Shown here piece by piece: positions 1 to 64,000 of a DNA stretch of 64,000 nt (within the stretch, counting starts at the first letter, position 1; each line of letters starts with the position of its first letter). This DNA comes from Candidatus Aminicenantes bacterium (GTDB taxonomy: Bacteria; Acidobacteriota; Aminicenantia; Aminicenantales; JAFGBC01): the NCBI GenBank assembly GCA_963702005.1, contig OY969696.1:1248001-1312000 (forward strand), written 5' to 3'. Position numbers and translations under genes: made by a program. The notes beneath the pieces are model-generated. The model was not told where the DNA came from, ran no database searches, and saw only the letters and a list, made by a program, of their open reading frames with translations.

Positions 1-2
1 AC

Positions 3-1739
3 GATACCCATGTGGCTACGGCGGGCCGGGGCTCTTGCTCGTTTATCGGGACCATGACCCGGTCGCCCGAACCGCCCTCCCGGCTGCCGGCCCACGCCCC
101 CTTGTTCGGCCTCCTGACCCACGCCAGCGCCGGCGGCGTTTTTCCCAACATGCTCAAGCGGGCCGGCCTGGACCACCTCGTCATCGACGGCCGGGCCGAG
201 CGACCCGTACGCATCCTCGTTGCCGAGGGCCGGGTCGAGGTCCTCGACGCCGAGGACGAGTTGTTCGAGGTCAGCGGCGGGTCCAAGGTTCCCCGCGTCG
301 CATCGGCGATCACCGACGTCCTGACCCGGCTCCATCCCGGCTCGTCGACGGTCTGCTTGGGGCCGGCCGGCTGGAACCGTGTCGCCTTCGCCTGCTTGAC
401 CAACGATAAACATCGGAACTTCGGCCGGGGCGGCGCCGGCGCCGTGTTCGGTTCCAAGAACCTCGTCGCGGTCACGGCCTTCGGCCGGGAGCGGGCGGCC
501 TACTCCGACCAGGGCCGTTTCCAAGCCCTAAGCAAGGAGCTTGACGCCCAGGTCAAGGCCCACGTCGGGGACTCCCATTGGACGGCCTCGTTCCGGCCCC
601 AGGCGGGAACGACCTGGTGGCTGGACCGCGCCTTCGACGGCGGCTACCTGGGGAAGCAGGGAGGATATCTCCCCTGGCACAACTTCGATGAGGGCTCCTT
701 CGACGCCCTCGATTTCGCCAAGGTCGGGACCAAAGCCTTCCTCGAGATCGCCGGTCCGCCCAAGGTCTGCAACCAGTGCCGCCACATCATGTGCACGAGG
801 GCGGCCCGGGTCGACCGTCCCCCCTACGCCGGGAGCGGCGTCCGGCCCGAGTTCGAGACGATCGCCCTCTGGATCAACTGCTGCATCCTGGACCGGGACG
901 CCATCTTCCACATCAACCATCTCTGCAACGAGTTCGGCCTGGACACGATGACGCTGGGGAGCGTAATGTCCGGCGCCATGGAACTCGCCGAGAAGGGATT
1001 CCTGGCCGGCTTCAAAGATGCCCCCGTCTTTGGGAATCCTTCCGATATGATCCGGACCCTCACGGATATTTCTTACCGGTCGACCCCGCTCGGCGAGCTT
1101 CTCGGCGGCTATTCGGACCGGGTCGTCGCCGGCGTCGCGGCCGGCCGACCGCCCGCCGACTGGGAGGGGATCGTCCGCTGCGTCACGACGGTTTTCGGGG
1201 GGCTCGGCTACGCGGGGATCGAGCCCAAGGTTTTCCCCGGCATGTTCACGGCCTACGCGACGTCCAACCGCGGCCGGGGCGATCACACCTACGCCTGGAC
1301 CATCCAGGCCGAGGAGGGCGGACTGGCGGGCGTCGAGGAACTGGCGTCCTACGTCGCGGCCGGCCAGGAAGGGAAGGCGATCGTGGACTCGCTCGGCCTG
1401 TGCGACTTCTTCACCGAGGATACGGCCTCGGACCTCTTCCTGGGCCTCTATAAAGCCTTGACCGGGATCGAGTACACGGCCGACGCTTTCAAAGCCTGCG
1501 GCCGGAGGATCTATACACTCGAGCGCCGGGCCAACAACATCCAAGGCCGGGGCCGCGTCTATGACGCGCATATCCCATCCAAGCTGACGGAGCCGCTGAC
1601 CCGGGGAGCCCACGCGGGGAAAGCCGTCGACCCGGCCCGCCACGGCGATGTCTTGGACGTGTACTACCGGAAGCAAGGTTGGACCCGGGACGGGATTGTC
1701 GAACCGGCCCTGCTCCGCGAATTGGGCATTGAGCCCTGA
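3..1739 (+). CDS. Aldehyde:ferredoxin oxidoreductase family protein (5'-truncated by window edge)
   Basis: Frame is open from base 3. AOR motifs GRGGAGAVFGSKNL, PEFET, CNEFGLDT, ATSNRGRGDH, DSLGLCDF and C-terminal YYRKQGW..DG. Confidence 0.85.
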   Translation, partial: DTHVATAGRGSCSFIGTMTRSPEPPSRLPAHAPLFGLLTHASAGGVFPNMLKRAGLDHLVIDGRAERPVRILVAEGRVEVLDAEDELFEVSGGSKVPRVASAITDVLTRLHPGSSTVCLGPAGWNRVAFACLTNDKHRNFGRGGAGAVFGSKNLVAVTAFGRERAAYSDQGRFQALSKELDAQVKAHVGDSHWTASFRPQAGTTWWLDRAFDGGYLGKQGGYLPWHNFDEGSFDALDFAKVGTKAFLEIAGPPKVCNQCRHIMCTRAARVDRPPYAGSGVRPEFETIALWINCCILDRDAIFHINHLCNEFGLDTMTLGSVMSGAMELAEKGFLAGFKDAPVFGNPSDMIRTLTDISYRSTPLGELLGGYSDRVVAGVAAGRPPADWEGIVRCVTTVFGGLGYAGIEPKVFPGMFTAYATSNRGRGDHTYAWTIQAEEGGLAGVEELASYVAAGQEGKAIVDSLGLCDFFTEDTASDLFLGLYKALTGIEYTADAFKACGRRIYTLERRANNIQGRGRVYDAHIPSKLTEPLTRGAHAGKAVDPARHGDVLDVYYRKQGWTRDGIVEPALLRELGIEP

Positions 1740-1749
1740 AAGGGACGCT

Positions 1750-3042
1750 ATGCTGAGGAACCATCCGAAGGGGCTTCGCTATATCTTTTTAACCGAGATG
1801 TGGGAGCGGGTCGGCTTCTACACGCTCTACGCCATCCTCGTCCTCTATATGGACAAGGTCCTGGGCTGGTCGGACGCCCGCAAGGGGGATTTTTACGGAA
1901 TTTTTCTGGCGCTCTGCTATTTCGTCCCCCTTCTGGGGGGCTGGCTGGGCGACCGCGTCTTCGGCCGGCGGAAAACCGTCCGGGCCGGAGCGGTATTGAT
2001 GGCCTTGGGCTATGTGGGCCTGGCCTTGTCTTCGGCCGGACAGCTCGCCTCGTTCTACATCGGCTTGTTGCTGGTCGCGGTCGGCACCGGGATCTTCAAG
2101 GTCAACATGGCCGTCCTGGTCGGGAACCTCTACACCGACCGGCCCCAACTCAAGGACGCGGCCTTCAATATTTTTTACATGGGCGTCAACATCGGCGCCG
2201 CCGTCGCGCCGCTCGTGGCGACCTTCGTCAGCGTCTATCTCCACAGCTACAACATCTCCTTCTGGGTCTGCGCCGGGGGCCTCATCCTGGCCTTGATTAT
2301 CTTCCAGTCCGGCTCCCGCCATATCGCGCCGGCCGATGTCAAGATCGCTCGAGCGGAGTACGCCCCGGCGCCCTCGCCGGCGGCCGCGGCGATGCCGGTC
2401 CGCTTTCCTAAAGAGGAAGGTCAGCGGATCGCGACCCTCATCACCCTCTTCATCATCGTCATCTTCTTCTGGGTCGCCTTCTACCAGAACGGATTCGCCC
2501 TGACGCTGTTCGCCGAGCGCTCCACCCGGGTCTTCAAGTTCCTCCGGCCCGAGACCTACCAATTCTTCGAGCCGTTCTTCATCATCGTCCTGACGCCGCT
2601 TCTCCTCGCCTTGTTCGCCCGCCTCGGCCGCGCCCGGCGGGAACCTCCGACCCCCGTCAAGATCTTCCTGGGCATGCTCATCATGAGCGTCGCGATGATG
2701 ATCATGGTCGTCGCCTCCCTGGCCGGCGGCAACCGGGACGCCAACAACATGTTGCCCCTCTGGCTGGTCGGAACTTATTTCATCGTGACCATAGCCGAGA
2801 TCCTCATCTCGCCCATGGGCCAGTCCTTCGTCTCCAAGGTCGCGCCGCCCCGCCTCCAGGGCCTGATGATGGGCGGCTGGTTCGCCGCGACAGCCATCGG
2901 CTCCTACGCCTCGGGCTTCATGGGCAAGTTCTACAGCCGGTTCGCCCATCACGGATATTTCATCCTGCTCACCGGACTCCTGGCCGTGGCCGCGCTCCTG
3001 ATCCTGGTTTTTCTCAAGAGGCTCAAGCGCTTCGCCGGCTGA
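1750..3042 (+). CDS. POT/PTR family proton-dependent oligopeptide MFS transporter
   Basis: HPKGL..FLTEMWER(V)GFY (ExxERF-like), FNIFYMGVNIGA and EILISP motifs; about 12 TM segments; ATG 10 nt after the AOR stop. Confidence 0.92.
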   Translation: MLRNHPKGLRYIFLTEMWERVGFYTLYAILVLYMDKVLGWSDARKGDFYGIFLALCYFVPLLGGWLGDRVFGRRKTVRAGAVLMALGYVGLALSSAGQLASFYIGLLLVAVGTGIFKVNMAVLVGNLYTDRPQLKDAAFNIFYMGVNIGAAVAPLVATFVSVYLHSYNISFWVCAGGLILALIIFQSGSRHIAPADVKIARAEYAPAPSPAAAAMPVRFPKEEGQRIATLITLFIIVIFFWVAFYQNGFALTLFAERSTRVFKFLRPETYQFFEPFFIIVLTPLLLALFARLGRARREPPTPVKIFLGMLIMSVAMMIMVVASLAGGNRDANNMLPLWLVGTYFIVTIAEILISPMGQSFVSKVAPPRLQGLMMGGWFAATAIGSYASGFMGKFYSRFAHHGYFILLTGLLAVAALLILVFLKRLKRFAG

Positions 3043-3060
3043 GGAAAAGGAGGTGCCGCT

Positions 3061-4242
3061 ATGTCCCTGATTCGGGAGAAAGTCAAACAGGCCGTCGAAC
3101 TGCTCAAGGAGTTCGGCGTCGACTGCTGGATCACGTTCACCCGGGAGAGCCAGGTCAACGGCGACCCGACCTTGGCCTTCTTGGCCCCGGCCGACGTGAC
3201 CTGGCATTCGGCCTTCATCATCAGCGCCGACGGGCGGGCCCGGGCCATCGTCGGCCGCTACGACCAGCGGGCGATCGCGGAGACGGGCGCCTACGACGAA
3301 GTCACCGCCTTCGTGACCGGCTTCCGGGAGCCCTTCCTCGAATATATGAAAGTCCTCGGCCCGGCGACGATCGCCGTCAATTACTCCAAAGGGAGCGAGA
3401 TCTGCGACGGACTGACCCACGGCATGTACCTGACCCTCGAGGAGCTCCTGGGCGATCTCGGCCTGGCCGGGCGGATGGTCTCGGCCGAACGGATCGTATC
3501 GGCCCTCAGGGAGCGGAAGACGGCTGCCGAGCTCGGCGCGATTAGGGAAGCCGTTCGGGAAACCGAGGCTATTTTCAAGGAGGTCGCCGGGTTCATCGCG
3601 CCCGGCCGGACCGAGAAGGACATCGCCGCCTACATGACGGCCCGGGTCGCGGCCCGCAAGCTCGCCCCGGCTTGGGCCGAGGCGACCTGCCCGGCCGTTT
3701 TCAGCGGACCCGACACGGCCGAAGCTCATTACGGGCCGACCGGAAAGGCGGTCGCGCCCGGCCACGTCCTCAATATGGATTTCGGCGTCAAGGTCGACGG
3801 CTACTGCTCGGACCTCCAGCGGACCTTCTATATCCGGGAGAGGGGAGAGGCGGCCCCGCCGGCCGAAGTCCGCCGAGGCTTCGAGACCATCGTCCGGGCC
3901 GTCGAGGAGTCCAAGCGGACGATCAAGCCGGGACGCACGGGCTTCGAGATCGACGCCGTGGCGCGGCAGATCGTCGTAGACGGCGGCTATGAAGAATTTC
4001 CCCACGCCCTTGGACACCAAGTCGGCCGATTCCCGCACGATGGGACGGCCCTGCTGGGGCCCAAGTGGGACAAGTACGCCCAGAAGCCTTTCCAGCGCCT
4101 GGAGGAGGGCATGGTCTTCACGATCGAACCGCGCCTGACCGTTCCGGGCCGGGGGATCGTCACCATCGAAGAAATGATCGTTGTCGCTAAAGACGGCGCC
4201 GAGTGGCTCTCGACTCCCCAGAAGGAGATCTGGCTGGCCTGA
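3061..4242 (+). CDS. M24 family Xaa-Pro aminopeptidase/dipeptidase
   Basis: DFG..DGYCSDLQRT, HALGHQVG..HD, TIEP and IEE metal ligands; SD AGGAGG. Confidence 0.9.
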   Translation: MSLIREKVKQAVELLKEFGVDCWITFTRESQVNGDPTLAFLAPADVTWHSAFIISADGRARAIVGRYDQRAIAETGAYDEVTAFVTGFREPFLEYMKVLGPATIAVNYSKGSEICDGLTHGMYLTLEELLGDLGLAGRMVSAERIVSALRERKTAAELGAIREAVRETEAIFKEVAGFIAPGRTEKDIAAYMTARVAARKLAPAWAEATCPAVFSGPDTAEAHYGPTGKAVAPGHVLNMDFGVKVDGYCSDLQRTFYIRERGEAAPPAEVRRGFETIVRAVEESKRTIKPGRTGFEIDAVARQIVVDGGYEEFPHALGHQVGRFPHDGTALLGPKWDKYAQKPFQRLEEGMVFTIEPRLTVPGRGIVTIEEMIVVAKDGAEWLSTPQKEIWLA

Positions 4243-4244
4243 TT

Positions 4245-4425
4245 TTAAAGGCCGGGGATCCGGGGGGGGGTTCCTCCGTGTTCGTTTCGGAGGCGGGGTA
4301 GGTCAGGACGCCGTCCTTGATCAGGGCAAACGGGGTGAGCTTATGGGGCGCCGTTTTCCCCGGGTCGAGGATATGGATGACCCGTCGAGGGTCCGAGTCG
4401 AATGCCCGATCGTATAGATCGTCAT
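4245..4425 (-). pseudogene. Internally deleted DUF488-like gene remnant
   Basis: ATG at 4425 (ATGA overlap with the upstream stop) encodes MTIYTIGHSTRTLD, the DUF488 N-terminal motif. It is joined out of frame to VIHILDPGKTAPHKLTPFA..DGVLTYP, a DUF488-like C-terminus. The 3' boundary is approximate. Confidence 0.7.
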
Positions 4426-6623
4426 GACTGGACACCCCCTTTCGGATTCTGGACGGGCCGGGGATGCCCGCCGGCTTCCGAGTCCGGAACCGGCGCCTGA
4501 TCGACCCGGTAAAGCGTATAGAGTTCGTTGGCAAAGGCCGGCTTCAGATAGAACCTCCGTAGCAGACCCTCCCGATCTTCTCGTGGTCCGGGCGATGTGG
4601 AAACGAAGCCGCCGCCGGCGTCCTTGGGGACGTCGACCAGGTCACGGCTGGTAACGGCCCAGATATAGCCGACCCGATACTTGGCCAGGACGTCCCCGGA
4701 CCGGCGCGGGGCCCGGAAAAAGCGGCGGACGTCGGCCGTCCGTTTGTTGATCTCGGGCAGGGGCAGGTGACGGGATAGGTTGGAGTGGCCCGAGTTGTCG
4801 AGGACGACCCGCCGGTCTCCGAAATAACAGACGAATCTCGTGTCCAAGTTGTGAAGAACGACGGAGTTCCCTTCCGTATTCCGGCTGAGCCAATCGCAGG
4901 CGTCCAGGAAGGGCTTCTCGAAAACATGCCTGTCCGGGTAGCTGACCTTGCCCCACAGGAACTGGACCGTATTGGGAACGGAGATAAGAATAAGCAGGCC
5001 GGCGATGACCGCCCGGACGGCCGGCGTTCGCCGTTTTTCGAGGAACTGGTCCAGGCGTTCGGCCCAGAGGATCATGAGCGCGATCAGAGAATAATAATAA
5101 AAATAGATGTTGATCCAGGTCTCGGCGTGTCCCTCCAGGACCATGCCAGTGAAAAAGTAGAGCCCGAGGCCGGCCAGGAAAAAGGAGACCAGAAAAAACC
5201 TCATCGGGTTCTCCGGAGCGGCCCGGATAAAATCCCTGAGCGCGGAAGGCAGGGCCAGCGCGCCCGGGCCGAAGCTCGCCAGAAAAAATCCCGCCAGGAT
5301 GAGGAGGCAGAAAAAGGCGGCGGCGGGATCGGGCTCATGATGGATGAAGACCTTGCTCCACTCACCGGCCAGGAAGCCCAGCTTGAGATCGGCGAGGGGA
5401 AATCGAATCCAGTCGTTGGCCATGAGCTTAGGGACGTAGCGGATCCCGCCCAGGTTGTGGATGTAGGCGATGAGCGCCAGCGGGATCAGCCAGAGTCCCG
5501 TCGCGAGACCGGCCAGGAGCGGCCGCCTGTCCCGGTGGCGAAGTAGATAGACAAGAGCCGTCAGCCCCAGGGCCGGCAGGACTTGGGCGGGAATCGAGTT
5601 CTTATATTCGAACAGGACGGCCAGGAACCAGCCGGATAGGATGAGCCAGGCCGTTCCCCGTTCCCGGAAATAGCGCGAAAGGCAGAAGAAACCCGCCGCC
5701 GCTACGGGAATCGAAGGGAAGAACGAGTTGATGCTGAGGAGGTCCAGAAAATAGAAGGAGTAAAAGACCTTCCCCCAGTAGGGAGCGTAGCCGGTCAGGA
5801 GGGCCGCCAGGAATCCCAAGCCGCCCGTGCCGAAGACAGCCAGAAAAACTCCCCAGAGGGCGGCCCGCCGGGACCGGGCGAAATCACGGATTAAAATATA
5901 GAGCGCCAGGACGAGGAGCGCGAAATAGAAGGGCATCGTGAGCCGGTGGAGAAGGTCGAAGACCCCCAGGCCGAGGTGGCGATAGAGGAGGGCGGCGAAA
6001 AGCTCCATGGCGTAGTGGTAGCTGAGGGTGATCCCGGCCGCGAACGGCGCCTGGGGCGGGACCGAATGGGTCAGCTCGCGGATGAGGTTGTTTTTGGTGA
6101 AGCCGTCGTAGTAATGCCAGTTGACGACGACCGAGCCGTCCGGCCGGCGGAGGCCGTTCCGGAAGCTGTCGGCGCAGAGGACGCCGAGGATGAGCAGGAC
6201 CACCAAGCCGAAAACGAGCCCGTGTCGCGTCCAGGCGAAGGCAAAATCCTCGCGGCGCGGTGGGCGCCGGGCGATCCGGACGACGAAGACGACGCCCAGG
6301 GCCGCGACCCAGAGGAGGATGAGGGGAAGAAAACGCAGAAGGCGGGCGATCCGGTAGACCTGGGTCGTCGCCGTCAAGCCCAGGATGAGGGCGAGCGTGA
6401 CCGACTCGAGGCGGGAAATATGGAGTTTGGATAGCCAGACGAGAGATTGGCCGGGGAGGTAGACAAGGATGAAGAGCGCTGCCAGGAACAGGGCGTAGGT
6501 TCCGAGCGAGATCTGGAAAAAGCTGAGGACGAGGAAGAGAACGGCCAGACCCCCGCCCAGGAGCATGAAAAAATGGACGGCGTTGCCGCGCGGCGGCGCC
6601 GAGGATGAGGCCTGGACCGACAT
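4422..6623 (-). CDS. Polytopic membrane protein, GT-C-type glycosyltransferase-like
   Basis: Many TM helices, periplasmic loop YYDG..PP..PF.AG..LSYHY, and a C-terminal soluble domain (DWLSRNT...). Probable start MSVQ at 6623. Confidence 0.55.
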   Translation of the reverse strand: MSVQASSSAPPRGNAVHFFMLLGGGLAVLFLVLSFFQISLGTYALFLAALFILVYLPGQSLVWLSKLHISRLESVTLALILGLTATTQVYRIARLLRFLPLILLWVAALGVVFVVRIARRPPRREDFAFAWTRHGLVFGLVVLLILGVLCADSFRNGLRRPDGSVVVNWHYYDGFTKNNLIRELTHSVPPQAPFAAGITLSYHYAMELFAALLYRHLGLGVFDLLHRLTMPFYFALLVLALYILIRDFARSRRAALWGVFLAVFGTGGLGFLAALLTGYAPYWGKVFYSFYFLDLLSINSFFPSIPVAAAGFFCLSRYFRERGTAWLILSGWFLAVLFEYKNSIPAQVLPALGLTALVYLLRHRDRRPLLAGLATGLWLIPLALIAYIHNLGGIRYVPKLMANDWIRFPLADLKLGFLAGEWSKVFIHHEPDPAAAFFCLLILAGFFLASFGPGALALPSALRDFIRAAPENPMRFFLVSFFLAGLGLYFFTGMVLEGHAETWINIYFYYYSLIALMILWAERLDQFLEKRRTPAVRAVIAGLLILISVPNTVQFLWGKVSYPDRHVFEKPFLDACDWLSRNTEGNSVVLHNLDTRFVCYFGDRRVVLDNSGHSNLSRHLPLPEINKRTADVRRFFRAPRRSGDVLAKYRVGYIWAVTSRDLVDVPKDAGGGFVSTSPGPREDREGLLRRFYLKPAFANELYTLYRVDQAPVPDSEAGGHPRPVQNPKGGVQS

Positions 6624-6697
6624 CGCCCGAGCTTCCTGTTCAGAGTTCGCGCCGACTATAAAGAACTTTGGCGGGAATGTCAATCCGGCGGCGGGCA

Positions 6698-6726
6698 TTG
6701 CCTTAGCCCCGCCCCTCTGACATAAT
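6698..6726 (+). promoter_or_regulatory. sigma70-like promoter, probably leaderless
   Basis: TTGCCT-17 nt-CATAAT; ATG at 6734 lies 7 nt downstream and has no SD. Confidence 0.45.
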
Positions 6727-6733
6727 GTCCGGC

Positions 6734-7216
6734 ATGAACCCAAGAACAATCATCGTTTACGCCTCGCGTCACGGCTGCGCCGAAAAGTGCGTCCGGGACT
6801 TGGTCGGCCGGCTCCGGGGATCCGTCGAGATCGTCGAGCTGGGGAAGGCCAAGCCGGGGGACTTAGCCGCCTATGACGCCGTCGTCGTGGGCGGATCCAT
6901 CCACGCCGGCAAGATCCAGAAATCCGTCCGCGCCTTCTGCGATGGCCATCTCGAAACGCTCAAGGGGAAGCGCCTCGGCTTGTTCCTGTGTTGCATGGAG
7001 GAGGGCGAAAAAGCCGATCGTCAGTTCGCGGACGCCTTCCCGGCCGAGCTCATCGCCCGGACGGCGGCCAGGGGCCTGTTCGGGGGGGAGTTCGATCTGG
7101 CAAAGATGAGCTGGTTTGAGCGGGCCATCGTCCGCAAGGTCGCCAAGATCGACGCCAGCGTCTCGAAGATTAAAAGCGAAGCCGTTGCCGCCTTCGCGGC
7201 CGCGCTGAACGGATAG
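6734..7216 (+). CDS. Flavodoxin domain protein (HemG/Flavodoxin_5-like)
   Basis: IVYASRHG, YDAVVVGGSIHAG, LGLFLCC and FGG motifs. Confidence 0.85.
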   Translation: MNPRTIIVYASRHGCAEKCVRDLVGRLRGSVEIVELGKAKPGDLAAYDAVVVGGSIHAGKIQKSVRAFCDGHLETLKGKRLGLFLCCMEEGEKADRQFADAFPAELIARTAARGLFGGEFDLAKMSWFERAIVRKVAKIDASVSKIKSEAVAAFAAALNG

Positions 7217-7229
7217 CGGAAGAGTCCCG

Positions 7230-8111
7230 CTATTTCGCCTCGGTCTTCCCCGGCAGGGGAACGATGCCGGCCATCTCTCCGATGATGTTGACGAGCTGAG
7301 TCCCGGTCGGGACGACGATCTTGGCGTTCTGGGCGAGCGACTTCTCGACCGTCTCCAGCCGGCGCAGGAGCTGGGCGTTCCCGACGAAATACTGATTGGC
7401 GGCCTCGTTGACGAGCTTGATGGCTTGGGCCTCGCCCTCGGCCTCGAGGACGCGGGCCTGCTTGATGCCCTCGGCCTTCTTGATTTCGGCCCGGCGGGCG
7501 CCGTCGGCCACCGTCTCGGTCGCCGTGGCGAAATCAACGGCGGCGATCTTCTCGTTCTCGGCCTTGACGACCTTGTTCATCGTCTCCTGGACGTCCTTGG
7601 GCGGGTCGATCTCCTTGAGCTCGGTCCGGACGATTTCGATCCCCCAGCTACCGGTCTCTTCCCGGAGCGTCCTCTGCAGCTCGGAGTTGATCTTACCCCG
7701 TTCGGAGTTGGCCGATTTCAGGGTCAGGGTGCCGATGATATTGCGGAGGGTTGTCCGGGCCAGGTTGACGATCTGCCACTGGTAATTATAGACGTTGTAC
7801 GTGCAGTGCTTGACGCTCTCCTCGTCGTCCTTGACCTTGAAGTAGACCTGGGCGTCGACCCGAGCGTTCAGGTTGTCGTTGGTGATAATCTCCTGGGGCT
7901 GGGCGTCGACCATGACCTCGGTGATGTTGATCCGGTACATCTTCTCGATGATGGGGATGATCCAGTGGAAGCCGGCGCGGCCGAAGCGATTATATTTGCC
8001 CAGCCGCTCGATTAAACCGCGGTGGGTCGGCCGCACGATCCGGATGCCGCTGAAAAAGAGCAGGACGACCAAAATGGCGGCCAGATAAAACCAGTTGAAT
8101 GTCTGTTCCAT
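7230..8111 (-). CDS. SPFH/band 7 domain protein
   Basis: N-terminal TM, IERLGKY, QEIITNDN..VDA, TTLRNIIG..L and a coiled-coil tail; SD GAGGGAGG. Confidence 0.92.
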   Translation of the reverse strand: MEQTFNWFYLAAILVVLLFFSGIRIVRPTHRGLIERLGKYNRFGRAGFHWIIPIIEKMYRINITEVMVDAQPQEIITNDNLNARVDAQVYFKVKDDEESVKHCTYNVYNYQWQIVNLARTTLRNIIGTLTLKSANSERGKINSELQRTLREETGSWGIEIVRTELKEIDPPKDVQETMNKVVKAENEKIAAVDFATATETVADGARRAEIKKAEGIKQARVLEAEGEAQAIKLVNEAANQYFVGNAQLLRRLETVEKSLAQNAKIVVPTGTQLVNIIGEMAGIVPLPGKTEAK

Positions 8112-8451
8112 GTTAATCCTCCCTCGATTTCGTTCGTCTTTCTATTATACGGCGGCCCGCCGTTTTGGTTACTAAGCCGGGCGGAATATAGTTGACTCAA
8201 TATTTCTTTATCGCCCGGCTAGTACTCGGGGAGCAGCAAGGATTATGCAAAATATATACTGCTCCCCGTAGTAATGGGGAATTCCGGGGGGAAATCCCCG
8301 AACGACGCGCGTCGGCGGGGACGGCATCGGTGCCGCTCTCGAGCCGAACGATGTTCCGAGTCTTTAGAAGGTCAAAATCATCGTTGATGCGGCCGAAGCC
8401 GGGGGTGCGGTTGACTTCCCAAAACCGGCGTGCTAAGAATGGGCCGGAACC

Positions 8452-9417
8452 ATGGAGAGCATTCCGAGCTACCTCGGCCTGGCCGTTGTCGCGGGCGTGA
8501 TGATCTGGCTGGCGAACCGCCTCTTTCTGAAGTTTCCCCAGCGGATGCTTTTGTTCTTTGTCAACGCTTTGGCCTTCTCCTACGCGTTCGGGATCGTGGA
8601 TATCGTCGGCCGTTTCCTGGCCCTGCAGCTCCTGGCCAGGTTGGGCCCTTCGCCCGCGGTCACGGCGACGGTCGCCTTCGTCTTCCGCCTTCTGGCTTTT
8701 CCCTGTCTCGTCCTATCCTGGTACTTCTTCATCCGGATGATCTTCGAGATCCGGGGCCGCAAGTTCTCCCTCCCGCTCCAGGCCGCTTTTTTTATCCTCC
8801 AGGCCGGGGCCTTGGCCGCTTATTTCCTGAAGGCCGACGACGCCCTGCTCCTTTCGCCGGTCAAAGGGCTTCCCCTTTACGACCTGATCATGCTCGTCTT
8901 CAATGTCGTCAACCGGGGGGCGATCTTTGTCCTCTTTGTCTGGGCGACCTTCGCTCCGAACGGGAGGAATGACCTTGAACGGAGACGCGGCCTCAAGGCC
9001 TTCACCGGGATTTACGCTGCCGCCTGCCTCGTGTACGGGATCGCCGCGCTCTTCATGAAGAGCCGAGGCTTCCTTTGCTACACATACCCGGTCCTCGAAT
9101 TCTTCATGCACGTTCCGCCTCTTCTCTACCTGTGGGCCTTTCTCCGGTCTTATTACGCCCGCCATCCCCTCGAGCCCGTCCGAGAGGGCGCCCTGGCCGG
9201 TTTTTTCGCCCGTCATCAGATCTCGAGTCGGGAGCAGGAGATTATCCGGCTCCTCCTCGAGGGCAAGAGCGGACGGGATATGGCCGAAGAGCTCTACGTC
9301 TCGCTCAAGACCGTCAAGGCCCATATCTCCAACATCTACCGGAAGCTCGGGGTCAAGAGCCGCTGGCAGCTCATCACGCTGATCAGGAACTCCCAGGAGC
9401 ACTACCAGGAGTTCTGA
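8452..9417 (+). CDS. Membrane-anchored LuxR-type HTH transcriptional regulator
   Basis: About 7 TM segments, then ISSREQEII.LL.EGKS..MAEELYVSLKTVKAHISNIYRKLGV. Confidence 0.88.
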   Translation: MESIPSYLGLAVVAGVMIWLANRLFLKFPQRMLLFFVNALAFSYAFGIVDIVGRFLALQLLARLGPSPAVTATVAFVFRLLAFPCLVLSWYFFIRMIFEIRGRKFSLPLQAAFFILQAGALAAYFLKADDALLLSPVKGLPLYDLIMLVFNVVNRGAIFVLFVWATFAPNGRNDLERRRGLKAFTGIYAAACLVYGIAALFMKSRGFLCYTYPVLEFFMHVPPLLYLWAFLRSYYARHPLEPVREGALAGFFARHQISSREQEIIRLLLEGKSGRDMAEELYVSLKTVKAHISNIYRKLGVKSRWQLITLIRNSQEHYQEF

Positions 9418-9493
9418 GGCGACGCCGTTTCTTTCTCCCCTCAAAACATTATAATATGATCGGGTCAGACCCCGTCGAAAAGGAGAGACGACC

Positions 9494-10045
9494 GTGATCT
9501 GGAAAATCTTCGCCCTGTTCAGCCGAGTGGCCCTGTTTTCCTGGGGCGGCGGGCCGGCTTCTCTCGCCCTCATGCAGCGGGAAGTGACGACGGCCGGCTG
9601 GACGACTCCGGCCGAGTTCGCCGACGCGGTGGCCGCCGGGAACGCCCTCCCCGGGCCGATCGCGCCCCAGGTCTCGGCCTTCGTCGGCTACAAACTGGCC
9701 GGAATCCCGGGCGCGATCGCCGCCGTGACCGGCACCGTCCTTCCCACGACCGTCCTGATGCTCCTCATGATCATCTATTTCTTCAACGTCAAGGACAGCC
9801 CGGCCGTCAAGTCGATGCTCCGGGCCGTGCGTCCGGTCGTGGTCGGGCTTCTCCTCTGGACTGCCTACGATATGGCCGGGAGCGTCTTCGCGGCCAAGCC
9901 GCTCGGCTGGAGCGCCGCCCTGGCCGGCGGCTGGGACAAGATCCTGATCGTGGCCGCGACCTTCGTCCTCCTTACCGCGACCCGCGTCAACCCCGCCTTC
10001 GTCATCCTGGGCGCCGCCCTCCTCGGCTTCGCCGCCTACCGGTAA
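9494..10045 (+). CDS. Short-chain chromate transporter (CHR family)
   Basis: FSWGGG, LPGPIA and RPVVVGL motifs; GTG start with SD AAGGAG. Confidence 0.85.
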   Translation: MIWKIFALFSRVALFSWGGGPASLALMQREVTTAGWTTPAEFADAVAAGNALPGPIAPQVSAFVGYKLAGIPGAIAAVTGTVLPTTVLMLLMIIYFFNVKDSPAVKSMLRAVRPVVVGLLLWTAYDMAGSVFAAKPLGWSAALAGGWDKILIVAATFVLLTATRVNPAFVILGAALLGFAAYR

Positions 10046-10091
10046 GAAGCCGCCGCCTTTCGGGATTGCGATTCCGTCTCCGCGTCCGCGA

Positions 10092-10116
10092 CCCCGCATC
10101 CTACTAGGATGCGGGG
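10092..10116. terminator. GC hairpin between convergent genes (possible terminator)
   Basis: CCCCGCATCCTA-C-TAGGATGCGGGG; no long U tract. Confidence 0.35.
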
Positions 10117-10119
10117 CTA

Positions 10120-11746
10120 TCAATTGATGGCGAGGTTCGTGAAGGGCCGGAGATACGCCTGGAGCGTCACCAGAAGCCCGACCAGCGAGGCCAGGACGAG
10201 GCTGTGTACAAAGACGGATTTCAGAATCTCGCCCTCGTGCCCGTACCAGCGGGTCGCCGTGCTGGCCACGACGATGCTCTGAGCGTCGATCATCTTGCCC
10301 ATGACCCCGCCGCAGCTGTTGGCCGCCGCCATCAGCGTGGGGCTGAGGCCGATCCGCTCGGCCGAGATGCGCTGGAGGCTCCCGAACAAGACGTTCGAGG
10401 AAGTGTCCGATCCGGTCAGGGCGACGCCCAGCCAGCCTAAGAGCGTCCCGAAGAAGGGAAAGAGGACTCCCGTCCGGGCGAAGGCCAGGCCCATGGTCGC
10501 ATCCATTCCCGCGTAGCGCGTCACGAAACCCAGTCCGAGCATGGCCGCCACGGTCAGGAGCGAGAAGCGGACGCGGCGGAGAGTGGTCGCCCAGGTTTTA
10601 AAAAGCGCCCGGGGGCCGTATCTCATCGCAAACCCCGCCAGGACGGCGGCGACCAGGATCCCGGTTCCGGTGAAGGACAGAATATTAAAGCCGAACACAG
10701 CGGGTTCGAGAGTCGGGCCGGGAACGACCGGAGGCATCCGGACGACCGCGCGGTCCAGCAAGGGGACGGCGATCTTGACGGACAAGAGCCGGTCGAGAAC
10801 GGTCTTGACCTCGGGAATGCCCCAGAGGAAAACGACGGCGCTGAGGATGAGCCACGGCATCCAGGCCTTGGCCACTTCCCGGCGCTCCGGACGATGCTCG
10901 GGGCCGGCCGCCGTCGTGAGGCGGTCGATCCGCTTGGGACGCCAAACGAGCAGGAAGAGGACGAGGGCAGCCATCGAGGAAAGAGACGAAACGACATCCA
11001 CCAGCCAAGGGCCGTGGAAATTCGAGATGAGATATTGGGGGACGGCGAAGAAGACTCCCGCCACGAGAAGGGCGGGCCAGAACCTCGATCATCCCCCCCA
11101 GGCCGGCGAACGCGGCGACCAGCCAGAAAGGGACGACGATCGAGAAGAAGGGGAGGATGCGGCCGGCCTGGGCGCTCAAGGCACGAAGCGGCAGTCCGGT
11201 GACCCCTTGGAGGGCGACGATGGGAGTTCCCAATGCGCCGTAGGCGACGGGGGCCGTGTTGGCGATGAGAGAAAATCTTGAAGCGGCGAGCGGGCTGAAA
11301 CCGAGGCCGATCAGAATGGCGGCCGTCACCGCGACCGGGGTCCCGAACCCGGCCGCCCCCTCGAAAAAAGCGCCGAACGAGAAGGCCACGAGAAGCAGCT
11401 GGAGACGGCGGTCCCGGGTCACGGACGTCAGGCTCATCTGAAGAATCTTGAACAATCCCCGCTCGGTCGTAAGATTATAAAGGAAAATGACGTTGATGAT
11501 TATCCATCCGATCGGGAAGAGGCCGTAGGCCGCGCCGAAGAGGGCGGCGGCGGACGCTCGGGCGGCCGGCATGCCGAAGACGCCGACGGCGATGGCTAGG
11601 GCGGCGGCGAGGCCCAGCAGGGCGGCCCGATGGGCCTTCACGCGGAAGAACGCCAGCGAGCCGAGCAGGACCAGGATCGGGACCGCGGCGACCAGGGTCG
11701 AAATGAACCAACGGCCCAGTGGATCGTAAACTTGTTGCCAGGCCAT
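10120..11746 (-). pseudogene. lctP: L-lactate permease with a +1 frameshift near 11081 (pseudogene or sequencing error)
   Basis: WQQVYDPLG, FFEGAAGFGTPVA and ANTAPVAYGALG are in one frame; LTGSDTSSNVLFG and GGVMGKMIDAQSI in another. Span is 1627 nt (3n+1); deleting one base restores IEVWPALLVAG. Confidence 0.85.
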
Positions 11747-11826
11747 CCGCGCCTTATCCCGAACCGCTTATATCATGTCAATTCGGTCGGGGTCAAACCT
11801 ACACTTTGTCACAAAGTGCAAAGAGT

Positions 11827-12442
11827 CAATTTGCACGAAAGCTTTACAGGCTGCCCCGTGGCTTGCCACGGGGTGGAATGTATGCCTTGCCGAGGGGGTG
11901 ATAAGGGGGACCGGAAAGTCCCCCTTATCCACAAAGGCCCTTGCTCGGGAGTGTGGTAAAGTATATGGGTGACGCTGAAACGGACGAATCATTCGGTCTA
12001 CGACACGTCCTACCATCTGGTCTGGTGTCCGAAGTACCGGAAGAAGATTTTCGAGCGGGTGGAAGTCCGGGAACGAGCGAAACAGATCGTGGGAGAGATT
12101 TGCGAATCGTACGATATTGAAATCATCGAGATGGAAATTACCGAAGATCATATTCATTTGCTAGTATCATTTCCGCCATCGCGATCGATCGGGGAGGTCG
12201 TCAGGATCATAAAGAGCATGAGTGGGAGGGGGTTGTTTCGCGAGTTTGCGGGCTTGAAAAAGAAGCTATGGGGCGGAGAAGTGTGGGAGGACGGATATTT
12301 CGCAAGGACGGTCGGAGACCGGATGACGAGGGATGTGATCGCGAAGTACATCGTCAGTCACCGAGAACTGGAGCAAGGGCCTGCGCAGCTGGCCTTGAAG
12401 CTGCGCTCCTAATGCCCCGCGGCTTGCCGCGGGGATCTTTAC
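11827..12442 (+). mobile_element. IS200/IS605 family element (tnpA only)
   Basis: Subterminal hairpins GCCCCGTGGCTTGCCACGGGG (about 11853-11873) and GCCCCGCGGCTTGCCGCGGGG (about 12414-12434) flank a Y1 transposase. Local GC is lower. Ends are approximate. Confidence 0.85.
11969..12412 (+). CDS. tnpA: IS200/IS605 Y1 (HUH) transposase
   Basis: YHLVWCPKYR, HUH motif DHIHLL, W..GYF..TVG and catalytic KYI. Confidence 0.95.
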   Translation: MTLKRTNHSVYDTSYHLVWCPKYRKKIFERVEVRERAKQIVGEICESYDIEIIEMEITEDHIHLLVSFPPSRSIGEVVRIIKSMSGRGLFREFAGLKKKLWGGEVWEDGYFARTVGDRMTRDVIAKYIVSHRELEQGPAQLALKLRS

Positions 12443-12471
12443 TAAAGGCAAAAGTGTAGGTTTGACCCCAA

Positions 12472-13050
12472 TCACTTGGGGACGGCGATAAGGCCGTATT
12501 CCTCGGCGTTGACCCGCCAAGCCCGCTCCGTCCGGAAGCCCGCCTTTCGGATGAGCGAGACGGCCTTCTTGAGAGGGATCCTATCTTTAAGAGGGGGGCC
12601 GTGTTCCGTTTTCTTCCTGTAATAATCGATGATGACGAGTTTCGATCGGCGGTTCCCGCTCCTGAGGATGGCGCCGAGAAGGGCGCGTTTATCCGGGACC
12701 TCGTGAAGGACGTTGGCGAGGAAGTAGAATGTTGCGCCGCGCGGGAGGCGCGGTTTTCCGGCCGGCGCGAGAATCGCTTGAACATTGGCCAGCTTCTTTT
12801 GGGAGGCGGATACGACGAGGTCGGCGATCATCTCGGGAGCGATATCCAAGCCGTAAACTCTTCCCAGGCGTCCGACCCGTCCGGCGGCCGGAATCGTGAA
12901 AAATCCCGTCCCGCAGCCGATGTCCACGAAGACATCGCCCGGCCCGAGCCCGATCTCCACCAGAATTTTCTCCGCGGGAAGCCGCCGACGGCGCCCCGCC
13001 GAGGAAAGGCGTTTCCGGCGGGCGGGGTCGAAGACGCGGGGTTTGTCCAT
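12472..13050 (-). CDS. Class I SAM-dependent methyltransferase
   Basis: VDIGCGTGFF motif I, GLDI, NVLHE and HGPP. Probable start MDKP at 13050; the longer ORF runs through repeats. Confidence 0.85.
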   Translation of the reverse strand: MDKPRVFDPARRKRLSSAGRRRRLPAEKILVEIGLGPGDVFVDIGCGTGFFTIPAAGRVGRLGRVYGLDIAPEMIADLVVSASQKKLANVQAILAPAGKPRLPRGATFYFLANVLHEVPDKRALLGAILRSGNRRSKLVIIDYYRKKTEHGPPLKDRIPLKKAVSLIRKAGFRTERAWRVNAEEYGLIAVPK

Positions 13051-13116
13051 GCCTAGCCAGGCAACTATTCTATACCTCTCGACTTCGGCTTTCCAGCCCT
13101 CCGCGTTCTCCGACGA

Positions 13117-13460
13117 TTGACCCGTTCGCCGACGGCGGCTTCCGCCAGTACTCATAAGCCGGAAACGGCTTATGAGTGCGCTCCACCGCCTGCAAAGGGT
13201 AGATCCCACGGACGTAAGTCCGTTGAGATTCTGTCCTGGCCAAGCCCCGGCGTTCATGCACTCATGAACCGGAAACGGTTCATGAGTACTGGCGCTCCAA
13301 TGAGCATTAGTCCGTGGAGCTTCGGCCGGGGAGCAGTCTTGCAGCACTCATGGCTTTCATGAGTGTCGAAGGGTTGACCCGTTCGCGGCCGCCACCCTAC
13401 TTTGAAAAGTAAGGCTCAGGGTTAACACTCATGAGCCGGAAACGCCTCATGAGTGTTGAC
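13117..13460. repeat. Cluster A of REP/BIME-like hairpins
   Basis: ACTCATAAGCCG-GAAA-CGGCTTATGAGT (13150-13177); ACTCATGAACCG-GAAA-CGGTTCATGAGT (13260-13287); CACTCATG-gcttt-CATGAGTG (13345-13365); ACTCATGAGCCG-GAAA-CGCCTCATGAGT (13427-13454); TTGACCCGTTCGC at 13117 and 13374. Confidence 0.85.
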
Positions 13461-13528
13461 TCATTCCGGCTTCGGCTATAAAATAACCGTACCTTGGAGA
13501 GATGGCGAGGGATCGGACGAGGGCGACC

Positions 13529-14470
13529 ATGAAGCGGATCCTGATCACGGGCGGCGCGGGTTTCCTGGGCAGCCACCTCTGCGACACGCTCATCGATCGC
13601 GGCGCCGACGTCGTCTGCATCGACAATTTCTTCTCGGGCTCCAAGGACAACATCCGCCACCTATTCGCCCATCCCTACTTCGAGCTCATCCGCCACGACG
13701 TCATCCATTCGCTGTTCATCGAGGTCGACGAGATCTACCATCTCGCCTGCCCGGCTTCGCCCATCCATTACCAGGAGAACTCGATCAAGACCGTCAAGAC
13801 CAACGTGATGGGGACGATCAACATGCTCGGCCTGGCCAAGCGGATTCGGGCCCGCATCCTCCTTTCCTCTTCGTCCGAGGTCTACGGCAACGCCCAGGTC
13901 CACCCCCAGCCCGAGGCCTACTGGGGAAACGTCAACCCGATCGGGATTCGCTCCTGCTACGACGAGGGCAAGCGGGTCGCCGAGACGCTCATGATGGACT
14001 ACCACCGCCAGAACCGGGTCGACGTCCGGATCGTCCGCATTTTCAACACCTACGGCCCGCGGATGGCCGTCGACGACGGACGGGTCGTCTCCAACTTCAT
14101 CGTCCAGGCCCTCCGCGGAGATCCGTTGACTGTTTACGGGGACGGGCGCCAGACCCGGTCCTTCTGTTATGTCTCCGACCTCGTCGACGGCCTGACCCGG
14201 ATGATGGAGACGGAGGGGACGATCGGGCCGCTGAACCTGGGGAATCCGGCCGAGTTCACCATTCTCGAGCTGGCCGAGCTCGTCCTCAAGCTGACCAAGA
14301 GCCCATCCAAGATTGAGCGCCGGCCGCTCCCCTCAGATGATCCGGTCCGGCGCTGCCCCGATATTCGCCTGGCCGAGAGCAAGCTCGGCTGGAAGCCCCG
14401 CATCGGCCTCGAGGAGGGGCTGGCCAGGACGATCGATTATTTCCGCGAGACTCTGGGCCGGAGCGGCTGA
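13529..14470 (+). CDS. UDP-glucuronic acid decarboxylase (UDP-xylose synthase), extended SDR
   Basis: [39 protein letters not shown] and [19 protein letters not shown]. Confidence 0.93.
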
Positions 14471-14476
14471 GGCCCT

Positions 14477-15163
14477 ATGAAGCTCTCCATCGTGATTCCC
14501 GTCTACAACGAGAAAGAGACTATCCGGGAGATTCTACGCCGGGTCCAAGCCGTCAAGCTTCCGGTCCGGAAGGAAATCATCATCGTCGACGATTGCTCGC
14601 GGGACGGAACGCGGGATATCCTTAATCGTCTGGCCGGCCGGAATGTTCGGGTTCTGTTTCATGACCAGAACCGGGGGAAGGGAGCGGCCCTGCGGACCGG
14701 GTTCGCCCGGGCGACCGGTGACATCGTCCTCGTCCAGGATGCCGATCTCGAATACAATCCCGACGAATACCCGCGGCTCCTCGCCCCCATCCTGGACGGA
14801 CGGGCCGACGTCGTTTACGGCTCCCGTTTCCTGGGAGGGCCTCACCGCGTCCTTTTCTTTTGGCACTTCGTCGGGAACCGGGTCCTGACCACGCTCTCGA
14901 ACATGGTGACGAACCTCAACCTGACCGACATGGAAACCTGCTATAAGGTCTTCCGGGGCGAGACGCTCAAGAAGGTCCATCTGCGCTCGAGCCGGTTCGG
15001 GTTCGAGCCCGAGATCACGATCAAGCTGGCCAAGCTGCGCTCACGCATCTACGAGGTTCCGATCTCCTACTCGGGACGGGACTATACCGAGGGCAAAAAG
15101 ATCGGCTGGAAGGACGGCCTGGCCGCCCTTTTCCACATCCTCCGCTACAGATTCTTCGACTGA
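14477..15163 (+). CDS. GT2 glycosyltransferase (DPM1/polyprenyl-phosphate type)
   Basis: [36 protein letters not shown] and R...[10 protein letters not shown]. Confidence 0.92.
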
Positions 15164-15164
15164 G

Positions 15165-17549
15165 TTGGACGCGGCATTGAAGAAGCGCCTCCCCGCTCTC
15201 CTGAGAGCCCTGACCTGGCTTTTTTACATCCTGTTCTCCTTTTATTGGTTTAAGGACAATATTCCGGCTTTGAAGTCCGTGCCGGGACGGCCGCTCGTCC
15301 CGTTCCTGCTTCTGGTAGCGGTTATTTTAGCCCGCCTCGTCCCGGCCCTGCGGACGAAGAAAATCCGGCTCCGGCCCGGCCGAGACGCCGTCCTCCTCCT
15401 CGCCTTGATTCTCCTGGCGGTGGCCGTCCGCGTTCCCTATTTTGTCCAGGGGGGCGGCATCCTGACCAGCGACGACGCCATTCCGGCCTTGATGGGGAAG
15501 CACATCGCCGACGGCAAGATCGCGCCCATCTCCTACTACGGACAGCTCTACATGGGTTCGCTCTCGAGCCACGTCTTCGCCCTGTTCTTCAAATGTTTCG
15601 GATATTCCCTGTTCATGCTCCAGCTTACGACCCTCCTCTTCTATCTGGGGTTCATGGCCGTCGAGTTCGTTTTCCTCAAAGAGCTCTTCTCCCGCGAGTT
15701 CGCCGCCCTCGTCGTCCTGTTTTTCGCCCTGCCGATCGGCGAGCTCGTTCGAGTCAGTTTCGACGACACTTCGGCCTACCCCCTCGTTCTCCTTTTCGGA
15801 GCGCTCCTTCTTTTCCTGTCCTACAGGATCGCTTGGAAAGGGGAGGACCGCTGGCTGTCTCTGTTCGGGTTCCTGACCGGGCTCGCCTTCTGGACGCATC
15901 AGGTCACGGCCGGCTTCATCCTGACCGCCTGGCTGGCCGTCCTCGTCCGCACCAAACCGAATTTCAAACGATACGCGGTTCTCGCCTCGACGACGCTGGC
16001 CGGGCTGTTTCCCCTCTTGATCCAGGAAGCCTATGACCGTCTTCACATGCTCAGGTTTCTGGTCGCGGGCAAGAAGGAGCCGATGAGCGCGGCCAAGCTT
16101 TCGATGACGGCCGGCTTCCTTCGAAAGCTCCTATCCACGACGGACCATCCTCTCGGAATTCTATTCCTCGGCCTCGTCCTCCTCGGATTCGGCGTCATGG
16201 CCGTCCGGGCCGTCCGCCATCGGGACGCTCGTCCCCAGGCGCTGTTCGCCCTGTTCTTCGGGCTTTTCTTCGGCGTCTTCATCTTTTCCGGATTCAGCGC
16301 CAAAGGAGTCATCCGTTACCTCTTCCCGTCCTATGCCTGTCTTCCGGTCCTCTTCCTGGCCGGGCCCTGGTTCCTTGTCCGCCGTCGCAGGATCGCCGCT
16401 TCCCTGGCCGCCCTCGCCGTCCTGCTCGCTTTCAACTTGGGGGGAGCCTTCTCCGCCTTTCAGGCGACTCGGACCCGCAGCCTCCACCTTCGCGCGGTCG
16501 TCGCGGCCATGGAAGCGACGGGTGTCAAGTATTGGCAGGCCGAGTACTGGACCGCTTATAAAATTACGGCCGTAGCCGGGGAGAGGGTCGTCGTTGATGC
16601 CTATACCATGGATCGCTATTTCCCTTTCCGTTTGGATTATTTCAACCGGGCCCGGCGCGGGGCTTTCGTTTTCATGAAGGATTCGACCGAAGCTTCCAAG
16701 ACTCCGGTCATGGTCGGCCTTTTGAAAAAATTGGGCGTTCCCTTTCACTATAAGGATGTCGGCGGGACAGGGCTCATCTTCGGCCTCGAAAGCCAGGTTT
16801 TCACCCCCCTTCTCTTCGGCGGCATCATCAAGGACTCTCCTCCCGGCCTGCCCGCGCTCCGGCTGGAAGAAGCCGCGACGGCCAAAGGCTATCTCCGCCT
16901 TTCGTTCCGGACGGACGCCGGAGGCGAACCGCCTCCCGGTTTTCAAGTTCAAGCCGAGATCCCCCCTTATTGTTCCCAAACCAGGAACTTGAGCCCGAAA
17001 CCCGAAGACAACCGGTTCAAGCTCGCGCTCCCGAAAAAAGCCGCGGTCAGGGCGGACTATTTTCTGGACTACTGCGGGCTTAAGATCCCCTCGTCGGTCC
17101 GGACCGTATCCCTGAGCCTTGCGGCGCCGGGCGCGGCCCGAAGGAAGGAGCGAATCGTTTTTCTGTCGGGCCTCGGCCCTAAAACGACGTTTTTCGGCCC
17201 GGAGATGAGGGTTCTCGAAAAGGAGGTTCGGGTCGAGCTCAACCGCCTCAAAAAAAGGAAAACGCGCCTCCGGCTAACGCTCTATTCTCCCTTCGAGTTC
17301 GAGCACACCTTCTGGTACGGCGACTATAAGCAACGGCTTGCGATCCTTATCAACGGGAAGCCCTGCGCCGAAAGGACGCTTCGCGACAAAGACAATGCCC
17401 TCGAAATCGAGATCGATCCCGTTCGGATCCAGCGAGGCCGGAATCTCGTTGCCCTGAAGTTCGAATATCATCTCCCTTTGATCTTCGCTCCCTTCAACTT
17501 GACGGCCTGCCTCCTCGAGACGATCGCCGTCGAGCAGGATCCTTCTTAG
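15165..17549 (+). CDS. GT-C (ArnT/PMT-like) membrane glycosyltransferase with a large extracytoplasmic C-terminus
   Basis: TSDDAI..LM loop with YGQLYMG after the first TM segments, about 11 TM segments and RYL.P; TTG start coupled to the GT2 stop. Confidence 0.65.
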   Translation: MDAALKKRLPALLRALTWLFYILFSFYWFKDNIPALKSVPGRPLVPFLLLVAVILARLVPALRTKKIRLRPGRDAVLLLALILLAVAVRVPYFVQGGGILTSDDAIPALMGKHIADGKIAPISYYGQLYMGSLSSHVFALFFKCFGYSLFMLQLTTLLFYLGFMAVEFVFLKELFSREFAALVVLFFALPIGELVRVSFDDTSAYPLVLLFGALLLFLSYRIAWKGEDRWLSLFGFLTGLAFWTHQVTAGFILTAWLAVLVRTKPNFKRYAVLASTTLAGLFPLLIQEAYDRLHMLRFLVAGKKEPMSAAKLSMTAGFLRKLLSTTDHPLGILFLGLVLLGFGVMAVRAVRHRDARPQALFALFFGLFFGVFIFSGFSAKGVIRYLFPSYACLPVLFLAGPWFLVRRRRIAASLAALAVLLAFNLGGAFSAFQATRTRSLHLRAVVAAMEATGVKYWQAEYWTAYKITAVAGERVVVDAYTMDRYFPFRLDYFNRARRGAFVFMKDSTEASKTPVMVGLLKKLGVPFHYKDVGGTGLIFGLESQVFTPLLFGGIIKDSPPGLPALRLEEAATAKGYLRLSFRTDAGGEPPPGFQVQAEIPPYCSQTRNLSPKPEDNRFKLALPKKAAVRADYFLDYCGLKIPSSVRTVSLSLAAPGAARRKERIVFLSGLGPKTTFFGPEMRVLEKEVRVELNRLKKRKTRLRLTLYSPFEFEHTFWYGDYKQRLAILINGKPCAERTLRDKDNALEIEIDPVRIQRGRNLVALKFEYHLPLIFAPFNLTACLLETIAVEQDPS

Positions 17550-17568
17550 GCGGAAGGACGGCCCGAGC

Positions 17569-17823
17569 ATGCCGAAACCGCGGCCGCCCGAGCGCTGGGA
17601 AGCCCTTCTTGTCTTGGGCCCCACCGGCTCGGGAAAGACTCCTTTGAGGCGCTATCTGGAAAAAACCGGATTCCGCCGCAAGCTCGAGATCTTCAGAGCG
17701 AGGACGTTCCCCCTCTTGGAATATTATCGGGACGCGGGGACTCCCGTTGTCTCCATCCCCGTTGGCGCCGGAACGAGGCCCGAGGAAATCCTGGCTCGGA
17801 TCGGTTCCGGAGGAAACAGGTGA
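17569..17823 (+). pseudogene. Internally deleted nucleoside-monophosphate kinase (Adk-like) remnant, in frame
   Basis: P-loop LVLGPTGSGKT is followed within about 12 aa by the Adk-like C-terminal helix RRKLEIFRARTFPLLEYY; only 84 aa. Confidence 0.6.
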
Positions 17824-19637
17824 AGATGCCGATGGCCCGACGATGCCACGGACTTTTCCGAACGGGATTCGCACTGCTGTCGGCCGTGATTTCCGCCGGG
17901 GCGGCGAGACCGGCCGATTCCAGCGCCGTCCTCGTCTCGCCCCGCGTCATCGGCCTGGACGGCACGGTCCGCGTCCTGGCCGCCGCCGAAAGCCCGCATC
18001 CCGAGGCCGCTTGGGAGCTGCGCGGTCCCGGGTTCGTCCTGCCCGGCTCGATGGCGAGGAGCGGGGGCGGGCCTCCGTTCTGGTGGTCCGCCGAGTTCAG
18101 GATCAGCCGGCCCGGCCCTTATACGGTCACCTTGATAAGCCGCGGCGGGCCCGTGGCGAGCCGCTCTCTCTCGATCCCCTTCGCCGAGCCGCGGCCGGCG
18201 GGGGGGCCGGGCGTCTGGCCGATCGAACGGGGCTGGGATAAGGAGATGGAGGATCTCTATGCGGCCTGGATCGACGCCCTGTTTCACGACGGCGATGAGC
18301 GGTCTTCCTGGGAAGCCCTCCACGACGTCCTCCGCGACCCCAAGCTGAACCTCCTCTACGATCATCTAGGTCTCGGCGAAGACGATCCGGACGCCCGCGA
18401 TGCGCTAATGATGCGTCCGGATTGCGCCGACAATCCCTTTTTTCTCCGCGCTTATTTCTCCTGGAAGCTGGGGCTTCCCTTCGGGTTCCGCGAATGCTCG
18501 CGAGGGACGCTGAGCCGGCCGCCGATCTGCGGCCGCTGGGTCTCGAACCAAGACGTGCCGTCTTCCAGCGGGGGCGTCCGCGCCTTCCGGTCGTTCCTGG
18601 GGCGGATCATGAACGCCATCCACTCGGCGAGCGGCCGGACCGCCCTCGATGACGACGAGACCGACCTCTATCCGGTCGCCCTCGACCGGTCGAGCCTGCG
18701 GCCCGGGGCCGTCTTCGCCGATCCCTACGGCCACACGCTCGTCCTGGTCCGTTGGCTGGACCAGACTCGCGACCGGCCGGGGGAGCTCCTGGCCGTCGAC
18801 GCCCAGCCCGACGGCACGGTCGGCCTCAAGCGCTTCTGGAGAGGGAACTTCCTTTTCGCGACCTCGGGCGTCGTCGGCGGGCCGGGGTTCAAGGCCTTCC
18901 GGCCGATCGTCCTCGAAGCCGGCCGGCCGCGTCCGCTCCGGAACGAGGAGCTCGCCGGGAGCGGTGTCGCCGCCCCGTTCTCGCTCGAGCAGAGGGCGAT
19001 GGAGAGCGACCTCTTCTACGACCGGATGGACCGCCTTATCAACCCCGAGCCCCTCGACCCGGCTGGCGCCTTCCGCGACCTGCTGACGGGACTTTATGAA
19101 CAGCTGTTGGTCCGGGTCACGTCCGTCGCCAACGGCGAAGAGTATCTGAAAGCCCATCCGGGAGTCGTGATACCGATGCCTTCGACGGGGCCGGCCGTTT
19201 TCCTGACCGTCGGACCGTGGGAGGACTTCGCGACTCCGAACCGGGACATGCGGCTCCTGATCGCCATAGACGAGGTCCTCGGCTTTCCGGACCGATTCCG
19301 GCGGACGCCGGAACGCTTCCGCCGGCCCGCGGGGAAGGACCCGGACGAGATCCGGGGCGAGCTCCTGGCTCTCCTCAAGAAGGACTCCCGCGATATAACC
19401 ATCCGTTATTCCGGATCGGACGGCGGCGAGCGCGTCCTGACGCTGGAGGAGATCCTGAACAGACGAGAGGCCTTCGAGATGGCCTATAACCCGAACGATT
19501 GCATTGAGGTCCGCTGGGGCGAGATGGAGGGGAGTCCCGGATACGCGGCCTGCCGGCGCCGGGCGCCTTCGAATCAGCGGGAGCGGATGAAGGCGTTGAG
19601 GCCCTTATTCGCCAAGCGGATTCACCCCGCCGGATAA
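17820..19637 (+). CDS. Secreted hypothetical protein with putative Cys-His catalytic motifs
   Basis: Signal-peptide-like N-terminus, RPDCADNPFFLRAYFSWK and DPYGH motifs; GTGA overlap with the upstream stop. Confidence 0.6.
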   Translation: MKMPMARRCHGLFRTGFALLSAVISAGAARPADSSAVLVSPRVIGLDGTVRVLAAAESPHPEAAWELRGPGFVLPGSMARSGGGPPFWWSAEFRISRPGPYTVTLISRGGPVASRSLSIPFAEPRPAGGPGVWPIERGWDKEMEDLYAAWIDALFHDGDERSSWEALHDVLRDPKLNLLYDHLGLGEDDPDARDALMMRPDCADNPFFLRAYFSWKLGLPFGFRECSRGTLSRPPICGRWVSNQDVPSSSGGVRAFRSFLGRIMNAIHSASGRTALDDDETDLYPVALDRSSLRPGAVFADPYGHTLVLVRWLDQTRDRPGELLAVDAQPDGTVGLKRFWRGNFLFATSGVVGGPGFKAFRPIVLEAGRPRPLRNEELAGSGVAAPFSLEQRAMESDLFYDRMDRLINPEPLDPAGAFRDLLTGLYEQLLVRVTSVANGEEYLKAHPGVVIPMPSTGPAVFLTVGPWEDFATPNRDMRLLIAIDEVLGFPDRFRRTPERFRRPAGKDPDEIRGELLALLKKDSRDITIRYSGSDGGERVLTLEEILNRREAFEMAYNPNDCIEVRWGEMEGSPGYAACRRRAPSNQRERMKALRPLFAKRIHPAG

Positions 19638-19639
19638 GA

Positions 19640-20569
19640 TCAAACGATCATCCGCAAGGCGCCGGGCAAGACCCTCACGGTCAGGCGTTCGAAGGCGCGG
19701 CGGCCGTCTGCTGCCTGGAGGGTTTGTCCGTCGGCCTGGACCTCGATGGGCGTTTTCGAAACGACCTCGAAGACGGGCGATCTCAGAGTTTCGACCTCGG
19801 GCTTCAGAATATGCCTGCCCCGCCGAGCCAGAGCAAAGAGCAGGACGAAGCGCGGCAGCGAGCAGCGTCGGACAGTGAGAAGATCGAGGACGCCGTCATC
19901 GGGACTGGCGGCGGGAATGGACCTGAATCCGGCGGCCGTATAGCTGATATTACCGATGAGAGCCATGAAGAACTCTCCGTGCCGCTCCTCATTGTCCGTA
20001 CGGACGGTCAAGCGCAGCGGGAGGTCCGGAGAAGAGAAGATCCGGGTCAGGCCGACGGCGCCGGCCAGGGTTTGATGGCGTCCCAGGAAGCTCCGGCGCG
20101 CCTTGCGGGCCTCTACATAGCGGTTGAGGAGGACGCCCACTCCCATCTGGACTTGTCCCAGAAAGTGACCCAGGATGCGCCCCTCCGCTTCGACCCGCCC
20201 CGCGTCCCAAGTCCGGATCGTCCCGTCCCGGATGCGTCGCACGGCGTCCTCGAGGTTTTTAATGCCGAGCTCGCGCGCCACGTCGTTGCAGGAACCGAGG
20301 CCGATGACGGCCAACGGCGCGGAGATGCCGCGCCGCAGCCACTCGTCGATGATGAGGAGGAAGGTCGTATCTCCCCCGGCCGCCGCCACCCTCGAATATC
20401 GTCCGGGAAGTTCGGCGGCCAGCTTGAGGAGGTGCCCCTCATCCTTGCTGGTAAATAGGTCGTAAGGAACGGCGCATCGTCGCAGGGCGCGTTCCAGGCG
20501 GGCCAGTTCCTTCGCAGCCCGGCCCTGCCGAGCGCCGGGGTTGAAGAGGACGGCGATAATTTCCGGCAT
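19640..20569 (-). CDS. Diacylglycerol/lipid kinase family protein (YegS/DAGK-like)
   Basis: FNPGA, AGGDTT, LGSCND.AR, ASPDDG.LD and QADG; start MPEII at 20569. Confidence 0.88.
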   Translation of the reverse strand: MPEIIAVLFNPGARQGRAAKELARLERALRRCAVPYDLFTSKDEGHLLKLAAELPGRYSRVAAAGGDTTFLLIIDEWLRRGISAPLAVIGLGSCNDVARELGIKNLEDAVRRIRDGTIRTWDAGRVEAEGRILGHFLGQVQMGVGVLLNRYVEARKARRSFLGRHQTLAGAVGLTRIFSSPDLPLRLTVRTDNEERHGEFFMALIGNISYTAAGFRSIPAASPDDGVLDLLTVRRCSLPRFVLLFALARRGRHILKPEVETLRSPVFEVVSKTPIEVQADGQTLQAADGRRAFERLTVRVLPGALRMIV

Positions 20570-20576
20570 GGAAATT

Positions 20577-20605
20577 TGTATATAACGCCCCTTCTGGGAA
20601 GTCAA
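20577..20605 (-). promoter_or_regulatory. sigma70-like promoter, probably leaderless
   Basis: Minus strand TTGACT-17 nt-TATACA, then 7 nt to the ATG at 20569. Confidence 0.5.
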
Positions 20606-20622
20606 CCTCTCGACACCCATAC

Positions 20623-20710
20623 TAAGCCGTTTCCGGCTTATGAGTACTGGCGGAAGCCGCACTCATGGAAGCCACGAGTACTGCAAGGCTGCCGTCGGCG
20701 AACGGGTCAA
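20623..20710 (-). repeat. Cluster B of the same REP/BIME-like family (inverted)
   Basis: Reverse complement reads TTGACCCGTTCGCCGACGGC-[32-nt module]-GGCTTCCGCCAGTACTCATAAGCCGGAAACGGCTTA, matching 13117-13172. Confidence 0.85.
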
Positions 20711-20720
20711 GGAGAGGCAG

Positions 20721-20752
20721 TTTTTGTCAAAGCAGCCTGACAAAAAATGTCA
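20721..20752. promoter_or_regulatory. Putative enhancer-binding-protein site (UAS)
   Basis: Overlapping palindromes TTTTTGTCA-N8-TGACAAAAA and TGACA-N5-TGTCA, 70-100 bp upstream of a sigma54 promoter. Confidence 0.45.
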
Positions 20753-20823
20753 TTTTTGCTTGGAAATTCAGGTGCTATTAAATTTATTTTTATTGTTATT
20801 AATAAGTTAACAATTTATTTTTC

Positions 20824-20839
20824 TGGTATGAATATTGCA
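20824..20839 (+). promoter_or_regulatory. sigma54 (-24/-12) promoter
   Basis: TGGTATGAATATTGCA (GG-N10-GC) in an AT-rich tract upstream of the pilin gene. Confidence 0.7.
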
Positions 20840-20912
20840 AAATAGTAGAGCCGATAGAGGTGCCAGGGTCCGAAAGACCATCATTAATAAAACCGAGGTA
20901 GGAAGATCAGCC

Positions 20913-21476
20913 ATGAGAAGAAGGCAAAAAGGCTTTACGCTCATCGAGCTTCTTATCGTTGTCGCCATAATCGGAATTTTATCCTCCCTCCTCATTCCTA
21001 ACATTATGGTCGCCATCCAAAAAACGAAACAGAAGAGCTGTATGAGCAACATCATGTTCTTGGCAACGGGCTGTACCGATTACACCATCGACCACGGGAA
21101 TTGGGACGGGATCGAACAGAACGGCGCCCTTCAGAATCAGGGAGATTTCATGAGAGCCCTCTATCCCTACCGGCTCAAGGGGTTTCCCACCAACGATTCC
21201 TGGGGGACGCCGTTCAACGTTTTCATCGGCGCCCAAGCGGTCGCGGGGGCCATATCGGGCATCCCGGCCGCTGAGTGCGGGGATGACGATTACCTCCTTT
21301 CCTCCTACGGGCGGAACGGGGAAGCGGGCCCCGTCTATACGACCTTTGACCCGGCGGATCCGGAGGCCGGAATCTATATGGTCACGGTTTTGGCGGACTT
21401 CGACGAGGATCTCGTCAACTGGAGCGGTTCCTGGATCATCGGTCCCCGCGTCGCCAAGGTCCAGGCGGGCACCTGA
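20913..21476 (+). CDS. Prepilin-type N-terminal cleavage/methylation protein (GspG/pilin-like)
   Basis: RRRQKG|FTLIELLIVVAIIGIL with E5; DSWG.PF and SYG.NG are GspG-like motifs. Confidence 0.9.
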   Translation: MRRRQKGFTLIELLIVVAIIGILSSLLIPNIMVAIQKTKQKSCMSNIMFLATGCTDYTIDHGNWDGIEQNGALQNQGDFMRALYPYRLKGFPTNDSWGTPFNVFIGAQAVAGAISGIPAAECGDDDYLLSSYGRNGEAGPVYTTFDPADPEAGIYMVTVLADFDEDLVNWSGSWIIGPRVAKVQAGT

Positions 21477-21558
21477 CCGTCCCAGCCCCGATCATTCCTT
21501 CCTTCCTCGGTTGCCAGGGTCCGTTCGCTCTGGCATAATAATAATGAGCCTTTGAGTC

Positions 21559-23343
21559 ATGAATAAAAAAACGTTCTTTTTTATGGCGGCCTTGCTGGGA
21601 TCCGCCCTTTGGACCTTTACCGGAAATGTCCGTCCGGCCGCCCGGGCCGGCATCGGATGGACCTCGGAAGCCAAGATTGCCTGCGCTTATTTTTTCTATT
21701 GGTACGACGTCTATTCCGGGGCCCATTTCAAGAATCCGGACGGGTCGGACGCGTTGACCGACCATCCGCCCCTGGACGCCTACTCCCGCTACACCTTTAC
21801 CGATCCGGCCTGGTGCCGAGGGCAGCTCCTGGATATGATGGCGGCCCGGATCGACGTCGTCCTGCCGGTCTACTGGGGGGACCACCAGAGCGTCGCCTGG
21901 AGCAAGCCGGGCCTCCAAAACCTCGTCTCGGCCGCCCTGCAACTCAGCGCGGAGGGGGTCGTGCCGCCCCGGTTCGGTCTCTTCCTGGATACGGCGTCCT
22001 TCCGGCTTCAGCTCGGCGGTCGAAAACCCGACCTGACTAAGCCCAACGAGCGGGCCATGGTCTATAAGATGATCTCCGATTATTGGAGGCTCGTGCCCAG
22101 GGACTTCTGGGCCCTCGTCGATGGCAAGCCCTTGGTCTTTTTTTATACGGCCGATGCCGTATCGGATTACAACCAGCGGACGTTCGATACGATCAACCTC
22201 TTTTTCCAGCGGGACTTCGGTACGACTCCGTTCATCATTCGGGAGTCGAGCTGGGATAAAGTCCGCACCGACGGCGCCTACGTCTGGGGTGTCGCTTTCG
22301 GCGGCCCCCGGACCATGAACCAGGTCGGAAGCCTGGGACCCGGCTACAACGACCGGGCCGTCGCCAACCGTCCCATCAAACAGTTTCGCGATCGGGAGTG
22401 CGGCGACGTCTATAATGCCGCCTGGGATGAGATAGCCACGTCGGGCGTCCGGATCGCGGCCATCGAGACTTGGAACGAATGGCACGAGGCGACCGAGGTC
22501 GCCCCCAGCTACGAGTATAGCCGCCATTTCCTGGACATGACCGCCGTGGGCGTCCGCCGCTGGAAAGACGCCGACTTTTCCACGGCGCCTTATGTCTGGA
22601 TGGACTTCGGACGTTATCCTTACGTCAAGGGGCTCCGGCCCGCCCTGCGGACCCAGGACGGCTCATGGAAGGTCCGAAACCTCGGCAACCGGGAGGGCGC
22701 TTATCCCGACCACGCGTCCAAGCCCCCCTCTTCGTTCCTCTACCTTGACGTCGGCAACGATTTCATTTATGCCCAGGCAAGCGAGGTCTGGGTTACGGTT
22801 GAATACTATAACAAAGGGACGGACGGATGGTCTCTCGAATACGACGGCGTCTCCGGTCCTTACACGAAGACGGAAACGGTCAAGCTGACGGACAGCAAAA
22901 AATGGAAACGGAAGACGCTTCGCCTCCCCGACGCTTATTTCGGCGGGCGGCAGAACTACGCGGCGGACCTCCGGATCGGAGACGACTACGCCGTCGACCA
23001 GAAGGTCAACTTCTTCGGCAGGGTTTGGATCTCAAAAGCGGCGCCCTCCAACAAACCGCCCGCCCTGATCCGGTTCGAAGACGTCGAGCTCATCCCCCAT
23101 AAAATCGTCGAGATCCCGCTTATCACGAGCGATCCGGACGGACAAGCCCTGACGCTGAACGTGGACCCGCCCGTCCCCTTCGCGGAGATCATGGCCACGC
23201 CCGCCGGGGCCATTGTTCTTCAACTCCATCCCGACGAGAATGACCGTCGAGGCTGTCCCTACCGAATCACGGTTCTGGTTACCGATAACGGCACGCCGCC
23301 CCTCAGCGACGCGGTCACCTTCCTGGCCAAAGTCAAATATTGA
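21559..23343 (+). CDS. Secreted GH99-like/DUF5010 glycoside hydrolase with C-terminal beta-sandwich domains
   Basis: Signal peptide, YFFYWY, VDGKPLVF, PGYND, ETWNEWHE and an Ig-like tail (VTDNGTPPLSD). Confidence 0.65.
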   Translation: MNKKTFFFMAALLGSALWTFTGNVRPAARAGIGWTSEAKIACAYFFYWYDVYSGAHFKNPDGSDALTDHPPLDAYSRYTFTDPAWCRGQLLDMMAARIDVVLPVYWGDHQSVAWSKPGLQNLVSAALQLSAEGVVPPRFGLFLDTASFRLQLGGRKPDLTKPNERAMVYKMISDYWRLVPRDFWALVDGKPLVFFYTADAVSDYNQRTFDTINLFFQRDFGTTPFIIRESSWDKVRTDGAYVWGVAFGGPRTMNQVGSLGPGYNDRAVANRPIKQFRDRECGDVYNAAWDEIATSGVRIAAIETWNEWHEATEVAPSYEYSRHFLDMTAVGVRRWKDADFSTAPYVWMDFGRYPYVKGLRPALRTQDGSWKVRNLGNREGAYPDHASKPPSSFLYLDVGNDFIYAQASEVWVTVEYYNKGTDGWSLEYDGVSGPYTKTETVKLTDSKKWKRKTLRLPDAYFGGRQNYAADLRIGDDYAVDQKVNFFGRVWISKAAPSNKPPALIRFEDVELIPHKIVEIPLITSDPDGQALTLNVDPPVPFAEIMATPAGAIVLQLHPDENDRRGCPYRITVLVTDNGTPPLSDAVTFLAKVKY

Positions 23344-23428
23344 CGACATCAGTTTATCGCCGATAATGTTAATGCCCGCGCTGTCCTCTTCCGAGGACAA
23401 GATAATGAGCGTCGCCCCTGGTTGGATC

Positions 23429-23444
23429 TGGCATGGATATTGCA
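23429..23444 (+). promoter_or_regulatory. sigma54 promoter
   Basis: TGGCATGGATATTGCA (GG-N10-GC), about 55 nt upstream of the ATG at 23500. Confidence 0.72.
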
Positions 23445-23499
23445 ATTATTTAAAGGCGATAGCCCTAAGGATGTTTGAGATATTGACCAGGAGGACAGG

Positions 23500-24213
23500 A
23501 TGAGAATGAAGTTAGCGGCTTTAACGGCCGTGGCCGCGCTCGGGCTCGGCTTTTCTGGGCCCGTCTGCGCCCAGGAAAAGTTCGAAACGGGGCTTCGTTT
23601 CCTGCTCGGATTCCCCACGGGCGAATTCAGGCACAACTTGGACAGGACCGGGATCGGAGCGGACTTCAGCTTCGCCTATCATATCCCCCGCTCGATCGTC
23701 TCGGCCGGCATCTCGTTCGGATTCCTGATCTACGGAAGCGAATCAAGGGAAGAACCGCTTTCCCCGGCCATCCCCGAGTTCGTTGTCAAGGTCACGACGA
23801 CGAACGCCATCCTGCTCGGGCATCTCTTTATCCGGGTCCAGCCCCGCTCGGGAACGATCCGTCCCTATCTCGAGGGCCTGGCCGGTTTTCATTATCTGAC
23901 CACGGACACCTCGATTCGCGGCCATGACGACTGGGGCGATTCCCTCAGCTCCAATAACTTCAACGATCTGGCTTTCAGCGGCGGGCTGGGGGGCGGCGCG
24001 AGACTGGAGCTTCTCCAGATCCGACGCCGGAACCGGGACGACCGAGCCTTCTCGCTCGACCTGGACCTCGGCGTCCGATGGCTCAAGGGCGGGAGGGCCG
24101 AGTACCTGAAAAAAGGTTCCATCCATCGCGAAAACGGCGTCGTCAGCTATGATGTCTACGAATCCCGAACCGACCTCTGGCTGGCCGGCCTCGGGCTGAC
24201 TTTTTCATTCTGA
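23500..24213 (+). CDS. Outer-membrane beta-barrel protein
   Basis: Signal peptide, amphipathic strands, RPYLEG and C-terminal GLTFSF; SD AGGAGG. Confidence 0.7.
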   Translation: MRMKLAALTAVAALGLGFSGPVCAQEKFETGLRFLLGFPTGEFRHNLDRTGIGADFSFAYHIPRSIVSAGISFGFLIYGSESREEPLSPAIPEFVVKVTTTNAILLGHLFIRVQPRSGTIRPYLEGLAGFHYLTTDTSIRGHDDWGDSLSSNNFNDLAFSGGLGGGARLELLQIRRRNRDDRAFSLDLDLGVRWLKGGRAEYLKKGSIHRENGVVSYDVYESRTDLWLAGLGLTFSF

Positions 24214-24500
24214 CCCGTTCGCCGACGCCACCCCGCCTTGCAGTACTCACGAACCGGGAACGGTTCGTGTGTGCCGCCCTAGAAGGCGGGGCTAAAAATC
24301 GGAGCCCCGCCTTTCAACACTCATAAGCCGTTTCCGGCTTTTGAGTGCAGTCGCTCCAAGGAGCTCCGGGCGGGGATAGGAAGCGACACTTTTGTACTCA
24401 GCCCTTTTAGAAGGAATGGGGCTGAGTAGGCTCAGGGTTAATCATAAACAAGCCCAGCCTTGCAGCACTTATGGCTTCCATGAGTGTCGATGATTTGACC
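24211..24500. repeat. Cluster C of the REP/BIME-like family between convergent genes
   Basis: TGACCCGTTCGCCGACG (24211); ACTCACGAACCG-GGAA-CGGTTCGTGTGT (24245-24272); inverted hairpin 24319-24346; AGGCTCAGGGTTAA (24428, also at 13412); AGCCTTGCAGCACTTATGGCTTCCATGAGTGTCGA (24456). Confidence 0.85.
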
Positions 24501-26150
24501 TCAGAGCCCCTGCTTGTTGTTCGTGTACTTAGTGATGAGCAGGGCGCGGAGGTCCGTGTACATCTTGACCAGGGCTTCCACGTGGCGTCGGGCCTGCTCG
24601 GTCAGAAAAGCGGCGGCCTTGGCCGGGTCCTTGCGGAGGAGCGCGACGGCCTCGGCTTCGACGGCCGGCTGTTTCTCGAAGTAAGCCGCTTCGTAAGGAT
24701 CGCGGACGGCCCGGACATCCCGGATGGCTTCCTGCCACTTGAGGTAGAGGAGGTTCTCGACGAAGTCATAGACCCAGCGGGCCGATCCCTCGCTGAACGC
24801 GTCCGGGTCGTAGGTGCTGTAGAGCGGCGAGATTTCCTTGACGCCGGCGTAGATCGGGACATAGGGGCTGACGTAGACGTTGTCGAGATACACCCAGTAG
24901 ATCCCGCCGACCGGATCGGGAAGCCAATCCCGGAGCTGGGCGATCATCCCGTAGTTTCCGCGCGGGATCATCCGCCGGTAGGTCAGCTTGAGGAGTTCCC
25001 GCATGTCGCGGGTGGGGAAGGGCGTCGTGAGAGGGCTGGGCAGCCATCGCCCGTCGGGGCCGGGCACGTACCAGCTCTTATCGGTCGTCATGTCGTAGAT
25101 TGTGCCCTCAAAGACGGAGCGCTGGAAGGCCATGATGTCCTGGACCGAGACTTTCCGCTCGGGCTTAACCGCGAACGGGTAGAGCGAGAGCGGCTCGACG
25201 AACTGGTGGTAGGCGTCTTGACCCTGGAAGAAGGCCATCAGCTTTCGCTCCGGCCATTGAGCGAGAGTCGGCGCAAACCGGCTATAGAAGAGCCAGAAGC
25301 GGCCCGTCGCCCACTCCCGAGGCAGCGGGGCGTAGACCTCCTGCCAGACGAAGGGCTTGCCGATCTTCGGGTCGTACCAGCCGCGGTCGACGGCCGCTTG
25401 AAGGTAGTTGGGGGAGACCATGAATGAGTCGGGACGGCCCGGGTCGATGGTTTTGATGATGCTCCAGTTGGGGATGATCGTGACCTGGTCGTCGGGAAGG
25501 CGCTGGGCCGCCCAGATGGCGCCCGGCTCATCCTTCCCGGGCTCCCAGAGCGGGCCGACGCTGAAAATTTCCATGATCCAGACTTCCTGGGTATCGCCGA
25601 TGGCCAGACCTTCGGATTCCGGCCCGGTCGAGGGAAGGAATCCGTAAGTCTCCATCAGGAAACCGATCAGCCTGACGGCCTCCCGGGCGGTCCGGCAGCG
25701 CTGAAGGGCGAAGGCCATGGCCTGCTCGACGGTCATGATCTGTTTCACGCCCAAGCTGCGATCAACTTGAAGCTCCTGACGTTGGCTGAGCGTGCTCTCG
25801 CCGATGGCGAGCTGATGCTCGTTAATGTGGGGATAGCCGGAGTGGAAGTAGGCGTAGGTCTGTTCGACCTGGGGGATATGGCCGATGACCTCCCCGAACT
25901 GGCCGAGAGGGAGTCTTGGGTCCTGGATGCCGTAATAAACGGGGGCGAGTTCACCCTTGCGGAAGGTCCGAGCCGGGACGACCAGGATCCGGCTGTTATT
26001 GCAGGTGTCGGTATGGGAGACGATGACCGAGCCGTCGGCCGAGGCCTTCTTTCCTACGGCGATGACCGTGCAGGAAAAGGCCGGGCCGGCCCCAACCGAC
26101 CCGCAGGCGACGAGGACAGCAAGCCATCCGATGAGCCGAACGCGCGCCAT
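24501..26150 (-). CDS. C69 family dipeptidase (Ntn hydrolase), secreted
   Basis: Signal peptide ends at the nucleophile Cys (CTVIAVGKKASADGS); NEHQLAIGEST, AREAV..IG and WAAQRLPDD. Confidence 0.9.
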   Translation of the reverse strand: MARVRLIGWLAVLVACGSVGAGPAFSCTVIAVGKKASADGSVIVSHTDTCNNSRILVVPARTFRKGELAPVYYGIQDPRLPLGQFGEVIGHIPQVEQTYAYFHSGYPHINEHQLAIGESTLSQRQELQVDRSLGVKQIMTVEQAMAFALQRCRTAREAVRLIGFLMETYGFLPSTGPESEGLAIGDTQEVWIMEIFSVGPLWEPGKDEPGAIWAAQRLPDDQVTIIPNWSIIKTIDPGRPDSFMVSPNYLQAAVDRGWYDPKIGKPFVWQEVYAPLPREWATGRFWLFYSRFAPTLAQWPERKLMAFFQGQDAYHQFVEPLSLYPFAVKPERKVSVQDIMAFQRSVFEGTIYDMTTDKSWYVPGPDGRWLPSPLTTPFPTRDMRELLKLTYRRMIPRGNYGMIAQLRDWLPDPVGGIYWVYLDNVYVSPYVPIYAGVKEISPLYSTYDPDAFSEGSARWVYDFVENLLYLKWQEAIRDVRAVRDPYEAAYFEKQPAVEAEAVALLRKDPAKAAAFLTEQARRHVEALVKMYTDLRALLITKYTNNKQGL

Positions 26151-26428
26151 GTTTGTTCCTCCTTGGCGGGATTCCCGGGGTGCCGGGCGTTAGGGAATTC
26201 TAGGGGAGGCGGCCGCGGATGTCAAACCGGGCGCCTTAAGGCGAGATTATAGGCGGGAAGGGTCTCCCCGGGGGTCACCCCTGGGAGTGAAAGATAGGGG
26301 GGATATATCACCTCCTGTTTCATCTGTAAGGGTTATTGATGGAGACGGAGTCCCGTGCCATACTAATGGATGGCCGGATACTTTTTTGTCGAGGACAAAG
26401 AGGCGGTCCTGAACACTTTCTAAACGCC

Positions 26429-29400
26429 ATGACGGCACAAAGAAAAATCCTGTCTGTTCTCCTCCTCGCGGCCTTGGTGCCTGGGCTACAATCCCAGGAA
26501 ACCGGCCCGAGGTTCCGCCGCTACGGGAGCGAGACCGGCATTTCCCAGAACGATATCAACACCATCCTCCAGGATCGTCGGGGATTTATCTGGCTGGGAA
26601 CCCAGGACGGGTTGAACCGGTTCGACGGGATTCAATTCAAAATCTTCAGACCCCTGGCCGGCGATTCTTTCAGTTTGAGCAGCCAATACATCCAGTCGGC
26701 CGTCGAAGGCCGCGAAGGCCGCCTTTGGCTCGGGACGGACGGCGGCGGGCTCAACGTGTATGATCCGGCCACGGAGAGGTTCAGCTGCTATCGGCATGAC
26801 CCCCGCTCTCCGGCGAGTCTGGCGGCGGACAGAATCAATACGCTCTTCGTGGATAGGCAAGGGCGCCTTTGGGTAGGGACGTCGAACGGTCTCGATCTGT
26901 TCCTGCCGGCTTCGGGAACGTTCATCCACTACAAGAACAATCCCCGGGACACGTCAAGCCTCGGCAGTGACGTCGTGACCTGTCTCCACGAGGACTCCTC
27001 GGGCACCCTTTGGGTTGGAACCGATAACGGCGGCCTGAACAGGCTCGATCCCCGGAGCGGGCGTTTCGTCCGTTCATTCGAACGGATGACCGTGAACGCC
27101 GTCCTAAGTCAGGGCGATACGGGCCTTTGGGTCGGGACGGACGACGGCCTGATCTGGATGGATCGCGCCTCCGGCCGGATCGTCACCTACCGCAACGATC
27201 CCGAAAGGCCCGACAGTCTCGAGCGCGGCGCCGTCTCGAGCCTCGTCAGGGATCGCGCCGGCAACCTCTGGATCGGGACGGACAACGGCTTGGATCGGAT
27301 GGACCCCAAAACGGCCGCATTCATCCATTATCGGAATGACCCCTCGTATCCGACCAGCCTGAGCAGCAATCTGGTCCATTCCATTCTCGAGGACGGGGCG
27401 GGCGGGATTTGGGTGGGGACCGGAAGCGGCTTGAATTATTTTGACCCGGGGGCTCCGGCTTTCGCCGTCATCAGGGACAGGTCGAACGATCCCAACAGCC
27501 GAGGCATGAACAACGTCTGGTCGTTCTGGGAGGACGAACCCGGCGTCATGTGGATAGGCACGGACGCCGGACTTATTAGCCTGGATCGTCGGACCGGCCT
27601 CCGCACCTTGCTTTCTTATGACCCGCGGAATCCCGGCAGCCTGAGCGACGGCGCCGTGCGCGTCATCTTCAAGGACCGCGCCGGCGTCCTTTGGGCGGGG
27701 ACGAATGGCGGAGGGCTGAACCGCTTCGATCCGGCCCGCCGGCGGTTCGTCCATTTCCGCCATGACGCCGCCGATCCCGGGAGCTTGTCGAACGATACGC
27801 TCCGTTCCATCCTCGAGGACCGCCGCGGAAATCTTTGGATCGCCACCTTCGGAGGCCTGGACCGGCTCGACCGGTCCTCCAACCGGTTTGAACACTTCCG
27901 GCACGATCCGGCCGATCCGGGCAGCCTGAGCGATGATCGTGTTTACACCCTGTTCGAGGACCGCGCGGGCACTCTCTGGGTCGGAACCTGGGGGGGCGGT
28001 CTGGATCGCTTCGACCCGGCCTCGAACCGGTTCGATCATTTTCGCCACGAACCGGATAATACGGCCAGCCTTGGAGATAATTTCATCATGTCGATCCGGG
28101 AAGACGCCTCCGGCGTCCTTTGGGTGGGGACGCGGGGCGGCGGCTTGTGTCGGATGGATCCCGGTCGGAAGACCTTTAAAACCTACGGCATCGGGGAGGG
28201 ACTTCCCAACAACGTCATCTACGCCATCCTTTGCGACGGCGCCGGGAATCTGTGGATGAGCCACAACCGGGGATTGTCACGATTCACCCCGAAGAGCGGC
28301 GCCGTCAAGACCTACGGCGTGAGCGACGGTCTCCAGAGCCTCGAATTCAACGCCAACGCCTGTTTCAAGACCCGGAGCGGGGAAATGTTTTTCGGCGGTA
28401 TCAACGGCAGCAACGCTTTTGTCCCCGACGCGATCAAGACCAACACCATCCTTCCTCAGATCGTCATCAGCGGACTCCAGGTTTTCAACAAACCCGTCCC
28501 GATCGGACCCGACCCGGAAGGCCGGACCATCCTGGACCGGAGCATCGTCGAGGCGGACACGATTCGTCTTTCCTACAAGGACCACGTCGTCACCTTCGAA
28601 TTCGCCGCCCTTCACTTCGCGGCGCCCGATAAGAACGAGTACGCCTACAGGCTGGAAGAGCTCGAAACGAACTGGAACCAGGCCGGAAACCGACGTTTCG
28701 CGACCTACGCCAACCTGCCGTCGGGGCGCTACGTCTTCCATGTCATCGGGTCCAACAACGACGGCCTCTGGAACGAACGGGGGGCCTCGTTGGCCGTATG
28801 GATATCGCCGCCCTTCTGGAAACGCCGCTTGGTCCAGGGCCTTGCCCTCGCGATTGTCCTGGGCGCCTTGGCCGCGGCCGTCCGTACCCGGACCCGGCGT
28901 CTCGTCGAATCGAAGAAGCGGCTCGAAGCCAAGGTCGAAGTGCGGACGGCCGAGCTCAAGGCGACGACCGTTAAGATCCAGGAAGAGGCCGCCGAACGCC
29001 GGCGGGCCGAGGACGCGCTCCGCAGGGAGAAGCTCTACCTGGACCTCTTGATCGAGAACGCGCCCGAGGCCATCGTCATCACCGGCGAAGGGCACAAGAT
29101 CGTCCGGATCAACCGGGAGTTCACCCGCATGTTCGGATACGAGCCCGAGGAAGCCATCGGCCGCAACATCGACGACGTCGTGTCCACGGAGGAGTCGAAG
29201 CAGGAAGCCCAAAACTTTACGCGGGAGCTCTCCCGGGGGCGGAGGATCGCTTTCGAGAGCGTCCGGAGGAGGAAGGACGGCGCGCCCTTCCACGTCTCCG
29301 CCATCGGCGCTCCGATCTGTTCCGAGGAGCGGACCTTCGGCTATTTCGCCATGTACCGCGACATCACCGACCGGAAACGGGCCGAGGAGGCCCTCCGCAA

Positions 29401-31015
29401 GGAGAAACTCCGTCTCGACCTGCTGATCGAAAACGCGCCGGAGGCCATCGCCGTCGTCGACCGGAACCATGTCATCACCCGCGTCAATGACGAGTTCGTC
29501 CGCATGTTCGGGTGTACGGCAGAGGAAACGGTCGGCCACAATATCGACGAGGTTGTTTCCTCGAAGGAGACGAGGAGCGAGGCCCAAGGCTATTCGATGG
29601 AACTCTCTCAAGGGAAGGCCGTCGCCTTCGAAGGCTTCCGAACCCGGAAGGACGGGACGTCCTTCGCCGTCTCCGGCATCGGCGCCCCGATTCGAGTCGA
29701 AGGACAAATCCTGGGCTATTTCGCGATCTATCGGGACATCACGGACCGGAAGAAGGCCGAGGAGGCCCTGCAGCGCCGGGCGGCCCAGGCGGCTCTTATC
29801 AACCGGGTCGGCCAGCGGGTCGGCCGCACGCTCGAGATCGGCCCCCTCTTCCAGGAGACCGTGGATGCCGTCCACGAGGCGTTCCAATACCAGGGCGTTC
29901 ATCTTTTCCTGCTGGACGCTTCCCGACCGAAGTTGAATCTTCAGGCCGTCGCCGGGGCCTACCGCGCCCTGTTCCGCGACGCGGACGGGTTGGCGGTCGG
30001 AGAAGGGATTATCGGGACCGCCTTTTCCCAGAGCCGGTCGATCAACTCCGGCGACGTGAGCCGAGACCCGCACTACGTGCGCGTGGCGACGGAAAACACG
30101 CATTCCGAATTGGCCGTCCCGATCCGGAGCAGGGACAGCATCATCGGCGTTTTGGACCTTCAGAGCGCGACCCCGGACGCCTTCGACGAGACCGATGTCT
30201 CGGCCATGGAGACGTTGAGCGCCCAGATCGGGTCGGCCATCGCCAACGCCCGCCTCTACGCGGAGGTCCAGCAGGAGCTGGCCGAGCGGACGCGGATGGA
30301 GAAGATGCTCAAGGGCCTTACCGACGACCTGGCCCGGTCCAACAAAGAGCTGGAGCAATTCGCCTATGTCGCCTCCCACGACCTCCAGGAGCCGCTCCGG
30401 ATGGTCGGAAGCTACGTCCAGCTCCTGGCCCGCCGCTACAAGGGGAAGATCGATCAGGACGCCGACGATTTCATCAACTTCGCAGTCGACGGCGCGGCCC
30501 GGATGCAGAATATGATCAACGACCTGCTGGCCTACTCGCGGGTCGGGACCCGGAGCAAGCCGTTTGTCCAGGCCGACCTGGAGAAAGTCCTCAACCGGGC
30601 CCTGATGAACCTCCAGGTCGCCATCGCCGAGAAAAGCGCCGTCGTCAACCACGACCCGCTCCCGAGCCTGACCGGGGACGAGACGCAGCTCATCCAGCTC
30701 TTCCAGAATCTCGTCGGAAACGCCATCAAATTCCAGGACAAGTCCAAGGGCGCTCCGGTCGTTCATATCGGAGCCGTCTCGCGCGACGGGGAATGGGTCT
30801 TCTCGGTCCGGGACAACGGGATCGGCATCGAGCCTCAGTATCTGGAGAGGATCTTTCATATTTTCGAGCGTCTTCACCGGGACAGCGAATACGCCGGGAC
30901 CGGCATCGGCCTGGCCCTCTGCAAGAGGATCGTCGAGCGCCACGGCGGCCGGATCTGGGTCGAATCGGAGCCCGGGCGGGGATCGACGTTTCTGTTTACG
31001 ATACCCAATCGCTAA
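26429..31015 (+). CDS. Sensor histidine kinase: beta-propeller (Reg_prop) + YYY + TM + 2 PAS + GAF + HisKA/HATPase
   Basis: Repeated LWVGT..GGL.RFD blades, YAYRLE..YANLPSG.YVF, tandem PAS, H-box [27 protein letters not shown] and GTGIGL. Confidence 0.92.
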
Positions 31016-31029
31016 GGGGAAGGAGGACT

Positions 31030-31476
31030 ATGCTGGACTCAACGCAAGGGAAGCCGGTAGAGATTCTTCTCGTCGAGGACAATCCGGGGGACGCGCGCCT
31101 GGCCCTGGAAGCCCTCAAGGAATGCAAGATGAGGAATAGCGTCCATATCATCCACGACGGCCTCGAGGCCCTGCGCTTCCTCCTCCAAGAAGGGAGCTAC
31201 GCCGAGGCCCCCCGGCCCGACCTCATCCTGCTCGACTTGAACCTGCCCAAGATGGACGGGCGGGAGGTCCTGAGCCGGATCAAGGCCGACTCCCGCTTCC
31301 GCCGCATCCCGGTCGTCATCCTGACGACCTCCAAGGCCGAAGAGGACATCATGAGGACCTACGACCTCCACGCCAACTGCTACATCACCAAGCCGGTCGA
31401 CATCGACCAGTTCATCCAGGTCGTCAAAAAGATCGAGGACTTCTGGTTCACGATCGTCAAGCTTCCGTCCGAATAG
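31030..31476 (+). CDS. Single-domain response regulator (Rcp1-like)
   Basis: [37 protein letters not shown] and FWFTIV tail; SD AGGAGG. Confidence 0.93.
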
Positions 31477-31484
31477 GATTCGCC

Positions 31485-32366
31485 ATGAATAGCAAACCCA
31501 TCAAGCTTTTTCTTGTCGAAGACAATCCCGGCGACGCCCGGCTGATCCGGGAGATGCTGGCCGAGATCCCCAACATCCGGTTCACGCTCGAGCAGGTCGA
31601 ACGTCTCGAGGAAGCCCTCAAGAGGCTGACCGGCGGCGAGGAGGTCGACGTCGTCCTGCTCGACCTGTCCCTCCCCGACAGCCGGGGCCTCGAGACTTTC
31701 AACCGTTTTCATGACGCCTTCAAGGAGCCGCCCCCGATCATCGTCCTGACCGGGCTCGACGACGAGACGGTCGGCGTCAGCGCCGTTCAGGGCGGGGCCC
31801 AGGACTACCTCGTCAAGGGACGGGTTGACGGGAATCTGCTGGCCCGCTCGGTCCGCTTCGCGATCGAACGGCAGCGGATGGTCAAGGAGCTCAAGCTCCT
31901 GTCCGTCACGGACGAGCTGACCGGGCTCTACAATCGCCGCGGATTCGTGACCTTCGGCGGGGAGCTCCTCAAGCTGGGGCGGCGGATCAGCACCCAGGTC
32001 TTCCTCATCTACGCCGACCTGGACAAGATGAAATGGATCAACGACACGCTGGGCCACGCCGAGGGAGATAAGGCCCTCAAGGAGATCGCCGCCATCCTCC
32101 GCAAGGCCTACCGGGAGACGGACATCATCGCCCGGATCGGCGGGGATGAGTTCGTCGTCATGGGGATTCTGGCCAGCGGGATCCCGGTCGAGGTCCTGGC
32201 CGACCGGCTGAAGGGGCAGGTTGAAATCCACAACGAAAAAAGGCCCGACCCCTACCGGCTGTCCCTGAGCGTCGGGGCCGCTTCTTATCCGATCGGGGCC
32301 TTCATGAACGTCGACGACCTGCTCCAGAAGGCCGACGAAATGATGTACGAGCAGAAGCGAAAGTAG
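31485..32366 (+). CDS. REC-GGDEF diguanylate cyclase
   Basis: REC domain (LLDLSLPD), DELTGLYNRR, I-site RETD and intact GGDEF. Confidence 0.93.
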   Translation: MNSKPIKLFLVEDNPGDARLIREMLAEIPNIRFTLEQVERLEEALKRLTGGEEVDVVLLDLSLPDSRGLETFNRFHDAFKEPPPIIVLTGLDDETVGVSAVQGGAQDYLVKGRVDGNLLARSVRFAIERQRMVKELKLLSVTDELTGLYNRRGFVTFGGELLKLGRRISTQVFLIYADLDKMKWINDTLGHAEGDKALKEIAAILRKAYRETDIIARIGGDEFVVMGILASGIPVEVLADRLKGQVEIHNEKRPDPYRLSLSVGAASYPIGAFMNVDDLLQKADEMMYEQKRK

Positions 32367-32382
32367 ATCTGACGGGCGCGCC

Positions 32383-35300
32383 TCAGCGCCGCGCCCGTCC
32401 CGTCCGCGAGCCGGCCGCGAGCGGAAACGCGATCACGACCTCGGTCCCGGCTTTGCTTCCCAGCGTTATCGTCCCCCCCAGCTGGGCGACCAGGCCGATG
32501 ACGATCTGCATGCCGAGCGACTTCGTCCTCCTGTAATTCAACCCCGGAGGAAAGCCGACGCCGTCATCCCGGACGGTCAGATGGACCATTCCGTCGGTGC
32601 CGGCCTCTAAGGCGACGAGGATCTGGCCGGTCCGGGCGCCGGGGAAGGCGTGCTTGAGGGCGTTCGAGACGAGCTCGTTGATGATGAGGCCGCAGGGGAT
32701 GGCCTGGTTGATGTTGAGGGGCGTCCGTCCCAGCCGGAGCTTCAGACGAATCCGCTTCGGGTCCGCCTTGTAGAGACTGAACAGCTGGCCGGTCAGCTTT
32801 TGGATATAGATGGCGAAATCGACCCGGGCCAGATCCTTGGACTGGTAGAGGCTTTCGTGGACGAGGGCCATCGACCGGATCCGGCCCTGGCTGGCCAGGA
32901 AGGGCTCCCGGGCGGGCCCGTCGGTCGTGGAGTGCGACTGAAGGCGCAGCAGACTCGAGATGACCTGGAGGTTGTTCTTGACCCGGTGGTGGATCTCCTT
33001 GAGGAGGAACTCCTTCTCGCGCAGGGCGGCCTTGAGCTTGTCATCGGCCCGCTTCTGCTCGGTGATGTCCTCGATGATGCCGCTGATGTACTCGATGCCG
33101 CCCTGGCGGGCGGTGATGACCGTACCCGTGTCGCGGACCTGGAGGAGCCGGCCCTGCCGGGTCCTGAAACGGAGCTCGCTCGAGACGGTTCCGCCCTTGG
33201 CCTTCCAGAGCGCGATCAGTCGGCCTCGGTCCTCCGGATCCGCGAAGGCCGCGACGGCCGAGGTCTTCATCAAGTCCTCGACGCTCTTGTAGCCCAGGAT
33301 GGCGGCCAGGGCGGGGTTCGCGTACAGGATTCGGCCGTCGAGAGTGGTCCGGTAGACGCCGACCGGGATCTGGGAGGCCAGGGACCGGTACTTGTCTTCG
33401 CTCTCACGGAGCGCTTGCTCGGTCCGGCGGCGTTCGGCGACCTCCCGTTCGAGTTGATCGTTCGTAGCCCGTAGGGCCCGGGTCCGCTGATCGACGCGGA
33501 CCTCGAGCGTCCGGGCCTGCTCCCGAATGGCGAAGGTTCGGATCCGGTAGATGATAAGAAGCAAGACGAGGGCCGTCAGCAGGACGAGGAGCCTGAACTC
33601 CCGCCGGCCCCAGAAGGGGGGAATGATCCGGATGCGGAGAAAGACGCCCTTCTCGTTCCAGACTCCATCGTTATTGGAGGCTTTGACCCGGAAGACGTAG
33701 GATCCCGAAGGCAGGGCCGTGTAGGTCGCATAGCGGCGGTTCCCGACCAGGTTCCATTCAAGGTCGAATCCCTCCATCTTGTAAGCGTAGCGGTTCTTTT
33801 CGGGGGCCGCGTAGTGAAGGGCCGCGAACTCGAAGCTGATGACCCTCTCCCGCTGGGAGAGACGGATCTCGCTCGTCTCGGTAATGGCCGCCGTCAGAAG
33901 AGGCGGGCGACTGCCCCGAGGGCCGATCGGAACGGAACGGTTCGAGATGAGCAGATCGGTCAGGACGACCTCGGGCGGATAAGGATTGTCCCGAATTCGG
34001 TCCGGGTCGAAGACGTTGAAGCCGTTGATGCCGCCGAAGTACATGAGGCCGTCCCGGCTCAGGAGCAGGGCGCCGCTGTTGAACTCGTTGCTCTGGAGAC
34101 CGTCGCGGAGGTCGAAGTTACGGAAGGTTCGCGTCCGGGGGTCGAACCGGGACAGCCCCCGGTTCGTGCTCATCCAGAGCAGACCCCGGTCGTCCTCGAT
34201 GATCCCGTAGACGGTGTCGTTGGGGAGGCCGTCTTTTTCCCGGAAATGCTCGAACGTCCCGGCCGCGGGGCCGAAGCGGTTGAGCCCGCCCGCCGTGCAG
34301 ACCCAGAGGACGCCGGCCCGGTCTTGGAACAGGGAAAGGACTTCATTGTGGCTGAGGCTCGAGGGATTTCCGGGATCATTGAGATAACGGACCCAGGCGC
34401 CCGACGTCCGGTCGAGACGGTTCAAGCCGTTCTGAGTTCCGGCCCAGAGCGTCCCGGCCGCGTCCAGGAGGAGGGCGAAGATGGCGTTGCCGCTGAGGCT
34501 GGCCGGATCGTCGGGGTTGTTCCGATGGAGGGCGAGGCTTCGGCGGTCGGGGGCAAGCTCGAATAAGCCGTCCCGTGTCCCGACCCAAAGGCGCTTTTGG
34601 GGATCTTCCAGAAGGGCGTAGATGGGGCTGCGGCCCGATTGGCGGGACGCGCCCGTCCCGAGCTCGAACAGCCGGAACCGGCCGAAGACCGGATCGAACC
34701 GGTTGAGGCCGCCGTAAGTTCCCACCCAGCTCGTTCCCGACCGATCCCTGAGGTAGGCCATGACCAGGTCATTGCTGATGGAGCCCGGGTCGGCCGGATC
34801 ATGCCGGTAGGCGATGAAGGTCCCCCGCGCCCGGTTGAACCTGCTCAGGCCGCCGGCGTAGGTCCCGATCCAGACGGCCCCGCTGTCGTCCTCCTGGATC
34901 ATCATGACCTGATTATTGTCGAGGCTGGTTGGGTCTCCGGGGATATTCCGGTAGTGGAGGAACGGTTTCCGCTCTTTGTCCAGTTTATTAAGGCCGAGGC
35001 GGGTTCCGACCCAAAGGAGCTTCGAACGGTCTTCGTAGATGGAGCTGACGTCGTTATCGCTGAGGCTGTTCGGGTCCAAGAACGCTCTTTGATGCCGGAG
35101 GAAGCGCCCGCCGGCCGGGACGAATTCGTCGAGCCCGCCCGAGGTCCCGATCCACAGCGTCCCTGAGCTGTCCTCGAACAGGGCGTTGACCTTGTCGGCG
35201 CTCAAGCTCGAGGGGTCCCAGGGGTTGGGACGGTAAACGGTGAAACGCCGCCGGTTTCGGTCGAGGGCGCACAGGCCGCTGTCCGTCCCGACCCAAAGGA

Positions 35301-36060
35301 CTCCGTTGCGGTCCTCCAAGATCGTCGCCACGGAATCGGCGATCAGGCTGGCCGGGTCCGAAGGATCGTGCCGGCGATGGACGAAGACTTCCATATCCCG
35401 GTCGAACATGTCGAGGCCCCCGCCGCCCGTCGCTATCCAGAGGGTCCCGGACCGGTCCTCGAGGATGTCCCGCACGGAATTGTGGATGAGGCTGGTTGGA
35501 TCGGCCGGACTATGCCGGTAACGGGTCAGCCGCCGGCGCGACGGGTCGAGCTTATCGAGGCCGCCGTCGTTCGTCCCGATCCATAGGTTTCCGTCGCCGT
35601 CCTCGATGACGGCCGTGATGAAATCGCTGCTGAGGCTGTTCGGATCGGTCGGGTTATGACGGAAGTGGATGAAGCGTTCCCGGTTCGGATCGTAGCGGTC
35701 GAGGCCTCCGCCGTTCGTGGCCACCCAGACCGTTCCGGAGCGGTCTCGACACAGGGCCGTGATGTGGTTGTAGCTGAGGCTGTCGGGATCATCCGGATCG
35801 TGCTTGAAGATCCTGAACCCGGCTCCGTCATAGCGGTTGAGGCCGTCCTCGGTCCCGAACCACATGAAGCCCCGGGAGTCCTGAACAATGGCGTTGACGG
35901 CGCTTTGGGACAGCCCGCCCTCGATGCCGAGCCGCTCGAATTTTGCCGTCTGGGCTCGTCCGGCTGCCGCCCCCGATAGGCAGGCCGCCAGGCAGAGCAG
36001 GAACGGAAGGGTAGGGCGAAATGGGCCGCGTCGCGTTTCCATGCGAACCAATACAGACAC
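32383..36060 (-). CDS. Sensor histidine kinase: beta-propeller + YYY + TM + PAS + HisKA_2/HATPase
   Basis: Propeller repeats, YAYKMEG..YTALPSG, EIHHRVKNNLQ, NELVSNALKHAF and DDGVG. The start may be 36042. Confidence 0.92.
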   Translation of the reverse strand: MSVLVRMETRRGPFRPTLPFLLCLAACLSGAAAGRAQTAKFERLGIEGGLSQSAVNAIVQDSRGFMWFGTEDGLNRYDGAGFRIFKHDPDDPDSLSYNHITALCRDRSGTVWVATNGGGLDRYDPNRERFIHFRHNPTDPNSLSSDFITAVIEDGDGNLWIGTNDGGLDKLDPSRRRLTRYRHSPADPTSLIHNSVRDILEDRSGTLWIATGGGGLDMFDRDMEVFVHRRHDPSDPASLIADSVATILEDRNGVLWVGTDSGLCALDRNRRRFTVYRPNPWDPSSLSADKVNALFEDSSGTLWIGTSGGLDEFVPAGGRFLRHQRAFLDPNSLSDNDVSSIYEDRSKLLWVGTRLGLNKLDKERKPFLHYRNIPGDPTSLDNNQVMMIQEDDSGAVWIGTYAGGLSRFNRARGTFIAYRHDPADPGSISNDLVMAYLRDRSGTSWVGTYGGLNRFDPVFGRFRLFELGTGASRQSGRSPIYALLEDPQKRLWVGTRDGLFELAPDRRSLALHRNNPDDPASLSGNAIFALLLDAAGTLWAGTQNGLNRLDRTSGAWVRYLNDPGNPSSLSHNEVLSLFQDRAGVLWVCTAGGLNRFGPAAGTFEHFREKDGLPNDTVYGIIEDDRGLLWMSTNRGLSRFDPRTRTFRNFDLRDGLQSNEFNSGALLLSRDGLMYFGGINGFNVFDPDRIRDNPYPPEVVLTDLLISNRSVPIGPRGSRPPLLTAAITETSEIRLSQRERVISFEFAALHYAAPEKNRYAYKMEGFDLEWNLVGNRRYATYTALPSGSYVFRVKASNNDGVWNEKGVFLRIRIIPPFWGRREFRLLVLLTALVLLLIIYRIRTFAIREQARTLEVRVDQRTRALRATNDQLEREVAERRRTEQALRESEDKYRSLASQIPVGVYRTTLDGRILYANPALAAILGYKSVEDLMKTSAVAAFADPEDRGRLIALWKAKGGTVSSELRFRTRQGRLLQVRDTGTVITARQGGIEYISGIIEDITEQKRADDKLKAALREKEFLLKEIHHRVKNNLQVISSLLRLQSHSTTDGPAREPFLASQGRIRSMALVHESLYQSKDLARVDFAIYIQKLTGQLFSLYKADPKRIRLKLRLGRTPLNINQAIPCGLIINELVSNALKHAFPGARTGQILVALEAGTDGMVHLTVRDDGVGFPPGLNYRRTKSLGMQIVIGLVAQLGGTITLGSKAGTEVVIAFPLAAGSRTGRARR

Positions 36061-36215
36061 TTCACTCGTCCATAGGAGGAGCGGCCCGACCTTATCACAG
36101 GCTCGGGGTCGCCTCCATAGCCTTTAAGGGTGAAAAGAGGGGTGAATTCTGGGCTCAAATCTCACCCCGATCCCGGATGGACGAGGTGGTCGCGGACCAG
36201 CGGCGTTCAGGGCCG

Positions 36216-37715
36216 CTATTTCTTGGGGAAAAACTTGTCCAGGACCTCCTGGGACGGCTTTTTGGTGAAGGCCGAGACGACGACTAAGCTGAGGATGACG
36301 ACGGCCAGCGCCGGATAGAGGATGGGGATGCCGAACGGATCGCCGTTCGGGTCGCCGACCGGCCTGATGATGGACGGCCAGATGGAGCCGGCCAGCTTGA
36401 GGAAGAGGGTCACCATGGTCCCCAGCACGATCGAGACGACCCCGGCCATCTTGGTCACCCTCTTCGAGACGAGGGCCGCCAGCAGCGCCGGCGTGATGGC
36501 GACGCCGTAGATCGTATAGGCGAAGTATGCGTTCTCCAGGACGGAGCGCATCCGCCAGGCCAGGAAGAAGGCCACGATCCCGACGATGACGATGAGCCCC
36601 TTCTGGATCCAGATTAAGCTCTTTTCCGAGGCGGCCTTGTCGTCCCCGGCGCTCTTCTTGCGCAGGAAGCGCTGGTAGATGTCGTGCATAAGGGTTGTTG
36701 TCGGGGAGAGAAGGTAGTTCATCCCGGTCGAGATGACGACGGCCGTGGCCGCGCCCAGGAGCATGACGCCGACCGGGAGCCAGATCATCCGCTTGGCGGC
36801 CTGGACGATGACGGCGGCGTGGTCCATGGTCCCGGCCTGGAGTTCGTTCCAGAAATAGGACGAGGCGAAGACGGCCATGACGACGGCGATGCCCTCGACG
36901 ATGATCGTCCCAACGACCCACAGGCCGGCCGCCTTGCGGGCTTCGGCCGGGTTACGGGCGCTGTAGAATTTCTGGTACAGGCTCTGGACGCCGAGGAGGA
37001 GGAGCATGGTCGAGATCCCGATGGCCGGTATCTTGAGCGCCGGGTTGGCGCCGAACGCGGGACTGACGACCGCAAAATGGGAAGGCGGCAGGACCGCTTT
37101 GATTCCGCTCCAGCCCTTGGCGGCCAGGATGACCAGCGGGGTGGCCAGGATGGTCGAGGTCAGGATGATGATCCCGTTGGGAAGGTCCGTATTGGCGATG
37201 GCGATCATCCCGCCGATGAACACAAACAGGATGACGAAGGCGGCCGACATGAACAAGCCCTGATCCTTGGAAATGGCCCCGTCCGAGATTGCGTTCAGGA
37301 TGTAGCCGCCGGCCTTGAACTGGTAGCTGACGATGACGGTGAAGCTGACGATGATGGCCAAGGCGCCGAAGACGCGGGCGACCGGCCCATAGCGGACTTC
37401 GAGGATGTCTCCGACCGTGTACTGGCCGAAGGTCCGGATCTTGGCGGCCAGGAAGTAGATGATGATGATCCCGACCCAGGCGCCGGCCGGCTGCCACATG
37501 GCGCTCCAGCCGGCCTTGGCCGCGAACTCGGCGCCGGCGATGAAGGTTCCCGACCCGATCCAGGTGCAGATGAGGGTGAAGACGAGCTTGTAGACGTTGA
37601 TCCGACGTCCGGCCAGCATCATGTCGTCCTGGCTGCGGACGCGCCGCGACTTCCAGAAATTCATGATGGTCAAGGCGGCGATATAGCAGAGGATGATCAC
37701 GAAGTAGATGTTCAT
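36216..37715 (-). CDS. Sodium:solute symporter (SSS) family protein
   Basis: LAGR, TWIGSG, TVGDILEVRYG, YQKFYSA and about 13 TM segments; SD AAGGAG. Confidence 0.9.
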   Translation of the reverse strand: MNIYFVIILCYIAALTIMNFWKSRRVRSQDDMMLAGRRINVYKLVFTLICTWIGSGTFIAGAEFAAKAGWSAMWQPAGAWVGIIIIYFLAAKIRTFGQYTVGDILEVRYGPVARVFGALAIIVSFTVIVSYQFKAGGYILNAISDGAISKDQGLFMSAAFVILFVFIGGMIAIANTDLPNGIIILTSTILATPLVILAAKGWSGIKAVLPPSHFAVVSPAFGANPALKIPAIGISTMLLLLGVQSLYQKFYSARNPAEARKAAGLWVVGTIIVEGIAVVMAVFASSYFWNELQAGTMDHAAVIVQAAKRMIWLPVGVMLLGAATAVVISTGMNYLLSPTTTLMHDIYQRFLRKKSAGDDKAASEKSLIWIQKGLIVIVGIVAFFLAWRMRSVLENAYFAYTIYGVAITPALLAALVSKRVTKMAGVVSIVLGTMVTLFLKLAGSIWPSIIRPVGDPNGDPFGIPILYPALAVVILSLVVVSAFTKKPSQEVLDKFFPKK

Positions 37716-37807
37716 GCCTCACTCCTTATCCGAAGCCTATTCCGCATCGCGGCTAATATAGCATAAACCCGGAGGCGAGCCTCAGGGCTTTTTCGTTCGG
37801 ACCGGGC

Positions 37808-38671
37808 CTATTTCTTGACCGAGACGTCCTCCTTGCGGCCCATCTCCTTGTAGAGATCCCGGCGACCGGCTTTGTCCTGGTCCAGGATTTTGCGGGCGTA
37901 GGCGGCCACCGCCTCGGCCTTGGCCCGGGGTACGACGACGACGCCGTCGCCGTCGGCGACGATGACGTCCCCGGGGATGACCAGGACGCCTCCGCAGACG
38001 ATGGGCCTGTTCACGGATTCGATTTCATTCCGGCCGGGCCGGATGCCGCGGGCGGCCTTTTTCAGGTAGAGGGGGACCTGCTCGAGAATGACCTCGTCCG
38101 TGTCCCGGGCCGCCGCGCCGGTCACGACGCCGACGCAGCCTCGCTTATGCCAATCGAGGATGTTGTAGGACCCGATCGTCCCGACGTCCTGGGCGTCCTC
38201 GATGACGAGGGCCGTCCCCCTGCGGATGATCGGGATGAACAGCTCGCCGGACAGCTTGTCGTACCAGTCGCCCGCCCATTCGTCGTAGGCCTTGACGGGA
38301 AGGGCGCCGGCCGGCGGCCGCTGGGTGGGAACGTAGCGCGCGGTGACGGCGACTCCGGCGAACCGGTGCCGGAAGCGCTCTGTGTCCCGCCACAGGGGCT
38401 GGATGTCCGGATCCATCAGACCGATATCCTGGAGCCCGACGGCGTCCATGCCGTCGACGACATCGGCCACCCGCAAGCCTTTGAAGAGATCCAGAATCTT
38501 GAGGTCGTCAGCTTCGCTGGTGACGGTCGTTGGGATGAAATTCTTACCGCCGCGGAGTTCGGCCGCGGCGGCGGCTTTCTCCTGTGGGGCGCCTCCGGAC
38601 GCGGCCGGGCCTCCCAGGACCCCGACGATCGCCAAGAAACAAGAAACGGAGATCAAGGTTTGAGTTTTCAT
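37808..38671 (-). CDS. RraA/HMG-aldolase family protein with a signal peptide
   Basis: DVVDGMD, AVTARY, GAARDTDE and VIPGDVIVADGDGVVVVP; MKTQ..hydrophobic..AAS N-terminus; starts 4 nt after the GH9 stop. Confidence 0.82.
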   Translation of the reverse strand: MKTQTLISVSCFLAIVGVLGGPAASGGAPQEKAAAAAELRGGKNFIPTTVTSEADDLKILDLFKGLRVADVVDGMDAVGLQDIGLMDPDIQPLWRDTERFRHRFAGVAVTARYVPTQRPPAGALPVKAYDEWAGDWYDKLSGELFIPIIRRGTALVIEDAQDVGTIGSYNILDWHKRGCVGVVTGAAARDTDEVILEQVPLYLKKAARGIRPGRNEIESVNRPIVCGGVLVIPGDVIVADGDGVVVVPRAKAEAVAAYARKILDQDKAGRRDLYKEMGRKEDVSVKK

Positions 38672-38675
38672 TTCT

Positions 38676-40523
38676 TTATTCTCCTCCCAGGGCGACGGCA
38701 AGCAAGTACCAGGCGGCGTGGGGAAGCCACTGCTCGGTCCAGCGCCAATCGTCATCCTTGCCGGTCTCGGCGAAGTGGAGGCTATAATCGATATCCTCCT
38801 CGTCCCGGTAGCCGGCCGTGATTCCGTTCGAGATCCCGCCCGGCGCGTTCGTGTACTCGTACGAGTCGAAGAACATATAGGCGGGATTGTTGCGCCCCTG
38901 GCCGTAGAGCATGCAGCTGTCGTAAGGATTCAGGCCCAGGATCCAGTTCAGCTGGTCCGCGGCAAAACGCCGCAGACTCGCCTGGAACGCTTTGTCCGTG
39001 CCGAATTGCCGGGCGGCCAGCCTGGCCGCGGCGGCCAGCGAGCCCAGCCGGGCGTTCTCGCCCTGCCACCAGGGCGCGGTCTCCGTGTCGTGGGGGAAAA
39101 AGAAGCTCGTCCGGCGGCGGCCGTCCTTGCTCTGGACGAGCTGACGGCTGTAGCCGAACGGGTTAGGGACTTCCCCGCTGACCGCGAGCTCGAAGGCCAG
39201 CGACCTCCCGACGGCCTCCAGGACCTTCGCCCGAGTTCCGGGGTCGGCGATTTCCGCGTATTCGAGAAGGCTCAGCACCGGCAGCCCGGCATCGACGGGA
39301 TGGAAAAAGGGGCGGTCGCCGTCGCCGGCCCGCCAGTAATCCTTGTAGGGACCGCTCGCCGTCAATCGCGCCGTCAGGCTCCGGGCTCGCTTGTCGGCGG
39401 CCTCTTTGTAAGCGGGCTTTCCGGTCGTCCGGGCAAGCTCCACGGCCGCAAGGAGCGCGCAATAGTCGTCGATGATGTTCTCCTTTCCGTCGTTGGCGTA
39501 GAGGAGGTTGTTCGTCTCGAGATGGGAGAAGGCGTCCTCGGCCGCTTTGAGATAGTCGGCGGCGCCGAAGTCGCCGGCGTCGCCGCAGGCCGCGGCCATG
39601 GCCAGCGCGGCGATGCACAACCCGGCCCCTTCCCGGTAGCCGGCTTCGTAGGCCGCCCGGCCCGCGATTTTCTCACGGCCGTAGTCGCGGAACGTGTCCT
39701 TGGTCTCCGGGGTCAGGATGATGTGCCGGTCCGCCTTGGGGGTAATGAGGCGATCCTCCGGTTTTTTCCCGGGGCCGCGGCCGGAGACGGTGATGATGAA
39801 CGAGCCTTCCGGGTCCTTGATCCGGACCAGGTAATCGGCTCCGAAGAGGGCCTCGTCCAGGAGCCTCCTCAGGTATTGCCGGAAGTTGGGGTCGTTCCGG
39901 CGGCCCAACTCCCGGTGCGTCCTGAACAGGCTCCAAGCCGTGAGCGAGATCTGCTGAGGGTTGAAGTAGCCCGAGAAGGAGAGATGGGACAGGTGCTTTC
40001 CGTAATCGCCGGTCGCGTCGAACCAACCGCCGTGGACGTCGACCGTCCCCGGCCGTCCCTCGAAGCGCATCATCCGATCGGCCTTGTCGAGCAACCCCGA
40101 CGAGCGCTGGCCTTTGAAGTAGTAGATGACCTCCGAGATCGTCGCCCGTTCCAGGACGTTCTTTTGGACGAGGAACGGCTCGGAGCGGACGATCCCCTTG
40201 GGCGACGAACATTCGATGGAATAAGTCCCCTCCCGCCGGACATCGGAGAAATCCGCCGTCCAGAAGCGCCAGTCCTTCCATTTCTGGACCGGTCCGACGA
40301 AAACGAAAATCCCGGACAGCGCTTCCTCTCCGGTCGCGCCGTTGAGGATTTTGAACCCGCTGAACTCGTCGCCCGCGCGGCCCAGGATGACGGCCCGCTT
40401 CGGGCCGGCCGCGTCGTAGCCGACGTGGTTGACGAGGACTTTCGCGTCCAGGGCCAGTCCGGCCCCGGCCAGTGCCAGACTCAGGCTGAAGGCCATGCCA
40501 ATCCGGATCGCTTTAGTTTTCAT
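38676..40523 (-). CDS. GH9 glycoside hydrolase (exo-beta-glucosaminidase-like branch)
   Basis: Signal peptide, Ig-like NHVGY, GGWFDATGDYGKHLSHL, WWQGENARL, WILGLNPYD and EQWLPH. Confidence 0.85.
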   Translation of the reverse strand: MKTKAIRIGMAFSLSLALAGAGLALDAKVLVNHVGYDAAGPKRAVILGRAGDEFSGFKILNGATGEEALSGIFVFVGPVQKWKDWRFWTADFSDVRREGTYSIECSSPKGIVRSEPFLVQKNVLERATISEVIYYFKGQRSSGLLDKADRMMRFEGRPGTVDVHGGWFDATGDYGKHLSHLSFSGYFNPQQISLTAWSLFRTHRELGRRNDPNFRQYLRRLLDEALFGADYLVRIKDPEGSFIITVSGRGPGKKPEDRLITPKADRHIILTPETKDTFRDYGREKIAGRAAYEAGYREGAGLCIAALAMAAACGDAGDFGAADYLKAAEDAFSHLETNNLLYANDGKENIIDDYCALLAAVELARTTGKPAYKEAADKRARSLTARLTASGPYKDYWRAGDGDRPFFHPVDAGLPVLSLLEYAEIADPGTRAKVLEAVGRSLAFELAVSGEVPNPFGYSRQLVQSKDGRRRTSFFFPHDTETAPWWQGENARLGSLAAAARLAARQFGTDKAFQASLRRFAADQLNWILGLNPYDSCMLYGQGRNNPAYMFFDSYEYTNAPGGISNGITAGYRDEEDIDYSLHFAETGKDDDWRWTEQWLPHAAWYLLAVALGGE

Positions 40524-40696
40524 GAGTTCTCTCCTCAGCCATGGAATGAGACAGTTTCCATTCTATGGCTCCCTGCGAACGGATTGCAAGCGGGGGGCTC
40601 GGGGCAGGATGGCTCGGACGATTATGTTGACGGGAGTCGCCGTTGGCGATTACTATGTCATCCGGTGATGTTTAGTCGCGATAAAGGAGTCATCCC

Positions 40697-42679
40697 ATGC
40701 CCGCAATCCGAAGTGTCTTGAAAATCGCTCTCCTGATCCTTATTGCGGCCGGCCTGGCTTTTCCGCTCCAGGCCCAGTGGACGCCCGACGAGATGATGAA
40801 GGTCAAGACCGTAGGAGGCGTCCAGGTCTCGCCCGACGGCAAGCGGGTCGTCTACACGGTGACCGAACCCATCATGACCGAGGACAAGAGCGAGTACCTG
40901 ACCCAGATTTGGATGGCCGCCGCCGACGGCACGGAGAGCTTTCCCTTTACGTTCGGGGACAAGTCCTCCACGAACCCCCAGTGGTCGCCCTGCGGTCGCT
41001 GGATTGCGTTTACGTCGGGCCGTTCGGGGAAGACCAACATTTGGCTCATCCGCGCCGACGGAGGCGAGGCCGAGCGGCTGACCGACGTCAAGAGCGGCGT
41101 CGGCGACTTCGCCTGGTCCCCGGACGGAGGCTGGATCGCTTTTACCATGGCCGAACCCTCCAGCGACCAGGAGGAGAAGGACCAAAAGGCTCGGAACGAC
41201 CCCAGGGTTGTCGGCGAAGGCGCCAAGATGAGCCATCTCTGGGTCATCCCCGTGGCCAAGGACGCGGCCGGCAAAAGGGATGCCCGGCGCCTCACCAAGG
41301 GCGAGTTCTCGGTCAATGATTGGGATTGGTCGCCCGACGGAAAGTCGATCGTGTTTTCCCATCAGCCCACGCCGGTTGCGGACGATTGGACCCGGGCGGA
41401 CATCTCGGTCGTGGATGTCGCCTCGGCCGAGATGAAGACCTTTACGGCCGGCGGCGCGGCCGAGTCGGGGCCGCTCTATTCCCCCGACGGACGATGGATC
41501 GCCTTTACTTCAAGCGACATTCCCCCGACCTGGGCTCGCGTCGCGTGGGTCATGGTGGCTCCAGCGGCCGGGGGCGCGCCCCGGAAACTGGCAGCCACCT
41601 TCGACGAGCAGCCCGACCTTGTAGGCTGGTCGGCGGACGGCCGCGGCCTCTATTACACGGAGACAAACGGCACGGTCACTAGTCTGGGATTCCTACCCGT
41701 CGACGGCGGCTCGGCCAAGATCCTCAATCCCGGCGACACCCTCGTGTTCGCCGCCAACTTGAACCAGACCCGGACCGCGTTCGGCCTGAGCGCCCAGGGC
41801 TGGGATAGGCCGGCCGAGGCCTTCCTGATGTCGGCGGACGCTTGGTCCCCTCGTCAAGTCAGCAGGGTCAATGCCGACGCCCCCAAGCATCCCCTGGGAA
41901 AGACCGAGGTCATCCGCTGGAAGTCGAAGGACGGGCTCGAGATCGAAGGACTCCTGACCTATCCGGCCGGCTACGAGAAAGGCCGCCGTTATCCGTTGCT
42001 CCTGAACGTCCACGGCGGGCCGACCGGGGTTTTCGTCCGGAGCTTCATAGCCAACCGGGCGACCTATCCGATCGCTGCCTTCGCGGCCCAGGGTTGGGCC
42101 GTCTTGCGCTGTAACATCCGCGGCTCCTCCGGCTACGGGAAAAAATTCCGCTACGCCAACTATAAGGACTGGGGCGGGATGGACTTCCAAGACTTGATGA
42201 CGGGCGTGGATCGCGTCGTGGCCATGGGGGTGGCCGATCCGGAGCGGCTCGGCGTCATGGGCTGGAGCTACGGCGGATACATGACGTCCTGGATCATCAG
42301 CCAGACCAAAAGATTCAAGGCCGCCTCGATCGGGGCGCCGGTGACGAACCTGATGAGCTTTACCGGCACCTCCGACATCCCCAGCTTCATCCCCGATTAC
42401 TTCGGCGCCGAATTCTGGAACAACCCGGCGGCTTACCGGGCCCATTCGGCCATGTTCAACATCAAGGGCGCGACGACTCCGACCCTAATCCAGCAGGGGG
42501 AAGCGGACGTCCGGGTGCCCATCCAGCAGGGCTACGAGCTCTACAACGCCCTCAAGCGGCAGGGAACGACGGTCCGGATGGTCGTCTATCCGCGCCAGCC
42601 GCACGGCCTCCAGGAGCCTCGGCTCGTCCTCGACGCCGGCCGCCGCAACATCGAGTGGTTCAAGCAGTATCTCAAGTAG
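40697..42679 (+). CDS. S9 family peptidase (acylaminoacyl-peptidase-like)
   Basis: Signal peptide, WSPDG propeller repeats, HGGP, nucleophile GWSYGG, D.RVP and HG. Confidence 0.93.
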   Translation: MPAIRSVLKIALLILIAAGLAFPLQAQWTPDEMMKVKTVGGVQVSPDGKRVVYTVTEPIMTEDKSEYLTQIWMAAADGTESFPFTFGDKSSTNPQWSPCGRWIAFTSGRSGKTNIWLIRADGGEAERLTDVKSGVGDFAWSPDGGWIAFTMAEPSSDQEEKDQKARNDPRVVGEGAKMSHLWVIPVAKDAAGKRDARRLTKGEFSVNDWDWSPDGKSIVFSHQPTPVADDWTRADISVVDVASAEMKTFTAGGAAESGPLYSPDGRWIAFTSSDIPPTWARVAWVMVAPAAGGAPRKLAATFDEQPDLVGWSADGRGLYYTETNGTVTSLGFLPVDGGSAKILNPGDTLVFAANLNQTRTAFGLSAQGWDRPAEAFLMSADAWSPRQVSRVNADAPKHPLGKTEVIRWKSKDGLEIEGLLTYPAGYEKGRRYPLLLNVHGGPTGVFVRSFIANRATYPIAAFAAQGWAVLRCNIRGSSGYGKKFRYANYKDWGGMDFQDLMTGVDRVVAMGVADPERLGVMGWSYGGYMTSWIISQTKRFKAASIGAPVTNLMSFTGTSDIPSFIPDYFGAEFWNNPAAYRAHSAMFNIKGATTPTLIQQGEADVRVPIQQGYELYNALKRQGTTVRMVVYPRQPHGLQEPRLVLDAGRRNIEWFKQYLK

Positions 42680-44051
42680 CGCTTGAGCCGAAGAACTCCC
42701 GGTGCAGGGCCCGGACGGCGCGGGCCGTGTCCTTCCTGTTCACGATGAAGTAGGTTGCGACTTCGGACGCCCCGCTCGAGATCATCTCGACGTTGATCCC
42801 GGCTTTGGCCACGGCCGTGAAGATCCGGGCCGCGACCCCGCGCCGCTCGACCATCCCCTCGCCAACGACGGCGACCAGGGCCACGTCCTCCTCGAGGTCG
42901 ACCCGGGCGATGACGCCGTTCCGGTCGTTCTTGAGGGCCTGGTAGCTGCGCCGGGCGTCCTTCCGGTCGACCAGCAGGTTGATGCAGGTCTGGGCCGTGA
43001 TGATGGAATAGATGTTGATGTCGAGCGCCGAGAGCTGCCGGCCGATCCGGCCGACGATCCCCGGCTTGTAGCCGACGCCCGGCCCGTGGATCCTGATGAG
43101 GGCGATCCCTTCGTTGGCCGTGACGCTCTTGGCGACGCATGGTCTCGTCTCCGCCCGGCACCGGATCTCCGTTCCCGGATCGTCCGGGTCGAACAGGCCC
43201 TTGATCCGAACATCCACATCCAGCCCGGTCAGAGGCTCGAGCGTCCGGGGATGGAGAATCTTGGCGCCGAAATAGGAGAGCTCGGCGGCCTCGTAGTACG
43301 AGAGCCGGTCGATCTTGCGGGCGTTCTTCTCAGCGCCCGGATCGGCGCTCATGAACCCGCCCACGTCCTTCCAGATCTCGAGCGAGCGCGCCTTGAGGCC
43401 GTAGGCCACGACGGAGGCGCTGTAGTCCGAACCGTTCCGGCCGAAAAGCGAGATCTGGCCTTCGGGGGTGACGCCGAAAAATCCGGTGATGACCGGAACG
43501 GCGCGACCGCGCCGGATCTCCCCGGCCGCCCGTTTGAACTTCGTCTTGAACAGGCCCAGCTTGACCGTCGCGTTCTCCAAATTGTCGTCCGTGACCATTC
43601 CGATCCGGTCGCTGTCGAGCGGCCGAGCGGCGAAGCCTCGCGCACGGACGGCGCCCGCGACGAGCCGGGCCGCCAAACGCTCGCCGTAGCTCAGGACATG
43701 GTTGCGGATGGCCGGGCTGGCCTCGCCCGTGAAGGCGACTCCGTAGAGAAGGCGCTCGACCCGCTTGAGGGCGGCCTCGATCGACCGGACCGTTTCTTGC
43801 CGGAGGGCCTCGTCTCCGATCAAGCGCTCCGCGAACTTGACGTGCCTGGCCCTGAACGACTCGATCCGGTTCGGGATTGTCCGCTCATTGGCCAGGGCCG
43901 CGGCCACGCTTTCGATGAGATGGTCGGTGACGCCCTGGAGGGCGGAGACGACGACCACGGGCATCCGCTTTTCGCCGGCGACGATATCCACAACCCTCTT
44001 CAGCGTTTCCTCGGTCTTGAGGCAGCCTCCTCCAAATTTCATGACCTTCAT
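42672..44051 (-). CDS. lysC: Aspartate kinase with ACT domains
   Basis: VMKFGG, VVVSA, SYGERL, GRNGSDYSA, WKDVGG..SADP and EAAELSYFGAKILHP. Confidence 0.9.
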   Translation of the reverse strand: MKVMKFGGGCLKTEETLKRVVDIVAGEKRMPVVVVSALQGVTDHLIESVAAALANERTIPNRIESFRARHVKFAERLIGDEALRQETVRSIEAALKRVERLLYGVAFTGEASPAIRNHVLSYGERLAARLVAGAVRARGFAARPLDSDRIGMVTDDNLENATVKLGLFKTKFKRAAGEIRRGRAVPVITGFFGVTPEGQISLFGRNGSDYSASVVAYGLKARSLEIWKDVGGFMSADPGAEKNARKIDRLSYYEAAELSYFGAKILHPRTLEPLTGLDVDVRIKGLFDPDDPGTEIRCRAETRPCVAKSVTANEGIALIRIHGPGVGYKPGIVGRIGRQLSALDINIYSIITAQTCINLLVDRKDARRSYQALKNDRNGVIARVDLEEDVALVAVVGEGMVERRGVAARIFTAVAKAGINVEMISSGASEVATYFIVNRKDTARAVRALHREFFGSSAT

Positions 44052-45157
44052 GGTTGAGACTCCTCTTTCTTTCGCGCGCCGACTTGGCGGGGGATAAGAC
44101 CCCGCCGAACGGCGAGTTCGGCGTTCAGGACCGAGGCCCCGGCCGCGCCGCGGACCGTGTTGTGGACCAACGCGAACAAATTTAAAAACCGGCCCGAGCG
44201 CCGGATGCGGCCGACGGTCACGGCCATGCCCCTGGCCCGTTCGGGCGAACCGGCCTCGACGTCGAGGGCGGGTTGGGGACGGTCCTCTTCGCGTCCGACG
44301 ATGACGGGCGCCTCGGGGGCGGTGGGAAGCCGGAGCCTCTGAGGGATGCCCCGAAACGAGGCGAGCGCCTCCCGGGCGTCTTCCGGATCGATCTCGCGAT
44401 CGAGCTCGAGCGCCAGGCTGAGGAGGTGCCCGTCTCGGATGGGGACGCGGGCGCAGCTCGCGTTGACCGCGAACGGCGCGGGTTCAACAGCGTTCCCGGC
44501 CAGGCGGCCTAAAATCTTTTTCGATTCCCGCGCCAGTTTCTCCTCTTCGTTTCCGATGTAGGGGACTACGTTGGCCGCGATGTCGAAGGCCGCCAGCCCC
44601 CGCCGGCCGGCGCCCGAGATGGCCTGGTAGCTCGTCGCGATGACGGTCTTGATCCCGAACGGCTCGAAGGGTTTGAGGGCCAGGACCAGGCCCGAGGTCG
44701 TGCAATTCGAGTTCGCTATGATGAATCCGCCGTGCCGCTCGATTTGGCCTCGGGCGAGCTCGATGTGATCCCCGTTGACCTCGGGAACGAGGATCGGGAC
44801 GTCCTCGTCCATCCGATGGGCGCTCGCGTTGGAGAAAACGGCCAGGCCGCCGTCGCGGAGCTTCGTTTCGACGCCGCGGGCGGTCGCGGCCGGGAGAGCG
44901 TCGAAGGCGATGGCAATTCCGGTTTCAATCAGACTCCGGGCCGAGCTGAGCAGGATTTCCATTCCGGCCGCCGCGCGGGGAACGTTCCCGCCCAAAGTCC
45001 AACTCACGGCGGCGCCGTATATTCGGCCCGCCGAGCGGGCCGAGGCGGTCAGAGCCCCGATCTCGAACCAGGGATGGTCCGCCAGAAGTCTTACGAACCG
45101 CTGGCCGACCAGCCCGGTCGCGCCCAGTACGGCTACCTTGATTTTCGAGCTATCCAT
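44048..45157 (-). CDS. asd: Aspartate-semialdehyde dehydrogenase (archaeal/fungal-type)
   Basis: VAVLGATGLVGQRF, SNASAHRM..DVP, NSNCTT, QAISGAG and HNTVRGAAG. Confidence 0.93.
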   Translation of the reverse strand: MDSSKIKVAVLGATGLVGQRFVRLLADHPWFEIGALTASARSAGRIYGAAVSWTLGGNVPRAAAGMEILLSSARSLIETGIAIAFDALPAATARGVETKLRDGGLAVFSNASAHRMDEDVPILVPEVNGDHIELARGQIERHGGFIIANSNCTTSGLVLALKPFEPFGIKTVIATSYQAISGAGRRGLAAFDIAANVVPYIGNEEEKLARESKKILGRLAGNAVEPAPFAVNASCARVPIRDGHLLSLALELDREIDPEDAREALASFRGIPQRLRLPTAPEAPVIVGREEDRPQPALDVEAGSPERARGMAVTVGRIRRSGRFLNLFALVHNTVRGAAGASVLNAELAVRRGLIPRQVGARKKEESQP

Positions 45158-45911
45158 GTCGATGTCCTTTCCCGCGGAGGGGATTCTCCCTTCCGCGGTC
45201 GACGGTGCTGATTCGGCCCGGATCGACCGGAACGCGGACGATCTCGGGAACGTCTCCGCAGACGGCCAGAGTGTCTTCGATGATGACGAGCAGGCCTTCG
45301 ATCCCTTCGACCAAGAGCTTGGCCATGGCCTCCTCGATCAGGGCGCGCTCGTTGGCCTTGATGGCGTTCCCGAGCGCCGTCGCGGCAGCGTCGGCCAGAC
45401 AGGGATCCGCCGAGATGACGGTCGCCGCGTCGGCCCGGCCGAAGCTCAGGGAATGGCCGACCGTCCCCGACGATGTGCAGACGCCGACGATGCCGGGGCG
45501 CGGCTCGAAGCGGAGGCCGATGTCCCGGATCGGAGACGGTCCGGCGAATATCCCGACCGTGACCGGACGGTCCGCGGCCATCGCGATATCGCCCCCGTTG
45601 TCGACGACGGCGTGCGTCGCGCCGGCCTCGATCATGGCCCGCAGCCCGAACTCGGCCACGGCCCCCGCCACCGCCGCCATCGGACCCACCCCCATCCGGC
45701 CGGCCGCCCCGGCCATGCGGCGGACGATTTCGGGAGCATCGGCCGGGACTTCGCAGGGCGCCAGCGATTCCCGGAATTCGGGATCCCTGCGGATATAGTC
45801 CTCAAGATATCTTCGCTGGCGGGCGATCTCCCGTTCGGCGGCAGGGATGAAAACCTCCTCCGCGATAACCGTGGCGATTGTTTCCCCGATATGGATCAGG
45901 CGTCTTTTCAT
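45150..45911 (-). CDS. UPF0280 (ApbE-like, COG2122) protein
   Basis: VGPMAAVAGA, VDNGGDI and CTSSGTVGHSLSFG.ADAATV. Confidence 0.9.
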   Translation of the reverse strand: MKRRLIHIGETIATVIAEEVFIPAAEREIARQRRYLEDYIRRDPEFRESLAPCEVPADAPEIVRRMAGAAGRMGVGPMAAVAGAVAEFGLRAMIEAGATHAVVDNGGDIAMAADRPVTVGIFAGPSPIRDIGLRFEPRPGIVGVCTSSGTVGHSLSFGRADAATVISADPCLADAAATALGNAIKANERALIEEAMAKLLVEGIEGLLVIIEDTLAVCGDVPEIVRVPVDPGRISTVDRGRENPLRGKGHRHG

Positions 45912-45919
45912 ATGGAGTC

Positions 45920-47348
45920 TCAGCTTTGCCGGAGCCTCTCGGCCCGGTCATCGACGATGTTTCGGACCGGGCCGAGAAAGCGCGTCGGCTTCTTAGAGTT
46001 GGGCGGCCGGATGGCGCCGACCGGGCAGGCATCGGCGCAGAGACGGCAGCCGGCGCATGCGGATGCGTCGGCCCTGATGGCCCAGGCCCGCGTCCTGCGG
46101 AAAACGCCCCGGGGACAGATGGAGAGACATTCTCCGCATTCGATGCAGGTCGCCGCGTCCCAGGCGACGCGCCCCTTCGAAGAAAACGCAGGCGACGGCG
46201 TTCGGCCCGGGCCGCCGGGCTGGGACGGCCGCCGTTCGAGAGGCTTGACCGCCGCCTGCGTAGGAAGGTTTTCGCTGGGCGCCGTCAGAAGAAACTCGCC
46301 TCGCTCGATCCACCTCTTGAGCGCTTCGGCGATGCGCCGGGCCGCGGCGAAGCTCGAGAGGGGAGAGGTCCGGACATCGCGGCCGGCGAGTTCGATCGCG
46401 CCGGACTTGAGCTCGGCGTAGCTGACCGTTCGCAGGGCGGGCCTCGTCCGGGACGGGACGCCGTAGTCGATGACGCTCGTGAAGATATCTCCGTCGCCGA
46501 CGCCGGCCGCCCGGGCGACCCCGGCGTCAAGGACGGGGATGGGGATCCCGACCCCGACATAGAGCGTCGAGCCGTAGCCGGGGAAGGTCGCGGCCCGGAC
46601 GAACTCGGGCGACATTCTCTTGAGATCGCCCTGAACCATGAGGGTCCCGAAGCCGCTCTGGGGGCTGTGTTGGGTGCCCGGGCCGGTTACGAACCCGGGG
46701 GCGCCGCCCAGGAAGATCCGCGTCCCGATCCCGATCGTCCGGTAGCCCGGGTCGTTCGAAAGCGGCGAGAGGGCGCCGGCCCCGGAGAAGGTCACGTTCC
46801 CGAAGCGGGGGAGGAGCTTCCCCATGTAGGTCCGCAGCGTCCGCGGCCCCGAGTTCGTGGCGGCGTTGTAGCGCTGATAGCCGTTGCGGGGGTTGCTCAT
46901 GATGGCCGAGTTCAGGTCGGCGAGCTTTAGCGTGGTCACGATTCTTTTGCGCGGGTAGCAGTCCGTCCCGTAGGCGACGGCCCGGAGGACGACCGGCTTG
47001 CCGCGGAGGAGGTCCTCGATGACGTGGGCTCCGCCGTAGGTGATCCCGCGCGAACGGGAGGGCTGGGTCGCCCCGATGTAGGCGTCCACGGCCGCAACCC
47101 CCGTGTAGGCCTCGACGTCGTTGAGCCAGAACGCGGCCCATCTTGATCGGGGGTTCGGAATGGCCGAAGTTGAGCCAAACGCCCGAGGAGCACATGGCGC
47201 CGAAGGTTCCGGTCGTGACGACGTCAACCTCTTGGGCGGCCCGCTCGGGGCCTTTGGCGCGGACGAGCGACGCCATTTCGTCGGCGCGGATGACGCGGAC
47301 GGTCCCGCGGCTGATCTTTTTATTGATATCGGATAGGGTCTTGGACAC
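45920..47348 (-). CDS. L-aspartate-semialdehyde sulfurtransferase (DUF39 homocysteine biosynthesis protein) fused to a 2x[4Fe-4S] ferredoxin; +1 frameshift near 47130
   Basis: GTG start with [25 protein letters not shown] is in one frame; [43 protein letters not shown] and [12 protein letters not shown] in another. Span is 1429 nt (3n+1). Confidence 0.85.
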
Positions 47349-47480
47349 AGGTTTCCTCCTTGTCTGTGAAGTTATTGAACGGGGACGGAAGCCTCAGCGC
47401 TTCCGGATCGGGGGTCCCGAATTTCGGCCCTCGGGCGAGAGCCGCCATTCGGGCTTCACATTATCATAAAGGAGGGAAAT
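47349..47480 (-). promoter_or_regulatory. Structured 5' leader with anti-SD (candidate translational attenuator)
   Basis: Minus-strand CCTCCTT (47475-47469) is complementary to SD AAGGAGG (47361-47355). Nested stems: TGTGAAG/CTTCACA, CCCGAAT/ATTCGGG, CGGCTCTC/GAGGGCCG and CGGAAGC/GCTTCCG. Confidence 0.55.
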
Positions 47481-47554
47481 ACAAAGCGGGACGGAGTCCG
47501 GGATTCCGGGTGGGCCTTGACGGCCGATGTTTGGATTCTGCTTATCGGACTCAT
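47456..47554 (-). CDS. Putative 32-aa leader peptide MSPISRIQTSAVKAHPESRTPSRFVFPSFMIM
   Basis: ORF starts 11 nt after a -10 element and ends ATG ATA ATG TGA, directly after the anti-SD codons CCC TCC TTT. Confidence 0.5.
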   Translation of the reverse strand: MSPISRIQTSAVKAHPESRTPSRFVFPSFMIM

Positions 47555-47565
47555 TTCGACTGCGG

Positions 47566-47594
47566 TTTTTAACACAGGACGGATCGTTTGTCAA
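47566..47594 (-). promoter_or_regulatory. sigma70-like promoter of the homocysteine operon
   Basis: TTGACA-17 nt-TAAAAA with TGn extension and an upstream A-tract. Confidence 0.6.
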
Positions 47595-47778
47595 TGTCTT
47601 TGTTTATTTTTTTGGCGACGGCGCCGACGGCCGCGAGAAGGGACGCCGCTTCGGGCCGGGGCGGGAGGGGAATCCGTCCTTCCCAGGCCTCGGCTTCGCG
47701 GAGAGCGGGGCCGAGCCGGGACAGTTCAGAGAACTCGACGAGCCCGGGAGTCCCATGAATTGCCGATGTGGGCGATCC

Positions 47779-48492
47779 TCATGAGCGCTCAAACCGGGAG
47801 GCGATGAAGTCGTAGAGCTCCATGTCCAGGCCGTTCATGTCCTCGATGAGCTTGCGGGTCGCCGGATTCGGGGTGTCCTCGCCGGCCGGCTCGGGCGCCG
47901 TGTTCCGGCGGTTGCAGGCCGGGACCTCCCATCCCCATTTGCGGCGGAGCCGTTCCAGGAAAACCTCGAACCTCTCCGTCGTCCCCGCTTCGAAAAAGTA
48001 CTCGGCCAGATTCGTGCGGGCCTGGTCGAGCATGGAGCGGGGGCAGTGTCCCAACGGAGCTCCCCAGCCAAGGCCGGCCAGGAGGCGCGTCTGGCCGTTA
48101 TCGAGCTCCGGGCTCAACCCGCTCAGCAGGTAGTCTTTGAGGCTCATGTCGCCGTCGATGACGGACCGATGGAGATAGTGGTCCGGCCGCCGCAGGACGA
48201 AGCGATAATGACTGACGATCCGTTCGACGGGGTTCCGAACCACGGTCAAGTAGGCCGGGGGGGGCGCTTCCTGCCAGCGGTGAACCCCGAAGGCGAAATG
48301 GCCTGCGACGCAGCGGAGCTCCCGCTTCGCCTCGGGCGACATCGTCTTCAACCGGTCGATGAGCTCCCGCGTGCTGCGGCCGTAAAAAACGAGAATCGCT
48401 TCGGGCGCGTAGCGGTTCTTGAGGACCTCCTCGACGAAGGTCGTCCCGGCGCATCTGGGGATGTGGAGAAAGAAAACCGTCTTGTCGACCAT
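47779..48492 (-). CDS. Sulfotransferase family 2 protein
   Basis: 5'-PSB FFLHIPRCAGTT, GHFAFG, 3'-PB VRNPVERIVSHY and N..DMELY; alternative start 48525. Confidence 0.85.
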   Translation of the reverse strand: MVDKTVFFLHIPRCAGTTFVEEVLKNRYAPEAILVFYGRSTRELIDRLKTMSPEAKRELRCVAGHFAFGVHRWQEAPPPAYLTVVRNPVERIVSHYRFVLRRPDHYLHRSVIDGDMSLKDYLLSGLSPELDNGQTRLLAGLGWGAPLGHCPRSMLDQARTNLAEYFFEAGTTERFEVFLERLRRKWGWEVPACNRRNTAPEPAGEDTPNPATRKLIEDMNGLDMELYDFIASRFERS

Positions 48493-48888
48493 GGCTTCTT
48501 CAAAGGCTCCGGTAAAGCCTTTCATCCTCTCTAACGATGGTCTTCCAGGATAGCTCGAACGCCCGCGTCCTGTTGCGGACATGGATATAGAGGCCGGTGC
48601 AGAGCGGTCTGATCCGCTCATCGGCCGTCGCTGCCGCGGTCGAGAGGCCAGGGATAAACGGGAGAGATCATAAGGATCTTCATCGTGCGATCCGGGATGG
48701 AAGCTATTGTAAATAAAAGCGCCGCCGGATTCAAACGGGCTCGCAGAAACCTTCTTTGAAGGCCGGGTTGATGCTTCCGGCGTTCATTTTTTTGGAATAA
48801 TTCAATTCATTGGATTAATAAATTTGGATATTTAGAAGTCGCAGGAGATAACTTATTGATAAAAAATAGATTAGCGAATATAAAATAC

Positions 48889-48904
48889 TGGCATAATTCT
48901 TGCT
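48889..48904 (+). promoter_or_regulatory. sigma54 promoter
   Basis: TGGCATAATTCTTGCT (GG-N10-GC) within an AT-rich intergenic region. Confidence 0.72.
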
Positions 48905-49043
48905 AAAAAATATATCATATGAGATATTTTACATTTCAGAGTGGAGGTGAGACTAAGGAGAGAGGCATGAATTTATGGGGATTTAGGCGGAGTCCCCTAA
49001 GGGGATTCCAGAGGAAGAGTCAATATGGAAAAAGGAGAGATCA

Positions 49044-52000
49044 TTGCGTAAGCTCATCATTTTCCTGTGCGTGCTTGCGTTAACGATCCCTGTCCTGGCC
49101 CAGCAGAGAGCCGGCAACATCTACGGCAAGGTTCTGGACCAGGAAGGGAACCCGCTCCCCGGCGCGACCGTGACCCTGACCGGCAGCCTGACGGCGCCGG
49201 TGACGGTGGTCACCTCGGCCGAGGGCAATTTCCGCTTTCTATCTCTGCCTCCGAGCGCGAATTACGCCATCAAGGTCGAGCTCCAGGGATTCAAGGCGCT
49301 GACCCGGCCCGACATCATCGTCAGTATCGGCAAGAACACCGAGATCGGCCTGACCATGGAAGTCGGCGCCCTGGAGGAAGAGATCACCGTCACGGCCACA
49401 TCCCCGGTCGTTGAAACCAAGAAAACGACCATCACTCAGACCGTGACCAGAGAAGTTCTCCAGTCCCTGCCGACGGCCCGCGACCCCTGGGTTATCCTCC
49501 AGCAGGCGGCCGGCGTCCAGGTTGACCGTGAGAACGTCGGCGGCAGCGAGTCCGGCCAGATGTCGGGCTTCATCGCCAAGGGCGGCGGAACGGAGATCTG
49601 GAGCGTCGACGGCGTCAACACCGAAGACCCGTCCTCCATTTCCTCGATCACCTACTACGACTTCGACACCTTCGAGGAGATGAACATTACCCAGGGCGGC
49701 GGCGACGTCACGGTCGCCACGGGCGGCATCCAGGTCAACCTGGTCACCCGCCGCGGCGGCAACAAGCTCAACATCGGCGGCCGCTTCTACCGCACGGACA
49801 AGAAGTTCCAGGCCGACAACCTGACCGACGCCCTCAAGAAGGAAGGCGTCGTCGGCACGAACGTCATCCGGGCCATCAAGGACTACGGCTTCAACATGGG
49901 CGGCCCGCTGATCAAGGACAAAGTCTGGTGGTGGGCGTCCTACGGCGTCCAGGATATCTGGACGAACAACATCTACGGCAACAAGGACGACACCCTTCTC
50001 CAAAACTACGCCGCCAAGGTCAACATCCAGATCCTGCCCCAGAACCGCTTCGAGGCCTTCCTCCAAGTCGGCGGCAAGGAGAAGTTTGGCCGCTCCTCGG
50101 GCTACAACTTCCCCCTCGGCTACCACCAGCAGAGCAAGTATTATTTCGGCACCCCCATCCTCAAGCTGGAGGACGAGCATATGTTCGGGGACAACTTCCT
50201 ACTGTCCGCCAAATACGCGTTCAGCGGCGGCGGCTTCATGTTCCTGCCCATGGCCGACGAGTCCTTCACCCATTGGCTCCAGCACAATGTGACGACCGAT
50301 ATCTTCGAGAACTCCTACTGGAACTACGGCGCTTCCCGCCCGACCCACTCGGCTCGGCTCTTGGGCAACTACTTCAACGACAACCTGTTCGGCCTCAGCC
50401 ATGAGCTCAAGTTCGGCGCCGAGTACCGGAGCAGCACGGGCGCTCACTACAGCACGACCCCCGGCAACACCTACCGGGACATCAACATCAATTACACCAC
50501 GCTCGACATCAACGGCGACGGCGAGCCGGACATGGTGCCCGGCATCAATACCCTCTATGTCTTCCGGGGCTGGCAGGACAACAACCACGTCACCGAGTAC
50601 ACGGGCTACCTCAGCGACACGATCACCAAAGGCCGCTTCAACCTGATCCTCGGCCTCCGCTACAGCTACATGAAGCCCGAGATCATGGCCTTCACGATGA
50701 ACGCGGTCGAAAAGAACAGCCCCGTCTGGCAGAACAACTTCAGCGCGACGGCGGCCGACGCCATCGCTCGGGTCCTCCCTGGGCTTGATGTCCCGGCCCA
50801 GACCGGCAGCTACAAGTGGTCCTTCCTCTCGCCCCGGATCGGCATGACCTACGACTTGTCCGGCGACGGGAAGACCATCGCCAAGTTGTCGGCGGCCCAG
50901 TACGGCGACTGGATGGGCACGGGCGAGGGCAGCTACTACGAGCCCCTCGGACTGGGCGGCTGGATGAACTTCTACTGGATGGACAACAACACGAACGGGA
51001 TCGTCGACGCGACCGAGCTCTACTGGTACACCGCGTCGAGCTACGCCCCCAACCAGGTCTTCAACGACGCCGGGGCCCTCATCGGCGACGTCAGCGGCGC
51101 CAAGGGCCTCATGTGGGGCGACTACGACATCAACAACCCGCAGAGCTTCAGCTCCCCCCGCTACACGATCGACAAGAGCGTCAACTCCCCGCGGGTCCAG
51201 GAAATCCTGTTCTCTCTCGAACGGGAAGTCCTGCCCGACCTGGGTGTCGCCATCGACCTCAGCTACCGCAAGTTCGATCACTTCAACTGGTACGTGGCCT
51301 ACGATCCCGCCACCGGCGACAAGGCCGACAAGGGCGAGTACGTCCAGGTCGGCACGATCCCCAACCAGGTCGGCCCCTATTCCACGGGCGACGCGGCCGG
51401 CAAGCCCTACTACATGCTCAAGGCCGGCGTTGCCTCCAGATTCTACCGGCTATACGAGCGGCAACCCGACTACTACCGCGACTTCCTGGGCGCCGAACTC
51501 CGGGTGACCAAGCGCCTCTCCAACAAGTGGATGCTCGATGCTTCGTTCACCTACCAGGATCAGAAGCAGCACTTCGGCAGCAACGGGTATGCCGACGGCG
51601 CAACCATGACGAACCTCTGGGCCCTCGACGGTCAGGTTTGGGGGCCTAACCTCGGCGCGGCCAGCGGAAAGATCGGCAGCAACGTCTACTCCAAGTGGCT
51701 ATTCAAGGCCTCCGGCCTGTATCAGCTCCCGCTCGACTTCAACATCTCCTTCTCCTTCAATGCCCGCCAAGGACACTTCCTCCTCGAGCAGGCCACCATC
51801 ACCGACTATAGCGCTCCCAACGCCCTGAACCGCAGCGTCCGGGTCTACCTGAGTCCCAACGGCTCCGACCGCCTCCCCACCTTCTACAACCTGAACATGC
51901 GGCTCGAGAAGGTCCTCAAGGCCGGCGACTACGGGAAGATCTACATCATGGCCGACGTCTTCAACGCCCTGAACTCTTCCATCCTGAACAGACGCTACGA

Positions 52001-52121
52001 CAAGTACCACGGAACCTATTACACAACGACCGGCGCCTTCGTCCAGAACGCGACCGACAACCTCGCCAACGAAGTCCTCAACCCGCGCATCCTCCGGCTG
52101 GGCGTCCGCTTCCAGTTCTAA
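49044..52121 (+). CDS. TonB-dependent/Oar-like outer membrane receptor with an N-terminal carboxypeptidase-regulatory-like domain
   Basis: Signal peptide, G.V.DQEG.PLPGATV, plug LPTARDPW..L, SPRIG..YD and C-terminal PRILRLGVRFQF; TTG start with SD AAGGAG. Confidence 0.9.
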   Translation: MRKLIIFLCVLALTIPVLAQQRAGNIYGKVLDQEGNPLPGATVTLTGSLTAPVTVVTSAEGNFRFLSLPPSANYAIKVELQGFKALTRPDIIVSIGKNTEIGLTMEVGALEEEITVTATSPVVETKKTTITQTVTREVLQSLPTARDPWVILQQAAGVQVDRENVGGSESGQMSGFIAKGGGTEIWSVDGVNTEDPSSISSITYYDFDTFEEMNITQGGGDVTVATGGIQVNLVTRRGGNKLNIGGRFYRTDKKFQADNLTDALKKEGVVGTNVIRAIKDYGFNMGGPLIKDKVWWWASYGVQDIWTNNIYGNKDDTLLQNYAAKVNIQILPQNRFEAFLQVGGKEKFGRSSGYNFPLGYHQQSKYYFGTPILKLEDEHMFGDNFLLSAKYAFSGGGFMFLPMADESFTHWLQHNVTTDIFENSYWNYGASRPTHSARLLGNYFNDNLFGLSHELKFGAEYRSSTGAHYSTTPGNTYRDININYTTLDINGDGEPDMVPGINTLYVFRGWQDNNHVTEYTGYLSDTITKGRFNLILGLRYSYMKPEIMAFTMNAVEKNSPVWQNNFSATAADAIARVLPGLDVPAQTGSYKWSFLSPRIGMTYDLSGDGKTIAKLSAAQYGDWMGTGEGSYYEPLGLGGWMNFYWMDNNTNGIVDATELYWYTASSYAPNQVFNDAGALIGDVSGAKGLMWGDYDINNPQSFSSPRYTIDKSVNSPRVQEILFSLEREVLPDLGVAIDLSYRKFDHFNWYVAYDPATGDKADKGEYVQVGTIPNQVGPYSTGDAAGKPYYMLKAGVASRFYRLYERQPDYYRDFLGAELRVTKRLSNKWMLDASFTYQDQKQHFGSNGYADGATMTNLWALDGQVWGPNLGAASGKIGSNVYSKWLFKASGLYQLPLDFNISFSFNARQGHFLLEQATITDYSAPNALNRSVRVYLSPNGSDRLPTFYNLNMRLEKVLKAGDYGKIYIMADVFNALNSSILNRRYDKYHGTYYTTTGAFVQNATDNLANEVLNPRILRLGVRFQF

Positions 52122-52146
52122 GCTCACTCTTACCCCGCTAGAGCTC

Positions 52147-52183
52147 AAGCCCCTCCCTTCGCTCGAAGGGAGGGGCTTTTTTT
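52147..52183 (+). terminator. Rho-independent terminator
   Basis: GCCCCTCCCTTCG/CGAAGGGAGGGGC stem followed by T7. Confidence 0.9.
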
Positions 52184-52394
52184 GTACCATGCCCGCTCGG
52201 TCTCTCATACGGCCTTCTTCGCCATCCCCCCCCTCGCCCTTACCTCAGGCGTTCTTAACTCATTGTTTTATTCTCAGGCTGACCTCCACATGGTCGCTTC
52301 TTCCCGCTTTCAAAGCCCTCTTTCGGTGAGCGCCTTTTCGATGATTAGTCTTCAAACTAAAAACCGGATTTTGGACTAAGGATGAGGAATAGGC

Positions 52395-53576
52395 TTAGAC
52401 CTGAACGTTAGCCTTGAAGTATTTTTTGATCAAGGTCAGCCAGCGGCTCCCGTAGCCGATCTTTTGTCCGTTCATCCCCTCGAAGACGCTCGGCTCGAAG
52501 GCCGATCCCTCGTAATGCTCGTTATAGCTCGTGAGGTGGACGCCGCGGATCCGGGGGACCTCCTCGAAAAGAGCCTTGACCTGCTGGACGAAGGCCTCGC
52601 CCTCGCCCTGCTGGCAGACGAGGACCCGGCTCTTGCCGTCCTTGGGGTCGATGTTGCCGTTCCCGTCGTGGAAGGTGAACTGGACGGGGAGGAGGAGCTG
52701 GGTGTTCGGGGCATAGGTCTTGAGGAGGGACACCCAGGTCCGCACCATGCGGACGTATTCGGCCCGGAAACCGTCCTTGAGGCTCCCCCAGGTCTTGGCG
52801 ACGTAGACCGGGTTCATCCCGTAACAAGTGATGGCGTCGTACCAGTTGGGCCGGGTGAAGCGGTCGGTCTCCCAGCGTTCCGGAGGGAAGAAGATGGGCT
52901 CGCTTCCGATGAGATAAACCTTCTTGCGGGCCTTGGCGCTCGTCGCGTCGAAATATTTTAAATTATCGAGCCAGATATAGAGGACGGGACGGCCGTCGAT
53001 CCGGTGGTAGTTCTCGGCGCCGAAATGGTTGGCTTCCAGATAATCGATGTCGGCCAGGAACGTTTCCCGGTTGTAAGGGTCCCGGAAATCGAAATAATAT
53101 TTCTTTTTCCATTCGGCATCGACCGGCCGGCCGGGCGGAGCGAAAGACGGTCCTCCGGCCGCTCCCGGGGGCGAATCGAGGACCCTGGACTGGCGGAGCC
53201 GGCCCGTGATCTCATACAGGAAGCAGAACTTGCGGCTGGCGAAGTTGGCGGCCTTGAGGTAGGCTTGCTGGAATAAAAGGTAGCTGGCGCTGGTCGGTCC
53301 CCACCAGGAAACGCAGTCAACCGGGATAGAGAAAAAATTTTTCTCTTCGTTCTGGCCTTCGACGACCCGGATGTCTCCCGAGTCGTAGTGGCCGCGCAGG
53401 GGATCGGTATAGACATGCTTGGACCAGGGAAGCCGGTACCAAGCGTAATGGTCGATCAGGACTTCAGCCGGCTTGACGCGCGGCGCCGGCGCGCGTTCCC
53501 GGCCGAATCCGGACCGGTCAAGGAGCGAGGCCGCTCCCGCTGCTCCGAACGTCTTCAGCAGGTCGCGCCGTTTCAT
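52395..53576 (-). CDS. Tat-exported GH99-like glycoside hydrolase
   Basis: MKRRDLLK twin-arginine signal, HYAWY, P.RG.YDS, SWWG, IDGRPVLY and TSYNEHYEG. Confidence 0.7.
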   Translation of the reverse strand: MKRRDLLKTFGAAGAASLLDRSGFGRERAPAPRVKPAEVLIDHYAWYRLPWSKHVYTDPLRGHYDSGDIRVVEGQNEEKNFFSIPVDCVSWWGPTSASYLLFQQAYLKAANFASRKFCFLYEITGRLRQSRVLDSPPGAAGGPSFAPPGRPVDAEWKKKYYFDFRDPYNRETFLADIDYLEANHFGAENYHRIDGRPVLYIWLDNLKYFDATSAKARKKVYLIGSEPIFFPPERWETDRFTRPNWYDAITCYGMNPVYVAKTWGSLKDGFRAEYVRMVRTWVSLLKTYAPNTQLLLPVQFTFHDGNGNIDPKDGKSRVLVCQQGEGEAFVQQVKALFEEVPRIRGVHLTSYNEHYEGSAFEPSVFEGMNGQKIGYGSRWLTLIKKYFKANVQV

Positions 53577-53627
53577 GCGTCCGTCTCTTCCGGTCAATCC
53601 ATTATTAGCAGAGGCCTCCGGCGTCGT

Positions 53628-53751
53628 CAATCCCCTCGCGGGATTCCACGGACGTTAGTCCGCGGAGGAATAGCCATCTCCCCGCTTCGGGGACAGGCGC
53701 TCCTACGCCTGAAATAAGCAGATCCCACGGACGTGAGTCCGTGGAGCTTCA
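53628..53751 (+). mobile_element. Non-autonomous IS200/IS605-derived miniature element (PATE-like)
   Basis: Two related hairpins, TCCACGGAC-GTTA-GTCCGCGGA (53645-53666) and CCACGGAC-GTGA-GTCCGTGG (53725-53744), followed by AGCTTCA; no transposase ORF. Confidence 0.6.
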
Positions 53752-53772
53752 GTACGGGCGGCGGACGACGGC

Positions 53773-54900
53773 TCAGAGAATCTCCCGGACCAGCCCGGCC
53801 GCCAGCTCCCCGATGGCCGGCGCCGCGGTCAGGCCCGGGGATTCGATCCCGATCAAGTTGACGAGGCCGGGCAGCCCCTTGTCCTCCTCGCGGCGGATGA
53901 CGAAATCCCGGAAGCCTTCTCCCTCGCCCTGGAGCTTGGGGCGGATCCCGGCCATGGCCGGCTCGATGTCGTCCGGCTCGATTAGCGGAAGGTATGGCCG
54001 GGCGGATTCATAGAACTGGTTCCGGTGGCCGGGGTCGACGTTGTAGTCGAGGGCTACGACGTAAAAGGCATTGGGGCCAAGCTTCATCTCGCCCTGGAGG
54101 TCGAGCGTGATGTGGACTCCCAGGCCGCCGCTCTCGAGCCGGGGAACGGGGTAGATGAGGCGGCCGACCGAGGTGGCGGGCCGCCGCCGCAGGCGGAAAT
54201 ATTCGCCCTTGCAGGGGCGGATCCGGTAGCCGGCCCGGTCGGGGTCGATGCCGGCGAACGACGCCATCCGATCGCTCTCAAGGCCCGCGCAATTGACGAC
54301 GGCCCGCGCGCGGAAGGACAGCGCCTCGGCCCGCTCCCGTATCCGGACCGTGAAGCCTCTCGGGTTCGGGTCGAGGCCGACGACGTCCGTATTATAGAGG
54401 AATGTTGCGCCGCGGCTGCGGGCGGCTCCTTCGAGATATCTCATCAGGCCGTGGCTGTCGACAATCCCGGCCGAGGGCGAGAGGAGGGCCGCTTCGCCCC
54501 GGACGTTGGGCTCCAGCTTCGCCAGCTCATCCTTGGATAAGAGGACGAGGTCGTTGACTCCGCTGAGCCGGCCGTTCCGGGCGAGCTCCTCGAGGTCGGA
54601 GACCTCCTCGGGCCGGGCGGCTACGACGAGCTTCCCCATTCGGACGTGGGGGATGCCGCTCTTTTCGCAGAGTTCGTAGATCAGAGCCCGCCCCCGGATG
54701 CAGAGCCGGGCCTTGAGCGAATCGGGCGGATAGTAGATTCCCGAGTGGACGACCTCGCTGTTGCGGCTGCTCGTCTCCTGTCCGAAGCCGTCGTGCCGCT
54801 CGACGACGCAGACCTCGAGGCCGGGGCGGGCGACGCTCGCGGCGACGGCCAGGCCGACGACCCCGGCGCCGATGACGGCGACGTCGAATGAATAATCCAT
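53773..54900 (-). CDS. FAD-dependent oxidoreductase, L-2-hydroxyglutarate oxidase (LhgO)-like
   Basis: VIGAGVVG, ETSSRNSEVVHSGIYY, KGEYF, GLGVH.T.D and GIESPGLTA; start MDYS at 54900. Confidence 0.88.
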   Translation of the reverse strand: MDYSFDVAVIGAGVVGLAVAASVARPGLEVCVVERHDGFGQETSSRNSEVVHSGIYYPPDSLKARLCIRGRALIYELCEKSGIPHVRMGKLVVAARPEEVSDLEELARNGRLSGVNDLVLLSKDELAKLEPNVRGEAALLSPSAGIVDSHGLMRYLEGAARSRGATFLYNTDVVGLDPNPRGFTVRIRERAEALSFRARAVVNCAGLESDRMASFAGIDPDRAGYRIRPCKGEYFRLRRRPATSVGRLIYPVPRLESGGLGVHITLDLQGEMKLGPNAFYVVALDYNVDPGHRNQFYESARPYLPLIEPDDIEPAMAGIRPKLQGEGEGFRDFVIRREEDKGLPGLVNLIGIESPGLTAAPAIGELAAGLVREIL

Positions 54901-55031
54901 GGGCCGGAAGTCTATCATAAATAATCCCAAGGAAAAAAAGAAGGGCTTCCAACAGGGTCTCGCTCTCAAGCGGGCTGGCGGCCCCGTCCCAAGCCGAAAG
55001 GCATTCTTCGGCCTCGGACCTAAAACGCGAT

Positions 55032-55060
55032 TTGACCCCATTTGTCGAGTATGGTATAAA
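55032..55060 (+). promoter_or_regulatory. sigma70-like promoter (extended -10), near-leaderless
   Basis: TTGACC-17 nt-TATAAA with TGG extension; ATG 9 nt downstream. Confidence 0.55.
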
Positions 55061-55069
55061 CTGCCGGAC

Positions 55070-56011
55070 ATGGAACCTGCCGATCGGATTCCCCCTCTGC
55101 GAAAGTGGGTCGTCGCGGCCCGCCCCTGGGCCCTGCCGGCATCGACCATGCCGGTCCTGTTTGGGACTTCGCTGGCCGTCGTCGTGGGCCGCGCGCCCTT
55201 CTCCCCTGTCCGCTTTCTGTTGGCCCTGGCCGCCATGGTCATTCTCCATTCGGCCGGCAACATGCTCAGCGACGTATTCGATTTTAAGCGGGGCCTCGAC
55301 CGCGAGGCGACTCCGCTCAGCGGCGCCATCATCCGCGGCTGGCTGTCGGCCCGACAAGTTGTCCGCGGCTCCATCGTCCTGTTTGCCGCGGGCTCGGCCT
55401 TGGGAGTTCTCCTGGCCGTTCTATCCAGCCCGGTCCTTCTCGGGGTCGGCGGGGCCGGCCTCCTCCTCGGCGCCGGCTATTCATTCCTCAAGCGCTACGC
55501 CCTGGGCGATCTGGCCGTGTTCCTTAACTTCGGGATTCTGGGCGCGCTTGGGGCCTGGATCGTCCAGACGCGCTCCTTCTCCTGGATCCCCGTCGTATGG
55601 ACGGTGCCGATGGCCATGCTGGTCAGCGGCATCCTCCACGCCAATAACTGGCGGGATTCGGCCTCGGACCGGGAACGGGGCGTCTCGTCCTTCGCCTCCG
55701 TCCTCGGCGACAGGGGCTCGCTCGTCTATTACGGATTCCTGATCTTCGGCCCATTCGCGATCGTGTTGACGCTCATCGTCCTGCCACAGGCTACGGCCGC
55801 ATCGTTCCCGGGTATGCCCTGGACATTCCTCCTTGTCTTCCTCGCCCTGCCCAGGGCGATCTCGCTCTTCGGCCGCGGGCTGCGCAGACACGCTCCTCAT
55901 CATCCGTGGGATTTCGTGGTCCTCGACGGCGCCACGGCCCAATACAATCTTCTCTACGGACTCCTGTCCACGGCCGCTGTCTGGCTTAGTCTCCTGGTCA
56001 GATTTATCTAA
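55070..56011 (+). CDS. menA: UbiA-family prenyltransferase, MenA-like
   Basis: AARPWALPAS, NMLSDVFDFKRG.D and HANNWRD..SD..G motifs. Confidence 0.75.
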   Translation: MEPADRIPPLRKWVVAARPWALPASTMPVLFGTSLAVVVGRAPFSPVRFLLALAAMVILHSAGNMLSDVFDFKRGLDREATPLSGAIIRGWLSARQVVRGSIVLFAAGSALGVLLAVLSSPVLLGVGGAGLLLGAGYSFLKRYALGDLAVFLNFGILGALGAWIVQTRSFSWIPVVWTVPMAMLVSGILHANNWRDSASDRERGVSSFASVLGDRGSLVYYGFLIFGPFAIVLTLIVLPQATAASFPGMPWTFLLVFLALPRAISLFGRGLRRHAPHHPWDFVVLDGATAQYNLLYGLLSTAAVWLSLLVRFI

Positions 56012-56018
56012 GTTAAAA

Positions 56019-56095
56019 AATTCGGGGGACACACGACTTAATTCCGGCTTAGGGCAAGACTGAAATATGGAATTAAGTCGTGTGTCCCCCGAATT
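56019..56095. repeat. 27-bp perfect inverted repeat with a 23-nt spacer (REP/MITE-like)
   Basis: AATTCGGGGGACACACGACTTAATTCC (56019-56045) and its reverse complement (56069-56095). Confidence 0.85.
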
Positions 56096-56152
56096 ATTGC
56101 ATTTAATGATGAGGACGGTTATCATGGAAAAAAAGTCCGAGGAGGAATCGGC

Positions 56153-57379
56153 ATGAAACAATGGGCGTTCGTTCTTGTCCTGGCGATCCCGGTCTTGGCC
56201 GCGGGCGGCTGCGTCGGAAAGAAGGCGGCGGCTCCCGCGGCCGGCTTCCGGGCCGACGTCGATTTTATTAAACAATACACGGAGGTCGCGCTGCTCGCCG
56301 GCGAGGGAGGGGCCGAAGTCGCCGTCTGCCCCGGGCTCCAGGGCCGGGTCATGACGAGCTCGGCCGGCGGGACGGGGGCCACGGGGTTCGGCTGGATCAA
56401 TCGCGAGCTGATCGCCTCGGGCCGGAACAACCCCCACATGAACGCTTTCGGGGGCGAGGACCGTTTCTGGCTGGGCCCCGAGGGCGGCCAGTTTTCGATC
56501 TTCTTCAAGGCCGGCGATCCCTTCGACCTCGATCATTGGTGGACGCCGCCGCCCGTCAACGAGGGCGCTTTCGACGTCGTGGCCCGTGACGCGGCCCGGA
56601 TCGAGTTCGCGAAGCCGATGCATCTCGTCAATTATTCGGGCACGGGCTTCGACCTCAAGGTCGGCCGCGTCGTCCGGACGCTCGGCCGGGCCGAGGCCGA
56701 AGCGCTGCTCGGGATCGCCCTCCCGGCCGGTCTCAAATTAGTCGCTTACGCCTCGGAGAACAGACTGACCAACGCCGGCCCGTCCGCCTGGCGGAAGGAG
56801 ACCGGCCTCCTCTCGGTCTGGATTCTGGGCATGTTTAACCCGGCGCCCCGGATGACGGTCATCGTCCCCTTCCAGTCCGGACCCGAGTCCGAGCTCGGCC
56901 CGGCCGTCAACGACGCCTATTTCGGCAAGGTCCCGGCCGACCGGCTCGTTGTCATGGACGGAGTCCTCTTCTTCAAGGGGGACGGGCTCCGCCGCAGCAA
57001 GATAGGCCTTTCACCGCTCCGGACCAAATCCGTCCTGGGGAGCTATGACCCGGACCTCGGCGTCCTGACCATCGTCAACTTCAACTTCCCCGAGGGCGCC
57101 CGGGACTACGTCAATTCGATGTGGCAGATCCAGGATAAACCCTACGGCGGAGACGTTGCTAATTCTTACAACGACGGCCCGGCTCAGCCCGGCGCCAAGC
57201 CGCTCGGTCCCTTCTACGAGCTCGAGACCTCCTCGCCGGCGGCGGCGCTCGATCCCGGCGCTTCGCTCGTCCACATCCACAGGACCTTCCACCTGGTCGG
57301 TCCCAAGGACGACCTCGACCGCGTAGCTTTGGCCGTGCTCGGCGTCGGCCTGGGCGAGATCGAAGCGGTCTTCAAATGA
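56153..57379 (+). CDS. Lipoprotein, DUF6786-like
   Basis: Lipobox-like AGGC, GRVMTSS, GGEDRFWLGPEG and SYNDGP..LGPFYELETSSPA; SD GAGGAGG. Confidence 0.7.
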   Translation: MKQWAFVLVLAIPVLAAGGCVGKKAAAPAAGFRADVDFIKQYTEVALLAGEGGAEVAVCPGLQGRVMTSSAGGTGATGFGWINRELIASGRNNPHMNAFGGEDRFWLGPEGGQFSIFFKAGDPFDLDHWWTPPPVNEGAFDVVARDAARIEFAKPMHLVNYSGTGFDLKVGRVVRTLGRAEAEALLGIALPAGLKLVAYASENRLTNAGPSAWRKETGLLSVWILGMFNPAPRMTVIVPFQSGPESELGPAVNDAYFGKVPADRLVVMDGVLFFKGDGLRRSKIGLSPLRTKSVLGSYDPDLGVLTIVNFNFPEGARDYVNSMWQIQDKPYGGDVANSYNDGPAQPGAKPLGPFYELETSSPAAALDPGASLVHIHRTFHLVGPKDDLDRVALAVLGVGLGEIEAVFK

Positions 57380-57927
57380 GGACGGCCATGAAATTCATCC
57401 TTTTTATCGCCTTGACCGGACTCGGGGCGGGCGTCCTTCAGGCCGCCGCTGAGAAATATCCGCCCTTGGCGACCGTCCCCCACGTCGACCTGGCCCGCTA
57501 CATGGGCACGTGGTACGAGATCGCCGCCTTTCCCCAGCGCTTCGAGAAGGGTTGCCATTGCGCGACGGCCGAATATCAGATGATGGACAAGGGGTACGTC
57601 CGCGTCATCAACAGCTGCCGGAAGGGCAGCCCCCAGGGGAAAATCAAAGTCGCCAGGGGGAAGGCCTTCATCGTAAAAGGGAGCGGGAACGCCAAGCTCA
57701 GGGTCCAGTTTTTTTGGCCCTTCCGCGGCGACTATTGGATCATCGACCTGGCCGAGGATTATAGTTACGCCGTGGTCGGGGAGCGCAGCCGAGAGTACCT
57801 CTGGATCCTTGCCAGAACGCCGCGCATGGATGAAGCCCTCTACCAGGAGATTTTAGCCCGCGCTAAGAATAAAGGATTCGATATCAGCCGGCTCCTGCGG
57901 ACCGATCAGACCTGCCAGACTCCGTAA
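57376..57927 (+). CDS. blc: Lipocalin (Blc-like)
   Basis: VDLARYMGTWYEIA, FFWPF.GDYWI and YLWILARTP. Confidence 0.88.
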   Translation: MRTAMKFILFIALTGLGAGVLQAAAEKYPPLATVPHVDLARYMGTWYEIAAFPQRFEKGCHCATAEYQMMDKGYVRVINSCRKGSPQGKIKVARGKAFIVKGSGNAKLRVQFFWPFRGDYWIIDLAEDYSYAVVGERSREYLWILARTPRMDEALYQEILARAKNKGFDISRLLRTDQTCQTP

Positions 57928-57980
57928 CAGGAGCACGGACTCCCGGGCCTGCTCGGGGCCGGGGCGCACCATCGCCGCCT

Positions 57981-59519
57981 TTAGGACGCGGGGCGCTCCA
58001 CGGCTTTTTCCGCCGGTTGCAGCCCGGGAGAGAGGTCGGCGCCGCGAACGTAGTGTTCCATAAATCCGTAGGCGAGGAAACTGGCCTGGATGAACTGGGG
58101 GAGAAGCTCGCGCCGGCGAAAAAGCGTTTTAAGCAAGAGTTTCCCAAAGCGGATCCGGCCCTCGTCTTTGACGCCGAGAGTCCATAGGATCTTCAGGACG
58201 GCGCGGACCCTTTTGAGGTCGGCCCGGCGCGCGGATCGGGGGGCGCTCCGGGCCGCGGATAGGAAGCGGCCGGCCCTTTCGTAAAAGGGGCCCGGGGCGT
58301 AGACGGCATCCATGACTTCGACGCAATCCCGGAGGACCTCTCGGCTGCCCCTCTCATATTTGATGTTTTGGGGGATCGCCACTTTGCGGCCGTAGTTGTG
58401 GGGCAGGACCCGTCCTTCCCGTTCCAGCCGTTTGTAGAGGGCGGTTCCTTCGAAGGCGTGGAGGGGGTAGAGCCGGAGAAGCAGGAGTCCGCTGTCCCGG
58501 ACGAAGTCGACGATCTCCGAGGCGACCGCGGCCGATTCGCCGTCGAGTCCGACGATGAACGACCCCTCGACCGAAAACCCTCGGGCTTGGATCGTCCTGA
58601 TATCGGCCTTCATATCCCGCCCGGCGTTCATGGTCTTGCCGATGTTCCGGAGGCCTGCCGCCGCGGGCGATTCGATCCCGATGACGACATAGTTGAATCC
58701 GGCTTCGGCCATGAGGTCGAGGAGGTCTCGGTCGTCGGCCAAGCTCAGCGGTATTTGGGTCCGGAACAGGAACGGGTATTTTCGCCGGGTCTGAAAATCG
58801 ATGAAGGCGGGCAGGATCTCGCGCTTGACGAGGTCCCGGTCGGCGATGAAATTATCGTCGACGACGAAGACTTCGTTCCGCCAGCCGATATCATGGAGGG
58901 CTTCGAGCTCGGCCGCGACTTGAGCCCCGGTCTTCGTCCGGAGGGCGCGGCCCAGAAAGGAGGTCACGGAGCAGAATTCGCAGAAATGGGGACAGCCCCG
59001 CGTCACCTGGAGCCCAAGGATGGCATAGTCGGCGGGATTGATCAACCGCCAGTCCGGGATCGGCGAACGGCGGATGTCGGCCCAGGTTCCGTCGCTTTCG
59101 TAGACGCGGCGGGGCCGGCCGCGCTCCAAGTCCTCGAGGAAGGGCGGCAAGTTGAGCTCGGCTTCGCGGAGGATGATGTGGTCGGCTTCGGGAAAATCCT
59201 GGGGAACGAACGTGAACAGGGGCCCGCCGACGACCGTCCGGACCCCGAGCGACCTGCAGCGGCGGACAAGGTCCCGGGCCGAATCCCGCTGGCCGAGGTT
59301 GGCGCCGATGAGGACGATGTCGGCCGCCCCGAGATCCTCGTCTGCGATGTCCCCGACGTTCATGTCGATAAAGCGCTTCTCCCAGTCGGCGGGGAGGAGG
59401 GAGGCCACCGTCAGCAGGCCGAGCGGGGCCATGACCGCCCGGCGGCCCATCAAGCCGAGGACGATATCCCAGCTGATTAGATTGCTTCCCTTCCGGGGGT
59501 AGACGAGCAAAGCCTTCAT
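57981..59519 (-). CDS. B12-binding domain radical SAM protein (DUF4070-type)
   Basis: PLGLLTVA..LP, GGP, TRGCPHFCEFC (CxxxCxxC), VDDNF and GIES. Confidence 0.9.
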   Translation of the reverse strand: MKALLVYPRKGSNLISWDIVLGLMGRRAVMAPLGLLTVASLLPADWEKRFIDMNVGDIADEDLGAADIVLIGANLGQRDSARDLVRRCRSLGVRTVVGGPLFTFVPQDFPEADHIILREAELNLPPFLEDLERGRPRRVYESDGTWADIRRSPIPDWRLINPADYAILGLQVTRGCPHFCEFCSVTSFLGRALRTKTGAQVAAELEALHDIGWRNEVFVVDDNFIADRDLVKREILPAFIDFQTRRKYPFLFRTQIPLSLADDRDLLDLMAEAGFNYVVIGIESPAAAGLRNIGKTMNAGRDMKADIRTIQARGFSVEGSFIVGLDGESAAVASEIVDFVRDSGLLLLRLYPLHAFEGTALYKRLEREGRVLPHNYGRKVAIPQNIKYERGSREVLRDCVEVMDAVYAPGPFYERAGRFLSAARSAPRSARRADLKRVRAVLKILWTLGVKDEGRIRFGKLLLKTLFRRRELLPQFIQASFLAYGFMEHYVRGADLSPGLQPAEKAVERPAS

Positions 59520-59646
59520 GGCGGACCCGCCTTTCTATATAGCCGAGGGCCGGCGCCAAGTCAAACCGAAATCCGCTTTATTCTTCCGGCGCGAACATTT
59601 ACAATAAAGACTCTCGAATCCCGCAAAATCGGAGGAGGAGGACGCG

Positions 59647-60537
59647 ATGCCGGCAACCATCATCAGCGGAAAGGAGGTATCGGCCCGTATCCGGGAGGAG
59701 CTCAAGGGGCGCGTCCAGCGTCTGAAGGAGAAGGGAATCACGCCCGGCCTGGGCGTCGTCCTGGTCGGCGAAGACCCGGCCTCGGTCTCCTACGTAACGG
59801 CCAAGGCCAAGGGCTCGGAGGAGATCGGGATGTTCGAGCAGACCATCGCCCTTCCGGCCTCGGCCTCGGAGGACGAGGTCTTAGCCCTGGTCGACAAGCT
59901 CAACCGCGATCCCGGCTTCAACGGCGTCCTGGTCCAGCTTCCCCTGCCCAAATGGGTCAGCTCGGACAAAGTCATCAGCTTCATCTCGCCGGCCAAGGAT
60001 GTGGATGGCTTCCACCCCATCAACGTGGGGAAGCTGCTCCGGGGCGAACCCTGCCCCTTGCCCTGCACGCCCTACGGCGTCGTCGAAATCCTCAACCGGA
60101 GCGGCCACAGTCCCGAGGGGAAGCACGTCGTTATCTGCGGCCGGAGCAACATCGTCGGCAAACCCCTGGCCGCCCTCCTGATCCAGAAGAAGAAGGGCGC
60201 CAACGCCACGGTGACGATCTGTCACACCGGGACCAAGGACCTGGCCTCGTTCACGCGCCAGGCCGATATCCTGGTCGCCGCCATGGGGGCGCCCCGCGTT
60301 ATCACGGCCGATATGATCCGGGAGGGCTGCGTCGTCATCGACGTCGGCGTCAACCGCGTCCCCGATCCCACGGCGGCCAAGGGCTTCCGGCTGGTCGGAG
60401 ACTGCGATTTCGAGCCCATGAAGGAGAAGGCGGCCGCCATCACGCCCGTCCCGGGCGGGGTCGGGCCGATGACCGTGACCATGCTCCTCAAGAACACGGT
60501 CGAAGCCGCCGAGCGCCTGGCCGGGATCGCTGTATAG
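59647..60537 (+). CDS. folD: Methylenetetrahydrofolate dehydrogenase/cyclohydrolase
   Basis: KDVDGFHP, PCTP.G, GRSNIVGKP, DVGVNR and TPVPGGVGPMT. Confidence 0.96.
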   Translation: MPATIISGKEVSARIREELKGRVQRLKEKGITPGLGVVLVGEDPASVSYVTAKAKGSEEIGMFEQTIALPASASEDEVLALVDKLNRDPGFNGVLVQLPLPKWVSSDKVISFISPAKDVDGFHPINVGKLLRGEPCPLPCTPYGVVEILNRSGHSPEGKHVVICGRSNIVGKPLAALLIQKKKGANATVTICHTGTKDLASFTRQADILVAAMGAPRVITADMIREGCVVIDVGVNRVPDPTAAKGFRLVGDCDFEPMKEKAAAITPVPGGVGPMTVTMLLKNTVEAAERLAGIAV

Positions 60538-60554
60538 GGCCGAGAGGGCGCCGC

Positions 60555-61085
60555 GTGAGAACCGGACATCGGATCGCGTTTCTCGTCCTCGGTCTGGCCG
60601 TCGCGGCGATCGCCTGCGGAGGTAAAAAGGACGGCGCCGCCGCCGCGACCGCCGCGCCGGGATCCCTCCCGGTCCAGGCCGCGTCTTCGCCCAAGGCCAT
60701 AGCCGAGGCCATCGGCGACATTTACGTCGAGGCCATGACCCAGGTCGTCGACATCCTCAAGGACCGGCCCGATCCGGCCGCCGTCAAGCCCAAGATCCAG
60801 GACCTCAAGGAGCGGACCGTTCAGCGGCTCGTCGAGTTCGGGAAGAAGAAGGAGAGCTTGAGCGCCGCCGATAAAGCCGCCGTCGACCTGGCCGTCCGGA
60901 TGAGGGTCAACGCGCTTTCCGGCGGCCTGTTCTCGGCCTTCCAGCAGGCCGTCAATTATTATCTGTCCAGGGACAGCGAGCTCTTCAGCCAGGTCGGGAG
61001 CTTCAACATCATCACCCAATACGCGGATTTCGACCTTCTCAAGAAGCAGGCCCCCGAGGAGGCCAAGCGGCTGGGGATCGAATGA
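60555..61085 (+). CDS. Hypothetical lipoprotein
   Basis: GTG start after GAGGG, lipobox AIAC-GG and a helical soluble domain. Confidence 0.65.
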   Translation: MRTGHRIAFLVLGLAVAAIACGGKKDGAAAATAAPGSLPVQAASSPKAIAEAIGDIYVEAMTQVVDILKDRPDPAAVKPKIQDLKERTVQRLVEFGKKKESLSAADKAAVDLAVRMRVNALSGGLFSAFQQAVNYYLSRDSELFSQVGSFNIITQYADFDLLKKQAPEEAKRLGIE

Positions 61086-61092
61086 TGGCGGC

Positions 61093-61121
61093 TTGATTTC
61101 GGGGGGTAAAACCGCTATAAT
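61093..61121 (+). promoter_or_regulatory. sigma70-like promoter
   Basis: TTGATT-17 nt-TATAAT, about 100 nt upstream of the permease. Confidence 0.6.
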
Positions 61122-61222
61122 TTTCCGCTGATATAGAGGAAAAGCAGTCGAAAATCCCTGAATCATCCCTTCCCAAATTCAAGATGATGATGATCGGCCG
61201 GAACAATCTCTCCAGCTAAGGC

Positions 61223-63196
61223 TTGACCGTGCAGGACGAAAATTCGCTCGCAAGCAAGATCAGGCACACGCTGATCGGGCGGCCGCGCGACATCAAAGAT
61301 CCCTCTCTTTTTCACAAGCTGGCCTTGATCCCGATCCTGGCTTGGATCGGGCTGGGCGCGGATGGGCTGTCCTCGGCGTCCTACGGTCCAGAAGAGGCCT
61401 TCAGGGCTTTGGGGCGGCATACCTACCTGGCCGTGTTCCTGGCCCTGGCCACGGGCCTGACCGTGTTCATCATTTCCTACGCTTACTCGCGGATCATCGA
61501 GTATTTCCCGTCGGGCGGCGGCGGATACATCGTGGCGACCCATACCTTGGGGGAGAAAGCCGGCGTCGTCTCCGGTTGCGCGCTGCTCGTCGACTACATG
61601 CTGACGATCACGGTTTCGATCGTTTCATGCGGCGACGCCGTATTCAGCTTTTTCCCCGTTTCCTGGCAGCCCCATAAAGTCGAATTCGAAGTCTTCGCCA
61701 TCTTGTTTCTGGTCGTCCTCAACCTGCGCGGGATCAAGGAATCGGTCACGGTCCTTGCGCCGATCTTCCTGACCTTCTTTGTCACCCACGTCCTGATGAT
61801 CGGCTACGGGATCATCATACATATCCCCGACATCGGGCCCGTCTCCCATGTCATCCGGACGGATTTCAAGCTGGGGCTGACGACGCTGGGGGCGAGCGGC
61901 CTGCTGCTTCTTTTCCTCAAGGCCTTCTCCCTCGGCGGAGGAACCTACACCGGGATCGAGGCCGTTTCGAACGGGCTCCAGATCATGCGCGAGCCCCGAG
62001 TCCAAACCGGGAAGCGGACCATGGTCTACCTTTCGACCTCGCTGGCCTTCACGGCGGGCGGCATCCTCGTCTGCTACCTTCTCCTCGGCGTCAGCCCGGT
62101 GGCGGGAAGAACGCTCAACGCCGTCCTGGCCGGCAAGGTCTTTGCCGGCTGGGGGATGGGGTCTTTCTTAGCACTCGTGACCATCTTTTCCGAGGGCGCC
62201 CTGCTCCTCGTCGGAGCCCAGGCCGGGTTTGTGGACGGGCCGAGGGTTATGGCCAACATGGCTGTCGACTACTGGTTTCCGCACCGTTTTGCCTCCCTCT
62301 CGGACCGGTTCACGATCCAGAACGGGGTTCTCCTCATGGCCGGAGCGGCCATCGGTCTTCTTCTTTATTCCAAGGGGCGCATCTCGACCTTGGTTGTCAT
62401 GTACTCGATCAACGTTTTCCTGACCTTCTCCCTGTCCGAACTGGGGATGTCGCGATTTTTCATCAAGCACCGCAAAACCGATCCCAACTGGAAGAAACAC
62501 CTTCCCGTCCACTTGACGGGCCTGACCTTGTGCTTGACGATCCTGATCATCACCTCGATCGAGAAGTTCGCCGTCGGCGGCTGGCTGACCCTGGTCATCA
62601 CCGGCGTCGTTATCGGCCTCTGCTACCTGACTCGGGGTCATTATGGCAAGGTCCGGGCCGGCGTCCGGGAGCTCGACGACCTGATGACGAGCCTCCCCGT
62701 CAAAAGTAAGGGCACCCGGAAGCGTCCGGACATAAAGGAGATGACGGCCATCCAGCTCGTCAACGGCTTCAACGGATTCGGTGTCCACACCATGCTCTCG
62801 ATCATCCGCTCCTTCCGGGGCCTTTATAAGAACTTCATCTTCGTCTCGGTCGCCGAGGTCGACGTCGGCTCCTTTAAGGGCTCGGACGCCGTCGACCATC
62901 TCAAGGAGTCCACGGACGACGCCCTCCGGAAGTACTGCGAGCTGGCCCGCAAGCTGGGATTTCCCGCCGATTACAGGTTCGATCTGGGAACGGATATAGT
63001 CCAGACGGCCAGCAACCTCTGCGAATCCGTGGCCAAGGAATTCCCCAACTCGACCGTCTTCGCGGGACAGTCCGTGTTCCGCCAGTCATCCATGCTCCAC
63101 CGCCTCATGCACAACGAGACGGCCTTCGCCATCCAGCAGGAGCTGCGCTGGAAGGGGATCACGACCGTCATCCTGCCCATCCGCATTAACATCTGA
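61223..63196 (+). CDS. APC family permease, KimA/YdaO-like (probable K+ transporter)
   Basis: ADGLSSASYGPEE, SGGGGY.VA, NLRGIKES, TGIEAVSNG and a cytoplasmic C-terminal domain. The start may be GTG 61229. Confidence 0.85.
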   Translation: MTVQDENSLASKIRHTLIGRPRDIKDPSLFHKLALIPILAWIGLGADGLSSASYGPEEAFRALGRHTYLAVFLALATGLTVFIISYAYSRIIEYFPSGGGGYIVATHTLGEKAGVVSGCALLVDYMLTITVSIVSCGDAVFSFFPVSWQPHKVEFEVFAILFLVVLNLRGIKESVTVLAPIFLTFFVTHVLMIGYGIIIHIPDIGPVSHVIRTDFKLGLTTLGASGLLLLFLKAFSLGGGTYTGIEAVSNGLQIMREPRVQTGKRTMVYLSTSLAFTAGGILVCYLLLGVSPVAGRTLNAVLAGKVFAGWGMGSFLALVTIFSEGALLLVGAQAGFVDGPRVMANMAVDYWFPHRFASLSDRFTIQNGVLLMAGAAIGLLLYSKGRISTLVVMYSINVFLTFSLSELGMSRFFIKHRKTDPNWKKHLPVHLTGLTLCLTILIITSIEKFAVGGWLTLVITGVVIGLCYLTRGHYGKVRAGVRELDDLMTSLPVKSKGTRKRPDIKEMTAIQLVNGFNGFGVHTMLSIIRSFRGLYKNFIFVSVAEVDVGSFKGSDAVDHLKESTDDALRKYCELARKLGFPADYRFDLGTDIVQTASNLCESVAKEFPNSTVFAGQSVFRQSSMLHRLMHNETAFAIQQELRWKGITTVILPIRINI

Positions 63197-63295
63197 TAAT
63201 CTGAGACTCCCGTCTTCCTCTCTACGAGAACTGCTGTCGAAATGTACGGCGGGATGCTAAAATACATCAGATATCTTGAAAGGAGTCGGAGAAAG

Positions 63296-64000
63296 ATGAG
63301 ATCCCATCACGTTGCCGCCATAGCGCTGCTCGGACTGGCCTCTTCTATTATTATTTTAATCCCGGCCTGCAAGACGGCCGCGGTCGCCAAGCCGGACTAT
63401 CCGGTGACGCCGGTCTCCATGACCGACGTCAAGTTCGCGGATCGTTTCTGGGCGCCGCGCCAGGAGACGGATATCGCCGTGACGATCGCCCACGAGATGA
63501 AGCAGACCGAGATTACAGGCCGCATTAAAAACTTCGAGCTGGCCGCGGCCGCCCTCCATGGGGCGACCGGAGGCAAATTCGCGACCCACTACGCCTTCGA
63601 CGACTCCGACGTCTATAAGCTCATCGAGGCCGCGGCCTATACGCTCATGCTCCGTCCCGATGCCGGCCTCGAAGCCAAGCTCGACGCCTGGATCGCCAAG
63701 ATCGCCGCGGCCCAGGAGCCGGACGGCTATCTCTACACGGCGCGCACGATCGATCCCAAGCACCCGCTGAGCATGTCCGGCCCCGAACGCTGGGTTCAAC
63801 TCCAGGACAGCCATGAACTCTACAACCTCGGTCACCTCTACGAAGGAGCCGTCGCCTACTATCAAGCGACCGGGAAACGGGCGCTCCTTGACGTCGCGCT
63901 CAAGAGCGCGGACTTCATCGTCAAGACATTCGGCCCGGGTTCCAAGCAACTCAAGCTCGTCCCCGGCCATGAGGAGGTCGAGATCGGCCTCGTCAAGCTC
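63296..64000 (+). CDS. GH127 (beta-L-arabinofuranosidase-like) glycoside hydrolase, 3'-truncated
   Basis: Own translation (not in the ORF track): lipoprotein-like signal, DYPVTPV..DV...DRFWAPR, FDDSDVYK.IE, QEPDGYLY, SHELYNLGHLYE and PGHEEVEIGLVKL. Confidence 0.88.
   Translation, partial: MRSHHVAAIALLGLASSIIILIPACKTAAVAKPDYPVTPVSMTDVKFADRFWAPRQETDIAVTIAHEMKQTEITGRIKNFELAAAALHGATGGKFATHYAFDDSDVYKLIEAAAYTLMLRPDAGLEAKLDAWIAKIAAAQEPDGYLYTARTIDPKHPLSMSGPERWVQLQDSHELYNLGHLYEGAVAYYQATGKRALLDVALKSADFIVKTFGPGSKQLKLVPGHEEVEIGLVKL

Follow-up and report, generated by a model that had tools for sequence, protein, structure and literature searches.

A conserved Met-Ile-Met leader ORF upstream of methionine-pathway genes in Aminicenantes, a candidate ribosome-mediated methionine sensor

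The 64-kb window analyzed here, i.e., the whole stretch of DNA under study, carries on its minus strand a four-gene operon assigned to homocysteine synthesis and preceded by a complex leader (47594-47346; Table 1). The first gene encodes a HcyBio/DUF39 protein fused to a ferredoxin and reads frameshifted at 47131/47130 in this assembly. Its frame is split in G000 alone and intact in seven relatives, and one base is absent at 47130 in the contigs of runs X1, X3 and X4. An earlier note on this DNA had placed a promoter, a short upstream open reading frame (uORF), an anti-Shine–Dalgarno (anti-SD) sequence, a second helix, the SD and a GTG start on the minus strand, and all these placements agree with the sequence. 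The motif encoding Met-Ile-Met at the end of the uORF, ATGATAATG, occurs only once in the window when both strands are searched.

Table 1. Features of the leader and of the downstream operon.
Feature	Position	Strand	Description
Promoter	47566..47594	-	-35 TTGACA 47594-47589, 17-nt spacer, -10 TAAAAA 47571-47566; TGn 47574-47572 precedes the -10
Leader-peptide uORF	47456..47554	-	ATG 47554, TGA 47458-47456; 32 codons + stop; translation MSPISRIQTSAVKAHPESRTPSRFVFPSFMIM, then stop
Genus-specific helix within uORF	47494..47552	-	GAGUCCG 47552-47546 : CGGACUC 47500-47494; centroid structure
Anti-SD CCCTCCTT within uORF	47469..47476	-	1 nt 5' of first Met codon; predicted SD partner
Regulatory codons ATG ATA ATG (Met-Ile-Met)	47459..47467	-	directly before TGA stop
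UGUGAAG	47454..47460	-	overlaps last Met codon, TGA and 5-nt spacer; complementary to CUUCACA 47371-47365
Hairpin H1	47416..47453	-	CCCGAAU..CGGCUCUC-GCCC-GAGGGCCG..AUUCGGG; begins 5 nt past last Met codon
A + C-tract (ACCCCC) after H1	47410..47415	-	conserved flank
Second, variable hairpin	47386..47405	-	CGGAAGC-GCUGAG-GCUUCCG; from RNA fold of leader
CUUCACA, SD and GTG start of DUF39 gene	47346..47371	-	CUUCACA 47371-47365, SD AAGGAGG 47361-47355, GTG 47348-47346; sequence + fold
HcyBio (PF01837)/DUF39 fused to 2x4Fe-4S ferredoxin	45920..47348	-	Pfam; first gene behind leader
PRK04334-type protein	45911-45150	-	second operon gene (rest of operon, 42672..45911)
asd	45157-44048	-	third operon gene
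Aspartate kinase with ACT domains	44051-42672	-	fourth operon gene

A strict consensus promoter scan, which demands T as the sixth base of the -10 box and thus omits TAAAAA, lists nothing at 47594-47566. Support for the promoter comes instead from relatives, most of which have TTGACA-16/17-TAnAAT at the equivalent site, ending 7-13 nt upstream of the uORF ATG. In the window, this gap between the end of the -10 box and the ATG is 11 nt, and such a short distance would fit a leaderless start of the uORF. Efficient initiation at this uORF, which lacks an SD and begins ~11 nt past the -10 box, is an assumption. The objection that TATGATAAT acts as the real -10, which would leave the uORF untranscribed, has no comparative support, as no conserved -35 is found upstream of the internal GATAAT (best match of at most 3/6 in 67 of 70 leaders).

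Comparison with related genomes shows that the reading frame is conserved. Of 70 unique leaders, 67 have an ATG-started ORF that enters the motif in frame, while the two alternative frames give 7 and 4. Within the genus, the uORFs count 32-33 codons and keep their frame despite divergence, every one ending with PSFMIM and a stop. Conservation of a terminal-Met uORF, on which the earlier proposal depended, was borne out in the DUF39 leaders of relatives: it is found in 8/8 of them, in seven further ones plus an MMM variant, and in 11/11 leaders from other orders or classes. The motif is spelled ATGATAATG in 58 of the 70 unique leaders, ATGATCATG in nine, TTGATAATG in two and ATGATGATG in one. 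Variation is common at one base alone, in the third position of the Ile codon, where it is synonymous; this is the only synonymous site in Met-Ile-Met, and 10 of the 12 variants affect it. The last Met codon is always retained; two Met codons are present in 68/70 leaders and at least one in 70/70, with LIM and MMM occurring as variants. The putative sensor codons are just two and non-adjacent. While one subgroup keeps ..K[IV][VIN]EI..MIM through third-position changes (GTC/GTT/GTA, GAG/GAA, ATT/ATC/ATA), no conserved residues of the tunnel-contact type were found upstream of Met-Ile-Met across the leaders, conservation being confined to the motif, and the residue preceding it varies freely (C, R, S, F, G, L, H and others). 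These patterns point to the Met codons as the constrained feature of the leader peptide.

Constraints extend beyond the codons themselves. The ORF reads on past Met-Ile-Met in 41/70 leaders, with differing residues, and where the stop is immediate it is UGA in 29/29 cases. The second base after the motif is preferentially G or C, leaders with a sense codon included. The 5' flank is pyrimidine-rich and G-poor, with C conserved at two third-codon positions, -4 (54/70 leaders) and -7 (48/70). ATA represents 8.8% of the Ile codons in the long ORFs of the window, and AUA is retained in GC-rich genomes too, though it is the rarest Ile codon there. Retention of AUA, the invariable UGA and the C at -4 and -7 point to constraints at the RNA level that go beyond simple tRNA sensing.

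The motif is followed by a hairpin, H1, whose onset is fixed at position +14 of the motif. Its structure was obtained from a covariance-model alignment of the leaders, preceded by nine well-aligned leaders; for 16 leaders aligned by MAFFT alone, RNAalifold returned no structure, the arms being misaligned. In 55 leaders, 91.4% of the cells are paired and compensatory changes affect 13 of the 15 pairs, values which none of 500 shuffles attained, with slid controls reaching 30-56%. The base of the hairpin, CCCG:CGGG, is invariant in 54-55 of the 55 leaders. The conserved structure is a single hairpin, in which neither an internal loop nor a multi-helix junction is conserved. In most leaders, H1 is followed by A or G, 0-3 nt and then CCC(C); a role of this C-tract as a general anti-SD was considered and rejected, SD pairing being predicted in just 5/58 leaders.

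Searches with a covariance model of the motif and hairpin identified the element in 52 of the 151 genomes from the same order, in 8 of 11 genomes from the other orders of the class, and in 2 of ~139 genomes from other classes. Across the order, the genes located downstream belong to the methionine pathway every time. The leader fronts genes for HcyBio/DUF39, asd, O-acetylhomoserine sulfhydrylase and other Cys_Met_Meta_PP enzymes (metY/CGS-type), and likewise metF (MTHFR), homocysteine S-methyltransferase and metX-like hydrolase genes. Up to two or three copies per genome occur at different Met genes, with one copy in the present genome. This recurrence at several methionine genes of relatives argues for a ribosome-directed methionine regulon and makes the Met-sensing reading of the earlier note, based on a single locus, much more likely. 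Exclusion of a known riboswitch also held: cmscan against Rfam 15 over 46800-48200 gave no relevant family at E values up to 10 (two chance matches lie elsewhere), with families covering SAM-I to SAM-VI, SAH, T-box and the Thr, Trp, His and Leu leaders, and no match relevant to the leader was returned at the gathering score over the whole window. Neither SAM-I nor T-box was found in this genome; a SAM-I riboswitch is present in 7 of 31 relatives, where it is on metK rather than on the genes bearing the motif leader.

How the leader may act on the downstream gene was examined by RNA folding. The 47560-47337 region folds with an MFE of -76.5 kcal/mol (z = -2.91), and none of 200 shuffles was equally stable. 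In both the MFE and centroid structures, the anti-SD pairs with the SD and UGUGAAG with CUUCACA, enclosing a long hairpin. In the three genomes of the genus, the predicted probability that the SD pairs with the Met-codon region is 0.87 (window), 0.81 and 0.89, the duplex z-scores are -2.2, -4.6 and -3.5, and the outer position of the anti-SD/SD helix shows one compensatory pair (U:A in L002 vs C:G in L003). Both arms of the genus-specific helix within the uORF are also kept in L002 and L003. At the position of the second hairpin, relatives carry longer hairpins of different sequence; in the window it has no U-run behind it, and no terminator-like site was detected on the leader strand. When a ribosome footprint was simulated, accessibility of the ribosome-binding site (RBS) in the window rose from 0.33 to 0.49; under control masks, it was 0.39 and 0.33. 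SD unmasking is thus probably the output in this genus, as predicted by these models.

Across the whole family, the tests of this output gave weaker results. In 58 leaders, the footprint mask changed RBS accessibility from 0.343 to 0.387, vs 0.357 and 0.376 with controls (p = 0.14), and pairing between uORF and RBS with a probability of at least 0.4 was predicted in 36/58 leaders, vs ~31 expected from dinucleotide shuffling. Mean duplex energies were -12.3 kcal/mol for cognate and -11.2 kcal/mol for non-cognate pairs, a difference of 1.1, and when the RBS was scanned against sliding windows, its best partner was scattered and frequently located in hairpin arms. A local partner for the SD, located downstream of H1, is predicted in 13/58 leaders. 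The closing UGUGAAG/CUUCACA helix, claimed for the present locus and predicted here, recurs in L002 and L128 but is absent from most other leaders. In several leaders, e.g., L148 and L149 with GGCAUUAUCAUG, the motif is matched by an exactly complementary RBS spacer. A terminator-like hairpin with a U-run between H1 and the gene was found, under lenient criteria, in 19/58 leaders (e.g., L136), most of these candidates being weak or overlapping H1. Model predictions therefore give no significant support to SD unmasking as the output across the whole family.

Conservation, reading frame, H1 covariation and gene association are established by comparison, and the pairing in the genus is predicted. 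On this basis, we consider it moderately probable that the leader belongs to a ribosome-mediated regulon in which a leader peptide senses methionine through its Met codons. For this reading, we infer that the uORF is translated and that stalling occurs, and we deduce the output (SD unmasking) and its polarity in the following manner. The mRNA would begin a few bases upstream of the short leader ORF, which would be translated up to two Met codons flanking one Ile codon near or at its end, the stable hairpin standing exactly 5 nt beyond. Under a shortage of Met-tRNA(Met), the ribosome would pause at the Met codons and its footprint would hide the pyrimidine-rich anti-SD (CCCUCCUU) and UGUGAAG, which in the free RNA would pair with the DUF39 SD and the adjoining CUUCACA. 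The SD being freed, the DUF39/PRK04334-type/asd/aspartate kinase operon would be translated. When Met is ample, the ribosome would terminate at UGA and depart, allowing the closing helix to re-form.

Other readings have to be weighed against this mechanism. That these features arose by chance, the ORF and the complementarity being fortuitous products of a GC-rich leader with no role in regulation, could be argued from the promoter failing the strict scan and from dinucleotide-shuffled uORF parts pairing with the RBS almost as frequently as the real ones; the distribution of motif and hairpin in a third of the genomes of the order, always before methionine-pathway genes, the reading-frame test and the covariation of H1 effectively refute it, and its probability is close to nil. 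The stall itself could have another cause. Nascent Met-Ile-Met, the fixed hairpin and the UGA or next codons may arrest a ribosome with bound Met, SAM or homocysteine, the stalled ribosome setting the downstream RNA fold with a polarity possibly opposite to that of starvation stalling. Such a ligand-dependent arrest would account for a motif that is near-invariant rather than a variable Met run, for UGA as the only immediate stop, and for H1 at its fixed +14 onset with an invariant base; H1 would then lie at the mRNA entry of a ribosome holding AUA in its P site and the second Met codon in its A site, a geometry which rests on established ribosome footprint sizes. The weak family-wide result of the output test for starvation stalling also speaks for it. 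Known arrest peptides usually require tunnel contacts, whereas the peptide upstream of Met-Ile-Met is not conserved. Moreover, LIM and MMM variants exist, more than half of the ORFs extend past the motif with differing residues, and the G/C preference at the second post-motif base also accounts for the invariable UGA. We regard this arrest as unlikely, and equally doubtful is a dedicated module in which Met-Ile-Met, CCCG:CGGG at the mRNA entry and the UGA-or-G/C context read Met or SAM. If true, this module would be a bacterial counterpart of the SAM-dependent arrest of plant CGS1, going beyond mere waiting for Met-tRNA. Like TnaC, whose arrest is tryptophan-dependent, and the SAM-dependent MTO1 peptide of CGS1, which controls the committing step of methionine synthesis, the leader has a short conserved peptide motif at its predicted stall site; unlike them, it lacks conserved upstream tunnel residues.

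Sensing could also take place on the RNA, with AUGAUAAUG, the hairpin and the C-tract forming an aptamer or a protein site for SAM, Met or a regulator and the uORF being auxiliary, e.g., holding the RNA open. Nucleotides conserved outside the Met-Ile-Met codons (the C residues at -4 and -7, a G or C as second post-motif base, the hairpin base and the C-tract), the preference for AUA over AUC in GC-rich genomes and RBS spacers exactly complementary to the motif are consistent with such a switch. A frame-specific ORF (67/70 vs 7/70 and 4/70) and a near-constant gap of 7-13 nt between -10 and ATG are unexpected in an untranslated aptamer; in addition, the element consists of a single hairpin without conserved internal loop or multi-helix junction, it has no Rfam match up to E 10, and the SAM riboswitches of these genomes are located on metK. 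An RNA-level switch is thus rather improbable. As for the output, the same Met-codon sensor may, at least in many members, control intrinsic or Rho-dependent termination in the leader. The 19 hairpin and U-run candidates retained under lenient criteria, the non-significant SD unmasking family-wide and the C-rich, G-poor tracts behind H1, which resemble rut sites, point in this direction; most of these candidates are weak or overlap H1, the leader strand of the window has no terminator-like site, and anti-SD/SD pairing is strongly predicted at this locus. Transcriptional output is accordingly judged improbable as well.

The Met-codon sensor that we favor has several relatives among known regulatory systems. 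Bacterial methionine genes are known to be controlled by SAM/SAH riboswitches, T-boxes or protein regulators, while textbook cases of attenuation by leader peptides concern Trp, His, Thr, Leu, Phe and Ile/Val. The SAM-I riboswitch (S-box, RF00162), the usual control of bacterial DUF39/COG1900 genes, is likewise a cis-acting leader over sulfur and methionine genes; unlike it, the present leader gives no RF00162 match in the window or the genome, and in the 7/31 relatives having SAM-I, the riboswitch precedes metK. As in the classical transcription attenuators (trpL, hisL, thrL, leuL and pheL; RF00513, RF00514, RF00506, etc., in Rfam), regulatory codons lie near the end of a leader ORF located before an amino-acid biosynthetic operon, and two such codons suffice in trpL. 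In contrast to these attenuators, there is no Rfam leader match and no terminator in the leader of the window, and the regulatory codons precede the first hairpin arm instead of lying within it.

In translational attenuation of ermC and cat, as outlined in the report on the mycobacterial "Cys ribulon", a ribosome stalled on a leader ORF by an antibiotic and the nascent peptide remodels a pairing that hides the SD (10.1101/834739). A stalled leader ribosome would act similarly here on the SD-hiding pairing of the downstream gene, the stall presumably resulting from Met-tRNA shortage rather than from an antibiotic. The closest parallel is the Cys ribulon itself, in which polycysteine leaderless sORFs are described as attenuators of Cys pathway operons (Canestrari et al., 10.1101/834739). 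Both systems share a short ORF, predicted in the present case to be 5'-terminal, carrying codons for the pathway end product, a stalled ribosome proposed to block a duplex sequestering the RBS of the next gene, and the use of one device at several operons of the same pathway, i.e., a ribosome-directed regulon (10.1101/834739). The present leader differs in presumably reading Met instead of Cys, through a near-invariant Met-Ile-Met in place of several codons in a row, and in having a covarying hairpin with an invariant base at a fixed 5 nt; its putative leaderless start is deduced from the -10-to-ATG gap of 7-13 nt, and it belongs to Aminicenantes-type Acidobacteriota rather than mycobacteria. 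In the literature searched, mostly outside subscription journals, no report of a Met-codon leader peptide was found, nor any of a riboswitch or uORF in Aminicenantes, in line with the absence of precedent stated in the earlier note. Attenuation itself being known for other amino acids and recently for Cys, control by a Met-codon leader peptide would, as far as this literature goes, be new for methionine.

Translation is, in concept, an awkward means of sensing methionine, given that Met-tRNA is already needed for initiation. A shortage of Met would affect the charging of initiator tRNA as well, and a natural and widespread solution to this problem would be of interest for the field of translation control. 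With an exact Met-Ile-Met, a rare AUA and a hairpin at a fixed 5 nt, the leader offers a compact system to address how few codons, and which mRNA context, suffice for sensitive amino-acid sensing by the ribosome. Finally, in a large class of uncultured bacteria, the element would mark the members of a methionine regulon and may be used to annotate methionine genes, including those of the archaeal-type DUF39 route from aspartate semialdehyde.

On its minus strand, the leader of the window carries all the elements described in the earlier note, namely promoter, upstream ORF (uORF), anti-SD, UGUGAAG, CUUCACA and SD. A strict promoter scan listed no promoter at the leader because the -10 hexamer ends in A. 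When folded, the leader RNA (47560-47337) reaches -76.5 kcal/mol (z = -2.91), a stability equaled by 0 of 200 shuffles, and its MFE and centroid structures alike contain the two pairings anticipated by that note, anti-SD with SD and UGUGAAG with CUUCACA. The suggested check for known riboswitches returned nothing relevant from Rfam in the leader at E up to 10 and nothing in the whole window at the gathering score; SAM-I and T-box elements were not found in the window's genome.

Elements of the leader and first genes of the operon (positions in the window)
Feature	Position	Strand	Detail
Promoter	47594-47589; 47574-47566	minus	TTGACA, 17-nt spacer, TGn-TAAAAA; by sequence reading
uORF	47554-47456	minus	ATG at 47554, eleven bases past the -10; 32 codons; MSPISRIQTSAVKAHPESRTPSRFVFPSFMIM, then stop
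End of uORF	47467-47456	minus	ATG ATA ATG TGA
Anti-SD	47476-47469	minus	CCCTCCTT; immediately 5' of the Met codons
UGUGAAG	47460-47454	minus	overlaps last Met codon and stop
Long hairpin	47453-47416	minus	followed by a C-tract
Second hairpin	47405-47386	minus	3' of the C-tract
CUUCACA	47371-47365	minus	
SD	47361-47355	minus	AAGGAGG
GTG start of DUF39 gene	47348	minus	
HcyBio/DUF39 fused to ferredoxin	47348-45920	minus	first gene behind the leader
Second operon gene	45150-45911	minus	NCBIfam NF003324 (PRK04334-type "hypothetical protein"), above cut-off

Downstream of the HcyBio/DUF39-ferredoxin gene lie genes for the PRK04334-type protein, an archaeal-type asd and an aspartate kinase, a set which we take to fit homocysteine synthesis from aspartate semialdehyde, as known from methanogens. 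The PRK04334-type gene has no Pfam match and presumably belongs to the UPF0280/COG2122 family, which in methanogens is connected with sulfide-dependent homocysteine synthesis. In the assembly, the DUF39 gene reads as frameshifted at 47131-47130: HcyBio profile positions 2-57 are in frame from 47348 and positions 49-349 in the +1 frame, with GTTC TGG where GTC TGG would preserve the frame. The gene is in a single frame in seven relatives, and one base is missing at 47130 in contigs of three runs from related strains; either the assembly has an indel in a TT/AA pair or the gene is a pseudogene specific to the strain. Further upstream, an AT-rich island (48700-49000; GC 0.31-0.43 versus 0.63 for the window) sits between a sulfotransferase-like gene (48621-47779, minus strand) and a 1025-aa ORF starting near 49044 with a signal-peptide-like N-terminus. 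Contigs of two sequencing runs of related strains, X1 and X2, skip 55 bases at 47661-47717, an indel difference in the 3' part of the sulfotransferase-like gene region.

Eight of 41 related genomes yielded DUF39 genes, each with ATGAT(A/C)ATG and a following hairpin upstream, in line with the conserved uORF with terminal Met codons that the earlier note had proposed to look for. Among the best 80 DUF39 loci of the species collection, the seven bacterial ones with Aminicenantes/Acidobacteriota-type titles (two labeled Clostridia MAGs) carry the motif 100-170 nt upstream, one further locus has ATGATGATG in its place, and the motif is absent from the corresponding place of the archaeal loci. A first covariance model, comprising motif and hairpin, matched 52 of 151 genomes of the same order (40 of the 105 of good quality), with two or three copies in some genomes and one in that of the window. 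A broader model matched 8 of the 11 genomes that were sampled from the class's other orders, as well as 2 of about 139 from other classes of the phylum. By profile search, the downstream genes encode asd (10 tested), O-acetylhomoserine sulfhydrylase or other Cys_Met_Meta_PP enzymes (11) and HcyBio, MTHFR (2), homocysteine S-methyltransferase (1) and a MetX-like alpha/beta hydrolase (1). A motif-based tally of 70 unique leaders gave DUF39 for 33, Cys_Met_Meta_PP for 15, asd for 12, MTHFR for 4 and S-methyl_trans for 1, one being cut and four falling elsewhere (two MetX-like, one truncated DUF39 remnant and one ORF mis-picked upstream of metY). At leader locus L148 (G138:C19, about 530-700 of the locus), the intact leader is followed by a DUF39 N-terminal remnant of only ~55 codons and then by an unrelated secreted-looking protein; the regulated gene seems truncated.

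The uORF appears to be under selection as an ORF. An in-frame ATG-started ORF of at least five codons runs into the motif in 67 of the 70 unique leaders, versus 7 and 4 in the other frames, and the three others have GTG starts. Its ATG mostly lies 7-13 nt downstream of a TTGACA-16/17-TAnAAT promoter, which suggests that the ORF is leaderless or nearly so. Leader peptides vary from 11 to 48 residues and have only M-I-M in common between lineages; the frame is preserved across an inserted codon in the window's genus, and K[IV][VIN]EI via synonymous third-position changes in one subgroup. The motif reads ATGATAATG in 58 leaders, ATGATCATG in 9, ATGATGATG in 1 and TTGATAATG in 2; therefore, 10 of the 12 departures affect the wobble base of the Ile codon, where alone M-I-M allows a synonymous change. 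All 70 keep the last Met codon. A degenerate leader, L144 (G020:C107, about 410-480 of the locus), has CTGATAATA replacing the motif, an intact hairpin, no remaining promoter, uORF start or frame, and next downstream an ORF of 15 codons that has a strong SD; the leader seems to be decaying or re-purposed.

The hairpin (H1) begins 5 nt past the motif. In a model-based alignment of 55 leaders, 91.4% of cells are paired and compensatory changes occur at 13 of the 15 pairs; 0 of 500 shuffles match these values, and slid controls reach 30-56%. The four pairs at its base, CCCG:CGGG, are the same in 54-55 of these 55 leaders. By standard footprint dimensions, a ribosome with AUA in the P site and the second AUG in the A site would have the H1 base at its mRNA entry. 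Among the 70 leaders, the flank of the motif is G-poor and pyrimidine-rich, with C at -4 in 54 and at -7 in 48, both third-codon positions, and G/C is preferred at the second base 3' of the motif, so that immediate stops are TGA in 29 of 29. An A/G-N(0-3)-CCC(C) element is conserved 3' of the hairpin. ATA is strongly preferred in the motif, yet just 8.8% of the Ile codons in long ORFs across the window are ATA. Where the leader ORF extends beyond M-I-M (e.g., L008, L039 and L145), each hairpin arm is self-complementary (GCCCG-GAUA-CGGGC and CCCG-UAUU-CGGG), so the long hairpin could refold into two small ones; the translated arm yields a pseudo-conserved peptide, MIM-x-x-P-D-T-G. The KI[VI]EI..MIM subgroup (L004-L006, L034, L042, L047 and L174) has a second copy of the 3' arm 20-30 nt downstream, often a better complement of the 5' arm, which suggests alternative 1:2 versus 1:3 pairing.

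According to the earlier note, stalling at Met-Ile-Met under Met limitation would mask the anti-SD and free the SD of the DUF39 gene. This model fits well in the window's genus (the window leader, L002 and L003), where the predicted probability of pairing between the SD and the sequence surrounding the Met codons is 0.87, 0.81 and 0.89 (duplex z-scores -2.2, -4.6 and -3.5) and the outer anti-SD:SD pair changes from U:A in L002 to C:G in L003. A simulated ribosome footprint on the window leader raised RBS accessibility from 0.33 to 0.49, versus 0.39 and 0.33 for control masks. Other lineages appear to use a different anti-RBS element within the same footprint: the RBS of L148 and L149, GGCAUUAUCAUG, is perfectly complementary to CAUGAUAAUGCC, and in L007, L115 and L116, the start and second codons pair with CGG(C/U)AUGAU. 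Family-wide, predictions lend the model modest support. Mean duplex z is -0.87 versus +0.05 for the control window, and uORF-RBS pairing reaches at least 0.4 in 36 of 58 leaders versus ~31 expected from shuffles (paired Wilcoxon p = 0.0045, the sequences being non-independent); the masking effect is 0.044 versus 0.014 and 0.032 for controls (p = 0.14), and in 13 of 58 leaders the predicted partner of the SD is a local element further downstream. Collectively, the fit in the genus and the modest family-wide tests leave a putative Met-codon sensor that is well supported and SD unmasking as its probable output at the window's locus.

With moderate confidence, the most likely mechanism at this locus is that Met starvation would stall the ribosome in the leader ORF, thereby unmasking the RBS of the DUF39 gene. 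Its rivals are a ligand-dependent arrest replacing starvation stalling, a switch operating at the RNA level, and a transcriptional output replacing RBS unmasking, the last of these in keeping with a lenient terminator-like site in 19 of 58 leaders.

Of 31 relatives, 7 have SAM-I riboswitches; all four that were inspected lie upstream of metK, two of these being Pfam-confirmed. Since SAM-I is found on metK and the M-I-M leader on methionine genes, SAM appears to control SAM synthetase and the leader methionine synthesis. Examples from the window's order are L180-L183 (G023, G010, G029 and G014): in genus g9 the gene behind the riboswitch is a metK of the bacterial type, in genus g5 one for an archaeal-type AdoMet synthase (PF01941).

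The closest described system is that of the mycobacterial polycysteine leaderless sORF attenuators, in which stalled ribosomes are proposed to block a duplex hiding the RBS of the next gene, at several operons forming a "ribulon" (10.1101/834739). The M-I-M leader differs in its amino acid, Met, in its invariant M-I-M sensor, in its fixed covarying hairpin and in its phylum. In the available portions of two surveys, one that traced uORF-type motifs by comparative genomics describes a Cys-codon uORF without the word "methionine" (PMC8632094), and in one of attenuators genome-wide, methionine comes up only with SAM riboswitches and a T-box (PMC2965389). A search of full-text literature, with most subscription journals lying outside it, found neither a Met-codon leader peptide nor any account of Aminicenantes leaders. 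On comparative grounds, a conserved, presumably translated leader ORF with Met codons appears to define a methionine regulon in Aminicenantes-type bacteria, and would extend leader-peptide attenuation to Met codons as a new variant of that mechanism.
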